Source: Planctomycetota bacterium | Lineage (GTDB): Bacteria; Planctomycetota; GCA-2746535 | Assembly (NCBI GenBank): GCA_002746535.1 | Contig: NVWA01000005.1 | Coordinates: 22,047-86,046, forward strand | Length of the DNA: 64,000 nt | Direction of reading: 5' to 3' | Part shown: one piece after another, positions 1 through 64,000 of the stretch | How the letters are laid out: each line of letters begins with the position of its first letter | Numbering within the stretch: position 1 is the stretch's first letter | Program-made: the position numbers and the translations under genes | Notes under the pieces: model-generated | Database searches by the model: none | The model's input: only the letters and a program-made list of their open reading frames with translations | What the model was told of the DNA's origin: nothing

Positions 1-1458
1 AACTTGTGATCCTGGTGCTAGTGACGTTTTAACCCAAGATTTTCTTTCAAGCCCTTTTTCCACGGCTTTCTTTGCCACTAAACCAGCCGCAATCAATACA
101 CTTGGATTTGATGTGTTCGTACAACTTGTGATCGCAGCAATTACAATAGAACCATTTGAAATTTCCGAATCTACTAATTCCATATTTTTCGTTGGGTCTT
201 CAACTCTAAAAGATGTCAAAGGCTTATTCACATTTTCTTCGCCACCAGCTAAATCTGGTAATACTTTTGCAAAATCTTTTTCGGCATCAGTTAGAAAAAT
301 TTTATCTTGAGGTCTTTTGGGACCAGAGATAGTTGGCACAACAGTACTCATATCTAATTCAACAACATCTGAATAATCAGCGGGCTCTTGACCAACTTCA
401 AAATACATCCCTTGAGCTTTTGCATATGCTTCAACTAAATCAGCACTGGCTTCATCTCTTCCGGTAAATTTCAAATAATCAACGGTAACTTTATCAATTG
501 GAAAAATACCACATGTTGATCCAAATTCTGGTGCCATATTAGCAATTGTACTTCTTTCAGCTAATGTTAAATCTGCAATACCATCCCCAAAGAATTCAAC
601 GAATTTCCCGACAACACCTTTAGCACGTAATTGTTCTGTTATTGTTAATACTAAATCTGTTGTGGTCATACCTTCTGCAAGCTTACCAGTCAGCTTGAAA
701 CCTATTACTTGTGGCACCAACAATGGAATCGCTTGACCTAACATGGCTGCTTCTGCTTCAATTCCACCAACACCCCAACCTAACACCCCAAGACCATTGA
801 CCATTGTTGTATGGCTATCTGTACCTACAAGTGTATCAGGATAGGCAATTGGGCCCTTTTCATCTTTTTCACCAAATACGACTCTAGCTAAATATTCAAT
901 ATTCACTTGATGTACAATCCCTATATCAGGAGGAACTGCTTTAAAGTTCTTTATGGATGACTGACCCCATTTTAAAAATTCATATCTTTCTCTATTTCTG
1001 ACAAATTCTTTCTCAGCATTTAATTTAGGAGAATCCTTTGTACCAAAAAAATCAACTTGAACAGAGTGATCTATCACTAGTTCTGCAGGCAACAAGGGAT
1101 TAATTTTTTCAGGATCGCCACCCATTTCTTTCATAGCATCACGCATTGCTGCCAAATCAACCACAGCAGGAACACCTGTAAAGTCTTGCAACAAAACTCT
1201 TGCAGGAGTATAAGGAATTTCTTTTGATGGTGTTGCTTGGGAATCCCATTGACAAATTGCTTCGATATCTTTTTTCTCACAAGATAATCCATCTTCATTT
1301 CGCAATACATTTTCTAGCAATACTTTTAAAGCAAAAGGTAATCTATTTACTTTAAAACCTTGTTTCTCTAATTCAGGTAAACTAAAATAATCGAAATTAT
1401 TTTCGCCTACTTTCAAACTTGAACGCACTTGAAAAGTATCCACTGATGCTTTTTTCAT
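1..1458 (-). CDS. acnA: Aconitate hydratase A, N-terminal part (runs off the left edge; missing from the ORF track)
   Basis: Manual translation from ATG at 1458 gives [18 protein letters not shown]...[96 protein letters not shown] and [16 protein letters not shown], all AcnA signature motifs. Confidence 0.97.
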
Positions 1459-1477
1459 TTTATTCTCCATGTATTTT

Positions 1478-2419
1478 TCAATCTAATTCTTTTTCGGTTA
1501 TATATCTCTCTGAATCTAATGCTGCCATACAGCCAGTACCAGCAGCTGAAATAGCTTGTCTATATATACTATCTTGAACATCGCCACATGCATATACGCC
1601 TTCAACGGACGTTAATGTGGATTTTGCCTGTGTAACTATATATCCAACTTTATCTAACTCTAATTGACCTTTAAATAATTCAGTATTTGGAGTATGACCA
1701 ATTGCATAGAATAAACCGCCTATGGCGACATCTCTTACTTCACCAGAAACAGTGTCTTTTAATACTGCCGTTTCAATTAAATCACCTCCCTTAACTTCTT
1801 CTAATGTACTATTCCACAAAATTTCTATTTTTTCATTTTTAATAGCACGATCAGCCATTACTTTAGAAGCTCTTAATTTATCACGTCGATGAACAATATA
1901 AACTTTACTGGCAAATTTTGTTAAAAAGGTTGCTTCTTCAACTGCTGAATCACCTCCACCTATTACCATTAATATCTTATTTCTGAAAACAGGTAATCCG
2001 CCATCACATACAGCACAAGCACTCATTCCTTTAGTCCAAAATTCATCCTCACCTTTTACAAACATTCTTCTGGCTGTCGCGCCAGTGGCTATGATCAATG
2101 TATGTGTTTCAATTTCCTTTTTCGAGGTTTTTAAACGAATTGGTTTTGAACTTAAATCAACTTCAAGAACATTTTCAGTGATGATAGAGGCCCCATACTT
2201 TTTGGACTGATCTCTAAAATGATCCATTAATTCTGGACCAGAAATCCCTTCAGGAAAACCAGGATAATTTTCAACATCAGTTGTAGTCATTAATTGTCCA
2301 CCTGGCAAATTTGGCGGCTCCCCTTCAAACAATAATGGGCTCATTTCAGCCCTTGCAGCATAAATAGCAGCGGTGTGTCCTGCAGGACCAGATCCAATGA
2401 TGACAACTTTTTCAGCCAA
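1478..2419 (-). CDS. trxB: Thioredoxin-disulfide reductase
   Basis: Motifs [20 protein letters not shown] redox centre, [17 protein letters not shown] and ACGDVQD. The likely start is TTG at 2419 behind an AAGGAA RBS; the ORF track extends it to 2461. Confidence 0.96.
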
Positions 2420-2553
2420 TTTAAATTCCTTTAAAAAAATTCTATTTTGTTCACTAACCATTTCTTCAAAATACCTAACAAATGGTTAAAATTACTGTTC
2501 TTAAAAAGGCTGGGATTATAGCAAAAAAACTATTTTTCGTTAGGACGAACAGA

Positions 2554-2775
2554 ATGGATCTAGAACAAAGTACAAAAATATTTCTCGAAAATGACTTCAA
2601 ATATATGACTATTGGAGAAATCACAAAAGAATTACAAGATAGTCGCCTTTCCCGAAAAGGGCTTGAATCTCAAGTTGAAGAATTGCAGAAAAAATTGACT
2701 GATGCCATGAATGGTATGAAAGAATTAAAAAATGAAAAAAGGGAACTAGAGAAAGAACTATCTGATAAAAGCTAA
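2554..2775 (+). CDS. Small coiled-coil hypothetical protein (73 aa)
   Basis: ATG at 2554 inside ORF 2482..2775. Heptad-like LESQVEELQKKLTDAMNGMKELKNEKRELEKEL. Stop lies 2 nt before the next gene. Confidence 0.6.
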   Translation: MDLEQSTKIFLENDFKYMTIGEITKELQDSRLSRKGLESQVEELQKKLTDAMNGMKELKNEKRELEKELSDKS

Positions 2776-2777
2776 TT

Positions 2778-4043
2778 ATGAGCGATGAAATAATTATCAA
2801 AGAGTATCTAAAAAAAGTACCTCTCAATCATCTGTCCAATTCTAGTCCAAAAATCGAATTGTTTTGCAGAGAAATTTATTTAAAAAAAAATAAGAAAGCA
2901 GATATTTTTGTATTTTTACAAGGCGGACCCGGGTTCCCTTCTCCTAGAGATATCTCAAATTCATCCAGCTTCAAAGCAATATTAAAACAATTTAGAATTG
3001 TCCTTTTAGACCAAAGAGGGACAGGGAAAAGTCAAAAAATAGGACCCGAACTTTGCGGCCAAATGAATCAAAAAGAAGCTGTAGACTTTTTCATACATCA
3101 TCGAGCTGACCAAATTGTTTATGATTTAGAATATTTACGAGATAATGTATTTAAAGTTAAAAAATGGTTCTTATTGGCTCAAAGTTATGGTGGGTTTATC
3201 ACATTCACCTATTTGAGTTTTTTCCCTGAAGCGATTAAAGGTGCTATTTTATGTGGAGGCTTGCCCCCACTTTTTCAAACAAGCGTCAAAGATATTTATG
3301 GTCAACTCACAAGTTTTATTGCAAAAAGAAATTTAGAATTTTTCCAGGCACATCCCAAAGATAAGCTGCAGGTAAAAAAAATATTAATCTTATTAAAAGA
3401 AGATAATTACAAGCTTCCGGATGGTGGCATATTATCACCTGAACGATTTTTAGATATTGGATCCATATTAGGAAGCACCAATGGTATCAACCAATTACAT
3501 TATTTTCTGGATGATCCTTTTCTGAACTCAAAAGAAGATAAATTATCATTCGCTTTTGTCAAAACAGTAATTGATCGTACCAGTTTTGAAACTAACCCTA
3601 TTTATGCTGTATTACACGAATCTATTTATTGTGACGGCAATAAAATGGTCAGCCAATGGGCTGCCGATCAATGGTTAAAGAAAAAATCTATTTTTAATCC
3701 ACAAAAAATGCCCGTTTCCTTTTATGGGGAAACCATCAGAAAAAACATGTTCAGCGAATATAGAATGCTAAAACCTTTCAAAAATATTGCTGAAACTATA
3801 GCACAAAAAAGTGATTGGAATAATTTATATGATTTAAATAAGATAAATAACAACACTGTACCTATAGAAGCCATGGTCTATAAAACTGATTATTATGTAA
3901 ATTATGAGTTTTCACTGGAAACATTAAAAAACACAGGCAATGCCAAATCATGGATACACGATACTTGGCAACATGATAGTCTACGCACACAAGGGGGAAA
4001 CATTATTCCCAAATTGTTGAAACGAATTCTTAAAAGGATTTAA
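2778..4043 (+). CDS. Proline iminopeptidase (alpha/beta hydrolase, S33)
   Basis: FLQGGPGFPSPR, LLDQRGTG, nucleophile AQSYGG, SFETNPIYAVLHESIYC, KTDYYV and QHDSLR (Ser-Asp-His triad). Confidence 0.88.
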   Translation: MSDEIIIKEYLKKVPLNHLSNSSPKIELFCREIYLKKNKKADIFVFLQGGPGFPSPRDISNSSSFKAILKQFRIVLLDQRGTGKSQKIGPELCGQMNQKEAVDFFIHHRADQIVYDLEYLRDNVFKVKKWFLLAQSYGGFITFTYLSFFPEAIKGAILCGGLPPLFQTSVKDIYGQLTSFIAKRNLEFFQAHPKDKLQVKKILILLKEDNYKLPDGGILSPERFLDIGSILGSTNGINQLHYFLDDPFLNSKEDKLSFAFVKTVIDRTSFETNPIYAVLHESIYCDGNKMVSQWAADQWLKKKSIFNPQKMPVSFYGETIRKNMFSEYRMLKPFKNIAETIAQKSDWNNLYDLNKINNNTVPIEAMVYKTDYYVNYEFSLETLKNTGNAKSWIHDTWQHDSLRTQGGNIIPKLLKRILKRI

Positions 4044-4392
4044 ACTACTTTTATTATTCTATAGTGTTGAAATATAAGAGATGCCTTGATAGGAATCACA
4101 TAAGAGTCCAAAATTGGTATATTCAAAAGCTAAATTATTTTTGAAAAACTTCATAAAATACATACTTTTTTATAGAAAAATTTAAATAATCAGTAAAAAT
4201 GGAGTGAAAAGCGAATGACTGTTCAAATTATTTACGTTCGCTTTCTATTATAGTATTTATTATTGATAATTTAAGAATTCATAAACATTATTACTTTATT
4301 ATTTAAGGGCTAAACCTGTTATTGGTTAATTAAAAACTTATTTATTCCCATTAACTTCAACTCATATTTTTTAACTTTAGGAGACTGTATTT

Positions 4393-4986
4393 ATGTACGA
4401 TGATTGGCAACCAAAAAAAATGGAATTTGAACCTGATTTTGACGAACAAGACGAGAAAGATAATTTCAATGGAAACGTAAGTAGCACTGAAGATGCCAAT
4501 ACAAATGATGGCAATGATAATAAAAAAGGTCGAAAAAGTCAACGTCCAGCCCGAAATCGAAATTCAAAAAGCAAACAATATAGCAATCGTACAAATTCTA
4601 ATAACAGTCCAGAAATTGATGCTATCTTAAAGGAAGAAGCTTACAACGTTGTTGGCTCCTCGATCAATGTTCTAAATGAACTTGGCACAGGGCTAACATT
4701 AGAATGTTATGAAAAAGCAATGCTAACTGAATTTAAAATAAAAGAAATTCCCTACGAAGAAAATTTAAGCCATGAAATCGTCTATAAAGAAGTAACTGTT
4801 GGCAAATGTGATCTTAAACTTGTTGCTTACGATAAAATAAATATTTGGATTGTTATCGAAGATAATATTTCTGATCACCATATCGCTTCAATGCTCAACC
4901 ATTTAAAAGTTGGTAAATTACAGGCCGGTTTGATTTTTAATTTCAAATATCCTAAACTACAATGGCAACGAGTTATTACTGGGTAA
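4393..4986 (+). CDS. GxxExxY-family (PD-(D/E)XK-like) protein, degenerate, with a low-complexity N-terminus
   Basis: AYNVVGSSINVLNELGTGLTLECYEKAM, HEIVYKEVTVGKCDL and GLIFNF...LQWQRVI match the family layout. RBS TAGGAG upstream. Confidence 0.75.
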   Translation: MYDDWQPKKMEFEPDFDEQDEKDNFNGNVSSTEDANTNDGNDNKKGRKSQRPARNRNSKSKQYSNRTNSNNSPEIDAILKEEAYNVVGSSINVLNELGTGLTLECYEKAMLTEFKIKEIPYEENLSHEIVYKEVTVGKCDLKLVAYDKINIWIVIEDNISDHHIASMLNHLKVGKLQAGLIFNFKYPKLQWQRVITG

Positions 4987-5000
4987 TATAATTTTTATTT

Positions 5001-6002
5001 ATGAGTATTAAATCCAAAGTATTAGGCAAACCAGGGCACGATAATTCCCTATTCATTAAAATTGATACGGGTCAAAATATCATACGAATATTGCTAGACA
5101 CTGGAGCGAATTGCCTTTGGCAACTTGATCGCAATGAAATCGCAAATGTAGACCATGTTTTATATTCTCACTTTCACATGGATCATATCTGTGGTTTTGA
5201 TTCAATGTTTCGATTATGTTTCAATAGACCAACACCCCTACATTTTTGGGGTCCAAAAGACACCATTAAAGTAATTCACAATCGTGCTCGAGGATATACT
5301 TGGAATCTCGTTGATAATAATCCTTCTCATTTCTTTATAAATGAAATATCAGAAGGTAAAATAAGAACCGTAAGATGTAATTTAAATAATGGTTTCGAAG
5401 AATTAATTGAAATCGACAACAAAGAGTTTGAAAACAATGCTCTCTTTGAAGACTCAGATGTAAAGATTGAAGGTGCCATACTTGATCATAAAATTGATTG
5501 TATGGCCTATGCTATAACTGAAAAATCCAAAGAAAATATAAATATCGAAATGATCCATGAATTGGGTTTAACGGCTGGACCTTGGTGCAAAGAATTAAAG
5601 AATCAATTGACAGGCAAACTTATCATCGACGAAAAGGAATACGAAATTAGTGAACTTAGAAAAAAGGTATTGACCTCCTCTATAAGTAAGACGATTGGTT
5701 ACATTACCGATGTTATTTATAATGATCAAATGGTAAAAAATTTAAAACCAATTTTAGAAGAAGCAAACGAAGTCATAATGGAATGTGCCTATAAAGATGA
5801 AGAAATGAATTTGGCAAATAAGCATCATCATATGACCGCATCACAAGTTTCACAATTTGCCAAAGAATTAAATATAAATCAATTAACTCTATTTCATATT
5901 TCAGATAGATATCCAGCAGCAACGCGCGTGGAATTTTTAGAAAAAGCAGTATCTATCTTCCCAAATACGAGATATCCAGATCATTGGAATATCAGCCTTT
6001 AG
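5001..6002 (+). CDS. Ribonuclease Z-like MBL-fold metallohydrolase
   Basis: LLDTG, SHFHMDH (HxHxDH), LDHKIDC, YITD, MEC, HHHMTA and LFHISDRY. Confidence 0.8.
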   Translation: MSIKSKVLGKPGHDNSLFIKIDTGQNIIRILLDTGANCLWQLDRNEIANVDHVLYSHFHMDHICGFDSMFRLCFNRPTPLHFWGPKDTIKVIHNRARGYTWNLVDNNPSHFFINEISEGKIRTVRCNLNNGFEELIEIDNKEFENNALFEDSDVKIEGAILDHKIDCMAYAITEKSKENINIEMIHELGLTAGPWCKELKNQLTGKLIIDEKEYEISELRKKVLTSSISKTIGYITDVIYNDQMVKNLKPILEEANEVIMECAYKDEEMNLANKHHHMTASQVSQFAKELNINQLTLFHISDRYPAATRVEFLEKAVSIFPNTRYPDHWNISL

Positions 6003-6099
6003 AAACATTTAATTGATTTCAAACTGAGTATAATTCTACAGTTGAATGTTGTGTTTTAAGTCTCGTATAGTATATTCTAAAGTAATATTTTTAATCGAT

Positions 6100-7059
6100 A
6101 TGGATAATTATTTAATGAATCCCATAACAAAAGTTAAAACAAAAATCAAATCATTCATTAAACACATTGTAGACACGGAAGTTGATAAAAGGGTTAATGA
6201 AATTGTTAGTAATTTACCAGCTATATTAGAAGCTCAAAATTGCCCTGATGAAGACAAACAATCTTTTTATGATCTATCAAAAAATCCGGAAAAAAATTAT
6301 CAAAAAGTATTAAAATTAAAATCACAACTAGAAGAATTAGGCGTTACTGTACAAGAAGAACAAATTCAAATTGAAGCATATGAAAGATGGAAAAATAATT
6401 TTCCAGAAATAACTAGCAAATATAAAAGCCTGGGCGATGTAAGCGAAGAAAAATGTTTGGAGCACTACATTACCTATACATATCTAGATTTAAAAAACTC
6501 AGAATGTTTTTTAGATGTGGCAGCGGCTGGCAGTCCATTTGTTGATATACTCAACAATAAAAATATTAATTCTTATCGATTGGATTTAGTTTATCCTTCT
6601 GGTATTCATGGTAAAAATATCGGTGGAAATGCCTGTGATTCAGGATTAGACGATAATTTTGTTTCATCAATGGCATTACACTGTGCTTATGAATGTTTTC
6701 AAGGCGATGCTGATATTAAATTAATGAAAGAAGCAGGCAGAATATTAAAACCAAAAGGATCAATGGGAATTATCCCTCTCTATATTGATGAAATTTATTA
6801 CAACTCAACAAGTCCCTTTTGCAATCAAGATGAAATACCATTTGATTCAGAGGCAAAAAAAATCTGGCGTGATGACACATTCAAAGTTCCCTTTTCAAGG
6901 CACTATTCACCCGAAGCTTTCTACAATCGAATTCTTAAACAGACCCCTTCATCATTAGAAACTAAAATACTATTTTTTAGTAATTTACCTGAACTAATGG
7001 ACCACTACACGGGACAACGGATTTACTGTTATTTCCTATTATTAACAACTAAAAAATAA
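6100..7059 (+). CDS. Class I SAM-dependent methyltransferase-like protein
   Basis: FLDVAAAGSP motif I and LMKEAGRILKPKG. The start is probably ATG at 6100 rather than the TTG at 6046. Confidence 0.65.
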   Translation: MDNYLMNPITKVKTKIKSFIKHIVDTEVDKRVNEIVSNLPAILEAQNCPDEDKQSFYDLSKNPEKNYQKVLKLKSQLEELGVTVQEEQIQIEAYERWKNNFPEITSKYKSLGDVSEEKCLEHYITYTYLDLKNSECFLDVAAAGSPFVDILNNKNINSYRLDLVYPSGIHGKNIGGNACDSGLDDNFVSSMALHCAYECFQGDADIKLMKEAGRILKPKGSMGIIPLYIDEIYYNSTSPFCNQDEIPFDSEAKKIWRDDTFKVPFSRHYSPEAFYNRILKQTPSSLETKILFFSNLPELMDHYTGQRIYCYFLLLTTKK

Positions 7060-7063
7060 CCAT

Positions 7064-8173
7064 ATGTCTGATATCAAAGCCCCCTGGATGGAGCCAGTAT
7101 TTCTTCAAGATATCGGAACTTCCAATCACTATGGATATCAGCATAACGGTAATATTATTGTATGTTCAAAAGAAGAACTAATAGAGAAAATTAATACTCC
7201 AAGTCTAAACATTATTTATATAGTCACACCCAATTTCAGCCATATTCAAATTCTGCATGAAGTTGATGAGTTTGCAGATGCTAGCCATCAACAAATGAGG
7301 GCACAAGCAAAAGACGAATTAAAAAGTAATCTTATTAATGGAGCCATAATATCATTTATAATTTATCAACATATGAGAGCTTTATTTTACGTTGTCATTG
7401 CTATGTACATGATTCCTATATTAAAAAATTGCTGGTGTATAATATTAAAGAAACCAGATAAGCAATGGAGAATTAATCAAAGCAAAAACATCAGATTTAG
7501 AAATTGGATTGCTCCAAGAAAAAATGGCAAATGGAAGATAATAGGAATATTAATAATTTTATCCGGAATACAGCAGATTATCTTTGGCCTCAATCCATCT
7601 ATAGGTATTGGAGGACTACTGAAAGAAAATGTAAGAAATGGAGAATACTGGAGGATATTAACGTGCACATTTTTACATGGAAACATCATACATTTTATTT
7701 TCAATATGATGGCATTGGCAAGTCTTTCAGCTATTTTAGAAAAAATATATAGATTTGAATCCTTAATAATCACTTATGTTCTAGCTTGTATAGCCGGTAG
7801 CCTTGCTAGCTGTTTTTTCAGCCCGTTTGCAAATTCTGTAGGAGCCTCTGGAGGCATATTAGGTCTACTGGGATTTTTATTGGGATGCTCTATTAAATTC
7901 AGAAATTTCATACCAAAAGATTTCTTCTGGGCTTTTCTAAATCCGGCCATGTACATCATCATCATGGGGTTTGCAGCCAAAGATGTCATCGACAATGCAG
8001 CCCATGCCGGTGGTTTTTTCATGGGATTTTTTCTGGCATTTATTTTACAAAATCATGAGGAGTTTGTTGAAAATCAAATCAGTAACGTTAAAAAAACAAT
8101 CTCAGCGTCATGCCTACTACTATTAGTCACATCTTTTATAATACTAACCTATAAAATAGTGCTCATTAAATAA
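7064..8173 (+). CDS. Rhomboid intramembrane serine protease with an N-terminal extension
   Basis: GEYWRILTCTFLHGNIIHFIFN, catalytic GASGG and IDNAAHAGG; several hydrophobic segments. Confidence 0.9.
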   Translation: MSDIKAPWMEPVFLQDIGTSNHYGYQHNGNIIVCSKEELIEKINTPSLNIIYIVTPNFSHIQILHEVDEFADASHQQMRAQAKDELKSNLINGAIISFIIYQHMRALFYVVIAMYMIPILKNCWCIILKKPDKQWRINQSKNIRFRNWIAPRKNGKWKIIGILIILSGIQQIIFGLNPSIGIGGLLKENVRNGEYWRILTCTFLHGNIIHFIFNMMALASLSAILEKIYRFESLIITYVLACIAGSLASCFFSPFANSVGASGGILGLLGFLLGCSIKFRNFIPKDFFWAFLNPAMYIIIMGFAAKDVIDNAAHAGGFFMGFFLAFILQNHEEFVENQISNVKKTISASCLLLLVTSFIILTYKIVLIK

Positions 8174-8175
8174 AA

Positions 8176-8198
8176 CTCAGGAAGTGAGACTTCCTGGG
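8176..8198. terminator. Hairpin between convergent rhomboid and rfbB genes (probable intrinsic terminator)
   Basis: CAGGAAGT-gag-ACTTCCTG is a perfect 8-bp stem starting just after the rhomboid stop, extendable by T-G and C-G pairs. No clear U-tract. Confidence 0.5.
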
Positions 8199-8251
8199 AA
8201 TCAAGAATAAATTACAAAATATGAATAAGCGTGATTTTTTGCGAATTAAAT

Positions 8252-9244
8252 CTAATTGTATTTATTGATATAAAATTTAATTGTGCTTAAGAGTGCTTCG
8301 TTAAAGGTGTAGGAATGTTCCCACCCAATTTCTTGATTCATTTTAGTAGGGTTTATTGCATAACGTTTATCATGACCAAGCCTATCAGTAACAAATGTTA
8401 TTTGATCAGAATAGTTGCCAGATGATTTAGGTGCTTCTTTATCCAAAATTTCACAAATCTTTTTCACTAAATCAATATTTGCCCATTCATTATTGCCACC
8501 TATATTGTATTTCTCACCTAACCTTCCTTTACTAATAACATCTAGAATTCCTAAGCAGTGATCATCCACAAATAGCCAATCTCTAATATTTTCGCCTTTA
8601 CCATATATTGGAATTGCATCACCTTTCAAAGCTGTACGAATAACAGTTGGGATTAATTTTTCATCATCTTGCCTAGGTCCATAGTTATTAGAACAGTTGG
8701 TTACAATGACAGGCATCTTAAATGTTTTAAAATATGATAATACGATATGGTCTGAAGATGCTTTTGATGCTGAATAAGGTGAGCTAGGATCATAGGGAGT
8801 TTCTTCTGTAAAAGCGGGATCGCTATTATCCAAATGACCATAAACTTCATCTGTAGAAACATGGATAAACAATTTATCTTCAAAGTTATTGTTCCAATAT
8901 CTTTTAGCACAATCTAATAAAATAAAACTACCCATAATATTTGTTTGTATAAAAACTTCTGGACCATCAATGGAATTATCAACATGCGACTCAGCAGCAA
9001 AATGTACAATAGTGTCAAAATTAAACTTTTCAAGTAAATCGCGCACTAACAATTTATCGCAAATATCTCCTTTTACAAAAGAATATCGTTCATCATCATT
9101 CAGTCCCGCCATGTTCTCTTCTTTACCAGCATAAGTCATTTTATCTAGATTTACAACAGCATTGATTGATGTATTTTTTAATAATATGAATAAAAAATTA
9201 CTGGCAATAAAACCGGCACCACCGGTGACTAATATATTTTTCAC
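8252..9244 (-). CDS. rfbB: dTDP-glucose 4,6-dehydratase
   Basis: LVTGGAGFIASN, HFAAESHVDNSI, HVSTDEVYG, PSSPYSASKAS, NCSNNYGP and DRLGHDKRY. Confidence 0.96.
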   Translation of the reverse strand: MKNILVTGGAGFIASNFLFILLKNTSINAVVNLDKMTYAGKEENMAGLNDDERYSFVKGDICDKLLVRDLLEKFNFDTIVHFAAESHVDNSIDGPEVFIQTNIMGSFILLDCAKRYWNNNFEDKLFIHVSTDEVYGHLDNSDPAFTEETPYDPSSPYSASKASSDHIVLSYFKTFKMPVIVTNCSNNYGPRQDDEKLIPTVIRTALKGDAIPIYGKGENIRDWLFVDDHCLGILDVISKGRLGEKYNIGGNNEWANIDLVKKICEILDKEAPKSSGNYSDQITFVTDRLGHDKRYAINPTKMNQEIGWEHSYTFNEALLSTIKFYINKYN

Positions 9245-9273
9245 TTTAATATACTTTCAAAATAAAAGTTCAC

Positions 9274-9825
9274 TTAACACAATTTTTCTTTTAAATTTAA
9301 GTCATCAAGAATTGGCTGACTCTTATCTCTTTCATTAATCAGAACATCTCCGTCAATCGGCCAATCAATATTGACCTTACTATCATTCCAAACCAAACCT
9401 CGTTCATCTTCAGGGGAATAATAATCCGTACACTTATAAAAAAACTCTGCTTTTTCAGAAATCACGTAATAACCATGAGCAAAACCTGGAGGTATATAAA
9501 GTTCATTTCTATCTTCGCCCGTTAAAACATCACTGACATATTCACCAAAAGTTGAGGAGCCGGGTCTAATATCAACGGCAACATCAAATACACTTCCGGA
9601 CAATACAGATACTAATTTACCTTGGAATTTATTGACTTGATAATGCAACCCTCTTAAAGCACCCTTGTATGATAAGGCCCTGTTATCCTGAACAAAATTT
9701 ACTTCTAACCCAAAATCTTTAAAAATTTTTGTATTAAAAGATTCAAAAAAAAATCCTCTATTATCTTCAAATACTTTAGGTCTAATAGAAAGGACATCAG
9801 GAATCGCTAACGGTATAATTTCCAA
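9274..9825 (-). CDS. rfbC: dTDP-4-dehydrorhamnose 3,5-epimerase
   Basis: FEDNRGFFFESF, FVQDN, LRGLHYQ, AVDIRPGS and PPGFAHG. Confidence 0.96.
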   Translation of the reverse strand: MEIIPLAIPDVLSIRPKVFEDNRGFFFESFNTKIFKDFGLEVNFVQDNRALSYKGALRGLHYQVNKFQGKLVSVLSGSVFDVAVDIRPGSSTFGEYVSDVLTGEDRNELYIPPGFAHGYYVISEKAEFFYKCTDYYSPEDERGLVWNDSKVNIDWPIDGDVLINERDKSQPILDDLNLKEKLC

Positions 9826-9827
9826 AT

Positions 9828-10691
9828 TTATTGCTCCAACAATTTAGATAAATATTGTCCGTATCCAGATTTTTCAAATTTTTTAGCCAAAGATTTTAAT
9901 TGCACATCATTAATAAAACCATTTTGCCAAGCAATTTCTTCAATACACCCTATTTTTAGTCCTTGACGCTCTTCAATTGTTTGGACAAAATTAGAAGCTT
10001 GTATCAAAGAATCAAAAGTACCCGTATCCAACCATGCTGTACCCCGATTCAATCGTCTTAAGTTCAATTGATTCCTCTTCATATACTCAACATTAATATC
10101 GGTGATTTCTAATTCTCCTCTAGCAGATGGCTTCATATCTTTCGCAATACTGACTACATTATTATCATAAAAATATAATCCTGGTACGGCATAATTTGAT
10201 TTTGGGTTTTGTGGTTTTTCTTCAATACTTAATACATTATAGTCATCGTCAAATTCAACTACTCCATAAGCTTTGGGATCTGCAACTCTATATCCAAATA
10301 TTAGGCCACCTTCAATTTTACCATCTTCACCAATTCCATTGTAAAAATCGCTACCATAAAAAATATTATCCCCAAGAATCAAACACACAGAGGAATCACC
10401 AATAAATGTTTCACCTATGGTAAAAGCCTGCGCAATCCCTTTAGGCTCTGGTTGAATATCATAAGAAATTTTTAAACCAAGATCAGACCCATCATGAAAT
10501 AACTCTTGAAATAATGCCTGATCTTTTGGAGTAGAGATAATCAAGACATCCCTTATCCCACAAAGCATTAAGGACGAAAGCGGATAGTAAATCATTGGTT
10601 TATCATAAACAGGCAATAATTGTTTACATACTGAGGTGGTGATAGGAAACAACCTTGAGCCAGTGCCTCCAGCTAAAATAATACCCTTCAT
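9828..10691 (-). CDS. rfbA: Glucose-1-phosphate thymidylyltransferase
   Basis: MKGIILAGGTGSRLFP, KQLLPVYDKPMIYYPL, LILGDNIF, SARGELEITD and AWLDTGT. Confidence 0.97.
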   Translation of the reverse strand: MKGIILAGGTGSRLFPITTSVCKQLLPVYDKPMIYYPLSSLMLCGIRDVLIISTPKDQALFQELFHDGSDLGLKISYDIQPEPKGIAQAFTIGETFIGDSSVCLILGDNIFYGSDFYNGIGEDGKIEGGLIFGYRVADPKAYGVVEFDDDYNVLSIEEKPQNPKSNYAVPGLYFYDNNVVSIAKDMKPSARGELEITDINVEYMKRNQLNLRRLNRGTAWLDTGTFDSLIQASNFVQTIEERQGLKIGCIEEIAWQNGFINDVQLKSLAKKFEKSGYGQYLSKLLEQ

Positions 10692-10802
10692 AGAATACCC
10701 TTTAAAGTTCTATTTAATATGAAAGTATATCACCAAATCATGATAAGTCAGAAACGATTTAATAATTACCAACTAGAATTTCAGTCCAAAGGGAAAAGAA
10801 AC

Positions 10803-12122
10803 CTAATCGAGAGAATCTAAATTTAATATTTGAGACAATTGAGTCAATGCCACTTTACTTTCTTCATAAAGATTAAAACCCATTAAATCTTCAGGCAATA
10901 ATTGATCTCTATAATGCTCATTTACCCACTTCACCAATTTTTCATATAAGGCTTCAGTTAACATTACACCCTGATGAATCGACTTTAATTCTTCTTCATT
11001 TAATAATACCCTTAGTCGCAAACAAGCGGGACCTCCCCCGTTTTTCATACTTTCTTTCAGCTGAAGAAACTCAACCTTTTTAATGGGATTATCTTCTTTA
11101 ATAATTCTTTCAATAATTGGAGTAATAATATGACTCTTACATTCAAAAGGAGCCAATAAAATCATTTCACCCTTTTTCAAAGTAATTAACTGTGAATTAA
11201 AAAAATAACTTTTAACCGCATCTTTGAGGCTAATTTCATTTTCTCTAATTTTTATTAAAAATAAATCTTGATTATATTTTGCTTTAAACTTGGCATTTAA
11301 ACTAGTTGCAATACTTTTATCTTCAAATGCAAAGTCATGATAAAGCAAAACATTTTCATTACCCACAGAAATAACATCGTTATGAAATACGCCGGAATTT
11401 ATTGACTGCAGACTTTGTTGAATATAAACAGTATCATTTGACTCAATTAAATGGTTTCTAAAAATTGATTCACAAGCCTCTTTACTTTGCCGTGCCGGAT
11501 ATTTTCCAATAAAAGGTTGATCAACAGATTTACCGTAAACAAATACATTGATTCCATTTGTAGAATGATCAGGAGATAATCTAATAAAATTAGCGGCACC
11601 TTCATCGCTAAAATTTTCTAAACTTGGTAGAGGCTTTTCTACAGAAAAATATTCTGTGTTGTAAAATATTTTATTAAATAATGAATAATTAAACTCACAT
11701 TCAATACTTCTATGATTATGACTAATCAAGTTTGCAGGCGTTATATGTACTTTTTTATCCGAAGAATCATTTGAAGAAGTAATCGTTGCTGCATTTGCAA
11801 CCCACATGCTACTAGCTGAACTAGATTGATGTAATAGTAATTTATTTACTTGCCCAACTTCGCCAAGAATTTCTTCTACAGAACCTTTATACCCCAATGA
11901 TCTGAGAAAATTAATATCAGGTCTCGGTTGTGGAGGCAAAACAGCTTGCACAATTCCCAAATCCATAAGATATTTCATTTTTTTCAAGCCCTGCAATGCC
12001 GCAGAACGAGGATTAGATACCGAATTCAAATTAGATTGGGAAGCAATATTTCCAAATGCTAATCCACCATAATTATGTGTCGGGCCAACAAGACCATCGA
12101 AATTAACTTCACGATAAATCAT
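10803..12122 (-). CDS. astB: N-succinylarginine dihydrolase
   Basis: EVNFDGLVGPTHNYGGL, SNPRSAALQGLKKMK, SASSMWVANAAT, DEGAAN, GVFHNDVISV and SMKNGGGPACLRLRV. Start is probably ATG at 12122. Confidence 0.95.
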   Translation of the reverse strand: MIYREVNFDGLVGPTHNYGGLAFGNIASQSNLNSVSNPRSAALQGLKKMKYLMDLGIVQAVLPPQPRPDINFLRSLGYKGSVEEILGEVGQVNKLLLHQSSSASSMWVANAATITSSNDSSDKKVHITPANLISHNHRSIECEFNYSLFNKIFYNTEYFSVEKPLPSLENFSDEGAANFIRLSPDHSTNGINVFVYGKSVDQPFIGKYPARQSKEACESIFRNHLIESNDTVYIQQSLQSINSGVFHNDVISVGNENVLLYHDFAFEDKSIATSLNAKFKAKYNQDLFLIKIRENEISLKDAVKSYFFNSQLITLKKGEMILLAPFECKSHIITPIIERIIKEDNPIKKVEFLQLKESMKNGGGPACLRLRVLLNEEELKSIHQGVMLTEALYEKLVKWVNEHYRDQLLPEDLMGFNLYEESKVALTQLSQILNLDSLD

Positions 12123-12377
12123 ATATATTCTCAAATGCTAAAACAAATAAATTTTAGCAAAGTCTCCTTCTTTTTCTACAATATCATCAGCAGTTCTATG
12201 CAGTTAAAATATCAAAAAATTAAATGAAATTAATTTAAATTCAAACATCGAGAAACACATTAAAGCACTACTTTATACTTCTAGAACTAAGCATTTTTAT
12301 TAATTATAAATAGTCATTTTTCTATTGTCTATATTTATCCATTTTTCTATTATAAATAAGTATTTTAAACATTTAAA

Positions 12378-12455
12378 ATAGCAGATAAAGCTTTTTGCGT
12401 TTATGCTGAGCCTTCAGGTTGTGGCAAGTCAACAACACTTCGAATGGTTGCCGGA
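12378..12455 (+). pseudogene. Fragment of a MalK/UgpC-family sugar ABC ATPase (Walker A region)
   Basis: Manual translation IADKAFCVYAEPSGCGKSTTLRMVAG matches I.DKEF.VFVGPSGCGKSTTLRMIAG. There is no start and no rest of the ATPase. Confidence 0.8.
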
Positions 12456-12501
12456 TATGACTGTTCAAAAGAATATAGGATTTGGCCTCAAGATTCGCTG
12501 A

Positions 12502-12819
12502 TTCCTACGTATTTATTGGCACATTATGCTACAACTTATTCGTCCTACCATTGCCACGATTGCTATTTATACTTTAATGGCAATCTGGAATAATTTCATG
12601 GAACCCCTCATCTTTCTAAATGATGATCGACATTACCCATTAGCTTTAGGAATGTTTAAATTCAGTAATGACAGTGAGGGAGACATAAGCCTACTAATGG
12701 CTGGATCATTTTTGATGATAATTCCCATTTTATTGATGTTCTTTTTCTTCCAAAAATATATTATCAAAGGTATATCGCTGGGTGGTTTAAAGGATAACTT
12801 AATTATTGAAGAAGAATAA
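12502..12819 (+). pseudogene. C-terminal fragment of a carbohydrate ABC permease (MalG/UgpE-like)
   Basis: FLRIYWHIMLQLIRPTIATIAIYTLMAIWNNFMEPLIFL...LLMAGSFLMIIPILLMFFFFQKYIIKGISLGGLK. An in-frame TGA at 12499-12501 precedes it and the N-terminal two-thirds are absent. Confidence 0.8.
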
Positions 12820-12822
12820 AAG

Positions 12823-13839
12823 ATGAGTGTGTGGTCCAAACAAAAAGTAAATGATTGGCAAATGGAACAACCATATTTTATCGGCACAAACTTTTATCCC
12901 AGTACTGCCATCAATCAATTAGAGATGTGGCAAGAGGATTCATTCGACCCTATAACGATCAAACGCGAATTAGAATATGCCCAGAAAATTGGCATGAATC
13001 TAATGCGTGTTTATCTACATGATTTACTTTGGGATCAAGATAGCAAAGGGCTATGCGAAAGAATTGACCAATATCTTTCCATTGCTGATAATCTTGAGAT
13101 CAAAACCATGTTTGTCCTTTTTGATGATTGCTGGAATCAAAATTTTTCTTTAGGCAAACAACCTGATCCAAAACCTTATACGCATAATTCTGGATGGGTT
13201 CAATCACCTGGAGTAAAAGTTGTTAATGATTCGACCAAATGGCCTCGTCTAGAAAAATATGTAAAAGGTATTCTTGAACGATATAAAAGTGATGAACGTG
13301 TTGCCGTGTGGGACCTTTATAATGAGCCGGGCAATGGGAAAAATGGTGATGATAAAGGCGAAGATTCGAATCAAGGAGATCGCTCACTTCCTTTTCTTAA
13401 AACCGTTTATAATTGGGCTAGACAAGTACAAGGTTTAGCACAACCTTTAACAATTGGAATTTGGAAACTATTTAAACAATACAAAGAACTAAATAAATTC
13501 GCCCTGGAAAGTTCAGATATAATAACCTTTCACTCCTATGATCCCCCTCAACAATTAGCCAATAAAATAAATGACTTAGCACAACACAACAGACCTATGA
13601 TATGCACTGAATACATGGCTAGAGGCGTTGGTAGCACCTTCGAGTACTGCTTGCCCATTATGAAAAAATATAATGTCGGCGCTATTTCATGGGGCTTAGT
13701 TGCTGGAAAATCTCAAACCACCTATCCGTGGAAATGGAACCCTAGCAAAGGAGAACCAGATATTTTTTTTCATGATGTCTTCAAACCAGATGGAACTTTC
13801 CTATATTCAAATGAAGAAAATATTTTCAAGCAATTGTAA
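12823..13839 (+). CDS. Glycoside hydrolase, clan GH-A (GH5-like / cellulase family)
   Basis: RVYLHDLLW, FVLFDDCWN, acid/base WDLYNEP, ITFHSY and nucleophile ICTEYMAR. No signal peptide. Confidence 0.8.
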   Translation: MSVWSKQKVNDWQMEQPYFIGTNFYPSTAINQLEMWQEDSFDPITIKRELEYAQKIGMNLMRVYLHDLLWDQDSKGLCERIDQYLSIADNLEIKTMFVLFDDCWNQNFSLGKQPDPKPYTHNSGWVQSPGVKVVNDSTKWPRLEKYVKGILERYKSDERVAVWDLYNEPGNGKNGDDKGEDSNQGDRSLPFLKTVYNWARQVQGLAQPLTIGIWKLFKQYKELNKFALESSDIITFHSYDPPQQLANKINDLAQHNRPMICTEYMARGVGSTFEYCLPIMKKYNVGAISWGLVAGKSQTTYPWKWNPSKGEPDIFFHDVFKPDGTFLYSNEENIFKQL

Positions 13840-13844
13840 CATTC

Positions 13845-15179
13845 CTAATTACAGTATTCATCAGCAATGGCAATCGTCTTTGATATTATTTCGATACCTT
13901 CATCAATTTGCTCCTCGGTTATGATCAATGGTGGAACAATAAAGATCCAATTCCAACGAACAAAAGTAAACATACCAAGTTCTCTGATTTTTGCGGCCAT
14001 TTTATTCGTGGCTTCCATATCACCGGCTTTAGCATTCCAAGGTGTTAAGGGCTCTTTAGTGTCGCGGTTCTTAACTAATTCTATACAACCAAATAAACCA
14101 TTGTTTCGCCAATCTCCTATGGAAGGATGTTTTTCCATTAAGGTTTCAACTTTTTTATCAAGATAGAGCCCCATTTCAGAAGCCCGTTGATTCAAGTTTT
14201 CTTCTTCATAGATATCTAAAACAGCATTGGCACAGGCACAACTCACGGCATGTCCAGAATATGTCAGCCCAAGAGGCATCATCATTTCTTCATATGCCTC
14301 GGCAATCTTATCGCTTACAATTAGGCCACCAAGTGGCATATAACCAGAAGTAAGTCCCTTAGCCATACAGATCATATCAGGAACGACATCATGATGTTCA
14401 ACCGCAAACCATTTACCAGTTCGGCAGAAACCACTCATGACTTCGTCATCAATTGTTAATATACCAAACTCATCTGCAATCTTTTTAACGCCCTTCCAAT
14501 AACCTGGTGGGTATTTAATAATACCTGATGATCCGCTCTCACCTTCTAATAATATAGCCGCTATATTTTCTGGTCCTTCGAATTCGACTATGCGTCTAAG
14601 ATGGGCGAGTGCTTTTTCATTACATTCTTCAAGAGAGCTTGTTCCCCAAGGACATCTATAAAAATATGGATCTTCAAAATGTACAATTCCTGGTATTTGA
14701 TACATGTCAACCGACAATTTCCGAGGGTCTCCACCTGCTGACATTGCACCATGAGTAGCTCCGTGATAAGATCGATACCTACATAGAATTTTATGGCGGC
14801 CCGTATAATGTCGAGCGAGCTTAATGGCATTTTCAATCGCTTCAGCACCTGCATTAGTAAAGAAAGTATGATTGAGGTCTCCAGGTGCAATGGAAGCTAA
14901 TTTTTTTCCCAACAAGCCACGTGATTCTGTTGCCATCCCAGGAAAAACATAACTCAATTTTTCCATTTGTTTAGTAACAGCCGCTGTAACTTTCTGATTA
15001 CCGTGTCCAATATTTACACACATTAATTGAGAGGAAAAATCTAAATATTTTTTACCATCAGTATCCCAAAAATAGACCCCTTCAGCTTTATCAGCAACAA
15101 TAGGATTTAATCCGGCCTGTTTTGCCCATGAAAACAAAGTGTAATCTAAATTAAATTTCTTAATTTCGTCCGTATTCAT
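13845..15179 (-). CDS. Class III PLP aminotransferase (omega-amino acid:pyruvate type)
   Basis: YLDFSSQLMCVNIGH, FFTNAGAEAIENAIK, YRSYHGAT, IDDEVMSGFCRTG, MAKGLTSGYMPLG and GLTYSGH. Confidence 0.9.
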   Translation of the reverse strand: MNTDEIKKFNLDYTLFSWAKQAGLNPIVADKAEGVYFWDTDGKKYLDFSSQLMCVNIGHGNQKVTAAVTKQMEKLSYVFPGMATESRGLLGKKLASIAPGDLNHTFFTNAGAEAIENAIKLARHYTGRHKILCRYRSYHGATHGAMSAGGDPRKLSVDMYQIPGIVHFEDPYFYRCPWGTSSLEECNEKALAHLRRIVEFEGPENIAAILLEGESGSSGIIKYPPGYWKGVKKIADEFGILTIDDEVMSGFCRTGKWFAVEHHDVVPDMICMAKGLTSGYMPLGGLIVSDKIAEAYEEMMMPLGLTYSGHAVSCACANAVLDIYEEENLNQRASEMGLYLDKKVETLMEKHPSIGDWRNNGLFGCIELVKNRDTKEPLTPWNAKAGDMEATNKMAAKIRELGMFTFVRWNWIFIVPPLIITEEQIDEGIEIISKTIAIADEYCN

Positions 15180-15917
15180 TTCTTCTCCTTCTTAAGAAAA
15201 CATAACGGCAATAAAGTAATAAAATAAAAGTAAATGTATATCAAAAAATTCTTTTTCTTTATAAGAAAAGTGCCCATTAATCAAGATATTTTGATACAAA
15301 TTAGCCGTTAGGAATACCTAGCTACAATGACCATTTTTGTCTAAAGGATTAATCTAATTTTACTAAAATAAAAATATCAATTTACTATTAAGACAAACAA
15401 TAAAAAACAGATTTAATTAAGTTTAAAATGATTTACAATCGCTTGTTCTTTAGAAAAAACGCCATAAAATCCTCACTTTGAAACAAAACAATCTCTAAAA
15501 TTCAAACGACAACCGAAAGTACCCCGCAATGAAAAAATTGTTTTGTGTTATTTCACATATAATCTAGGATCGAGAATAGCATTTATCTTTCGAACGTTTT
15601 AGATTAAAGCTAGTAAACCTAATCGACAATTTACTTGTGTTGATGAAAGAAAAGCCAGAGTTCATCTTTCATTTAGAAGCACAAAGCATTAGTGTAGAAG
15701 ATTACTTAACTATCCACCCATCTAAAGAAATAAAGTTTGTAAATATATCCCAGAAAGTCGAATTTTAATTGAACCATGGTACGTGAAAAATGATTCTTAT
15801 TTAACAAGTGTCAAGTCCTATATAAGGATGTCATTATTTACCTACTATTTAGAACTTGACACCCAGTGTTGAACCCCTGAGCTATTTAATATAACCCCAT
15901 TAGGGAAAACAAATCAA

Positions 15918-18779
15918 TTATTTTCCTTGAAAGCAAATTATTTTTCCTTCTCGAGTTGAGATGAAAACTTTATTACTAGCTATGGACATTCCGTTCCAAG
16001 AGGCGTGTCCACTGATCGTGTATTTTTTTATTAGCTTACCGGTAGCTGCATTGAACACTCGTAGTTCAGGTTCTCCTTTGATGCGATAATAATATCCGAC
16101 AGCATAAACATGTTTATTTGTGAGCACGATGTCATCCATGACGAGCTCATTGCTTTCGTCTATCCAGGTAAAAGCTTTGCCTTTTTTAGTTTTAGCAAAA
16201 AAGGGAAGCTTGCCTTTGTATTCCCAGGCAGTACCCCTTTCATTAGAATAAGCAACCGTTAGCTTCGTATTAAAGGCCAACGTTTTGCCTACTGCTACGC
16301 CTGAGGAGAGTTTTATGGGCATTCTGTCTTCAAGATTTCGAGGAGGGCTGACGCCTCCTGCTAACCAATTATCCATATTATGTTGGCCAGTTAAAGCCGG
16401 ACCTATTTTATTAGTATTCCGAAGTGCCAAATCTCCAGTGGCGGCATTTATTTGATTTTTTTTCATGAAAACAATATCAGGCCTTGAATCCTGGACGAAA
16501 ATGTCAGGAGCCGTATATTTAAAAACGTGTCCCATTTTTGGGTTGAAATAAGTTTTAGCCCAGACGACTTTTCCCGTTTCAGGCTTAAAGGCCAGGGCTC
16601 GGATGCCACCCAAGGTTTTTATATCGATTCCACAGGATACGTAAGCGATGCCTGCTTTTGAAATCATGACATCTGAAACGACAGGCCATTGGGATTCCAG
16701 TTTATCCTGTCCTCCGATTAATCTTTTTCTTGGCGTTAGAAGTAAACGGTAAATAGGTTTTCCTGTTTTAGCATCCAGGCACCAGACCCAGCCATCTTTT
16801 GATGTAAAGAGACACATGCCTTTATATAAAGTTGGTGATAAATCTACACGGGATCCAACATGGAAAACCCATTTTTCTTTTCCCGTGTTGATATCCAGGG
16901 CGACTATTCTTTGTGCTGAGATATCGGCTACAATAGCCAGACCCCAGGCAATAACAGGTTGCGTTAAGCCAAGTCTTTGTTCATGCATTTCTCCAAATGT
17001 TCTTCCACCTAAGCCCACCTTTGCTTCCCAGGCTAACTTCAGATTTGGTCCGGGACCTGAAACTGTCGCATTACTTCTTTGCACATTGTTTCTGAAAAGG
17101 GGCCAGTCTGTATTTTTAGTAGCTTCCGGTGAGCTGACTTTGCCTGAAAATTTTTCAAGAATCTTTCCACCTGGTTCATGATCAAACGTTATGTCTGCCG
17201 GACCAATGGCTGAAATTCCATGAAGCGGGCCTGCTTTACGGCTCGGTAAATTATAAGCCATGTTGTAAGCAAACTTGGTCCCAATGTGACAAGAGGGATG
17301 AGCTAGGTAGGTATATTCTCGCTTGCTTGTGTCTGGATCTACCCAAACGTTAAAAAAATAAACAAATTTGTTTCCGACGCCATGTATAACAGGTGCACAC
17401 ATGTTTGCTGTATAGGCGGTCCCGCTTTCTCGGATTCCTCCTGTTTGTTTCCCCGTTTTAGGGTCAACCTTTACCCAATAGAAATCACTCTTTCCCCCCT
17501 TGGGATAGGGATGGTACCAGCAGTCATAGAGTTCCCCCTTAATAATTTTAAACCTGGTTTTAAAAGGCTTTGGGGGTTTGGCTATATAGGTGGATGCTAG
17601 TTTCCCAGTTGCTAGTGAAATTGAATAAAGTTGACCACGATTATTTATATGAATATACATATCAGCTAAAAACATAGGGTAGTGCCAGGCAGCTTTAATA
17701 TCAAGTTGCCATATGACCGTTCCATCCTTTATTTTTACGGCAAGAAGTTTTGTGCCGCCATAATTATAGGCAATATCTCCTTTGAAAAGAGTTCTATAAC
17801 CCCATCTTCTTGTCCATTTTAATTTACCTTTAGTATCAACAACCTTCACCCATCCTGACCCATAAACAATAAAATGACCTTTTTGAAATGAAATTGATTG
17901 GACCTTACTTGCAAACGGATTTCCTTTACCAGGTAATTCGAAAATAACTTTACCTGTGTTTGCATCTAAGCCTACTACTTTAAATATATTCTTAGATTTG
18001 GCGATCGTCAAAACAACATCATCATCACTTATAGCTGATGAAGAAATACCTCCCCTTTTATCTGTAGTATAACCTAAATCGATGTTCCACAATACCCGAC
18101 CATTAAAAGCATCTCTAGCAAAAAGCATTTTTCGTGCACCAACGCCATCATTGGGTACTTCTAGACTTTCGGTATAAAGAAATTTACCCGCCCCAAATGT
18201 TAATCCTTTCCAACCAGGGCTCCACTGTGCTCTAGCTCCTGCCCGCCATTTTAAACTATTTGCCACCTTCCAGTTATCTTTTAGCTTACCACGCCCGAAA
18301 GCTTTCCAACCAGTCACAACCATACTTTGCATTACAAGTTTTTTTGCCTCAGCAGCATATGAAGGAGGTAGAGTTTTTAATAAAACAACGCCATCAGGAA
18401 CAAGAAGTCTATTTAGACTACTTAAAGTTGCTTTCCCCAAGGCAGCATTATTTTTAACAATAATTAGATTAAATAATTGTGAACCATAATCCTTTGTATC
18501 AAAACCAGATAAACGTACTCCTAGCTTTTCTCGTAATGGACTTTTAGCTAATTCATTTCCCCATGCAAAAGCTTTAGCCGAATCCTTCTGTAAAATCTGC
18601 ACATAAAGATTACTATTTTTAGCTAAGTCTTTCCCTAGCACCAAAGAATCATCACCAATAATAAGACAAAGGCCACTTGCCTTTGTTTCTTTCAAAATTG
18701 ATTGACCTGAATCTTGCGCTTGAAGCAATGGTGTAATAAGCAGAAAAAACAAGACCTGCACTGCTGTTGAATTTTTCAC
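15918..18779 (-). CDS. Secreted PQQ-like beta-propeller repeat protein with an N-terminal methyltransferase-like domain
   Basis: Signal peptide (PLLQA-Q). Repeats RDAFNGRVLW, GLDANTGKV, ALDINTGKEKW, CLDAKTGKP, AFKPETGKVVW and VFNAATGKL, plus WPLFRNNVQRS. N-domain GLCLIIG...FNLIIV...LLVPDGV resembles a SAM-MTase fold. Confidence 0.75.
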   Translation of the reverse strand: MKNSTAVQVLFFLLITPLLQAQDSGQSILKETKASGLCLIIGDDSLVLGKDLAKNSNLYVQILQKDSAKAFAWGNELAKSPLREKLGVRLSGFDTKDYGSQLFNLIIVKNNAALGKATLSSLNRLLVPDGVVLLKTLPPSYAAEAKKLVMQSMVVTGWKAFGRGKLKDNWKVANSLKWRAGARAQWSPGWKGLTFGAGKFLYTESLEVPNDGVGARKMLFARDAFNGRVLWNIDLGYTTDKRGGISSSAISDDDVVLTIAKSKNIFKVVGLDANTGKVIFELPGKGNPFASKVQSISFQKGHFIVYGSGWVKVVDTKGKLKWTRRWGYRTLFKGDIAYNYGGTKLLAVKIKDGTVIWQLDIKAAWHYPMFLADMYIHINNRGQLYSISLATGKLASTYIAKPPKPFKTRFKIIKGELYDCWYHPYPKGGKSDFYWVKVDPKTGKQTGGIRESGTAYTANMCAPVIHGVGNKFVYFFNVWVDPDTSKREYTYLAHPSCHIGTKFAYNMAYNLPSRKAGPLHGISAIGPADITFDHEPGGKILEKFSGKVSSPEATKNTDWPLFRNNVQRSNATVSGPGPNLKLAWEAKVGLGGRTFGEMHEQRLGLTQPVIAWGLAIVADISAQRIVALDINTGKEKWVFHVGSRVDLSPTLYKGMCLFTSKDGWVWCLDAKTGKPIYRLLLTPRKRLIGGQDKLESQWPVVSDVMISKAGIAYVSCGIDIKTLGGIRALAFKPETGKVVWAKTYFNPKMGHVFKYTAPDIFVQDSRPDIVFMKKNQINAATGDLALRNTNKIGPALTGQHNMDNWLAGGVSPPRNLEDRMPIKLSSGVAVGKTLAFNTKLTVAYSNERGTAWEYKGKLPFFAKTKKGKAFTWIDESNELVMDDIVLTNKHVYAVGYYYRIKGEPELRVFNAATGKLIKKYTISGHASWNGMSIASNKVFISTREGKIICFQGK

Positions 18780-19178
18780 TGTAACGCTCCATAAAAAATT
18801 ATATTTATATTAACAAAATTATGCAAATTTGTAATAACACTTAATATTATGGATAGACAAATATTAATAATAAATAAGTTAAAAGTCCTGTCTATATTTG
18901 ACTATTTTTATATCAAACTAACTCTCTTAACTTTTAACCATATTTTTAAATGTTCAAAATTAATTCACGTTAAAATACTATTGAAAATAGATTAATTTAC
19001 TGAAATTCCTAAAGCATATAATTATCTACACACCAATAGAAAAATTAAAGCAATAGATACCTCCGCGGAGTATTGATTATTGGATCCGTACGCTAAAAAA
19101 TATAGTGGGCTATGCTGTCAACTAGAGATGATCCTAAGAAGGCAAACCGAATTCATTACTTTGAAAATAAAGAACCTA

Positions 19179-20591
19179 CTAATTCTTAAGTAGGTTCGCC
19201 CCTAACATTTCAAGGCCCTGTAATGTCTCATCAACATCATCAATTGAGATGTCTGGATTTAAAAAAGCAATTCGGAAAAACAGATTGTTATCTAATTCAG
19301 AATAATTAATTAAGGTCTTGCCTTCATCTACCATTTTGACTCTTAAACTTCTATTAAACTCATTAATTTTATCGGCATTGGTTATTCCATCAGGAATGTA
19401 TTGAAAGCAAACAGTTATTCCAGATGTCACATACGTTTGATCAAACACAATTGATTTTTCAATATAACTTCTTGTGTGTTCAGCCAATTCAAATAATCGA
19501 TCAATTCGTTTTTCATAACCAGCATCACCATAATAAGACCATGATGTCCAAAGTTTTAAGGAATCAGCACGACGACCACACTGTAAGCTAGATTCACCAA
19601 TATTAATTTCTTCATCATCATGGAATAAGTATTCTGTATGTTTACTTGAATTTGATTTCAATAAAGCATCTGAAGATTTCGTGAGCAATACTGAACATAT
19701 CAAAGGAATAGACATCATTTTGTGAGGATCCCAAGTCACTGAGTCTGCCAATGAGACACCATCTAACAAATGCTTATGCTTATTGCTTAATAAACTCGAG
19801 CCACCACAGGCTCCATCAACATGAAACCATAAAGAATAGTTGTTTGCGATTGCCGCAATCTCTTCCAAAGGATCAAATGCATTTAAAACCGTTGTTCCTG
19901 AAGTACCTGCAACAAAAAAAGGAATGGTATCTTCTGCCAAACTTTTAATGATTTCTTTTTCTAAAAGCTCAACTTTCATTTTACCGAGTTGATCACATGG
20001 AATTCTAATTAAATTATCCATGCCTACACCAATCACATTCACTCCTTTAATAAAAGAATAGTGACTGTGCTCCGATACAAAAACTCTTAAAGGCTTGCTA
20101 TTACTTAGGCCTAATTCTTTGCTGTTTTTCACCAAAGAATTTCTCGCACACAACATTGCCACCATATTTGCGTTACTTCCACCAGTAACAAACTGACCGC
20201 CCCCATTTTCAAATCCACAAAGTGAACTCATTTTTTTAATCAGTGCTAGCTCCATCAATGTTGCCACGGGAGCTACTTCAAAAGTATATGCGGATGCGTT
20301 ATTAATAACCGAAGTCAATTCTCCTAATAATGCCGGTAAATTTGACCGAGCAAACATTTGATTATAAAAATTTTTATGACCCGTTTTTGTACTGAAATCT
20401 AAATATTTTTTCAAATCATCTATGATTTCATTTGGCTCTTTAAGGTTACTCCCAATATTAAATTTAAAGATTTCATTAAGTTCAGCGGATGTAGCTTTTG
20501 GTCGTACAAGTGTGTCTGAATGATTTAGAGAATCAATGTAACTACCAGCAATTTTATAAAACTGATCAAGATGTTTTTGTTCAAAAGTCAT
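19179..20591 (-). CDS. Group II PLP-dependent decarboxylase (GAD/CSAD/GADL1-like)
   Basis: FYNQMFA, YTFEVAPVATLME, HSHYSF, WFHVDGACGG, SVTWDPHKMM (PLP Lys) and QCGRRADSLKLW. Confidence 0.88.
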   Translation of the reverse strand: MTFEQKHLDQFYKIAGSYIDSLNHSDTLVRPKATSAELNEIFKFNIGSNLKEPNEIIDDLKKYLDFSTKTGHKNFYNQMFARSNLPALLGELTSVINNASAYTFEVAPVATLMELALIKKMSSLCGFENGGGQFVTGGSNANMVAMLCARNSLVKNSKELGLSNSKPLRVFVSEHSHYSFIKGVNVIGVGMDNLIRIPCDQLGKMKVELLEKEIIKSLAEDTIPFFVAGTSGTTVLNAFDPLEEIAAIANNYSLWFHVDGACGGSSLLSNKHKHLLDGVSLADSVTWDPHKMMSIPLICSVLLTKSSDALLKSNSSKHTEYLFHDDEEINIGESSLQCGRRADSLKLWTSWSYYGDAGYEKRIDRLFELAEHTRSYIEKSIVFDQTYVTSGITVCFQYIPDGITNADKINEFNRSLRVKMVDEGKTLINYSELDNNLFFRIAFLNPDISIDDVDETLQGLEMLGANLLKN

Positions 20592-21427
20592 GCTTTTTCT
20601 TTTTGGGAATTTTTGTGCTTTTTAAAAATAGAAATTAGAAGCCAAATCCCAACAGCAATAAATGGCAAACTAAGATAATGGCCCATATTCAAGGCATGTT
20701 CTAATCCAAAATCAGCTTGCTTCTTTTTAGTGAATTCAATAAAAAACCGTGCAGTAAATATAACGATTAAAGAAAGCCCTACATAAAACCCATCAGGCAA
20801 TTTCTTCCAAAACTTTTTATATATAAAAAATATTAATATAAATAAACCTAAATAAGTAAATGCTTCATAAAGCATAGTTGGATGACGCGGTAAAAATTCA
20901 CCCGTGACTTTATTCTGCAATCCATTTCTCATAAAAGCCATTGCCCATGGGACAGTAGTTTCATGGCCCACGATTTCCATATTAAAAAAATTACCCATAC
21001 GAATTAAGAAAGCTGTGAATACAGCTGAAAAAGTTAATCGATCAACAACCCAAAGATAGGGCTGATCGGCATGTTTACGGCTATAGAGATAAATCACAAA
21101 TAAAACACCTAGGATTCCTCCATGACTAGCCAAGCCACCCTTCCAAATTTTAAAAATCTCCGCTGGGTGAGATAAAAAAAACTCTGGCTGATAGAAGAAA
21201 CAATGGCCTAATCTTGCACCAATTATGGTTCCGAGCATCATATAATTCAAAAGAGAATCTAAATGCTCTGTAGATTTACCTTCATTTTTACAAACTGATA
21301 CCATCAATCGGTAACCAAATAAGAAGGCAGTCATGAACATTAGCCCGTAGTACCTCAATTCAAAATTGAACCCTAAGTTCATTCTGAATAAAACCGGATC
21401 TATATTCAATACCAAATATTCATGCAT
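20588..21427 (-). CDS. lgt: Prolipoprotein diacylglyceryl transferase
   Basis: LRYYGLM, IIGARLGH, IWKGGLASHGG, IRMGNFFNMEIVG, RHPTMLYE and ARFFIEF. Confidence 0.96.
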   Translation of the reverse strand: MHEYLVLNIDPVLFRMNLGFNFELRYYGLMFMTAFLFGYRLMVSVCKNEGKSTEHLDSLLNYMMLGTIIGARLGHCFFYQPEFFLSHPAEIFKIWKGGLASHGGILGVLFVIYLYSRKHADQPYLWVVDRLTFSAVFTAFLIRMGNFFNMEIVGHETTVPWAMAFMRNGLQNKVTGEFLPRHPTMLYEAFTYLGLFILIFFIYKKFWKKLPDGFYVGLSLIVIFTARFFIEFTKKKQADFGLEHALNMGHYLSLPFIAVGIWLLISIFKKHKNSQKEKA

Positions 21428-21604
21428 ATGTAAAAGCTCTCATTTTCAAAATTAAGGGCAGAATTATAACAAGTTCCAATGCCCTGAATAGTTGCAATAA
21501 ATAGGCCCAAATCGCCTAATTCACACAGATTATTTACTTAACAGTAGCTTTGATAAAACTATAATCTCTCGATTTCTAAACACTAGTATTATCGAAAGAA
21601 AATC

Positions 21605-22636
21605 ATGAAAGCCCTTGTAAAAAAATACGCTAAAAAAGGCATCTGGATGGATACGGTGGATAAACCGAAGCCTGATATAAATGATGTTCTTATTAAAATA
21701 AAAAAAACGGCTATTTGCGGAACTGATATCCATATTTATCAATGGGATGATTGGGCACAAAAAACGATACCAGTACCAATGGTCATAGGACATGAATTTG
21801 TTGGCGAAATTGTTGAACTTGGTGATAACGTACATGACTTTTCTATAGGAGACTTAGTTAGTGGCGAAGGACATGTCGTTTGTGGACGTTGTCGAAATTG
21901 TTTAGCGGGCAGAAGAAATCTTTGCAATAAAACATCAGGAGTAGGTGTAAACCGAGATGGCGCTTTTGCTGAATATTTATGTATACCCGTCACCAATGTT
22001 TGGTATTGCGATAAAAAAATTGATGAAAATATTTTTGCTATATTTGATCCTTTTGGTAATGCTACTCATACGGCTTTATCGTTTGATTTATTAGGTGAAG
22101 ATATTCTTATTACAGGTGCAGGCCCGATTGGGTTAATGGCCATTGCCATTGCTAGACATGCCGGAGCAAGGCATATTGTGGTTACTGATATTAATCAATA
22201 TCGTCTTGACATGGCACTAAAGATGGGAGCAACAAAAGCCATCAACACCGCAAATACAGACATAAAAGAAATTATGAAAGAACTGGACATGACGGAAGGC
22301 TTTGATGTTGGTTTAGAAATGTCTGGTAATAATTCTGCATTTAACACTATGTTAGAGAATATGTGCCACGGTGGTAAGATTGCCATGCTTGGAATTCAAA
22401 ACAAAGAATCAGCCATCGATTGGGATTATGTTGTCTTTAATGGTTTGACCATCAAGGGTATTTACGGCCGTGAAATGTATGAAACTTGGTATAAAATGCA
22501 AAGTATGATTCAGACAGGTCTGAATATATCACAAGTCATCACTCATAAATTTAACATCAAAGATTTTGAAGAAGCTTTTGAAGTCATGGCTAGCGGAAAA
22601 TCCGGAAAAGTAATTTTAAATTGGCAGGATAATTAA
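21605..22636 (+). CDS. tdh: L-threonine 3-dehydrogenase
   Basis: [43 protein letters not shown] and [14 protein letters not shown]. Confidence 0.97.
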
Positions 22637-22637
22637 T

Positions 22638-23822
22638 ATGAATGATGCAACAAAATCCTTATTTAATAATATATTAAATGAAATTAAAGATAACGGACTA
22701 TATAAAAATGAACGAATCATTACATCCCCTCAATCATCTAATATTTCCGTGGATTCAGGACAACAAGTTATAAACATGTGCGCCAATAATTATTTGGGCC
22801 TATCAAACCATCCGGAATTAATCAAAGCGGCTAAAGAATGTTTAGACCAATGGGGTTTTGGCTTATCATCCGTCCGATTTATTTGTGGCACTCAATCAAT
22901 TCATAAAACGCTAGAAGAAAAATTGACTTCATTTTTAGAAACAGAAGATACGATTCTCTATGGCTCCTGTTTCGATGCCAATGGGGGATTATTCGAAACA
23001 CTTCTCACCAAAGAAGATGCCATCATTAGTGATGCCTTAAATCATGCTAGCATTATTGATGGTATCCGGTTATGCAAAGCTCAAAGGTACCGCTATCAAA
23101 ATGGCGATGTAAAAGATCTTGAAGACAAATTAAAAGAAGCTTCAAATGCTAGAATAAAGCTAATTGCAACAGATGGTGTTTTTTCTATGGATGGAACAAT
23201 CGCTCCATTAAAAAAGATTGTCGCATTAGCAGAAAAATACGATGCTTTAGTTATGGTAGATGATAGTCATGCCGTTGGATTTATGGGCAAACAAGGAAAA
23301 GGTTCCCATGAGCATGAGGATGTACTTGGTAAAGTTGATATCATCACAGGAACTTTAGGCAAGGCATTAGGAGGCGCCAGCGGTGGTTATACAAGTGGAA
23401 GAAAAGAGATTGTTGATTTGCTTAGACAGCGTTCACGTCCTTATTTATTTTCTAATTCACTAGCACCTGCTGTAACGGCAGCTTCCATAAGGGCTTTAGA
23501 ATTGATTACCGAATCAACCGAATTGCAAGATCGCTTAAAAGAAAATGCCTCATATTTCAGAAATAAAATGACCAAATTGAATTTTGATATACCAGATGGA
23601 GAACATGCTATCATACCTATTATGCTTTATGATGCTAAATTAGCTCAAAATGTTGCACAAAAACTTTTAGAAAAAGGTATCTATGCCATAGGCTTTTTTT
23701 ACCCTGTCGTACCAGATGGCAAAGCAAGAATCAGGACACAAATATCCGCTTCACATACAAAAGAAGATCTAGATAAAGCCATACAAGCTTTTGTTGAAAC
23801 GAGAGAAGAACTAAACTTTTAA
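22638..23822 (+). CDS. kbl: Glycine C-acetyltransferase (2-amino-3-ketobutyrate CoA ligase)
   Basis: [50 protein letters not shown] and [11 protein letters not shown]. Confidence 0.97.
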
Positions 23823-23832
23823 AGGTAAATAC

Positions 23833-25110
23833 ATGTCAATTGAGCTATATGATGTCGTCGTTGTTGGTGGTGGTTCTGCTGGCATTAATGCTGCTATTCA
23901 AGCTGGACGCATGGGAGTTAAAACTCTTTTAATAGAAAAAAATGGAATATTGGGTGGGACAACAACTGTCGGTGGTGTAAACTTTCCTGGGTTATTTCAC
24001 GCCTGGAAGAAACAAATTATTAAAGGCATTGGTTGGGAACTTGTTGAGAAATGCATCAACACCTGCGGTGATAAAATGCCCGATTTTTCGTTGCAAGAAA
24101 GAGGTCAACATTGGCGTGAACAAGTCTTAATTAACAAAGCGATTTATTCCGCTCTATGTGATGAATTCCTAATCGATGCTGGAACAACCATTTTATTTCA
24201 TACTTTAATAGCCGATATTAAAGATGAGGAGAATCTTAAAAACATTACAATCTGTACGAAAACGGGATTACAAACCATTAAATCTAAAATCATCATTGAT
24301 TGCACTGCCGATGCAAATTGCGCCAGTATTGCAGGGTATGAAATTAATATTCATAAAACACATCAGCCGGCCACATTAGTTTGTCAAGCTTCTGGCTATA
24401 ACGTAAATGATATCAACTTCGATAAACTTAAAGAAGAATATGAAAAAAATGTAAGTGAGAATAAACTTTTATTCAATGATATCAGCTGGAGTAAAGGAAG
24501 TTTTTCTAACAAATGGATTCTTAAATACGGATCCAACGCTAATCACATATTTGATATTAATGCTTTTGACAGTCAAGGAAAAAGTAAACTTGAAATAGAA
24601 GGTCGAAAATCTTTGTTAAGACTGTATCGTTTCTTAAAAACTCAAAAGGGCTTTGAAAACTTAACGATTGACTACGTATCCAATGAATGCGGTGTTAGAG
24701 AAACAGCCAATATAATAGGTAAAAAAACGGTAACACATCAGGACTATACTTCAGGAAAAGTATGGGAAGATGCTATCAGTTATTCTTTTTACCCCATTGA
24801 TCTACATCAAGCTGACGCTACTGGAGTATCGATCGAACCGCTACAAGAAGGCGTTGTGCCAACAATACCTAGAGGTGCTATGCTCCCAAAAAATAGCACA
24901 AATTTTTTAGTGGCTGGTAGATGTATATCTTCAGACCGATTGGCAAATTCAGCATTAAGAATTCAAGCAAGTTGCATGGCCATGGGTCAAGCGGCAGGCG
25001 TTATGGCCTCTCTTAGTGCACGCAACAATATTGAAGTAAGTCAATTAAAGATTTCTGAAATTCATCAACATCTCGTTGAGCACAATGCAATAGTTCCTGA
25101 AATTAAATAA
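23833..25110 (+). CDS. FAD-dependent oxidoreductase (secreted/PVC-abundant type, PF12831-like)
   Basis: VVVVGGGSAG, LIEKNGILGGTTT, IIDCTADA, GVRET, YPIDLH and LVAGRCIS...SALRIQASCMAMGQAAG. Confidence 0.85.
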   Translation: MSIELYDVVVVGGGSAGINAAIQAGRMGVKTLLIEKNGILGGTTTVGGVNFPGLFHAWKKQIIKGIGWELVEKCINTCGDKMPDFSLQERGQHWREQVLINKAIYSALCDEFLIDAGTTILFHTLIADIKDEENLKNITICTKTGLQTIKSKIIIDCTADANCASIAGYEINIHKTHQPATLVCQASGYNVNDINFDKLKEEYEKNVSENKLLFNDISWSKGSFSNKWILKYGSNANHIFDINAFDSQGKSKLEIEGRKSLLRLYRFLKTQKGFENLTIDYVSNECGVRETANIIGKKTVTHQDYTSGKVWEDAISYSFYPIDLHQADATGVSIEPLQEGVVPTIPRGAMLPKNSTNFLVAGRCISSDRLANSALRIQASCMAMGQAAGVMASLSARNNIEVSQLKISEIHQHLVEHNAIVPEIK

Positions 25111-25168
25111 TATTTATTTTGTGATGAAATAAATTGATTGAGAGAATCTCAATCAAGCCTTCAGAGAA

Positions 25169-26308
25169 TCATTTAGTTAAAGGCAAAGAAATTTCAAACA
25201 ATATGCCTTTTCCTGGCATATGAATTATTTCGAGTGAACCTCGATGAGCTTTTAATATATTTTCATATATTTTTATTCCAAACTCTTCTGGAATAATAGA
25301 TGAGTTAGCGGAATTGTTATTTTTAAATAATTCTAGTGTGTGGTCAACTTGTCCTTTCTCTACTGTTTCATTTATTTTTGCAATATTTAATTGAATAGCA
25401 GGCAAAGTCACAAAGTCACTTTCATCATTACCTAATGTAATCGTTGTAGCTTTTAAAACAGCGTAAACATTATTGTTCGACGGATCAAATTTATGAAGAT
25501 TATCAAAAATTCGGATAAAAGATTGTTTTAATCGCTTAACATCAAAGTGAGTAACACTTTGTTCCATTAAATTTAATATTTCAAATTCGAAATGGCCTTC
25601 TCCTTGCACGCCTTTGTATTCAACAAATGCGTTGCTAAGGACATCACAAATATCTTCTCTTTTAATATCAAAGCTAACAATATCTGTTTCCATCTTTGAA
25701 TAATTCAATAAGCCGTCCATCAATTCTAATAGACGATCACCTGACTGGTGAATGTTTCCAAAATAGTCGTGGATTTTTTCCATGCTATCACTATTTAGAC
25801 CAAATTTTGAAAAATTAAGAATTGAGTGAATAGGAGTTCTAAATTCATGTGTGATTTTACTAAGAAAATCTCGTTTTAATTTATTGGATTCTAAAATTGC
25901 TTGTCTAGATATCTTTTCAGATTGAAAAGATTCTTTTAATAATCTGATTTCTATCGCTTGCTTAACTTTTATGGCAAGAATTTCCATCGATATGGGTTTT
26001 TCAATAAAATCAGACCCTCCTAGTTTCATGAACTCAACGCCAAGCGTAACATTGCCAAATGCGGTGGTCATAATTACAGGAATACTTAGGTTAAAGGTTT
26101 GAATTTCTTCGAATGCTTCTAGGCCATTCATTTCTGGCATCATCATATCCATGATAATAACTTCGTATTTATTGGGATTTGCTTTGACGATTTCTACTGC
26201 TAAAAGTCCATTTTCGACATCATCAACCATATGGCCTAAAGAAGTGAAATATTTTTTAATGATCTGCCTTATACGTTTATCATCATCAACAACTAGTAAC
26301 TGATTCAC
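25169..26308 (-). CDS. Hybrid response regulator: receiver, HisKA and degenerate HATPase domains
   Basis: Receiver LLVVDDD...IIMDMMMPEMNG...FIEKP; H-box THEFRTPIHSI. The ATP-binding domain lacks G1 and G2 boxes. Confidence 0.85.
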   Translation of the reverse strand: MNQLLVVDDDKRIRQIIKKYFTSLGHMVDDVENGLLAVEIVKANPNKYEVIIMDMMMPEMNGLEAFEEIQTFNLSIPVIMTTAFGNVTLGVEFMKLGGSDFIEKPISMEILAIKVKQAIEIRLLKESFQSEKISRQAILESNKLKRDFLSKITHEFRTPIHSILNFSKFGLNSDSMEKIHDYFGNIHQSGDRLLELMDGLLNYSKMETDIVSFDIKREDICDVLSNAFVEYKGVQGEGHFEFEILNLMEQSVTHFDVKRLKQSFIRIFDNLHKFDPSNNNVYAVLKATTITLGNDESDFVTLPAIQLNIAKINETVEKGQVDHTLELFKNNNSANSSIIPEEFGIKIYENILKAHRGSLEIIHMPGKGILFEISLPLTK

Positions 26309-26400
26309 TAATTTTCCTTATTAATTAAACAAAAAATCAAAAATATCAGAAAGTGCTGATCTCTGATTGGAGTAAAAAATAATCAGATGATGCAAACTCC

Positions 26401-26423
26401 GTCAACTTATTTTTAAAGTTGAC
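26401..26423. promoter_or_regulatory. Candidate operator: 8-bp inverted repeat overlapping a TTGACA
   Basis: GTCAACTT-N7-AAGTTGAC between divergent genes; TTGACA at 26419-26424. Confidence 0.4.
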
Positions 26424-26497
26424 ACTACACTTATGCATGGGAGTATATATTATAGAACCGATCAAGACAAAATTAATTTTGAAAAATGTAAAAAAAT

Positions 26498-27652
26498 ATG
26501 CAAATACATACTATTGTGGATGAAAATATTCCACTAGCACGTGACATTTTCATACAATTCGGAAAAGTCACATTAATTAATGGTAGAAATATATTACAGA
26601 ATGACCTGAAAAATTCACAAAATCTTATAATTAGAAGTGTAACAAAAGTTGACAAAATGCTTTTAAAGAACACTTCAATAAAATTTGTTGGCACCTGTAC
26701 AATCGGGGAAGACCATGTCAACAAGGAAGAATTAAAAGAATTAGGTATAAAATTCCATAGCGCCCCTGGCTGCAATGCCCAATCTGTAGCAGAATACATC
26801 ATTTCATCACTTTTGAAATATTCTGATAATCGTAACATTTCATTACATGGTAAGTCTATAGGTATTATTGGAGTGGGTAATGTTGGTAAATTAGTTAATA
26901 AATATGCTCAATCTTTAGGAATGATAACAGTATTGAATGATCCTCCTCGACAGCGTCAGGAAAAAGATTCTGTATTTGATTCCTTTGAAAAGGTATTACA
27001 ATGCGACTTCATTACACTACATGTTCCATTAAATGAAAATGGGAGTGATAAAACATTGCATTTGTTTAATAAAAATGTATTTGAAAAAATGAATAGTGAA
27101 GCTGTTTTGATAAATAGTTGCCGAGGAAGTGTAGTAAAAAGTGACGACTTAAAATATGCTTTAGGCAAGAAGTTAATCAAAGATGCAATTATTGATGTTT
27201 GGGAAAATGAACCGACTATAGACAAAGAATTATTTGATTTATGTTTTATAGGTACTCCTCACATAGCAGGATACAGTTATGATGCAAAAATTAGAGGTGC
27301 CACAATGATAGCCAATGAGCTGGCTACGTTTATGAAAGTACCTGCTCAAGATTTCAGCAGCTTGATTAAAAGCGATAACATCAAACTAGAAGTTAAAATG
27401 CATGATGGCGACAACATGCTGGATACTCTCAAAAAGGTCACTGAATTATTATACAATCCTCTTGAGGATCATTTTAACCTAAACAAGGCCTTAAATTCTC
27501 TCGAACCAAAAAAATCCTTTGACGACCTAAGAAAAAACTACAAAAAGAGGAGAGAATTCCATATTTATCCTATTTATGTGAATCAAAATAATAGAATACA
27601 TGAACTACAAAAGTTCATGAGTCTATTTAATATTGTCTTAAAAACAGAATAA
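26498..27652 (+). CDS. pdxB: 4-phosphoerythronate dehydrogenase
   Basis: IVDENIP, IRSVTKVD, FVGTCTIGEDH, APGCNAQSVAEY, LHVPL, DVWENEP and TPHIAGYS. Confidence 0.93.
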   Translation: MQIHTIVDENIPLARDIFIQFGKVTLINGRNILQNDLKNSQNLIIRSVTKVDKMLLKNTSIKFVGTCTIGEDHVNKEELKELGIKFHSAPGCNAQSVAEYIISSLLKYSDNRNISLHGKSIGIIGVGNVGKLVNKYAQSLGMITVLNDPPRQRQEKDSVFDSFEKVLQCDFITLHVPLNENGSDKTLHLFNKNVFEKMNSEAVLINSCRGSVVKSDDLKYALGKKLIKDAIIDVWENEPTIDKELFDLCFIGTPHIAGYSYDAKIRGATMIANELATFMKVPAQDFSSLIKSDNIKLEVKMHDGDNMLDTLKKVTELLYNPLEDHFNLNKALNSLEPKKSFDDLRKNYKKRREFHIYPIYVNQNNRIHELQKFMSLFNIVLKTE

Positions 27653-27679
27653 TAATTCAGCGAGCCAATTAAAATAACA

Positions 27680-28249
27680 ATGAGATTAATAAAAGAATTC
27701 ATAAAGCACCCATCTAAAACGGGAAGTATCTCTCCTAGTTCTTCTTTTTTATCTCTAAAAATGCTTGAGCCATATACGGCAAACGAAAACCGAGGTTTTA
27801 TTGTCGAACTTGGCCCAGGTACAGGTGCCATTACCAAATATATTCTGGAAGAAATAAATGACATCAAGGATTTTCTTACCATAGAAATCAACACCAATAT
27901 GGTAAAACATTTAATTAAAAAATATCCGGAATTAGATATAGCGCCAATTTCCGCTGAATATCTCCACGAATATCTAACCGAAAAAAAATTACCAAAACCA
28001 AGTCACATAATATCGGGATTGCCTTGGGCTGTTTTTAAAGATGAATTACAAGATAAAATTTTAGAAAGTGTTTCGACATCATTAGAAGAAAATGGCTGTT
28101 TTACAACTTTTGCTTATCTTCATGCGTTAAAATTAAAATCAGCTATCAAATTTAGAGAAAAGTTAAATAAAACATTTTCTAAAGTCGAGACGACTTCACC
28201 TATCTGGAGAAATATACCTCCAGCAATAGTATACCATTGTCATTTATAA
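27680..28249 (+). CDS. Phospholipid N-methyltransferase-like SAM methyltransferase (PmtA/COG3963 type)
   Basis: TGSISPSS, VELGPGTGAIT, IISGLPW, FTTFAY and IWRNIPPA. Confidence 0.8.
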   Translation: MRLIKEFIKHPSKTGSISPSSSFLSLKMLEPYTANENRGFIVELGPGTGAITKYILEEINDIKDFLTIEINTNMVKHLIKKYPELDIAPISAEYLHEYLTEKKLPKPSHIISGLPWAVFKDELQDKILESVSTSLEENGCFTTFAYLHALKLKSAIKFREKLNKTFSKVETTSPIWRNIPPAIVYHCHL

Positions 28250-28255
28250 AATTAA

Positions 28256-29077
28256 TTATTGCTTGAAGCCCATGTAGTTTTCATGTCTCTCAGGGAAAGC
28301 ATGTTTGTACTTCTTCAACAAATTAGAAATTTGATAAGGACTTTTTACAACACCAGTAATATTAAATTCCTTGCAAATATTAATTATTTGAGGATCCAAT
28401 ACAGCAGTGTGAATTAGAATTTTCATATCTGGGTTTATATTTTTCAAATACTCTATAATCTCAACTTCTTTAAATTCAGGGTAAATTAATTCCACAATTG
28501 CACCATCTAAAATATGACCAAAACGTTTTGAAACTGCTAAACCTTCCTCATAACTATTTGCATCAATTGTAGAAAATCTATCCTTCAAAAAAGCTAACAA
28601 TAGAGATTCTCGCATCTGATTATCGCTCTCCATTACAAATATATTTCTAGTCATTTTCGACTCATATTTTTCAAGATACTTATCAGCTACACTTTTTAAG
28701 GCATCACTAACATGCAAAAAAGTAGGAATTGATTGAGTACGACTATATTTTTTGACCGATTCTATAGCAAGATTTCCACCTACAATTGAAAAATGAGTTC
28801 TCCATTCCAATGTCATAATAAACAATTCTTTAAAAACATTCAAATCAACACTAGAAAACTCAATGTCACTCGGAAATTGCAGAATAAAGGCAAAGATAGA
28901 ACCGTTCTTTTTGGCACTTTCAAACATTGAAATGAATTTCACTCTATGTTCAGCAAACAATTCTTTTTTAAATGAAATACAGACAACACCAAATAATTGG
29001 GTGGCGACGACATCATCTGTCTCTACATAGGCTAATCGCCCAAGATACAATCCTTTGAATTGAATTTCACTTAACAT
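28256..29077 (-). CDS. Atypical signalling protein: possible STAS-like N-domain plus Asp-less receiver
   Basis: C-terminal IFVMESD...AIVELIYP...ILIHTA...VVKSPY follows receiver topology with Glu at the phosphoacceptor position. RBS AAGGAG. Confidence 0.6.
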   Translation of the reverse strand: MLSEIQFKGLYLGRLAYVETDDVVATQLFGVVCISFKKELFAEHRVKFISMFESAKKNGSIFAFILQFPSDIEFSSVDLNVFKELFIMTLEWRTHFSIVGGNLAIESVKKYSRTQSIPTFLHVSDALKSVADKYLEKYESKMTRNIFVMESDNQMRESLLLAFLKDRFSTIDANSYEEGLAVSKRFGHILDGAIVELIYPEFKEVEIIEYLKNINPDMKILIHTAVLDPQIINICKEFNITGVVKSPYQISNLLKKYKHAFPERHENYMGFKQ

Positions 29078-29298
29078 TAAGAAATCTCCTTAATAAAATC
29101 AAATATAAGGGAGAACTCTTCAAAGGATTCTTAAATTCGGCTATTGCATTATTTAGATATTGGGTGGTAAACGACAAGTTCTTAAACTTTTCAATTATTA
29201 AATTTATATAGTTTGGAGTATCAACAAGCATGATTAGACTCTATAACAATTCACATCTCTATAGTAATATTATAATTTTTATACAACTAGAAATCAAA

Positions 29299-30495
29299 TT
29301 ATTCATCATTTCTTAATAAAAAGAGTGTATTTAAACCACCATTCTTGAATTTTAATGTTTTTGCTGTCTCTCTATCTGATTCAAGATTGAACACTTCTTT
29401 ATACATTTGATACATCTCTTTTTCTATAATCAGACCATATTTAACATTTTCTTGTAATCGCGATAATTCCTTCTTCAATAAATTGAACATATTTACCAAA
29501 GGTATATTGATTCTTTTCCCATAAGGCAAATTTGAAATTAATATGAATTTTTCCGATATCGCCACTTGTTCCAAAAACAAATTAAAATCCATATTTTTCA
29601 ATTCTATAAATTCTTCCAATTGGAGAATTCGTATTTCTTTTTGTAATTCGGTAATCACATTTTTATCGAGATCATTTAAGAATACTTTTAATGGTGTTTT
29701 ATGTATTTTCTCACGAGCTAAATCTTTTAAATCTTGCCATCTTTTCTTTTGAAAATAAGGAAAATCTTCAAAAGAGAATTTTCTAATCAATCCTGGAGCT
29801 TGATTCCATTTAAGAAATATGTATTCAAAAGCAATGGTTCCCGATCCACAAAAGGGATCAACAAGAATATTTGGTAATTCCCCTGCCGTTTTCAATAATC
29901 CACGAACAATATTCTCTCGAATAGGCGCATTACCTACAAACTTTCGGTATCCCCGTTTATATAAATGGTCACCTGTCGTATCAAGACTTATTTGACATCG
30001 ATCTTGAAATATTCTTATGTAGAATTTAATCGAAGCATCTTTAGAATTCTTAATATTAAGCTCAAAAGAATTCATTGTATTTTCAATACATTCTTCACAG
30101 GTGCGTCCAATATTACCTGTATGATGCAGCCTAGATTTTTTTGCAGATATTTTCAGAGAATAGGCAGAATGATTTCCAATAAAAACCTCCCAATGAATTC
30201 TTTTTAGCTTCTGAAATAATTCCGGATAGCTACCAACATAAAATTCAGCAATTCTAACTAAGACTCTATTACCTACCCCAGAATGCAAATTCAAAGCATA
30301 AACTGTTTTCCAATCACCAGTTAATTGTAGGCCTTCGTTTTTAACACAATTTATGTTTAGGTTTAATAAAGATAAATCCTGTTTAGCAACTTCTACTAAA
30401 CCCGTTGGACAAGGAATAAAAATCTCTAATTTCTCTTTAGGAAAGTATTTTTTAATGCGACGTTTCAATGCATTATTGGTTAATGAAGTTGTCAT
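29299..30495 (-). CDS. THUMP-domain RNA methyltransferase (RlmL/RlmK-like N-terminal module)
   Basis: CPTGLVEV, NRVLVRI, SLDTTGDHLYKRGYR, APIREN, DPFCGSGT and SNLPYGKR. Confidence 0.85.
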   Translation of the reverse strand: MTTSLTNNALKRRIKKYFPKEKLEIFIPCPTGLVEVAKQDLSLLNLNINCVKNEGLQLTGDWKTVYALNLHSGVGNRVLVRIAEFYVGSYPELFQKLKRIHWEVFIGNHSAYSLKISAKKSRLHHTGNIGRTCEECIENTMNSFELNIKNSKDASIKFYIRIFQDRCQISLDTTGDHLYKRGYRKFVGNAPIRENIVRGLLKTAGELPNILVDPFCGSGTIAFEYIFLKWNQAPGLIRKFSFEDFPYFQKKRWQDLKDLAREKIHKTPLKVFLNDLDKNVITELQKEIRILQLEEFIELKNMDFNLFLEQVAISEKFILISNLPYGKRINIPLVNMFNLLKKELSRLQENVKYGLIIEKEMYQMYKEVFNLESDRETAKTLKFKNGGLNTLFLLRNDE

Positions 30496-30641
30496 TTGAT
30501 TTTTAGGTTTTTCATTTAAATTATTAAACGATGGTCATATCGTCTTTTAATTGATTTTCTACTAAAAAACCGATAATTCCACCCTCTTAAATCAACACAT
30601 GATTTTATACAATTTAGAAATTAATTATTTAAGGAAGGAAA

Positions 30642-32246
30642 ATGGTCAAAAGCAAAAACACGCCAAAAAAACTGGAAATTTATGACACTACATTGAGAGA
30701 TGGTTGTCAAGCTGAAGGAATTCAATTCTCTACACCTGATAAGATTGAATTTACTCAAATTCTAGATGATTTTGGTATTGCTTATATTGAGGGTGGCTGG
30801 CCAGGCTCAAATCCTTCTGCAATAGCATATTTTAAAGAAATACAAAAAGTAGAACTTAAAAATATTAAAGTTGCCGCATTTGGGAGCACAAGAAGAGCAA
30901 AAATATCCCCTGCGAAAGATCCTAATATAAAAGCATTATTAGATGCCAATGTACCTGTCGTAACTATTTTTGGAAAATCCTGGGACATGCATGTTACAGA
31001 TGCCCTTAGGGTACCTCTAAAAGAAAATTTAAAGATGATTGAAGAATCTGTTAGTTACTTATTAAGCAAGAAAAAAGAAGTCGTGTATGATGCGGAACAT
31101 TTTTTTGATGGATTTAAAAAAAATAAAGATTACGCCATCGAAACTATCGCTGCTGCAATAAAAGGTGGTGCCAAGACATTAGCCTTATGTGATACAAATG
31201 GCGGAACGCTTCCTCTTGAAATAGAATCCATTCTAATAGAAATAAAAAGTGAATTTCCAAATTCTAATTTTGGCATACATGCGCACAATGATTCAGGTGT
31301 TGCCATTGCCAACACACTCACAGCAATCAATTGTGGGTCATCACATATACAAGGCGTAATGAATGGATTTGGCGAAAGGTGTGGAAATGTAAACTTAATA
31401 ACTGTCATTGCTATAACTGCACTAAAAATGGGTATCAAATCTATTAAGCCGTCTAAAATAAAAAAACTTCAATATTTAAGCAAAATAGTAGATGAATTTG
31501 CTAATCAAGAAAATGACAAGCGTGCACCCTTTATCGGTGCAAGTGCATTTGCTCACAAAGGTGGTATCCATGTAAGTGCCGTACAACGCAATAGCGCTTG
31601 CTATGAACATATCGACCCCGCATTAGTTGGGAACAGACAACGAATACTTTTATCAGAGCAATCTGGACGTTCCAATATTCATCAAATTGCTGAATCTGCT
31701 GGAATAAATCTAAAAAAGCATGAGGGTTTAGATAAATTATTATTAAAACGAATCAAAGAATTAGAAGAAACGGGTTATGAATTTGAAGGCGCCCTAGCCT
31801 CTTTTGAATTAATCATGGATGATCTTTTAGAAAAGAGACAACACTATTTTGAGCCTAAAGGATTTCGAGTAATTGGCGAAAATAGAGATAACAATTCAAT
31901 CGCGGAAGCAACCGTCAAAGTAAGTGTAAACGGAACAGAACATTTAGCTGTATCAGAAGGGAATGGTCCGGTTAATGCTCTAGACCAAGCATTAAGAAAT
32001 GCCTTAAGACCATTTTTCCCTGGTATTGATAAAATATACTTGCAAGATTACAAGGTAAGAGTCTTTAGTCAAAAGCGTGCAACAGCATCAAGAGTAAGAG
32101 TATTGATTACTTCAAAAATAAAGGGCGAAAACTCCTGGAGTACTGTTGGTGTCTCAGAAGATATCATTGAAGCTTCGTGGGAAGCCCTATTGGATAGTAT
32201 TTCATATGCCTTTAAAAAATATAAGCATCTAATTTTAAAAAAATAA
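30642..32246 (+). CDS. cimA: Citramalate synthase (LeuA/CimA family)
   Basis: YDTTLRDGCQAEG, YIEGGWPGSNP, YDAEHFFDG, LCDTNGG, IHAHND, GFGERCGN, FAHKGGIH, GNGPVNALD and DYKVR. Confidence 0.9.
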   Translation: MVKSKNTPKKLEIYDTTLRDGCQAEGIQFSTPDKIEFTQILDDFGIAYIEGGWPGSNPSAIAYFKEIQKVELKNIKVAAFGSTRRAKISPAKDPNIKALLDANVPVVTIFGKSWDMHVTDALRVPLKENLKMIEESVSYLLSKKKEVVYDAEHFFDGFKKNKDYAIETIAAAIKGGAKTLALCDTNGGTLPLEIESILIEIKSEFPNSNFGIHAHNDSGVAIANTLTAINCGSSHIQGVMNGFGERCGNVNLITVIAITALKMGIKSIKPSKIKKLQYLSKIVDEFANQENDKRAPFIGASAFAHKGGIHVSAVQRNSACYEHIDPALVGNRQRILLSEQSGRSNIHQIAESAGINLKKHEGLDKLLLKRIKELEETGYEFEGALASFELIMDDLLEKRQHYFEPKGFRVIGENRDNNSIAEATVKVSVNGTEHLAVSEGNGPVNALDQALRNALRPFFPGIDKIYLQDYKVRVFSQKRATASRVRVLITSKIKGENSWSTVGVSEDIIEASWEALLDSISYAFKKYKHLILKK

Positions 32247-33851
32247 ATGAAAATTTTAGCCATTGAAACAAGTTCAACATATGGCAGCATTGCCTTATTT
32301 GACGAGACTAATTTAATCCAAGAGACTCCATTTAAAACAAATGAAAATTTTGGACAAAATATTTTTCTTTATATTAAAGAAATTCTTTCGTCAAATAATC
32401 TTTCGATTAAAGATATTGATTTAATCGGAGTCAGTCATGGTCCTGGCTCTTATACAGGATTACGAGTTGGAATTACATGTGCAAACACTCTTTCATGGGT
32501 TAATAAAATCCCCATAATTGGTATTAGCTCACTTTTTTCAATGGCTATTAACACAACCATTTTAGAAGAATCTGTAAATGCGATCATATATAGCAACCCC
32601 AAGGAAGCTTTTTTTGGTCAATATAAATTCGAAAATAATAAATGGAAAACCATCATAACAGATCAAAAAATTCAGTGGAATGATTTAGACGATCATATAA
32701 CACCAAACCAAGAATTCTTTTATTTTGGAAACAAACCTATTCCTATAGAAATCAAAAATTCAAATACCATCAGTGAATGGACACCCAAAGCAGAAAGTAT
32801 TGGAAAATCTGTATTAACTGCCTTTAATACAAATACTGAAACTAATTTTGGAACTATACAGCCAAATTATCTAAAAGACTTTGAGGTAACCCCTAAAAAA
32901 AAGCGTGCTATGAGTGATACTGATGTGATTCATGTTTTATCTGGTGAGCGAAAGTGTCGCTTTGTCAGAAAACTAGTTACGGGCGGTATGGGTAGCATTT
33001 ATTTGGCAAAACAAATTGGCGTAGCAGGTTTTTCAAAAACAGTTGCCATTAAAACAATTCATCCAAATCGATTATGTGAAGACATGGTCGTCAAATTATT
33101 TCTGGATGAAGCAAAGTTAGTTGCTGACCTAATTCATGAAAATATTGTGCAAGTTTATGACCTTGGCAAACAACATGATCTATATTACATTATCATGGAA
33201 TATGTAGATGGAAAATCTATCTCACAAATATTATTGCAATTACAAAATAAAAATAAGGTATTTGACAACACCACCGCATGTGTCATAGGTTCAAAAATTG
33301 CAAAAGCACTTCATTATGCTCATTCAAAAACTGATGATAATGGAAATCCACTTGGAATAGTACATAGAGATGTTACCCCAGGAAACATAATGATTAGCAC
33401 TGAAGGAGTCGTGAAATTAGCTGACTTTGGAATTGCAAAAGCTTTACATATTGATGGACCAGATGAGAAAAAAATGATCATGGGGAAGCTACCCTATATG
33501 TCCCCTGAACAAATTCACGCTCTAGGCACCGACTCAAGAACTGATATATTCACATTAGGCCTTGTCATGTATGAAATGCTTACCTGTAAGCGTGTTTTTG
33601 ATGATATTAAAAATCGAAAAGATTTAATTCACAAAATGAATAATTATAGAATTATTTCTCCCAATAAAATTAATCCAAAAATATCTGATGACGTAAATGC
33701 CGTAATTATGAAAAGTTTAAATCTTGATAAAGAGGAACGCTATCAAAGTGCAGAGGATTTTCAAAACGACCTCAAATTAATTCTGTACGGAAATGGCTTT
33801 ATTGATCCCCAATTAATATTGAAAGATTTCCTAAAAAAGACTTATACCTAA
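32247..33851 (+). CDS. tsaB: In-frame fusion: TsaB (t6A biosynthesis, 32247-32909) plus Hanks-type Ser/Thr protein kinase (32910-33851)
   Basis: TsaB: MKILAIETS, DLIGVSHGPGSYTGLRVG, QPNYL. Kinase: GGMGSIY, VAIK, EAK, HENIV, IMEYVDG, HRDVTPGN, DFG, YMSPEQ, DIFTLG and ERY. Confidence 0.85.
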   Translation: MKILAIETSSTYGSIALFDETNLIQETPFKTNENFGQNIFLYIKEILSSNNLSIKDIDLIGVSHGPGSYTGLRVGITCANTLSWVNKIPIIGISSLFSMAINTTILEESVNAIIYSNPKEAFFGQYKFENNKWKTIITDQKIQWNDLDDHITPNQEFFYFGNKPIPIEIKNSNTISEWTPKAESIGKSVLTAFNTNTETNFGTIQPNYLKDFEVTPKKKRAMSDTDVIHVLSGERKCRFVRKLVTGGMGSIYLAKQIGVAGFSKTVAIKTIHPNRLCEDMVVKLFLDEAKLVADLIHENIVQVYDLGKQHDLYYIIMEYVDGKSISQILLQLQNKNKVFDNTTACVIGSKIAKALHYAHSKTDDNGNPLGIVHRDVTPGNIMISTEGVVKLADFGIAKALHIDGPDEKKMIMGKLPYMSPEQIHALGTDSRTDIFTLGLVMYEMLTCKRVFDDIKNRKDLIHKMNNYRIISPNKINPKISDDVNAVIMKSLNLDKEERYQSAEDFQNDLKLILYGNGFIDPQLILKDFLKKTYT

Positions 33852-34910
33852 ATGAGATACTGTTCTAGCTCAACATTATCTATAATATTGATTTTTTTTA
33901 TTTTATATTCACTCACCTCCTGCAAAACAAATCGCAATAGCACCAAACAAAATAAAGTAAAAGCTATCAAGTACATAATCGATCATCAAGAACAAGATGG
34001 CGCCTGGTCTGTCATCAAGCAACAGGGGAATTATCAAAATAAAGATGGCATTATAGCCGTCACCTCCATAGCTATTGTATCTCTATTAAACAATAAAGAG
34101 CCTGGATCATCTGAAAATATTAGATCATCTATCAAAAAAGGACTTGCTTATTTATTGAGAAATCAAACGTCAAAAGGAAATATAGGAAAACATAATTATG
34201 CCAATGGCCTTAGTTTTTATGCCATATCCCTGGCAATTACAAAAAAAATAATACCGCCAAATAAATCCCACAAAAAACTATTTATAAATATTTTATCAAA
34301 ACAGAGTGGAATTGGAGCATGGGATTATTCAATTGCTAATAACCACAGAAATGATCTATCCATATCAGCATGGGTTGCTTTAGGTCTCGCAGAATGTCTC
34401 AAATTAAATGACTATAAAAAAGAAGCTTCACAATCAATAAACAAGTTAAATCAAATGCTTCGTAAAGACCAAACAGGTGCAGGTGACAATTCAATTACTA
34501 CAAAAGCAGGAAGCGCCTATACTTATGGCAATAAACCTAATTTAAACTCTGGGAAAGAAACACGAAAGCCTGGATCCACAATACAAGCGATCGTCCTAAG
34601 AATTAAAGCCATCAATAATCAAACTTTTAATATTTCTAATTGGGTGTTGAAAGCTATAAACGATCAAACAAATAAAAAAATAAAACCTGAAAAGATAAAT
34701 TATTACCGTCTATTCTTTTTCACATCTACTTTGAATTTAACGCAATCATCAAATCAAAATAATTGGAAAAAGAAAACATTAAATACTATAAACAACTCTC
34801 AACAAAAGGACGGTAGCTTCCCTCTGACAACAATAAATATGAAATTTGGTGGGAAAATCATTTCGACAGCTATTACCTTATTAACAATAAATAATTTAAA
34901 TAAAAAATAA
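33852..34910 (+). CDS. Lipoprotein with prenyltransferase/squalene-oxidase (QW-like) repeats
   Basis: Lipobox LTSC; repeats HQEQDGAW, NQTSKGNI, KQSGIGAW and SQQKDGSF. ATG directly follows the kinase stop. Confidence 0.7.
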   Translation: MRYCSSSTLSIILIFFILYSLTSCKTNRNSTKQNKVKAIKYIIDHQEQDGAWSVIKQQGNYQNKDGIIAVTSIAIVSLLNNKEPGSSENIRSSIKKGLAYLLRNQTSKGNIGKHNYANGLSFYAISLAITKKIIPPNKSHKKLFINILSKQSGIGAWDYSIANNHRNDLSISAWVALGLAECLKLNDYKKEASQSINKLNQMLRKDQTGAGDNSITTKAGSAYTYGNKPNLNSGKETRKPGSTIQAIVLRIKAINNQTFNISNWVLKAINDQTNKKIKPEKINYYRLFFFTSTLNLTQSSNQNNWKKKTLNTINNSQQKDGSFPLTTINMKFGGKIISTAITLLTINNLNKK

Positions 34911-34980
34911 AGCCAGAACATATCTGTGGTGATGTTCAACACCCCCCCCTGACATCAGAAATTAAAAAAATACAACTTGC

Positions 34981-35880
34981 TTATTGTTTTCTTTTCTGAT
35001 TCCAGGCAATCAAAGGCACATCACATTCTTCTGGTAAATAATAACTGAGTTCGTCGGTAATAAAACCCAACAACTGCTTTTGAATCGGTGTACATCTATC
35101 CATCAATTCTTTTGAAACATCGCCACCATCGATAGGTCGCAAATTTCTCCAGCCATAACCAAAGTAAATGTTTTCTCGATTGATATCAGAAGTATTCGCC
35201 CCGACACTATGAAAGATTCTATTATCAAAAATAACGGCACTACCAGCTTTTAATTTTACATCAATAGCTCCATAAGGTTTCAATGACCCCTTTTCAATTG
35301 GAAGTTCGCCGTCATATCGATGACTACCAGGAATAATTTGCAATGGACCTGCATTTTCATTTTCCACTAAGTCAGTAAAGCTGAAACCTATTTTAGTATA
35401 CATCCATGGGAAAATACCGTTCTCAGAAGGAGAACCATTACAAGCCCCATCGCGATGCCAACCTATCTGTTTAAATGAATCCACCGCAACATCTTTTGTA
35501 GGCGGCCGTTGAAATAGATGACTTGTCATTAAGGCTATATGAGGACCCATCAAATCAACAATTAAAGGAAATACTTTTGGATGCACCATTAAATTCAAAA
35601 ATGAGTCATCAAATTTAATTGCATTTCGTAATATTAACTTTTCACCAGGTTTACGCTCAAAACCTTTCAAATCACCATGGCGGTGAATTTTTTCTTCTTT
35701 ATCTAAACGAGAAATTATCTTTTTAAAATTTTGAATCTCTTCTTCTTTCAAAACATTTTCAACAACAATGAATCCATTTCTTCGAAAATCACTTTTCTGC
35801 AGATTGGTTAAAGAAGCTAATTCATTCATTTGACAATCACTCGGTAAATTTTTAGATTCTAAAGTAAGGTCTTCTAACAT
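34981..35880 (-). CDS. Phytanoyl-CoA dioxygenase (PhyH) family Fe(II)/2OG dioxygenase
   Basis: FRRNGFIVVENVL, GWHRDG (HxD), LQIIPGSH and VIFDNRIFHSVGAN. Confidence 0.88.
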   Translation of the reverse strand: MLEDLTLESKNLPSDCQMNELASLTNLQKSDFRRNGFIVVENVLKEEEIQNFKKIISRLDKEEKIHRHGDLKGFERKPGEKLILRNAIKFDDSFLNLMVHPKVFPLIVDLMGPHIALMTSHLFQRPPTKDVAVDSFKQIGWHRDGACNGSPSENGIFPWMYTKIGFSFTDLVENENAGPLQIIPGSHRYDGELPIEKGSLKPYGAIDVKLKAGSAVIFDNRIFHSVGANTSDINRENIYFGYGWRNLRPIDGGDVSKELMDRCTPIQKQLLGFITDELSYYLPEECDVPLIAWNQKRKQ

Positions 35881-36029
35881 AGTTCATTTATCCATTTCAT
35901 AAAAAGTTATCATATTAATTCCAGCACAAAATATAGCGGATGACTTTTATAATATGGTGATAATCTTATTCTTTGGTAAAAATATTTCCTTGAAGAAACA
36001 AACCCTTTTTCTTTAAAATACTAAGATAT

Positions 36030-36866
36030 ATGAATCAAGAACTTTATAGCTTTAGCCAGCAATTGGACTGGATAAGCCAAGATACGAATTGCTTTATCAA
36101 TCTGGAAGATTTAGCAGGAATAACATTTAAAATTCCAAAATTAATACTTAGAAGAGATCAATATTATCATCAGGGACCCTATTGCGAATTTGCAAAACTA
36201 AATGGTAATCAACCAAATTGCGCAAATAACAAAACACTTTCAATACAAAAAGCATTAAAACAAGAAAAAAGCTTTTCAGGTTATTGTCCATTTGGCGTTT
36301 GGGATCACGCCCAGCCTGTTTATTTTGATAAACAATGCATATGCATTATTTATGCTGGGGGTTTAAAGGGAAAGCAAAAATTAGAATCGATTAATTCGAT
36401 TTCATTTCAGGAAAATAAAATTAAAGAAATCACTTCAAGTCAGCAAAAACAAATTAAAGAAGCATGTTTGTTTATAAAGAAATCCATTCTATATATATTA
36501 AAGAATTGGATATCAGAAGGAAACACACTAAACAAAAAAAAATCCGCAGACTTTTATTACCAAGCCGTTAGTTCATATATTCAGAATCACTACCATAAAA
36601 ATATAAGCATTCAATCGATCGCATCATTATTAAATACTCATCCAAATCATTTATCAAATATTCTTAAAAATAATTCAAAGTCATCTTTCAACCAATTATT
36701 AAAACAACATAGAATTAAAAAAGCTAAAATCTTATTGATGACTGAAAATTTAAATGTTACACAAGTAGCTTATGCATGTGGCTTTCAAGATGGTAATTAT
36801 TTCAGTACGGTTTTTAAATCTGTGGTAGGCACCACACCTAAAAAGTTCCAATCAAAGAAAAAATAA
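36030..36866 (+). CDS. AraC-family regulator with a PocR-like N-terminal sensor
   Basis: C-terminal double HTH (YIQNHY...SIASLL...RIKKAKILL...VAYACGFQDGNYFSTVFK...GTTP); N-terminal HQGPYC...C...YCPFG pattern. Confidence 0.88.
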   Translation: MNQELYSFSQQLDWISQDTNCFINLEDLAGITFKIPKLILRRDQYYHQGPYCEFAKLNGNQPNCANNKTLSIQKALKQEKSFSGYCPFGVWDHAQPVYFDKQCICIIYAGGLKGKQKLESINSISFQENKIKEITSSQQKQIKEACLFIKKSILYILKNWISEGNTLNKKKSADFYYQAVSSYIQNHYHKNISIQSIASLLNTHPNHLSNILKNNSKSSFNQLLKQHRIKKAKILLMTENLNVTQVAYACGFQDGNYFSTVFKSVVGTTPKKFQSKKK

Positions 36867-36867
36867 T

Positions 36868-37320
36868 TTATTCTTTATTTTTTGAATCAATCATAATAGT
36901 AACAGGCCCATCATTTAGTAGTGACACTTTCATGTCGGCACCAAAGATACCCTTCTCAATTTTTTTACCAGTTAGTTTAGTTAATTCTTCAAGAAATTTT
37001 TGATACATCTCATTTGCATAATCTGGTTTTGCAGATTGAGTGAAAGAAGGTCGATTTCCTTTTTTGGTACTTGCAAACAATGTGAATTGGCTAACTACAA
37101 GAATATTTCCATCAATATCATTAACCGATAAATTCATCAAATCATCATTATCTTTGAAAATTCTTAATCGAGCTAATTTCCCTGAAAGCCAATCGACATC
37201 TTCCAACAAGTCATTGGGCTCAACTCCAAGAAATACAAGCAATCCTTTATCAATTTTTCCAACCACATCATCATCAACAACAACTTCAGCATGATGGACT
37301 CTTTGAATTAAAGCACGCAT
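36868..37320 (-). CDS. dtd: D-aminoacyl-tRNA deacylase
   Basis: MRALIQRV, LVVSQFTL, KGNRPSF and MKVSLLNDGPVT. Confidence 0.97.
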   Translation of the reverse strand: MRALIQRVHHAEVVVDDDVVGKIDKGLLVFLGVEPNDLLEDVDWLSGKLARLRIFKDNDDLMNLSVNDIDGNILVVSQFTLFASTKKGNRPSFTQSAKPDYANEMYQKFLEELTKLTGKKIEKGIFGADMKVSLLNDGPVTIMIDSKNKE

Positions 37321-37351
37321 AATGATAATTTATTTAGATAAGTTTAAAGAA

Positions 37352-37435
37352 TACCGGAGAACGGACTTGAACCGTTACTCCCTTGCAAGAATGGGATTTT
37401 GAATCCCACGCGTCTACCAATTCCGCCACTCCGGC
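37352..37435 (-). tRNA. tRNA-Leu (anticodon CAA)
   Basis: GCCGGAGTGGCGGAATTGGTAGACGCGTGGGATT-CAA-AATCCCA...GGTTCAAGTCCGTTCTCCGGTA forms a cloverleaf with a long variable arm. 84 nt; CCA not encoded. Confidence 0.96.
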
Positions 37436-37465
37436 ATTTTGAAGATCTCATAAAGAGGGCGATGG

Positions 37466-37493
37466 AGTATATAAAGTTGTAATAATGTGTCAA
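37466..37493 (-). promoter_or_regulatory. Sigma70-type promoter of tRNA-Leu (probably also dtd)
   Basis: TTGACA-N16-TATACT on the minus strand, about 30 nt upstream of the tRNA 5' end. Confidence 0.7.
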
Positions 37494-37499
37494 TTATTT

Positions 37500-38504
37500 T
37501 TATAAAGATTCAATGGCATCAGCGATTCTTTGTATGCCCAAGCCATCAATTAGCTCTTTAGATTTTGCTGAAAGAGATTGTCTTAATTCAATTGAATTCA
37601 TAAAAGCATTTACAGCGTTCACGATGTTATCTTCTTTGATTTCATTCCAATGTCCGGCATAGCAAATCACACCTTCTTTTTGTAAATATTCCAATAAAGA
37701 TCTTTGATTTTCATTTGTTGAAATCAGTATTTGAGGTACCCCTAAATACATCAGCTCATAAGATGTCACACCACCTTTGCCTAAAGCTAAATCAAATTTA
37801 GGATACCGATGTTCAACTCTTTTTACATTTCTATTTATTTCAATGTCATCTGAAATACCAAGTAATCTTTTTTCTGTAAAGCCAACTCTTTTATTACACG
37901 TCCCAAGTAAGACGGTATGCTGGCAATCTTCTAGTACAGCATAGAGCATACTCATAAGCGCTAAAGTTATTTCTTTATTGTCAGCCCCACCCATTGTCAA
38001 TAATACAGAGCCAATGTGTTTTTTAATTACAGCTTTGGGGGATTTCAAAATAGCTTTTTTAATAAAATGATACTTAGGACCCACAAGGGATTTTTTTAGA
38101 TTAACATTTTTGGGCTCTTTAACCTGAATGGATGAAATAAATAAATCAATTGGAATTTTAATGTTATCTATAAACGATTCTTTAATTAAAACTATTTTAG
38201 AAGGGTTTAATTTATTAAAATAAAGTTCCGAATCAACGGCACTCGTCAAAAGTAACAGGCATTCATTAAAAGAATTCTTATCTAAAATTTCAGATAACTG
38301 TTCTTTGCCTGACCCTTCTGGCTTAATAACAATATTATGAAGAGAATTTTTAAAATATTTTTCTCCCAAAGGGGCATTTGTAATTATGGTAACTTCATAA
38401 TTACGAGTGGCTAATTCTTCGGCGATTGAATTAGCACTAGATACCATACCCAAACCATATTCATTGGTGGCATCCGCTTGTATTAGAACTTGTTTATTGC
38501 TCAT
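37500..38504 (-). CDS. PseG/SpsG-like GT-B fold protein lacking the catalytic His
   Basis: VLIQADATNEYGLG, LVGPKY, VLLTMGGAD and GGVTSYELMYLGVP...ENQ follow the PseG/SpsG layout. Confidence 0.75.
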   Translation of the reverse strand: MSNKQVLIQADATNEYGLGMVSSANSIAEELATRNYEVTIITNAPLGEKYFKNSLHNIVIKPEGSGKEQLSEILDKNSFNECLLLLTSAVDSELYFNKLNPSKIVLIKESFIDNIKIPIDLFISSIQVKEPKNVNLKKSLVGPKYHFIKKAILKSPKAVIKKHIGSVLLTMGGADNKEITLALMSMLYAVLEDCQHTVLLGTCNKRVGFTEKRLLGISDDIEINRNVKRVEHRYPKFDLALGKGGVTSYELMYLGVPQILISTNENQRSLLEYLQKEGVICYAGHWNEIKEDNIVNAVNAFMNSIELRQSLSAKSKELIDGLGIQRIADAIESL

Positions 38505-38547
38505 CAGCCTTAAATATTTTAATTAAATACGGTTAATAAGAGTAATT

Positions 38548-40989
38548 TTAATCACTCAACTGCTTTATTTCAAGTAGGTTCTTTTTCAAGTTTGTATATT
38601 CTACTTTATTTAATTTAGTCCTTCTATCCGATAACATATGACATCTTTGTGCCTCTGTGTAAGACTTAGAGGCATTCTTGTACTCCTTTATTAATTTATA
38701 AAAATCTCCTAACTGCAAATGATAAGTCGCTTTTAAAGGATATAAATTGCATGCCTTCACAAAGGCTTCTATTATTAGATTTTTCTTTGCTAATAAATGT
38801 ATTAAATTATCAGCTTTTTCACTGTGTAATTGAGCTAGAAAAGGCTTCAACTCAATCATTTTATCGATATTTTTCAAACTACTCATTAATTGCTCTTGAG
38901 CTTTTGCTTTGGTATTATTTTGCATATATATTTGAGCTAGTTCTTTATGAACATTAACGAGATCTTTTCTTAGACCATAATTATTAGGCACTTCCATCAG
39001 TAGTTTTTCTAAAGCTAAAATTCTAAGCTTAGACTTTTTCTCAAAAGAAAAAGATTCACTACTTTTTTGCAGTTCCAAATCGATTAACTGATACTTGCTA
39101 ATAGCAAATGAGTTCTTTAAATCTACTTTTATAAAACAGAAATAAACAATTAAAATCACTAAGCATACGAATGCAGAAAAAACACTTACCATGCGGGTTT
39201 CTGACAAATCGATATAATCACTCTTCTTGGCAAAAGAAAAAAACTGTCTGCTGCATAATGATAATATCATTACAGTAGTCACTATGGCAGGGAAATGAAA
39301 TGTCATATCACCAAAAATCATTAAAACAAAAAAGGAAATTATAAACAGGCTAGAATAAAGCCCTACCATTGGATTAAAATTAAAAGTAAAAATCTCATCG
39401 CTAAAAATATTAAATATAAGATACAAAAGACTTACTAGACAAACAAAACTCAATAGAACTATTTCAATTTTATTTAGCTCATCAATATTAACCCAATTGC
39501 CAAAATCGAATATATTGGGTATAAAATAAAAAAAACAAATAAATAAAAAACTAATGAATAGGATCAATTGCCAAATTAAATATTTTTCAAACTTTAATGG
39601 TACAAACAATTTTTGGTTCAAAATCATCCTTGAAGCAATAATAATGATCAAACCAAATAGTTGCGAGACCACCAAGATGGAATCCAAATCATGTCCTGTA
39701 ATTTTCGGAATAAAATAATAGCTAAGAACTATGAAAACTAATAGCCCATGATAGACAAATGGCTCAAAGCCTAATTCTAAAGTTATTCTTTTTTTCGTTA
39801 TAATATTATTTTCTTCAGGTTTTATATTCACAAGTGTTTTTAAATAAAAAATTAATATCGAGGTAAACAAAATCAATCCAACAAAACCATATGAGATTAA
39901 AATAAAGATAAAATAATTATGTGGATTTCGGACTTCCCAGCCACTTTCAACTTTATACTGAGCATACCTCTCGCTGAAACCGCCAACACCAACACCAAAA
40001 ATATATTGAGAAGATTCAGCTATTATATCCCAACCGCCTTTCCAATAATCAATTCGAACTTTAAAGGATAAAACATTTGGCGCAATTTTATATACGACAC
40101 CACAAGTTAAAACAATTAGGATCAGTGAAACAAACCAAAATGACCTTTTTAAAAACAATCCACTTCTATTCCAAAAATAAATATAGATCGTAAAACACAT
40201 TGAGGCAATCGCAGAAACCCAGACACCTTTTGCATCTGTGACCCAAAGATCAAATAATGCTGGCAAGATGCCGATAACAATAAAAATTAAAAATATTAAA
40301 AGGTATTTCCTGAAAAATGATTTAAAAACATAAAACAACATAAAGGTGTTGATTAGATGCAATACCATAAACATTCCAAATGCATTGGGATAAATAAAAG
40401 TGCCATGTGGCAACATTCCTTCAACTCTATCCATAATCATAGGTATTTGCATACCTAGGTTATAGGAAAACAAAATATTTGGATCCGCCAGTATCTCGCT
40501 TTTTAAAAAGGGAGATGAAATTAATCGTTGATACAATCCCGCATAAGCTTGAAATAGCCCCTGAACATATAGTAATACCAAAAAGATCACTTTTGTATTT
40601 GTATGTCTCATGGACTGCAGTACACTAAAACACAATAATAATAATACTAAAAATTGAATTAAATAAAGATGACCTGATAAATATTGATGACTTAGAAAGT
40701 AATGACCCACACAAAAGACACTAAAAAATAAAATTAATATTCCAGCTGTTTTGTAGGGGAAATAAATAGATTTATGTTGATAGCAGACCAATGCGCTGAT
40801 AAAAAAAGTGAACAGCACAAGCGCATTATATAAGCTTTCAGTTAGGTCTGATTCTAATCTAATCGAAACAACAATTAATGGCTGAAGAATGATTAAAAAA
40901 GAAACAAGTATTAAATGAACTTTATCAAATCTACTGCTACTAATTTCAATGTCATGAAGTTCATTAGTATCCATTAAAAATAAACTCAA
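38548..40989 (-). CDS. O-antigen ligase / O-oligosaccharyltransferase-family polytopic membrane protein with a C-terminal TPR-like region
   Basis: GTFIYPNAFG, TDAKG, RIDYW, GVGVGGF and Wzy_C-type NPHNYF; many TM segments; helical tail YPLKATYHLQLGDFY. Confidence 0.8.
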   Translation of the reverse strand: MSLFLMDTNELHDIEISSSRFDKVHLILVSFLIILQPLIVVSIRLESDLTESLYNALVLFTFFISALVCYQHKSIYFPYKTAGILILFFSVFCVGHYFLSHQYLSGHLYLIQFLVLLLLCFSVLQSMRHTNTKVIFLVLLYVQGLFQAYAGLYQRLISSPFLKSEILADPNILFSYNLGMQIPMIMDRVEGMLPHGTFIYPNAFGMFMVLHLINTFMLFYVFKSFFRKYLLIFLIFIVIGILPALFDLWVTDAKGVWVSAIASMCFTIYIYFWNRSGLFLKRSFWFVSLILIVLTCGVVYKIAPNVLSFKVRIDYWKGGWDIIAESSQYIFGVGVGGFSERYAQYKVESGWEVRNPHNYFIFILISYGFVGLILFTSILIFYLKTLVNIKPEENNIITKKRITLELGFEPFVYHGLLVFIVLSYYFIPKITGHDLDSILVVSQLFGLIIIIASRMILNQKLFVPLKFEKYLIWQLILFISFLFICFFYFIPNIFDFGNWVNIDELNKIEIVLLSFVCLVSLLYLIFNIFSDEIFTFNFNPMVGLYSSLFIISFFVLMIFGDMTFHFPAIVTTVMILSLCSRQFFSFAKKSDYIDLSETRMVSVFSAFVCLVILIVYFCFIKVDLKNSFAISKYQLIDLELQKSSESFSFEKKSKLRILALEKLLMEVPNNYGLRKDLVNVHKELAQIYMQNNTKAKAQEQLMSSLKNIDKMIELKPFLAQLHSEKADNLIHLLAKKNLIIEAFVKACNLYPLKATYHLQLGDFYKLIKEYKNASKSYTEAQRCHMLSDRRTKLNKVEYTNLKKNLLEIKQLSD

Positions 40990-41033
40990 AATTAAATTCT
41001 GGTATCAACAAACTATTTAGCTCTAACATATTT

Positions 41034-42134
41034 TTATTTATCTTTTTTATTTTTAGTATTTCTTCCAGCATTTTCTAAAATCACCACTATTAAAAATATC
41101 ATCAATGCTTGTACAGCTAAAACTGTTCCTTGAAATAACGTCATTGTTTGCATAAAAATGGCCGATATTCCAATGCTAATGCATAATAAATAAATCACTA
41201 GAACTGCTTGATGTTTCGTTAGTCCTAAATCAACCAACCGATGACTAAAATGATTCTTGTCACCAATAAAAAACGGTTTTTTTCTTTTCCATCTAATTAT
41301 CATGACTGATATTGTGTCAAAGATAGGAATACACTGAACAAAAACGGGTAACAATATCGCTAGCTTCGATGGCTTGCCTCCATCGAGATTATAGAACGTA
41401 GGCAAAATCGTTAAGACAGCTAAAAAGAAGCCTATTAATAAGGAACCTGAATCACCTAAAAATATTTTTGCTGGTGAATAATTAAATACCCAAAATCCGG
41501 CCATCGCTCCTATAAAAACTAAAATTAATGCTGCAATAAAAAGTTCTCCGGATTGCAAAGTAACAACTAACAAAAGGAGTGCCGATATAATTGCCACACC
41601 TGAAGACAGTCCATCCATATTGTCTAAAAGATTATAAGCATTGGTTAATGCGACAATCCATATAGCTGTCAGAAACCAATGAAAAACTGGTTCAGAAATA
41701 AATGCTGTAATTTTTGTTCCTGAATAAATGACAATTCCTGCAGCTAAAAATTGCAATATTAATTTAAGTTTTGCCCCAAGGTTTTTAACATCATCAACTA
41801 GACCAATCATAAAAATGATAGAAGCTCCAATAAAAATTCCAACCAACTGCTTTATTACGGCCGAATTTTCTAACCCACTCAAATGCCTTTGAATATGTTC
41901 TGGCAATTTGTTTTCTGGAATAAAATGAAGGCACAACCAAAACACCCCCAGAGAAATAATCATGGAGGCGAAAATGGCGACTCCACCTCCATATGGAATG
42001 GGTTTGGAGTGACTTTTACGCTCATCGGGAAGGTCATAGAACCCAATTTTAGGCGAGACAATTAGTGCCAATGACGTTAAACACAATGACAGGGCAAAGG
42101 CAAAAATAAATATATAAAAAAAGGTTTCTACCAT
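41034..42134 (-). CDS. WecA/MraY-family (glycosyltransferase 4) polyprenyl-phosphate HexNAc-1-P transferase
   Basis: DLPDERKSH..PIPYGGG, IGLVDD, NAYNLLDNMDGL, FNYSPAKIFLGDSGS and GDKNHFSHRL. Confidence 0.9.
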   Translation of the reverse strand: MVETFFYIFIFAFALSLCLTSLALIVSPKIGFYDLPDERKSHSKPIPYGGGVAIFASMIISLGVFWLCLHFIPENKLPEHIQRHLSGLENSAVIKQLVGIFIGASIIFMIGLVDDVKNLGAKLKLILQFLAAGIVIYSGTKITAFISEPVFHWFLTAIWIVALTNAYNLLDNMDGLSSGVAIISALLLLVVTLQSGELFIAALILVFIGAMAGFWVFNYSPAKIFLGDSGSLLIGFFLAVLTILPTFYNLDGGKPSKLAILLPVFVQCIPIFDTISVMIIRWKRKKPFFIGDKNHFSHRLVDLGLTKHQAVLVIYLLCISIGISAIFMQTMTLFQGTVLAVQALMIFLIVVILENAGRNTKNKKDK

Positions 42135-42342
42135 GAATTTCCGGTTTTCAAAAAGACGTCTTCTGATCTAGCGTTCATTCTAAAAATAAATGTCATTTTG
42201 AAAATTTCAAAATTGTGAATTACAACAATTTTTATGATTTTAAAGTAATTAATTCAATGCAATTGTACTTGTTTGATGTGTATTGATGATTAAAATATCC
42301 GGCTTTTTTCCTTCTAATAGGTGACAATTCTAGAGTCGAAAC

Positions 42343-42720
42343 ATGATAGTAGGAACGGGAATTGACATTGTGGAAATTAGTCGAATAGAAAAAAGTATGG
42401 AAAAATTTGGTCAAAAGTTTTTAGATAAGATTTTAACTAAAAAAGAAATGGAATACTGTCAAACCATGCGAAATCCTACTCCAACATTAGCAGGTAGATT
42501 TGCTGCTAAAGAAGCTGCTGTTAAAGCATTGGGGACAGGGATTCAAAATGGAGTGAGTTGGAAAGATATTGAAATAGAAAATAATGAACTGGGAAAACCG
42601 GTTCTTCGTTTCTATGACAAAGCAAAAGAAATAGCCGATAAACTATTAGCTATAAACTATTTTATTAGCATCAGTCATTCTAAAGAAAATGCTGTTGCTT
42701 TCGTAATACTTGAAAAATAA
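42343..42720 (+). CDS. acpS: Holo-ACP synthase
   Basis: GTGIDIVEISRI, AGRFAAKEAAVKALGTG and ISISHS. Confidence 0.97.
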   Translation: MIVGTGIDIVEISRIEKSMEKFGQKFLDKILTKKEMEYCQTMRNPTPTLAGRFAAKEAAVKALGTGIQNGVSWKDIEIENNELGKPVLRFYDKAKEIADKLLAINYFISISHSKENAVAFVILEK

Positions 42721-42740
42721 ATTTAGGAGTTTTAATTAGT

Positions 42741-44483
42741 ATGGAACAAATGACACCCGCAGCAGTTATTCGAAAAAATGCCCCCTTTCTGATGATCATA
42801 TCAGGTATTTTAATGGCCTTCACTATCGGTTCGATGGGACCAACAAGTTGTTTGAATGCAGAGAGTGGTTCTCTTAATTTACCCAACTGGGATGATGAAA
42901 TTTCTCGTGAAGAACAAGTTGAATATCATGATCAAAATGCATTTGAGATGAACTATCAACTCTCAAGGATTCCAGAACAATATAAGGATAGATTTAGAAA
43001 CATTCTATTGGGCGAATTTCAAAATAAACTTGTACTTTTAAAAGATGCACAAAGGAAAAAGATTTTAGCTACCAAAGATGAAATCCGAGAAAAGATTAAG
43101 AAATCGCCACAATTTCAAGATGATAAAGAAGACTTTGATATTAAAAAATATTATTCTTTTTTAGGTTATGCTTATCAACAAAAGAAGACTTCTGCAGAAA
43201 GAGCCGAACTTTACGAAGGTAAAATTAAAAATGAAATAATTTTAGATAAATTAAAAAGCAAAGTAATTGAAAAAGTTAGCATTTCAGATGATGAAATTAA
43301 AACTGTATTTCACGATAAATTCGACACCCTAAACTATGAGTTCATTAAATTTGATGTTGATTTTAAAAATTCTAAAAATCCTACCGAAAAAGACATTAAA
43401 GATTTATATGAAACCGTTAAATCCCAATCTGAGTACATGAGTGAAAGACAAGCAAAAATCTCCTATGCTTTCTTCCCTTTCTCAAAATACGAAGGAGCTA
43501 TCAAGATTTCAGATCAAGAAATAAAGAAATATTATGATGATAATAAAAAGAAGTACATCATTAAGGAATTTACACTCACAAAAGTAAATAAGAAGAAAAA
43601 GAAATCTAAGAAAAAGAAGAAGGAAAAAAAGAAAAAAGAAAAAACCGTAAAGTATAAGCCCCTTGAAAAAGTAAAAGAAAGTATTCGCAAAGAACTAAAA
43701 ATATCTAAATCTAAAAAAATTGCCTATGAAGCTGTTACAACAATCAATAAAACTTTAAGTAGCAAACCTGATGTAAGTACCGATCCTGCTAAAAACAATT
43801 TTGTTGATTTGGAAAAAAACTTCAAACTCAACAAACCTGCCAACGGAGAATTTGGAATTTCAGAATATTTCAGTATACAAAAAGGCGGTGTAGAACTAAC
43901 CAAAATTATGGGTGACACGACTACCTTAAGAGATGTAGCTTTCACCAAAATCGATAACAAATCCATTGCAAGACTGACCATGCCAAAGGGTGAGTTACTT
44001 TATAAACTAAGTAAAGAAAATGTTAAAGAACCGATACCACTAAAACTTGAACAAGTTCAAGATAAACTCATCACACAAATCAAACAAGATAATGGTTGGG
44101 ACGAAGCTAAGAAAAAAGCTGAAAAATTTGTCAAAATTTGTGAATCCGAAGGATGGAAGAAAACGGCTGATGTTCAAAAGTTGAAACCAATCCCTTCATC
44201 AGCTGATATTAGTAAGGCAAAAGGCCAAGAATTAACAATAGTTAAAGAAATAATAAGTAAGAAAGTCGCTGAAGGAAAATTTGCAATAGTCAAAAGAGAT
44301 CAGTTAGATAAATTTTATCTCGCCGTAATGTTTCAGTCTCGAAAAGCACCCGATGAAAAAATATATACGAAAGAGAGCCCAGTAATAAAAACAGAATTAA
44401 AAGAGAAAAAAATTGCAGACACTTGGCAATTGTATAGCAAAAACATTCAAGAGGTTGCTGGCATAAAAGGCAATAAAGAATAA
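42741..44483 (+). CDS. SurA-N-terminal / PpiD-like membrane-anchored periplasmic chaperone
   Basis: N-terminal TM, then VSISDDEIK, KISDQEIKKYYDDNK and two KPLEKVKESI / LEQVQDKL elements. No clear parvulin ASHIL motif. Confidence 0.65.
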   Translation: MEQMTPAAVIRKNAPFLMIISGILMAFTIGSMGPTSCLNAESGSLNLPNWDDEISREEQVEYHDQNAFEMNYQLSRIPEQYKDRFRNILLGEFQNKLVLLKDAQRKKILATKDEIREKIKKSPQFQDDKEDFDIKKYYSFLGYAYQQKKTSAERAELYEGKIKNEIILDKLKSKVIEKVSISDDEIKTVFHDKFDTLNYEFIKFDVDFKNSKNPTEKDIKDLYETVKSQSEYMSERQAKISYAFFPFSKYEGAIKISDQEIKKYYDDNKKKYIIKEFTLTKVNKKKKKSKKKKKEKKKKEKTVKYKPLEKVKESIRKELKISKSKKIAYEAVTTINKTLSSKPDVSTDPAKNNFVDLEKNFKLNKPANGEFGISEYFSIQKGGVELTKIMGDTTTLRDVAFTKIDNKSIARLTMPKGELLYKLSKENVKEPIPLKLEQVQDKLITQIKQDNGWDEAKKKAEKFVKICESEGWKKTADVQKLKPIPSSADISKAKGQELTIVKEIISKKVAEGKFAIVKRDQLDKFYLAVMFQSRKAPDEKIYTKESPVIKTELKEKKIADTWQLYSKNIQEVAGIKGNKE

Positions 44484-44490
44484 ATTCCAA

Positions 44491-45021
44491 ATGAATCCTA
44501 ATTCATATAAATTATTTTTGGATGCTGTGCACTCTACTCACATAATTAGAGAGAGAAAAAATGATTTATTCACTTTTGGCAATACGAAACTCCCCTATAC
44601 GTTAGTTGCGGATTCAGCAATTAATAAAGGTAGCAGTATTGTCAGAACCGGTGAAGTCGTCGTAGAAAAACCTCAAATAGTAATCGCAAATGGAGACAAT
44701 TCTGTTTTTGAAGGGTTTGACCTCGAAGATGATTCCATAGATTTAAATCAAGTTCGTTTTGCACTTATGAGCCGCGGAATTTCATTTCCGCAGATGAACT
44801 ACAAAAACTCTACCAATCATCTTGAGGTATTGAATGATAAGAGCAAAGTAATTATAGATCGAATGATGAATGACTTTGAAGATGAAAATGATTCTAGATC
44901 TGCTCTAATTCAATGCCGGGAAGATTTATGGGGCTTATCACTATTTCATTACGTTTTGGGACAAGTGATTAAATCTTCAAGTTCTAATATAAAAGAATAC
45001 ATGGAAAGATTTAACTTATAA
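44491..45021 (+). CDS. Hypothetical protein (176 aa)
   Basis: Clean ORF 7 nt after the previous stop; FTFGNTKLPY...VRTGEVVVEKP looks like a conserved globular protein, but no function is recognised. Confidence 0.7.
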   Translation: MNPNSYKLFLDAVHSTHIIRERKNDLFTFGNTKLPYTLVADSAINKGSSIVRTGEVVVEKPQIVIANGDNSVFEGFDLEDDSIDLNQVRFALMSRGISFPQMNYKNSTNHLEVLNDKSKVIIDRMMNDFEDENDSRSALIQCREDLWGLSLFHYVLGQVIKSSSSNIKEYMERFNL

Positions 45022-45050
45022 TCTATAAGTTTATCTGGAAAAATGAATCA

Positions 45051-47330
45051 TTACTCATCCCATTCAATTATAAATGGCAATAATGTGTCAGGAGGTTTCG
45101 AAATCCATCTATTAAAAGAATTTATTGCATACACTCTATCTTTAGTATTTCGATCATCCTCTATTTTGTAAACATTATCCACATCAACATATTCACCCGT
45201 AGACCATTTAAAGGTATTATTCTTCTCTTCTAATCCCATCCAATGATAATATCCCATCCGTTCAATTAATTTTTCATCACTTTCAAATTTTTCCACAATT
45301 GAAATTAAATGGCCACCAAATTTTTTACAAAACTTATGAGCATCCTTTAAATTTAAAAAGACTGGCACACTTAAGTAGTAATGATCTCTTTTTTTAACAG
45401 CAAATTGTTTTAAATTTGCCTTATCGCCTTTTTTCAATTCTATCAATATATCTAAATTCATTTTATGAAGTTCATATTCTTCTTTAGACCAATTTGCTCT
45501 CAATGATTCAATGTATTTATTATCCAATTCATCTATAGTAAAATAAAATCTTTTGGGAGGTTTTTCAGCAAAACTCCCTAAAGATTTCAACGGATTATTA
45601 ACACATAAAAGTAAATTCAATTTTTCTAAATTGGACAAATGCTCCAATGATTCAATTTTATTGTTATTTAAATCTAAACTCACCAATAATTCTGCTTTCT
45701 GAATTGGCTCAATATTTGAAATTAAATTATCTCCCAAGTACAAATTCTTTATGGTTTTAAAATTAATTGGCGTGAGATCTTCGATTTGATTATGATTTAA
45801 ATACAATGAAACTAGTGACTCCAAAGGTTTAAGTTCCTCAATTTTCTTCAAATTATTAAACCGGAAATCTAAATACTTTAAATTCAAACAATCCTTTAAT
45901 AATTCTAGATTTTTCAAACCGCTATTACCAATATCAAGTTTGATCAATTCTTTACGGTTTATTCCATCCAAAGAACTAATTTTTGTGTCATTTAAAATTA
46001 AAGATTTAATTGCTATGTTTTTTAATTCCTTAAGGGTGGTTAATTTTTTATTAGAACTAACTCTCAAATAATCAATTTCTTTATATTTACTAAGTGGTAC
46101 TAAAGAGCTGATTTCATTGTCTTTAAAATCAAAATAAATTTTCTCAGCAACAATTTCAGTTTCATTTAAAAAGTCTATTGACTTCAAATGAGAGCTTATC
46201 AAATTTTTCTTTCTATCATGCGTATTTTGGACATACAGTTTCCAGAAAAAGTTCTGATACTCTGCGGATAAGTTATTTCCATAATTCGAATGAAGCAGAT
46301 CCTTCAAGCTTACTACTGTTCCTCCTCGAAAATTCTTATATTTTTTTATACACAGAGAGAAGTATTCTTTTGCTAGCTTAAAATCCCTTTGCATGAAAGC
46401 AGCTCTAGCTTTCAATAAAAGAATATCGTATTTATTTAACTTTCCCGTCACCTTATTTAAATGATACTCAACTCTTTTAAAATTATTTACAGATAATTCG
46501 AGGTTGGCTAACCTCATATTAATGATGTCATTTAACGGTACTTCTCGAGGATAAGCACTATGAATGTCATTATACATTGATCGAACTATATTAGCGTTCC
46601 TTCTATACTTAGAAGGGAAGTTAATTACTTTAGATAAAATCCTATCTGCTGTCACTATTTCAATATCATAATTTCTCATCTTCTTTTCGTAAACTTTAAT
46701 ATTCCAAAAACGCTTTCCTTTGCCATAAGCATAAATTCCATTCAGACGACCCGTTAAAAAATATTTGTTTTTGCAAGCTACTAATAAAACATCATTACAA
46801 TATAAACTTAAACTATCCCCCAATTTTTCAGCACGAATTTTATACACTTCACCAGAAACCAATTCATATGGTAATTTTGAAACAGAGAACTTATACATCA
46901 TGATTATGGCATACTTATTCCCTATTCCTCCTATTTGTAAGTCATATCGCTTCTCAAGTAATGGATCGCTTGCCATGATTATAGATAAATCACCCCCTGT
47001 TTCTAAAGCTTCTTTACTAGTAATAGAGGCATTAAACTCTATAGCATAGTCACCCACCAAGTTTTTTTTAAAAAGAATCACATGACCTTCGCTATCTCCT
47101 TTATCATTCTTTACTGCTTCAAGTTTTCCGTCAATAACTTTCCAATTACCAGATTTAACAATCCAGTTCTTAGCTAATTCTTTTTCATTTGTTGGAGTAT
47201 AATCTACAGGGTTGCCCCAAAAACTATCATAGGAAGCAATTTTAGATGACGTCTTAAATTGATTTGAATTTCCACATGATATAAACAAAAAAACACTGAT
47301 TATAATACTTAAGTAAAAAATCGGCTTCAT
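45051..47330 (-). CDS. Lipoprotein: lectin-like beta-sandwich, TPR-like helices, LRRs and C-type lectin-like domain (paralog 2)
   Basis: Lipobox FISC; about 22-aa LRRs (LVSLYLNHNQIEDL); C-terminus DAHKFCKKFGGHLISI...WMGL...FKWSTGE...FIIEW. Confidence 0.8.
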   Translation of the reverse strand: MKPIFYLSIIISVFLFISCGNSNQFKTSSKIASYDSFWGNPVDYTPTNEKELAKNWIVKSGNWKVIDGKLEAVKNDKGDSEGHVILFKKNLVGDYAIEFNASITSKEALETGGDLSIIMASDPLLEKRYDLQIGGIGNKYAIIMMYKFSVSKLPYELVSGEVYKIRAEKLGDSLSLYCNDVLLVACKNKYFLTGRLNGIYAYGKGKRFWNIKVYEKKMRNYDIEIVTADRILSKVINFPSKYRRNANIVRSMYNDIHSAYPREVPLNDIINMRLANLELSVNNFKRVEYHLNKVTGKLNKYDILLLKARAAFMQRDFKLAKEYFSLCIKKYKNFRGGTVVSLKDLLHSNYGNNLSAEYQNFFWKLYVQNTHDRKKNLISSHLKSIDFLNETEIVAEKIYFDFKDNEISSLVPLSKYKEIDYLRVSSNKKLTTLKELKNIAIKSLILNDTKISSLDGINRKELIKLDIGNSGLKNLELLKDCLNLKYLDFRFNNLKKIEELKPLESLVSLYLNHNQIEDLTPINFKTIKNLYLGDNLISNIEPIQKAELLVSLDLNNNKIESLEHLSNLEKLNLLLCVNNPLKSLGSFAEKPPKRFYFTIDELDNKYIESLRANWSKEEYELHKMNLDILIELKKGDKANLKQFAVKKRDHYYLSVPVFLNLKDAHKFCKKFGGHLISIVEKFESDEKLIERMGYYHWMGLEEKNNTFKWSTGEYVDVDNVYKIEDDRNTKDRVYAINSFNRWISKPPDTLLPFIIEWDE

Positions 47331-47378
47331 ATATTAACCTAAATTAAAATGTAGTTTTATATTTTAAATTGCGCTTAC

Positions 47379-49673
47379 TTACTCATCCCATTCAATAATA
47401 AATGGCAACCGTATTATAGGATCTACTGGCAACCATTTATTTTTTATATTAACAGCATAAAAGTAGTCTTTTGAGCTCGTCTCATGTTTTTGGTAAAGAA
47501 CATTGTCAACATCTACATTTTCACCCGTGGCCCATTTATAATAGCCACCAATTCTTTCTAATCCAATCCAATAATTACCAGGCATTCTTTCTATCAAAAT
47601 GTTATCATTTTCTTCAATATCAACAATTGAAATTAAATGCGCACCATATTTCTTACTAAATTTATGCGCGTCTTGAAGATTAAGATATATTGGAACGCTT
47701 AAATAATAGTGGCTATTCTTTTTAGTGGCAAATTTCTTTAAATCAGCTTGATCACCCTTCTTAACTTCAATTAAAATTTCAAGGTTCTTTTTATGATGTT
47801 TAAAATCATCATTGTTTGACCAATTTTTCCTCAATGTCTCTATATAGCTTTCGCTTAAAGACCCAATATCAAAGAAAAACGACTTTGGTGGCTTTACAGA
47901 AAAATCCCCAAAAGATCTTAAGGGGTTTCCTGTACAAGACACCGACAGCAACAAAGGTAATTTAGATATCGCATCCAAAGAAGTAATTTTATTGTCATCA
48001 ATCTTTAAATCTTTTAATTTAACTGCTTTTTCTAAAGGAGAAATAATTGAGATTTTATTATTACTAAAATTTAGAGTGGTAATATTTTCAAAATGTATTG
48101 GAGAAATATTTTTAATTTGGTTATTAGCAATCATTAAACTAATCAACGACTTTAGTGGCTTCAACTCCTCTACACTACTTATATTATTAGAATCCACTGT
48201 CAAATTCTTAAGTAATAAATAATCTTTGATTATACTAAAATCATTTAAGTTACATTTCAAACTACTGAATAGCACTAAATCTTTTTTACCAATTCCCTCT
48301 AAAGACTTTATATTTGTTTCGGAAATATAAAGTTTTTCAACTATGGTGTTTTGTAATATCTTCAAATCAAGAATTTTTTTATTTCCACTAAGATTCAAAT
48401 GTTGTATTTTTTCTAATTTATCCAAACCAGATAACGAAACTATATCATTAAGACTAAAATCAAAATAATTTGGTATATCCTTCACATCGTTTAGAAATTC
48501 TAGCGAAGTTAGATTTCCATCTATATATACCTTTCTATCCCCTTGCGAATACTCTGTATAAATAGTCCAAAAATAATGAGATATCTTTTTTGGGATTTTT
48601 TTTGTATATTTTGATTTTAGTAATTTTTCAATTTCAGTTGTTGTTGCTACTCGAAAGTTTTTATAATTGTTAATACAATTACTAAATAGATTTTTAGACA
48701 GATCGAAATCGCCTTTCATAAAAGCAACTCTTGCCTTTAACAGTAAAGTCTCATGAGATTCTTTTCTCAATTTTAATTTTGATAAATATGAATCGGCCAG
48801 ATTAAAATCATCCATGGCCAATTCCAAGTGAGCTAATCTCAAATAAATTAAATTATGTATAAAATCATCATATGAATAAGCATGTAAAATATTCTTGAAC
48901 ATAGTACGTACGACTTCACTATACCGACTAAATTTCATTGGTTCATAAACTATTTTTGATAAGAGACGATCAACAGACTCTAATTCAATGTCCACATCTT
49001 TCATTCTTCTTGGGTATAATTTAATATCCCAGAACTGTTTTCCCGCACCCCAAGTGTAAATACCATTGATACGACCAGTCAAAAAATAGGGACTTTTGCA
49101 TGAAAGAATTAATGTTTCATTACAAAATAAATTTAATTGATCACCAATTTTTTCAGCCCTTATTTTATAAATCTCCCCCGCTTTCAATTCATACTCTAAT
49201 TTACCAAGAGGCAAATTATACATCTGGACTAGGGCAAACTTATTTCCAATTCCACCAAGTTGAAGATCATACCTTGCAACAAGATCCTCATCAGAAGCCA
49301 TAATAATAGAAAGGTCTCCACCATCAGCATCTAATGAGGCTTGATCCTTAATCATTGCTTTAAACTCAATTGCATAATCACCAATTTTATTTTTATTGAA
49401 TAAAATTATATGCTCTGGAGACGGCGTCTCTTCGCCATTCTTTATGGATTCTAATCTACCATTTTTAACTTCCCACTTCCCTGTATGAATAATTAATTTT
49501 TTGGAAAGACTTGCTTGATCTTTGGGCATATAATTAATTGGCTGCCCCCAAACACTATTATTTATAGGAACCTTTGCATAAACATCATTAGTTTTTGTCT
49601 CATTTGTTGAATTTCCGCATGCTGAAAGCAAACAAATAAGACATAAAAAGTAAAAAGAATAATTTATTTTCAT
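47379..49673 (-). CDS. Lipoprotein with the same architecture (paralog 1)
   Basis: Lipobox LSAC; shares DLSIIMASD, RYDLQ.GGIGNK, YFLTGR.NGIY, HYYLSVP and LPFIIEWDE with 45051..47330. Confidence 0.8.
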   Translation of the reverse strand: MKINYSFYFLCLICLLSACGNSTNETKTNDVYAKVPINNSVWGQPINYMPKDQASLSKKLIIHTGKWEVKNGRLESIKNGEETPSPEHIILFNKNKIGDYAIEFKAMIKDQASLDADGGDLSIIMASDEDLVARYDLQLGGIGNKFALVQMYNLPLGKLEYELKAGEIYKIRAEKIGDQLNLFCNETLILSCKSPYFLTGRINGIYTWGAGKQFWDIKLYPRRMKDVDIELESVDRLLSKIVYEPMKFSRYSEVVRTMFKNILHAYSYDDFIHNLIYLRLAHLELAMDDFNLADSYLSKLKLRKESHETLLLKARVAFMKGDFDLSKNLFSNCINNYKNFRVATTTEIEKLLKSKYTKKIPKKISHYFWTIYTEYSQGDRKVYIDGNLTSLEFLNDVKDIPNYFDFSLNDIVSLSGLDKLEKIQHLNLSGNKKILDLKILQNTIVEKLYISETNIKSLEGIGKKDLVLFSSLKCNLNDFSIIKDYLLLKNLTVDSNNISSVEELKPLKSLISLMIANNQIKNISPIHFENITTLNFSNNKISIISPLEKAVKLKDLKIDDNKITSLDAISKLPLLLSVSCTGNPLRSFGDFSVKPPKSFFFDIGSLSESYIETLRKNWSNNDDFKHHKKNLEILIEVKKGDQADLKKFATKKNSHYYLSVPIYLNLQDAHKFSKKYGAHLISIVDIEENDNILIERMPGNYWIGLERIGGYYKWATGENVDVDNVLYQKHETSSKDYFYAVNIKNKWLPVDPIIRLPFIIEWDE

Positions 49674-49930
49674 AGATGAAAACCTGAATTGAAATGTTGT
49701 TAATTCATGTGTTTTGTGGTAGCTACAGTTAATACACAGTAAAACGTTTTCTTCAACTTATAAAGGCCTTAAAGTGACTTTTAGTTTAAAAAGCGCCTTA
49801 TATTTTAGGTTGATTAGAAGCTTTTATAAGATATTATATTGGCTAATATGAGCGCGCTACCAAGCTCAAGCTTTCCTGCAAAATCTATCGATTTAGTTCC
49901 ATTCAATCCCATTAAAATAAGGCTATACTT

Positions 49931-52900
49931 TTGCATAAAATTATTTTTGTTTTTTTACTAATTTTCTCAAAATATTTTTGCTTTGGCCAAGAAGCAAAAA
50001 TAAAAAAAATATTAAATGATATCTATCGAGAACACCCAGCAATATTAGCTGAATTATATTTCAATCCGAATAAGGATTATGAAAAGACAGCCAAAATCAA
50101 AAAAAGTGAATACTTGCTACCATCCGTAATTGAATCTTTTGCTATTAAAGAAGGAAAACTATATCACCACAATTTATCAAAAATTTTAAATTCAAAAGTC
50201 AAACAAGATAAAGATCATAGAAAAAAAATAACCACCCATCCACAAATGATGTACCACTGGGAATTCGAAATAAAAGAAAAAGGAGAATACATCATATTCC
50301 AGCCATCAAATAATGGAGTAAGTGGGTTTTTAAATGATCAGAACGTTCACAACATTCATCACAATACTATCTCTATTTCATTTTCAGGTTCTAATTTTAT
50401 TACTCTTGATACCGGAAAACATAATCTTTACTTACTCAAATTAGCGCACACCAAAGCATTATTAAAGGTTATCAACAGAAATAAGCTATATGACTTTAGT
50501 AATGTGATATATAAAAAAATCACCTCCACAAAAAAAGAAGATCAATTATGGATAGAGAAATATTTTTATCCGTCGCTTTCCTCAAAGAGTTCCGGGATCT
50601 CTAATTACCTCATTGAATTGTTTGAACTAGATTTTTTCAAATCAAAATTCAAAAAAAATAAGAATAAAAGCATTGTCCTATTTATTGAAATCTTAAAAAG
50701 AGTCAAAGGATATGATTTTTATCAAATGGAAGATTATTTCTACACCAATTATAAAGATTACTATTTCTACCATTTACCAAATAAGAAAACTCATTCTTCC
50801 TTATTAAACAATATATATTACGGAACTGGGTATCGCTATGATTTAATTACAAATTACATTTACACTAATCAACCAAAAAAAGCCGAAAAATTTATTAAAG
50901 AATTCTTAGATTATATTAAAGAAACAAATTCAAAATCTTTCGACCAAATACATGCTATCATACATGTACAATTATGGCTGGCCAATTTCTACACAGGTTA
51001 TCTAAGAAAATGCAATCAATTAACAGAAAAGTATAAAGCGACATTCAAAAAGTTTACTTCAAAAGCTCGTAATAGTATTAGCACCTACAACACCATCAAA
51101 AGCTATGTTGGCGTTGATCCAAAACCAGCCAGCAAATTATTTATTGCCGATTCAACAGAAAAGATGGCTGCGCTTAGAATAAAAGATTTAATCAAATCCT
51201 ATCAAGGAGATCAAGGCGAATTAAAAAAAGCCTTTGAATTATTTACTGAATTAAAATATCGATTGATAGATTTCGGGAATGACTTTCATAGCCTCAATAA
51301 TATTTTTGCATCAGCCGCTTATTCAAATAAGTTATTCTTAAACGACTTCCTGAAATACTCCAAAAAAAGCCTACAATCAAAAATTAAGACCGCTCTCCTC
51401 AAAAACGATGTCAATCAAATGAAATCTATTATTAAAAAGTTTGGCGATTTACTGCCACTGAATGAATTACAAAACGCTCTTTTAAATTATTATTTTCTAA
51501 GAGGTGATTTCCACAAAGCTCATTACTATGCAAAATTAATCTACAATCATATTCCAGAAAAACGCAAACTTATTTTATCAAAATTAAAAACTCTAGAGAA
51601 AATAAATCACACACTTGAAGAAGATCAAATCACCTTAGTTAATGTATCCAACAATCACAACATCAACCATAAAGGCAATAAGGTCAATATTTCTACTATA
51701 TTTCAGAAAAAGAAAAAAAGTATAAACACCGCCGGACCTGGTACTTTAATTAAAAGAATTTCTCTACCAAAGATACACAATCAATACACTAATCATCCTG
51801 TGATTGATTTTCACCAAGGGGCTGATGTGACTTTTACAAGTTCAACTTTATATATCACCACAGCATCTTCAATTCAAGCGTTAGATTTAAAAACGAATAA
51901 AATCAGGTGGTCCTCTTTCTCAAAGAATGAATATTATAATGAATCAGAAAAAGGCCCTCATCAAAAAAGATTTATTTCAAGAAAAGTTGGTGACAGCATT
52001 ATCTACTTTACCAATCAAGAACATTCAGCTTTAAAAACTGTTAAATGTTATGATATAGAAGGCCAACTTCGTTGGGATCTTTCTGCCCAATCTAACATAT
52101 TTATTAGCCCTATTACAACACCTATACAAGCCGGAGACTCATTATATTCATTAAGTTACAATGGTAGCGGCACATTCAAATCAATCAACTTTGACATCCT
52201 GAATCCATTAAATGGAAATTTAATTAAATCAATCCCCCTAGCTATGATAGATAACTTGCAGCATGATACTTACGGCGGCAGAATAAATCATCCTTGGAAT
52301 ACCTACCGGCACGACAATCATTTTGCAAAAGATGAAAAAGCTATCTATGGATTTACCGGCACAGGCATCACATTTAAGGCCAGCATTAAAACAAAAGAAT
52401 TACTTTGGGGTAAAGCTTTTAATAAACCGAATCGATCAAAAAGATATTACTTTAACAAAGCTATTGCTTCAGCACCATCAGGATTCATAAAATTATTTAA
52501 AGATATACTCGTCACCTTTACACCAGAAAACCAATCATTTATTGGAATCAATAAGCAAAGTGGCAATTTAATATGGCGCTCACTAATGTACAAACCACAA
52601 TTTATACACTCAAGATTTTCCAATAAATTTATTTATATTTCAAATCATAATTCTGGTGCTGAACCAAAAGTAATCAAAATAGACTCCCAGAATGGTGAAA
52701 TGATTTGGGAAAGATCTTTGAATGGTTTAGCGCCAAAAGGGGAAGGACAATTACATAATGGAAAAATTTATATTCCTTGTTCAAAAAGTATTGTCGTTTT
52801 AAGCGGAAGTAATGGAGATATTCTAGAAGTCAAAAAAATGAATTTACAACCACTTAAATTAAGATATTCCAAAGGGTACTGGGTACTTTTCACAAGCAAT

Positions 52901-55900
52901 GATGCCTATCTATTAAAAGCAGATGATTCTTTAAACAATTCAACCTTTATTCCGAGCCCTTATCCAGAGACGGGGTTTGTAAAACCAGAGCAACAAACAA
53001 TAGACCTGCCTTACAGCACAATAGTCTTAGAGAAGTCTCTTTATTTACCTGAAAAAACATATAGCACTAGCGACTCATGGTCTAAAAATAAATTAATAGA
53101 AACATCTCTACTTTATCATCATATCATGAAAATGAATGGACATATTACATTATTTAGAGAAGGATTTGAAAAGAAGGATAAAACGTATATAGCACCCACA
53201 ATAATGTGGTATGAAGAAATCCCTTACCATTTTCTAACCACAGATAAAATATTTGTGTCTGTGCCTGGTGAAGTACGTTTAGAAGATTTATTTACCAGAA
53301 ATGTCATTTGGTCTCATCATTACCAATCAAAACCTTATATTTATAAAAAAGAAATATTAAAATCTAAACCTATAATAGCTGCATCGAGAACACATGTTGC
53401 TGTTCAAACGATTAACCAATCGATTTTAATTTTAGATACAAAAACAGGTAAACGGCTATTAACATTTAGTGCTCCAAAAGCCAAAGCAATCGCCATCTGC
53501 AAAAATTACGTTGTGATATCTGCAGGCACTAGGCTTTACTGTTACGACATTAATCAGCATGGAAAACAAATTTGGTCACAGTATAACACACAGAGATATG
53601 AATTAAGACAAGAAGAAGATAAAATATTTCTTCTACATTACAACAACGGATATGCTTACAAAGTGTATGATCTACCAACTGGAAAATTTGCTTATACTCT
53701 AAAAAGTCCTGGTCGTAGTTACAACAAAGCCTACAAAGAAGTTCATCATAAATTTGGTAAAGACTATTCTTTTGCCTACTATCATTTATACGATGGTAAA
53801 ACAGGTAATTTAATAAAAGAGTACGGTGAAGTTCACCAAGCACGCAACGGAGGATATTTTTGCTTTGATAAATTATATGGCAACACCGGTGTCTATAAAG
53901 AAAAAGGGAAATCCTATAAATTTAAAACTATTCGTGGTAGAGAGCATAATAATCCTGAAATAGGCATCCTTAAAAAAGGAAATAAAATCATCGTACAAGC
54001 GGTGTTCTTTATAGAAACATTTGAAATCAAAGGCGATAAACTAGTTAGCATTCATTACATTCAAAATAATGCTGCAAAATACGGTAATCACGCAAATCAA
54101 AGAGGATTAATCTTATATCCTTTAGATAACAGTCTATTCGAAGTCAGAGGCTCGCAAATGTTTTTTTTCAGAAACTTTGACCCTCATCATCATTATGAAA
54201 AGCTAGAATCCTTTAGAGTTTCAAATCATAGTAACTCACAATGGCCGCATAGCGAATTGTACCCAGAAAAAATAGTTCAAAGTGATCAATGGGTTCCAAA
54301 CAATAATAGCAAACCTTTAAGAACTTTTCAATATTTAGCATTTGGTGATAAAAAATTCGCATATTTAAAGTTCACGATCTCACCCTTAAAGAATAAATCC
54401 TACAGTCACAAATTATTTATTTCCACCAATTCAGCCATAGGGCAAGGAATTGTTCAATGGAATCCAGACGAATGGAAAACATGCTCAACAAATTTCATAT
54501 TCAAAGGAAGAGTCCAATCTTGGAAAGAAATGGATATGGATGGCAATATCAATTTATTTTTGAAATTCACCTATAAAGATACTTATGACAAATATGCAAA
54601 AAACAAGTTGCCAGACTTTTCAATCGAACTTCGGCAATATAAAAAAGGGATTGATGACGGCTGTTTTCGCATGGGAGGTGCTTTTTATTATGGTCCAAAA
54701 TTTTTCCCTTGGAATACAAAAGAAAATAATGAAAGCCAACAAATTAAGAATTTTAATTTAAGAAATAATATTTATCAAAATGGTAATTTTTATCCTCAAG
54801 GAAACGAATTATATAAGTGGTTTTACGACAGGAGAAAACTCTATACGGTAAAAGACAATATAAGATTGCTTAAAGAGATGGTAAAGAAAAATAAATCCAA
54901 CTATTGCGTCATCAATATCTTAGCCACTTTGTTAATGGAAGAAATTCAAAATATTAGGGAACTAAATCCTGACTTACTTGAAATCGACCCTTCCTTCCAG
55001 AAACAGATACAACCTTTACTGCTTAAAACGGCTACATTTGCAAATCAGCTAAAAATAAAAAATGAGTGGACCCAATATGCATTACAGATATGGGCAATTG
55101 AAATTTTTCCAAGAAAATTAATGTCTGAAAAGCAAAGTATTTCTGTACATAATTTTTCTGCTTATGGCAAAAAAAGATCCGTATATGCTAAGGGGTCTAC
55201 CAGAAAGTTAACTTCAAACATCAATATTCCTCATTTAGAATTCTTAACACCTGGACTAATCGCTGGTTATCCCATTGAGAATCAACTTAGAAAAATTATT
55301 TTGCAATTGGGACTTAATAACACGTATATAGGTAATTTACATCAATATTCACCCAACAAAACAACATTAATTATTAACCGATCTGGTAAATTAATGGATT
55401 CAGCAATCAAAAAGAGTCATAACCTAAAAGCATCAATCTATAATTTCAATAATAAAAGTTATTCCGTTAATCAACTGATCAAAGTTAAAAGAGCAATTGA
55501 AAATTTTACTATTGAGATTCCGGCCATTAAAATTCCATTGGATAAAAGCTATAGCGGATTAAATTTTGAAAGTGTCATAAACTCATTAAAGAATTTACCC
55601 ACTGATAGTAATTTAAGTAGCACATTGATTAATGGCATCATTAGAATTAAAAAGAATTTAACTATAGAGAAAATCAATGAGCTATATGTTGCATGGCTTA
55701 CAAGAATAAAAAGTAACCATAAAGCAACCGTTAAAGCATGTCGCTATATTTATAAAAGTAAATCAAAATCAAAAAATGTTTGGGACGATTGCAAAGCAAT
55801 ATTCAAAAAGGCAAAAGTTAATAAAAATATTCAACGATCATTTTTACTAAATCAATCCAATCAGTTCGGATTTGTAGACAATCGTTCCATTCTTGGTCCT

Positions 55901-56380
55901 ATTGTAGATGACTTAGACAAGAATCCTGAAGATCAGGAAAATCCAGATATAGAATATGAGTCACTAAAAGAAAAGTACTCCTTTAAAAAAGATGTTGTGA
56001 AACTAAAAAAGAAATCAAAAGCAAAATTTATTTATGTAGCTATAAAGTTGACCGTACCAAAAAGAAAAAAAATCTATTTTATTTCCAATGTTCACGAAGA
56101 CTATTACAACAGAGCTTCAGAATCAATCAGTCTCTGGGTCAATGGGAAGAAAAAAATTGATCTCACTAGTTACAGAGAACATGATGATCATCTAATTAGT
56201 AAAAAATTATCCTTAAAAAAAGGCGCGAATATTGTGCTGATAAAATTTGATTTCTCAAATAGATGGAATTTTTTAAGATATCGCTTTGGAGATTTAAGGG
56301 GGTTTACGATTAAAGATTTAAAAATTGAACGAATCCATAAACCGGCCAAACCTATTAAAAAGGTAAAACCCAATAAATAA
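49931..56380 (+). CDS. Giant (2149 aa) secreted multidomain protein with PQQ-like beta-propeller repeats
   Basis: 6.45-kb open frame in AT-rich DNA; signal-peptide-like N-terminus (TTG start). Repeats ALDLKTNKIRW, GINKQSGNLIW, KIDSQNGEMIW and ILDTKTGKRL; TPR-like helices; PA14-like ends. Confidence 0.8.
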   Translation: MHKIIFVFLLIFSKYFCFGQEAKIKKILNDIYREHPAILAELYFNPNKDYEKTAKIKKSEYLLPSVIESFAIKEGKLYHHNLSKILNSKVKQDKDHRKKITTHPQMMYHWEFEIKEKGEYIIFQPSNNGVSGFLNDQNVHNIHHNTISISFSGSNFITLDTGKHNLYLLKLAHTKALLKVINRNKLYDFSNVIYKKITSTKKEDQLWIEKYFYPSLSSKSSGISNYLIELFELDFFKSKFKKNKNKSIVLFIEILKRVKGYDFYQMEDYFYTNYKDYYFYHLPNKKTHSSLLNNIYYGTGYRYDLITNYIYTNQPKKAEKFIKEFLDYIKETNSKSFDQIHAIIHVQLWLANFYTGYLRKCNQLTEKYKATFKKFTSKARNSISTYNTIKSYVGVDPKPASKLFIADSTEKMAALRIKDLIKSYQGDQGELKKAFELFTELKYRLIDFGNDFHSLNNIFASAAYSNKLFLNDFLKYSKKSLQSKIKTALLKNDVNQMKSIIKKFGDLLPLNELQNALLNYYFLRGDFHKAHYYAKLIYNHIPEKRKLILSKLKTLEKINHTLEEDQITLVNVSNNHNINHKGNKVNISTIFQKKKKSINTAGPGTLIKRISLPKIHNQYTNHPVIDFHQGADVTFTSSTLYITTASSIQALDLKTNKIRWSSFSKNEYYNESEKGPHQKRFISRKVGDSIIYFTNQEHSALKTVKCYDIEGQLRWDLSAQSNIFISPITTPIQAGDSLYSLSYNGSGTFKSINFDILNPLNGNLIKSIPLAMIDNLQHDTYGGRINHPWNTYRHDNHFAKDEKAIYGFTGTGITFKASIKTKELLWGKAFNKPNRSKRYYFNKAIASAPSGFIKLFKDILVTFTPENQSFIGINKQSGNLIWRSLMYKPQFIHSRFSNKFIYISNHNSGAEPKVIKIDSQNGEMIWERSLNGLAPKGEGQLHNGKIYIPCSKSIVVLSGSNGDILEVKKMNLQPLKLRYSKGYWVLFTSNDAYLLKADDSLNNSTFIPSPYPETGFVKPEQQTIDLPYSTIVLEKSLYLPEKTYSTSDSWSKNKLIETSLLYHHIMKMNGHITLFREGFEKKDKTYIAPTIMWYEEIPYHFLTTDKIFVSVPGEVRLEDLFTRNVIWSHHYQSKPYIYKKEILKSKPIIAASRTHVAVQTINQSILILDTKTGKRLLTFSAPKAKAIAICKNYVVISAGTRLYCYDINQHGKQIWSQYNTQRYELRQEEDKIFLLHYNNGYAYKVYDLPTGKFAYTLKSPGRSYNKAYKEVHHKFGKDYSFAYYHLYDGKTGNLIKEYGEVHQARNGGYFCFDKLYGNTGVYKEKGKSYKFKTIRGREHNNPEIGILKKGNKIIVQAVFFIETFEIKGDKLVSIHYIQNNAAKYGNHANQRGLILYPLDNSLFEVRGSQMFFFRNFDPHHHYEKLESFRVSNHSNSQWPHSELYPEKIVQSDQWVPNNNSKPLRTFQYLAFGDKKFAYLKFTISPLKNKSYSHKLFISTNSAIGQGIVQWNPDEWKTCSTNFIFKGRVQSWKEMDMDGNINLFLKFTYKDTYDKYAKNKLPDFSIELRQYKKGIDDGCFRMGGAFYYGPKFFPWNTKENNESQQIKNFNLRNNIYQNGNFYPQGNELYKWFYDRRKLYTVKDNIRLLKEMVKKNKSNYCVINILATLLMEEIQNIRELNPDLLEIDPSFQKQIQPLLLKTATFANQLKIKNEWTQYALQIWAIEIFPRKLMSEKQSISVHNFSAYGKKRSVYAKGSTRKLTSNINIPHLEFLTPGLIAGYPIENQLRKIILQLGLNNTYIGNLHQYSPNKTTLIINRSGKLMDSAIKKSHNLKASIYNFNNKSYSVNQLIKVKRAIENFTIEIPAIKIPLDKSYSGLNFESVINSLKNLPTDSNLSSTLINGIIRIKKNLTIEKINELYVAWLTRIKSNHKATVKACRYIYKSKSKSKNVWDDCKAIFKKAKVNKNIQRSFLLNQSNQFGFVDNRSILGPIVDDLDKNPEDQENPDIEYESLKEKYSFKKDVVKLKKKSKAKFIYVAIKLTVPKRKKIYFISNVHEDYYNRASESISLWVNGKKKIDLTSYREHDDHLISKKLSLKKGANIVLIKFDFSNRWNFLRYRFGDLRGFTIKDLKIERIHKPAKPIKKVKPNK

Positions 56381-56634
56381 TTCCTCTTCTGATATTCCAA
56401 CGCAATCAAGTACTTCCGCCTTGGAAAAACTAATAAGTTTAAAATATGTCATTTCAATCGTAAAAGAGACAAATTAATGATGAAAATCTAAAAGTAAATT
56501 AGATTTCAAGATAAGTAAACCCTATCATTATAGTGTATACCAACGAATAAGTATTTTCAAATAGCTAATATTTAAATTTTCAAAAATTTAATGTCATAAA
56601 AGGTCTTAATCGCCCTCTTACTTAGGTAATCAAA

Positions 56635-58197
56635 ATGAAAAATGATGAAATCGTTTCGGAGATACTAAGTATGAAAAAAAGCTCTCACTTATCAAACAAT
56701 GAAGAAATCGTTGATGAGATCATTGAAGATCAGGATTATGATGATTATGATGAAGAGGAAGAAGAAGGAAAAAAACGTGGCGGAAGCTTACAGGTATTTG
56801 CCATTTCTACTTTAGCACATCTTTTCATTATTTTTCTACTAACATTACTTTATTGGTCATATCCGCCAAAAACAGAAGACGTAGTCATAACAACGACACC
56901 AATTGCAGAGCAAGAAGAAGAAGAGGAAGAAGTTGAAAGAGATATCGTTAAAGAAACTGTTGATGTTGTTTCAGACGTTGTAACTGAAATCACACCAATT
57001 GTAACAACCGAAGAGGTTGTTGAAGAAATGGAAACCGAAAACGAAATGGATGCCGAAACCGCCGAGGGAGTTTCAGAAGCTATTTCAGATATGCCACTTG
57101 TTGGCTCAGGAGTCATGGGCAACATTGGTGGTGGTGGTGGAGGTGGTGGCGCTTTTGGATCTAGAACGGGTGGCGGAAAAAAGAAAGCTGTCATGAGAGG
57201 TGGCGGAAACCGAAAAACCGAATCCGCCGTAGATGCAGCCTTGAAATGGTTGAAACGTCATCAAGAACAAGATGGTCATTGGGATGGTGCAAAATATGGT
57301 CGAACTCGAAATGAGAGATCTGGCGATGCTTCAGTTTCTGGGTTATCTGTACTTGCCTTTTTAGCAGCAGGACATACCCCTAGGATAGGTAAATTTAGAA
57401 AAACAGTAAAAACAGGAATTGACTGGATAATTTCAAAACAATTACCAAATGGTAGTTGGGGTGATGGATCTCATCAAATATATGATGCTGCAATTTGCAC
57501 ACTTGCACTAGCAGAATGTTACGGAATGTACCCCAATCCAAAAATCAAAGTTGCCGCACAAAAAGGAATCGATTACATAATTAATCCTGATAAAGGAAAA
57601 GTTCATTTTGGTTATAAAGATGGTGCCTCTCAATCAATGTCTGTTACAGGCTGGATGGTTATGGCATTAAAAAGTGCAAAAGTAGCAGGTTTAAAAGTTT
57701 CAAAAGAGGCATTTGACCCTTATAAAAAAAGAGTTGCTGAAATGACCGATGACGACAATGGCTATAAAGGAGTCGTCCACTATTTAAAAAAGGGCGATCG
57801 AAATAAAAAAAATAATGTCATGACATCTGTCGGTATGCTTTGCAACTTATATATGGGAGTTCATAGAGCTGACTTAGAAAAACAATCTGAAATCATTATG
57901 GCAAGAATTCCCAAATGGGGAGATGGAAAAGGAGGTGATTTCTACTATTGGTATTACGGAACTCTCTCAATGTTTCAGTACGGCGGTAAGGCCTGGAAAG
58001 AATGGAATAAAGGTTTAATGGATGCTTTGCTACCAAGTCAAAGAAGAGGTGGACCCCTAGATGGTTCTCTTAATGATGTTGATGGTTCATGGGACCCAGT
58101 CACAAAATGGGGAGTGATGGAAGGCAGAGTTTACACCACGGCCATGGGAGCTTTCTGCTTTGAAGTATATTATAGATATAAATCGGTTACAAAATAA
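56635..58197 (+). CDS. Membrane-anchored prenyltransferase/squalene-oxidase-repeat protein with an acidic linker and Gly tract
   Basis: Single TM (ISTLAHLFIIFLLTLLYW), E/D/T/V-rich linker, G7 run, then LKWLKRHQEQDGHW, KQLPNGSW, YYWYYGT, SQRR...DGSWDP and GRVYTTAM. Confidence 0.8.
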   Translation: MKNDEIVSEILSMKKSSHLSNNEEIVDEIIEDQDYDDYDEEEEEGKKRGGSLQVFAISTLAHLFIIFLLTLLYWSYPPKTEDVVITTTPIAEQEEEEEEVERDIVKETVDVVSDVVTEITPIVTTEEVVEEMETENEMDAETAEGVSEAISDMPLVGSGVMGNIGGGGGGGGAFGSRTGGGKKKAVMRGGGNRKTESAVDAALKWLKRHQEQDGHWDGAKYGRTRNERSGDASVSGLSVLAFLAAGHTPRIGKFRKTVKTGIDWIISKQLPNGSWGDGSHQIYDAAICTLALAECYGMYPNPKIKVAAQKGIDYIINPDKGKVHFGYKDGASQSMSVTGWMVMALKSAKVAGLKVSKEAFDPYKKRVAEMTDDDNGYKGVVHYLKKGDRNKKNNVMTSVGMLCNLYMGVHRADLEKQSEIIMARIPKWGDGKGGDFYYWYYGTLSMFQYGGKAWKEWNKGLMDALLPSQRRGGPLDGSLNDVDGSWDPVTKWGVMEGRVYTTAMGAFCFEVYYRYKSVTK

Positions 58198-58722
58198 ATG
58201 AACCCAATTGACATGTACGAAATACTGGTTCGTGAAAATGAACCTATGCTTCAGGCTTATATTCTTGGCATTGTTAAAGACCCTGTGCTAACAGAAGATA
58301 TTTGCCAAGATGCCTTTGTGAAAGCTTACGTCAAGCTTGATACATTAAAGTCAAAAGAAACCTTTGGCGCTTGGCTAAGAACTATTGCAAAAAATATAGC
58401 ATTTGAAGAATTAAAAAGAAGAAAAAGAGAAGTGGCTTTAGAACCAGAAGTTTTACTAGGTATGGAAGAAGTTTTTCGTGGTATCGAAAATAGAGCTGAA
58501 GACAATTGGGCAGAAAAATTAAATCTGGTTGAAAGATGTTTTCAAGCCTTACCCGAAAAATTACATATTACTTGCAAAATGTATTATTTTGAAAACCACC
58601 GAGCTGTAGATATTTCAAAACATTTGGACATCAGTTTACAATCAATTCTAAAACGACTTGAAAGAGTACGAAGTAATATGCGCAAATGTGTCGAACGAAA
58701 ATTAAATCTAGGTACGTTATAA
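58198..58722 (+). CDS. ECF sigma factor
   Basis: LQAYI...TEDICQDAFVKAY...FGAWLRTIAKN (region 2); CFQALP...MYYF...ISKHL...RLERVRSNMRKC (region 4). Confidence 0.92.
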   Translation: MNPIDMYEILVRENEPMLQAYILGIVKDPVLTEDICQDAFVKAYVKLDTLKSKETFGAWLRTIAKNIAFEELKRRKREVALEPEVLLGMEEVFRGIENRAEDNWAEKLNLVERCFQALPEKLHITCKMYYFENHRAVDISKHLDISLQSILKRLERVRSNMRKCVERKLNLGTL

Positions 58723-60290
58723 TGCTATTAAACAATAAATTAAAAAAAGAATTGAAAAGTCAAGGTCGCGAACAAGCTATAGATGGTATTCTTAGATCAC
58801 AGTTTTCTGAAATTGAAATGAATGGCGGCGACAGAGCTCTTGAAATCCTTCGAGATCCTCAAGAAAGAAAAAAAGCCACCAAAAAGATTAAAAGAGATTC
58901 AAAGAGAAACTCCCCCTATTCCACAACCACAAACCTGAGTATTGCTAAAATACAAAACTCCCCCATTACAATGATTATAAGTGCGACATTACCACTAGCA
59001 GCAGCATTAATGTTTTTCGTCCTCTATCAACTTTACACTACACCAGATCAAATTGCCGGCTCACCACATATCACTTATACGGGGAAAAATATTCAAGTTA
59101 TCCGAAATGGTAAACCTTTAAATACGCAGCTCAATATGGAAATTTTAAACCTTGATTCCATCACTATTCCATACGGCGAAAAAGTAAACATAACTTATGA
59201 TGACGGATCCGCATTAGAATTACTTTCAAATTCAACCGTAACTTTTGGAAACCCTTCAACTGACGAAAATAAAATACACTTAGACCAAAAATTAATTGAA
59301 TTAAAACATGGCGAAATACATGTTAGCGTTTCAAAACAAGCAGAAAAATATCCAATGCTGTTAAATACTTCAAAAGCTATAGTCAAAGTTTTAGGAACAA
59401 AATTTAGGCTCAGCAATACCAATGAAAAAACTATTATTCAAATGGAAAAAGGATTTGTTGAATTCACGAATATAAGCATTAACAAATCCATCAGTGTTAA
59501 AGACAGAGAGACAGCCATTGTTACTGAAAACAGCATATCATTGAAAAAACCGGAGGTCAAAACTGAAACTGCCATTAACATAATTACTCCGAGAATCACT
59601 AAGAACTGCCTTGTCTCCTATAAATTTAATCTTGACAGCTTTCAAAATAATCTATTTAAAAATAATTTCCCACAAAATAAATCAATAAAATTAAAGTATA
59701 CCGGAACTTCTCAACCCAATATTTTAAAAATGGGCGGCTTAAACATTAGCTCACAGATCTCATTATCTAATTCCGAAAATGCTAAAGAGATTTTAGAGGA
59801 AATTCAAAAATCAAATGAAATAAGCTTCGAGTTATGGCTAAAACCAGCTGATAATAGTGATGTAAATAATCACTCTATGTTGATAGCCTTCAGTAAAGAA
59901 AAAGAATTGTTTGGACAGCCACACTGGCTTTTTTTCTTAGGCCAAAAAGGAAACAGCATTGTGTTATCAATGAACACTGATACTAAAGAAGGTTTTGATA
60001 ATCAACTAGAATTCAACAATATTTTTGAAGATAACTCAATTGCTCATATAGTAATTACAAAAGATAAAGACGGTATTGTTACCCTTTTTAAGAATGGGAT
60101 TTCTCAAAAAAGTATTGAAACAAAAGGAAATTTCACCTCTTTGTTTACCAACAAAGATAAAGTTTATCTAAATCTGACTGGCAATAATACCAAAAGTCAT
60201 TCATGGAATGGCGTTTTATTCTTGAGCGCCATTTATGATAGAGCCTTAAACTCAGAGGAAATACAGCAAAATTACCTTTCCAAATATTAG
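58722..60290 (+). CDS. FecR-family anti-sigma factor with a C-terminal LamG-like domain
   Basis: The ATG overlaps the sigma stop (TAATG). One TM; FecR core DGSALEL...G.IHVSVSKQ...AIVKVLGTKF...EKGFV; LamG SFELWLKP...IYDRALNSEEI. Confidence 0.85.
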   Translation: MLLNNKLKKELKSQGREQAIDGILRSQFSEIEMNGGDRALEILRDPQERKKATKKIKRDSKRNSPYSTTTNLSIAKIQNSPITMIISATLPLAAALMFFVLYQLYTTPDQIAGSPHITYTGKNIQVIRNGKPLNTQLNMEILNLDSITIPYGEKVNITYDDGSALELLSNSTVTFGNPSTDENKIHLDQKLIELKHGEIHVSVSKQAEKYPMLLNTSKAIVKVLGTKFRLSNTNEKTIIQMEKGFVEFTNISINKSISVKDRETAIVTENSISLKKPEVKTETAINIITPRITKNCLVSYKFNLDSFQNNLFKNNFPQNKSIKLKYTGTSQPNILKMGGLNISSQISLSNSENAKEILEEIQKSNEISFELWLKPADNSDVNNHSMLIAFSKEKELFGQPHWLFFLGQKGNSIVLSMNTDTKEGFDNQLEFNNIFEDNSIAHIVITKDKDGIVTLFKNGISQKSIETKGNFTSLFTNKDKVYLNLTGNNTKSHSWNGVLFLSAIYDRALNSEEIQQNYLSKY

Positions 60291-60342
60291 CATTTCTATT
60301 TTTCCAAATTCTTAATTTAAACATGGTTTTTAAGTTTAAATT

Positions 60343-60370
60343 TTGACTTAATTCTGTCATTTTCTATAAT
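60343..60370 (+). promoter_or_regulatory. Sigma70-type promoter of pheST
   Basis: TTGACT-N16-TATAAT about 50 nt upstream of the pheS ATG. Confidence 0.7.
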
Positions 60371-60421
60371 TCCTCCCCAAATTTTAATACAAAATATTGA
60401 ATCATAGACAAGGCAAAGTAC

Positions 60422-61468
60422 ATGCTTGAAAAACTAGAGAAATTGTCCAGTAAACTGAAAGATGAAGTTAAAGTAATCTTAAGTGAAACCAAAAATATAA
60501 GCGCCACAAAATTAAAAGAAAAAGCTGAAAATTTTCGTTTAAAATACTTGGTCAAAAAAGGTGAAGTAACTCAATTAATGAGCCTACTGAAAGATGCGGC
60601 AAAAGAAGAAAAACCAAAATTAGGCCAAGCCATCAACCAAATAAAAAAATTAGCCAACGATTTACATGATAGTATTTTAAAATCTTCTACGGACAAAAGT
60701 AATACGGAAGAAATGTCTGCTCAAATTGATACTACACTTCCCGGCAATCAAATTAAAAATGGCTCATTTCATCCCGTAACATTAATGCAACGAGAAATGG
60801 TAACCATTCTGACCGCGATGGGTTTTACAACTTTCGAAGGTCCGGAAATTGAAACTGAATGGTATAACTTCGAAGCACTAAATATTCCCGAAGAACATCC
60901 TACCCGCGATATGCAAGATACCTTTTTTGAAGAATCAAATAATGTCTTAAGAACGCATACTTCCGGTATTCAAATTCACGCTATGTTAAAAGAGGAACCA
61001 CCCTTAAGAATTATTGCCCCAGGTGCTGTCTACCGTCAAGATTCAGATGCTACCCACACACCAATGTTTCATCAGATTGAATGCTTGGTGGTTGATGAAG
61101 GTATTTCATTTGGCGACCTTAAAGGTGTCATTGATCATTTCCTGAAAGAAATTTATGGCAGCAGTCTTAAAACTCGCTTCCGACCAAGTTTTTTCCCTTT
61201 TACTGAACCAAGTGCTGAAATGGATTTACAATGTTTTAACTGTCAGGGAAAAGGCTGCTCATTGTGCAAGAAAACTGGTTGGATAGAAATTGGTGGTTGC
61301 GGTATGGTTGATCCGGCTGTCTTTGAAGCCGTAAACGTTGATGCAGAAAAATACACAGGTTTTGCTTTTGGAATGGGCCTCGACAGAATGGCAATGCTAA
61401 AATATGGCATTAATGACCTTCGCCTTACCTTTGAAGGCGACTTAAGATTTTTATCACAATTCGAATAA
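60422..61468 (+). CDS. pheS: Phenylalanine-tRNA ligase alpha subunit
   Basis: HPVT, NFEALNIP..HPTRDMQDTF, LRTHTS, HTPMFHQIE, FRPSFFPFTEPS, EIGGCGMV and AFGMGLDR. Confidence 0.98.
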   Translation: MLEKLEKLSSKLKDEVKVILSETKNISATKLKEKAENFRLKYLVKKGEVTQLMSLLKDAAKEEKPKLGQAINQIKKLANDLHDSILKSSTDKSNTEEMSAQIDTTLPGNQIKNGSFHPVTLMQREMVTILTAMGFTTFEGPEIETEWYNFEALNIPEEHPTRDMQDTFFEESNNVLRTHTSGIQIHAMLKEEPPLRIIAPGAVYRQDSDATHTPMFHQIECLVVDEGISFGDLKGVIDHFLKEIYGSSLKTRFRPSFFPFTEPSAEMDLQCFNCQGKGCSLCKKTGWIEIGGCGMVDPAVFEAVNVDAEKYTGFAFGMGLDRMAMLKYGINDLRLTFEGDLRFLSQFE

Positions 61469-61488
61469 ATAATAAAGAAAGATTTTAA

Positions 61489-63981
61489 ATGCAAATAAAT
61501 GTAGAGTGGCTACAGGATTACATTGATTACCAAGGAACTATTGAAGAACTGGATTCTATCCTTACTAAAGCAGGCTTAGAAGTTGAAGGCATTGAATCCT
61601 TTGGCGAAGGGTTAGACGGCGTCATCATAGGCAAAGTTAAATCAAAAGAAAAACACCCTGACGCTGATAAATTATCTGTATGTATTGTATTTGATGGCAA
61701 AGAAGATTTGCAGATTGTTTGCGGAGCCCCAAATATTGAAGCCGGTCAAACAATTGCTTTAGCACCCGTTGGTTGTGTATTACCAGATCCAGAAAATCAA
61801 AAAGGATTTAAAATAAAAAAATCAAAAATCAGAGGCATTGAATCCCTAGGCATGATTTGCGCCGAAGACGAACTGGGTCTTTCAAATGATCATGATGGTA
61901 TTATGATTTTAGATGATTCGTTTGAAGCTGGCACACCTATAACAAGTGCCCTAAATTTACCAAAAAAAGTATTGGATATTTCTATCACACCCAACCGACC
62001 AGATTGTTTATCTTACATCGGGGTAGCCAGAGAAGTTTCTGCGGCAACAGGGTTACCTGTAAAAATACCATCATTCGAATATAGCACAACCGATTTCAAA
62101 AGTGAATCATTTTCTGAAGTTACCATTGAACACGAAGATTGTCCACGCTACATGGGACTAGCCGTCAAAAATGTAAAAATCAAACCATCACCAAAATGGT
62201 TAAAAACATATCTTGAAACTGTCGGGTTAAGATCAATTAACAATGTCGTGGATATCACAAATTTTGTAATGTTAGAATCTGGCAACCCGTTGCATGCTTT
62301 TGATGCTGATGAAATCAAAGGAAAAAAAATCATCATACGTAAAGCCAATGAAAATGAAACAATGACAACACTTGATGAACAAGAAAGAAAATTATTAAAT
62401 ACCGATTTGTTAATCTGTGATGAAAGTGGTCCCGTCGCACTTGCAGGTGTTATGGGCGGATTAAACAGTGAAATTACAGAAAACACCACCAATGTTTTTA
62501 TTGAAGTTGCTTATTTTAATCCGATATGTGTTCGAAAAACTTCTAGACGTTTAGGTTTACAAACTGATTCAAGTTTTCGATTTGAACGAGGTGTTGATCC
62601 AGAAAACTTAGAATATGTGATTAAAAGAACTGCCTCATTATTAAACCAATTAGCTGATGGAGAAGTAGCCTCTAATATAATAGATATTTATCCTCAGAAA
62701 ATTGAAGCAAAAGTTTTTTCTTTAAGGACCTCACGAGTCAATAAAGTCCTTGGTGTCACTCTAACAACTTCAGAAGTTGAAGAAAAATTAAAAGGCATTG
62801 ATATTCTAAAAGAAGAAAACATCAGTGAAGATGAATTGACATACAAAATCCCAACCTTTCGACCAGATATTACAAGAGAAGTTGATCTGATAGAAGAAAT
62901 TGCTCGTTTAATAGGTTTTGAAAATATTCCTTACACACTTCCTAAAATGAGTATTAAACCAATTACAGAAGCACCTATCATAAAATTTACTGACCAGGTT
63001 AAAACGGCTTTTGTTAATAAGGGATTTAACGAAACCGTTTCTTTTCATTTCACGGGTTTAAAAGATATTGAAAAAATGCAACTATCTAAAGAAGACCCAA
63101 GATCAAATCCTATTGCAGTTAAAAATCCTATTGCTGAAGATCTATCCCACATGCAGACAACTTTAATTCCAAATCTTTTAAGAGCTGCTGCATTAAACGC
63201 CAATCATTTCAATGAAAGCATTCAACTATTTGAAGTAGGAAGAATTTATCTAAAAGAGCAATACAAAGAAGAATTGAAATCAATTTTTGAAAATAGGTAT
63301 TACAAAATCAATGAATATATTTACAAAGAAGAGGAAGTCAGGCCAATTGAACGTGCACAAGTAGCCGGAATTATCACAGGTATTAACAAACAAAATGCTT
63401 GGAATGAAAAAGAAGATCCACATTCTTTTTACAGTTTAAAAGGTCTTTTAATATCAACCTTAAGCTCCTTAAAAATAAAAAATATCAAAGAAGAACCTTT
63501 AAGGAATATTGATACTTATTTACACCCTGGGAAATCGATTACATTGAAAGCAAACAAAGTTATCATCGGTTATCTCGGACAATTAAAACCTGAAATTGCT
63601 GAAGGGTATGGATTAAAATCAAGTCCCTTTGTTTTTGAACTAGATGTACCTTCTTTACTTCGTTGCCAAAACCAACAATATCAATTCAACTCTATTTCAA
63701 AGTTCCCTTCCACTAATCGAGATTTATCTTTTGCTTTTAGGAAAGAAACGACATGGGGGGAAATTGAAAATAGTATTAAAAAGTTAAATATAAAACATCT
63801 TCAGAATATTCATGTCTTCGATTTATTTGAAGGTGGGAACTTAGCAGAAGATCAAAAATCTTTAGCAATATCCCTAACGTTTCAATCAAATGAAAAAACA
63901 TTAGAAGAAAAAGATACTCAAAAAAGTGTTGATAAAGTGACAAAGTTATTCATCGAGCAATTTGAAGCGACACAAAGATAA
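61489..63981 (+). CDS. pheT: Phenylalanine-tRNA ligase beta subunit
   Basis: HPDADKL, IVCGAPN, ITPNRPDCLS, NNVVDITN, RFERGVD, FRPDI.REVDLIEEIAR, SKFP...RDLS and FDLFEG. Confidence 0.98.
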   Translation: MQINVEWLQDYIDYQGTIEELDSILTKAGLEVEGIESFGEGLDGVIIGKVKSKEKHPDADKLSVCIVFDGKEDLQIVCGAPNIEAGQTIALAPVGCVLPDPENQKGFKIKKSKIRGIESLGMICAEDELGLSNDHDGIMILDDSFEAGTPITSALNLPKKVLDISITPNRPDCLSYIGVAREVSAATGLPVKIPSFEYSTTDFKSESFSEVTIEHEDCPRYMGLAVKNVKIKPSPKWLKTYLETVGLRSINNVVDITNFVMLESGNPLHAFDADEIKGKKIIIRKANENETMTTLDEQERKLLNTDLLICDESGPVALAGVMGGLNSEITENTTNVFIEVAYFNPICVRKTSRRLGLQTDSSFRFERGVDPENLEYVIKRTASLLNQLADGEVASNIIDIYPQKIEAKVFSLRTSRVNKVLGVTLTTSEVEEKLKGIDILKEENISEDELTYKIPTFRPDITREVDLIEEIARLIGFENIPYTLPKMSIKPITEAPIIKFTDQVKTAFVNKGFNETVSFHFTGLKDIEKMQLSKEDPRSNPIAVKNPIAEDLSHMQTTLIPNLLRAAALNANHFNESIQLFEVGRIYLKEQYKEELKSIFENRYYKINEYIYKEEEVRPIERAQVAGIITGINKQNAWNEKEDPHSFYSLKGLLISTLSSLKIKNIKEEPLRNIDTYLHPGKSITLKANKVIIGYLGQLKPEIAEGYGLKSSPFVFELDVPSLLRCQNQQYQFNSISKFPSTNRDLSFAFRKETTWGEIENSIKKLNIKHLQNIHVFDLFEGGNLAEDQKSLAISLTFQSNEKTLEEKDTQKSVDKVTKLFIEQFEATQR

Positions 63982-64000
63982 ACTTTCGTTTAGTTAGTAT

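Follow-up and report, generated by a model that had tools for sequence, protein, structure and literature searches.

A frame joining TsaB to a Hanks-type kinase in a planctomycete, probably a recent and lineage-specific fusion

Does an open reading frame that joins TsaB to a Hanks-type Ser/Thr kinase represent a bacterial analogue of the Kae1–Bud32 protein, as an earlier note on this DNA had proposed, or a local event in a single lineage? We analysed such a frame in a 64,000-nt stretch from a Planctomycetota bacterium (GTDB GCA-2746535; assembly GCA_002746535.1, contig NVWA01000005.1, positions 22,047 to 86,046 of the forward strand), referred to as the window throughout. Our analysis indicates that the fusion is probably genuine, recent and lineage-specific. 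The fused arrangement is no counterpart of Bud32 within the t6A machinery.

The fused frame and its two halves

The 534-aa frame described by the earlier note was confirmed in the list of open reading frames, and both of its halves are complete in profile matches. It lies in a run of genes without intergenic nucleotides, in which cimA ends at 32246 and a lipoprotein gene starts at 33852. The features of the run are as follows:

30642..32246, + strand: cimA, citramalate synthase, first gene of the run (TIGR00977, 688.9 bits, cut-off 450); its stop abuts the tsaB start
32247..33851, + strand: fused frame, TsaB plus Hanks-type Ser/Thr kinase, 534 aa, start ATG (open reading frame list and domain matches)
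32247..32909, + strand: TsaB part, residues 1–221 (TIGR03725 match)
32883..32886, + strand: Shine–Dalgarno (SD)-like GAGG, 10 nt upstream of a slippery heptamer, within the codons of a conserved FEV motif (sequence)
32895..32902, + strand: homopolymer of eight A (A8; sequence); A7 at the same place in the closest relative, A8 in metagenome contig L116
32910..32913, + strand: ATGA, probable ancestral kinase start overlapping a latent tsaB stop, the TGA of the A7 frame (alignment with L013/L014)
32964..33755, + strand: protein kinase catalytic domain, residues 240–503 (PF00069; PknB_PASTA_kin)
33363..33386, + strand: catalytic loop HRDVTPGN, with Thr replacing the Lys of Ser/Thr kinases (family alignment)
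33852..34910, + strand: lipoprotein with a TED/prenyltransferase-like alpha-alpha toroid, last gene of the run (weak Pfam matches; lipobox)

CimA carries the Pfam domains HMGL-like, HCS_D2 and LeuA_dimer. The lipoprotein gives weak Pfam matches to TED_complement, SQHop_cyclase_C and Prenyltrans, and its lipobox, LTSC, was seen in the translation.

The TsaB half is matched by the TIGR03725 (T6A_YeaZ) equivalog model at residues 3–210, covering profile positions 1–212 of 212 (124.7 bits versus a cut-off of 69.3), and the solved structures closest to it are those of YeaZ/TsaB (3r6m, 4wq4 and 1okj). It is the only TsaB in the genome; the other TIGR03725 match in the genome assembly is TsaD. As had been suggested for checking, both partner genes of the t6A pathway were found, each on another contig and above its cut-off: TsaD (contig C13, 48261–49211; 416.9 bits versus 296.1) and TsaE (contig C93, 16698–17078; 99.8 bits versus 60.1). 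In its full-length equivalog match and in having TsaD and TsaE encoded elsewhere in the same genome, the protein thus resembles the bacterial TsaB (YeaZ) of TsaBDE, from which it differs by the 313-residue kinase on its C-terminus. Its closest TsaB relatives are stand-alone proteins of 216–219 aa with 45–49% identity, and the other TsaBs that we found were either stand-alone (216–260 aa) or combined with another partner, as in a TsaB+Sua5/YrdC protein.

The kinase half is Hanks-type and PknB-like. PF00069 matches with 151.1 bits (gathering score 31.7) and the PknB_PASTA_kin model at positions 13–272 with 234.8 bits; among solved structures, the kinase comes closest to S. aureus PknB (Stk1; 4eqm), StkP and M. 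tuberculosis PknB. The domain shares with these proteins a full eukaryotic-like kinase fold, and the VAIK Lys, the alpha-C Glu, the HRD Asp, the catalytic-loop Asn, the DFG Asp and the SPE motif are invariant in a 14-sequence family alignment. In contrast to PknB, Stk1 and StkP, the kinase lacks a TM segment, PASTA repeats and any other sensor. It also differs from them in belonging to a conserved planctomycete family of ~320 aa, characterized by an xTGGMG glycine loop, which reads VTGGMG here and departs from the textbook pattern, and by an HRDVTPxN catalytic loop, invariant in the 14 aligned members, that lacks the Lys of HRDxKxxN. Among the 21 kinases of the genome with HRD and DFG motifs, the residue at this position is Lys in 16, Ser in three, Thr in one and Cys in one, the fused kinase being the sole Thr-type. 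Given this substitution, the kinase is best regarded as putatively active on the basis of its motifs. Exact-sequence look-ups with the 534-aa protein and with the 313-aa kinase found no record of either.

The junction, its relatives and the origin of the fusion

The length of a single A run sets the outcome at the junction. With A8, the tsaB frame runs in register into the ATG of the kinase (32910) and reads FEVTPKKKRA-MSDTD across the junction. With A7, tsaB ends in PKKSVL followed by a TGA at 32911–32913, which overlaps the kinase ATG at 32910–32912. With A9, or after a −1 shift, the frame ends in KKKACYE at a TGA at 32915–32917. The earlier note had pointed to 32895–32902 as the place to check, and the window sequence reads eight A residues there.

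In all 10 other related loci (L013/L014, L015/L016, L017, L111–L115, L108 and G007), tsaB (216–226 aa) and the kinase gene (316–325 aa) are separate. The two are joined there by an ATGA overlap, by a spacer of 13 (in three cases), 15, 97 or 378 nt, or by an intervening gene, and the run is A7, A6 or missing, with an ordinary stop codon. The closest relative, whose kinase is 94% identical and which is represented by L013/L014 from two samples, has A7 and the ATGA overlap; in the alignment its tsaB terminates at the TGA of the ATGA and its kinase begins at the ATG. The surroundings are shared as well: cimA lies upstream of tsaB in L015, L017, L108 and L111–L115, and the lipoprotein gene follows the kinase in L013, L016, L112 and L113. 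The tight linkage of tsaB and kinase stands as a cimA–tsaB–kinase(–TED-like lipoprotein) run that a clade of uncultured relatives has conserved, and what was found of the proposed architecture is this adjacency in one narrow clade, with the fusion itself absent from 10 of the 10 other loci.

Broader searches, of limited reach in the protein collections, likewise returned no other TsaB–Hanks kinase fusion, in line with the earlier note. The top 120 matches were all kinase-only proteins of 296–430 aa, and a search with the TsaB region among proteins of 294–934 aa gave three matches, none with a kinase. The best 150 representatives contained many tandem-kinase proteins and none with a TsaB domain, a result that excludes only TsaB+kinase proteins scoring at least 236 bits. 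A related-locus search seeded with TsaB returned two distant loci, neither with a kinase, and a scan for the junction pattern, allowing 6–10 bases between the flanks, had no match in metagenome contigs or genome contigs. Two long open frames around TsaB in other genomes (G033 and G024; 711 and 806 aa) were considered as fusions and rejected as high-GC frames with a TsaB domain only.

We favour a simple route to the fused frame. In the clade's conserved operon, tsaB lies next to the gene for a small, soluble kinase of the Hanks type, and in the ancestor of the lineage the tsaB stop would have overlapped the kinase start, a layout that the nearest relative retains. In the lineage of the window, the run of Lys codons before this overlap would then have grown from A7 to A8. 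Since one A was gained, the tsaB frame would miss its stop, cross three new codons (K-R-A) and enter the kinase ATG, giving a 534-aa polypeptide. Loss of a stop at an ATGA pair is a standard route to such fusions and, equally, a standard signature of homopolymer error. The present case, with one homopolymer base gained just upstream and the A7 relative as the ancestral state, follows this pattern and shows nothing unusual in comparison. The fusion would be recent and probably near-neutral. The TsaB part may still pair with TsaD and TsaE, which are encoded elsewhere, for t6A synthesis, with the kinase simply tethered by ~28 non-domain residues (211–239), and ordinary slippage on the A8 may release free TsaB at a level of a few percent. 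TsaB should tolerate an extension at this end, since its C-terminal tail is disordered, poorly conserved and not needed for TsaBD formation (PMC6009658). If the fusion is real, an overlapping stop/start pair would have been caught in the act of becoming a fusion protein, and TsaB plus Hanks kinase would be a domain combination found nowhere else in these searches.

The strongest alternative, which we nevertheless regard as rather unlikely, is that the eighth A is an assembly or sequencing artefact and that the true DNA carries A7, so that tsaB (222 aa) and the kinase gene (313 aa) would be separate and translationally coupled through the ATGA. A homopolymer right at a stop/start overlap is a classic site of one-base assembly errors, and the fusion hangs on exactly one such base, in a clade in which the closest relative has A7 at that place and all relatives have separate genes. 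Moreover, the genome, a population consensus of strains with ~1000 ambiguous bases in clusters, could conceal a polymorphism between A7 and A8. However, the A8 recurs in L116, a 15.6-kb JGI metagenome contig that differs from the window's contig in length and ends. L116 is 100% identical to the window over 5745 nt without gaps and matches the fused frame up to window position 33386, although it may share reads with the window's genome. Furthermore, homopolymers do not break frames in excess across the genome: frame-break-like sites were seen at 61 of 17366 homopolymer positions versus 219 of 86830 random ones, and in 1306 cases an A/T run of 8 or more sits well inside an intact long open reading frame. 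Open reading frames of at least 100 aa make up 86.9% of the genome.

Comparison with Kae1–Bud32 and functional coupling

The fused frame resembles the archaeal Kae1–Bud32 proteins (MJ1130 and HVO_1895) in that a member of the Kae1/TsaD/TsaB superfamily of ASKHA proteins is followed by a protein-kinase fold in a single chain. Beyond this order of domains the two arrangements diverge. Bud32/PRPK has a truncated kinase fold that lacks both an activation segment and the helices that follow alpha-F (PMC7864929), whereas the kinase described here is a full-size Hanks kinase and not a RIO-like one: its activation segment (DFG...SPE) and complete C-lobe align with PknB structures up to about residue 296 of 313. 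The Bud32 models score far below their cut-offs (TIGR03724, 24.1 bits versus 125; PRK14879 models, 16–38 bits versus 174–372). The partner also differs: Bud32 binds the catalytic Kae1/TsaD subunit, whereas the non-catalytic TsaB takes the Pcc1 position in the complex (PMC6009658). Kae1 and Bud32 are widespread neighbours in archaea, fused in 25 and adjacent in 13 of 53 (PMC4615747), and the TsaB–kinase fusion is a singleton. A Bud32-type association would involve fusion or adjacency with Kae1/TsaD across lineages; here, the partner is TsaB, TsaD lies on another contig and adjacency is confined to one clade. Finally, TsaE and TsaD are both present in this genome, and thus there is no missing component for the kinase to replace. 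The proposal of a bacterial Kae1–Bud32 analogue is therefore not sustained, and the label should not spread with the annotation of the frame at 32247–33851.

The other side of the proposal is functional coupling. The kinase could be the clade's dedicated regulator or component of TsaBDE, for example phosphorylating TsaB, TsaD or TsaE, and selection for joint expression and co-localisation would have culminated in the fusion, in loose parallel to Kae1–Bud32. In support of such coupling, the order cimA–tsaB–kinase is found in 11 of 11 clade loci, and the spacing shrinks across the clade from an intervening gene through 378, 97, 15 and 13 nt to the overlap of −4 and the fusion. In addition, the kinase lacks a sensor of its own and is far better conserved with respect to the closest relative than the neighbouring lipoprotein, which is 66% identical. 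Its catalytic-loop Thr also falls where the PRPK/Bud32 loop HGDLTTSN has Thr (PMC7864929). As a signature of Bud32 this residue was rejected, however: in 5 of the 21 kinases of the genome, Ser, Thr or Cys stands there, so that the Lys is replaced in four others too. The linkage itself does not extend beyond the clade, since in ~10 other planctomycete families the orthologous kinase (42–50% identical) and tsaB lie on different contigs, and in two further relatives the kinase gene has no tsaB within 5 kb. As a negative control, the related-locus search seeded with the kinase returned only unrelated Hanks kinases of at most 41% identity, with TsaB nearby in 0 of 80 loci. Because the linkage is limited to one clade, the kinase bears no relation to Bud32 and the genome has TsaE, control of t6A by phosphorylation is disfavoured, and we judge functional coupling to be improbable. 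The fuller scenario, in which the A8 is real, the fusion was selected, the kinase is dedicated to TsaBDE as a phosphorylation or Bud32-like ATPase switch controlling t6A, and slippage on the A8 yields some free TsaB, appears more doubtful still. The locus would have wider importance only if the clade's tsaB–kinase operon reflected regulation of t6A, a universal tRNA modification, by phosphorylation.

Recoding at the A8 run

A programmed event similar to that in dnaX, in which the A8 is real, the zero frame gives TsaB–kinase, and free TsaB (223 aa) arises in a set ratio, either by a −1 ribosomal shift on A_AAA_AAG or by slippage during transcription, is the least probable of the readings, and we consider it very unlikely. 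The E. coli dnaX −1 site has the same configuration, an in-phase A_AAA_AAG (32897–32903 here) with an SD-like element 10 nt upstream. The 3′ end of the 16S rRNA carries the CCUCC anti-SD, and SD-like motifs are in use in this genome, being found upstream of 18% of starts versus 4.5% in the control. However, a slippery heptamer in phase is part of every A8 run, and such runs are ubiquitous in this AT-rich genome, with 1106 of them inside long open reading frames. In contrast to dnaX, a well-placed downstream stem-loop appears to be lacking: the predicted fold starts 13 nt past the heptamer and is weak (−23.3 kcal/mol, z = −1.87), 11 of 200 shuffled sequences being as stable. In E. coli dnaX, a cognate reader of AAG reduces shifting, and here the direct AAG decoder tRNA-Lys(CUU) is present. 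Moreover, the site is not conserved, since neither the A8 nor the fused frame occurs in any relative. The GAGG, for its part, belongs to the codons of the conserved FEV motif and is already found in the A7 relative L013; in L015 and L112–L115 the same site reads GAAG.

The fused frame and its junction

The fusion of tsaB to a gene for a Hanks-type Ser/Thr kinase is probably genuine, recent and lineage-specific, and would have arisen when a run of A in Lys codons just ahead of an ATGA overlap grew by one base. The ORF list of the window contains one open frame of 534 aa with TsaB and Pkinase domain matches, and its neighbours abut it without a single intervening nucleotide, both as described in the earlier note. 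TsaB plus a Hanks kinase is a new pairing of domains, each from a known family. No prominent promoter-like or terminator-like signals were found in the window sequence within the gene run.

Features of the fused frame and its neighbours
End at 32246: citramalate synthase gene (cimA), upstream of tsaB; TIGR00977, 688.9 bits
32247..33851, + strand: fused frame, 534 aa
Residues 3-210 of the frame, + strand: TsaB domain; TIGR03725 equivalog, profile 1-212/212, 124.7 bits (cut-off 69.3)
Residues 240-503 of the frame, + strand: kinase domain; Pfam Pkinase 151 bits, kinase-domain part of the PknB/Stk1 model 234.8 bits
Start at 33852: lipoprotein gene, downstream of the kinase; weak TED/prenyltransferase-like matches

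The junction reads ..TTT GAG GTA ACC CCT AAA AAA AAG CGT GCT ATG AGT GAT.., with an A homopolymer of length 8 (A8) at 32895-32902. The TsaB frame runs through ..FEVTPKKKRA into the ATG at 32910, and only three codons (K-R-A) lie between the two ancestral proteins. With seven A (A7), the frame would end in ..PKKSVL at a TGA (32911-32913) that overlaps this ATG, while nine A or a -1 shift would give ..KKKACYE and a stop at 32915-32917. In this clade tsaB shares an operon with a small Hanks kinase gene. In the proposed starting state of this lineage, the two genes would have had an ATGA stop/start overlap; a gain of one base in the Lys-codon A run just before it would then have joined the tsaB frame to the kinase.

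Related loci and the distribution of the fusion

The earlier note knew of no TsaB-Hanks kinase fusion, and three protein searches did not reveal another one. Among 5.8 billion proteins, the best 120 matches to the whole 534-aa protein were stand-alone kinases only (296-430 aa). A search with the TsaB region, limited to proteins of 294-934 aa, gave three proteins, none with a kinase partner, and the best 150 matches of an exhaustive representative search, mostly tandem-kinase proteins, included no TsaB domain. The nearest TsaB proteins (45-49% identical) all stand alone (216-219 aa). As far as these searches reach, the fusion is therefore unique to the window's lineage. One of the three TsaB-region matches is itself a fusion: P0123 (304 aa, JGI) combines TsaB (PF00814) with Sua5/YciO/YrdC (PF01300), a fusion of the TsaB-TsaC type that links two components of the t6A pathway. 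The top-scoring representatives for the kinase (P0244-P0260) contain 2-6 tandem Hanks kinase domains in 630-2570 aa.

Among the matches listed, the closest kinase (94% identical, 316 aa) is found in two Logan samples (loci L013 and L014). Their junction reads CCCCT-A7-GAAAC-CTATGAGC, and tsaB ends in ..PKKRNL at a TGA overlapping the kinase ATG. Compared with this junction, the window carries one additional A plus substitutions within the following five bases. Other related loci have a spacer or a gene between tsaB and the kinase gene.

Sequence between tsaB and the kinase gene in related loci
L015/L016, L112, L113: 13-nt spacer
L115: 15-nt spacer
L017: 97-nt spacer
L111: 378-nt spacer
L108 and planctomycete genome G007: 500-aa MBL-like gene

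In these loci, tsaB encodes 216-226 aa where the gene call is complete (L017, split by the gene caller, is left out of this range) and ends 3-8 residues past the conserved FEVT motif.

The order cimA-tsaB-kinase is kept in the clade of related loci. Of 40 genomes that represent other planctomycete families, G007 alone carries tsaB and the orthologous kinase gene on one contig, where a single gene separates them. The best kinase orthologue (42-50% identical) is encoded on a different contig from TsaB in about ten other families, two more orthologues lie among unrelated genes on long contigs, and TsaB was found within 4 kb of none of 80 unrelated Hanks-kinase loci. The tsaB-kinase linkage is a case of local synteny with shrinking spacers rather than a phylum-wide association. 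In the sister lineage (L108:3502-7721 and L025 in G007:C12), the intervening 500-aa MBL-fold protein matches Anti-Pycsar_Apyc1 weakly and Lactamase_B faintly, and a GAF-GAF-HD protein gene follows the kinase, with all genes overlapping or abutting.

Status of the additional adenine

We consider it likely that A8 is the true majority sequence and unlikely that the extra A is an artefact. The assembly of the window's genome, G000 (GC 33.6%), looks accurate, with ORFs of at least 100 aa covering 86.9% of the genome (mean 362 aa) and 1306 A/T runs of 8 nt or longer deep within intact ORFs of 200 aa or more. Homopolymer sites that look like breaks separating two long frames are about as rare (61/17366, 0.35%) as random sites of this kind (219/86830, 0.25%), which argues against an artefact. 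A8 is also present in L116, a 15,628-nt contig of JGI metagenome 3300029925 retrieved by exact look-up of the neighbouring cimA protein. This contig is distinct from the window's 221-kb contig, may share source reads with it, and matches window 27642-33386 at 100% identity over 5745 nt with zero gaps, A8 included; there, too, the gene caller leaves the frame open, predicting 380 aa between the tsaB start and the end of the contig. Counting against A8, G000 is a population consensus with 1002 N, all of them single ambiguous positions that cluster at spacings of three.

The N clusters lying outside the window (e.g. C9:5784-7431, C73:6782-7782, C78:4842-6801, C90:10912-11541 and C10:3078-3738) are spaced mostly by multiples of three and resemble third codon positions that vary among co-occurring strains merged into one consensus, rather than scaffold gaps. 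The L013 and L014 contigs both begin at the identical base inside tsaB (position 1, 119 nt upstream of the kinase start), and L116 breaks off directly behind the HRDVTPGN codons (window 33386). These break points suggest assembly-graph forks from co-occurring strains or paralogues sharing near-identical kinase segments.

Kinase type, t6A machinery and recoding

Little speaks for the kinase as a functional partner of the t6A machinery, which we regard as improbable. TsaD (C13, 416.9 bits) and TsaE (C93, 99.8 bits), whose presence the earlier note had proposed to check, are both encoded in G000, away from the window's contig, and the fused gene is the sole TsaB of this genome. The suggested analogy to the archaeal Kae1-Bud32 fusion was not supported. 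TsaB and TsaD pair in the TsaBDE structure via an N-terminal helical bundle, which is mimicked in KEOPS by Pcc1-Kae1, while Bud32 contacts the Kae1 C-terminal domain (PMC6009658); the topology of a kinase joined to TsaB therefore differs. Moreover, Bud32 models reach only 16-38 bits on the kinase against cut-offs of 125-372, and the solved structures most similar to it are those of S. aureus PknB (Stk1) (4eqm), StkP and M. tuberculosis PknB. Unlike Bud32/PRPK, which is without a full activation segment and C-lobe (PMC7864929), it carries both (DFG...SPE). The C-terminal tail of TsaB, a disordered and poorly conserved stretch, is not required for TsaBD to form (PMC6009658), and a fusion at this end is plausibly tolerated.

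The kinase belongs to a highly conserved, sensor-less family of ~320 aa that is widespread in Planctomycetota and whose glycine loop reads xTGGMG. Its conservation far exceeds that of its neighbours (94% identity versus 66% for the adjacent lipoprotein). The catalytic loop HRDVTPxN (window 33363-33386) is invariant in the family alignment, with Thr replacing the Lys of Ser/Thr kinases. The Thr of HRDVTPGN matches that of the PRPK loop HGDLTTSN (PMC7864929), but Ser, Thr or Cys occupies this position in 5 of the 21 HRD..DFG kinases of G000. It was therefore rejected as a Bud32 signature and is treated as a family trait.

Still less probable is a programmed frameshift at A8: the in-phase heptamer A_AAA_AAG, the GAGG 10 nt upstream and the CCUCC anti-SD of the G000 16S rRNA would fit one, but such a heptamer is inherent to every A8 run (1106 within long ORFs of G000), the GAGG is part of the conserved FEV codons and occurs in the A7 relative as well, the fold predicted downstream looks weak and poorly positioned, tRNA-Lys(CUU) is encoded, and nothing at the site is conserved among relatives. 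Unprogrammed slippage at A8 may yield a little free TsaB. G000 has 79 tRNA genes (ARAGORN), with many anticodons in exactly three copies plus tRNA-Ile(UAU), an unusual set for a genome estimated to be 89% complete and 2.35% contaminated.
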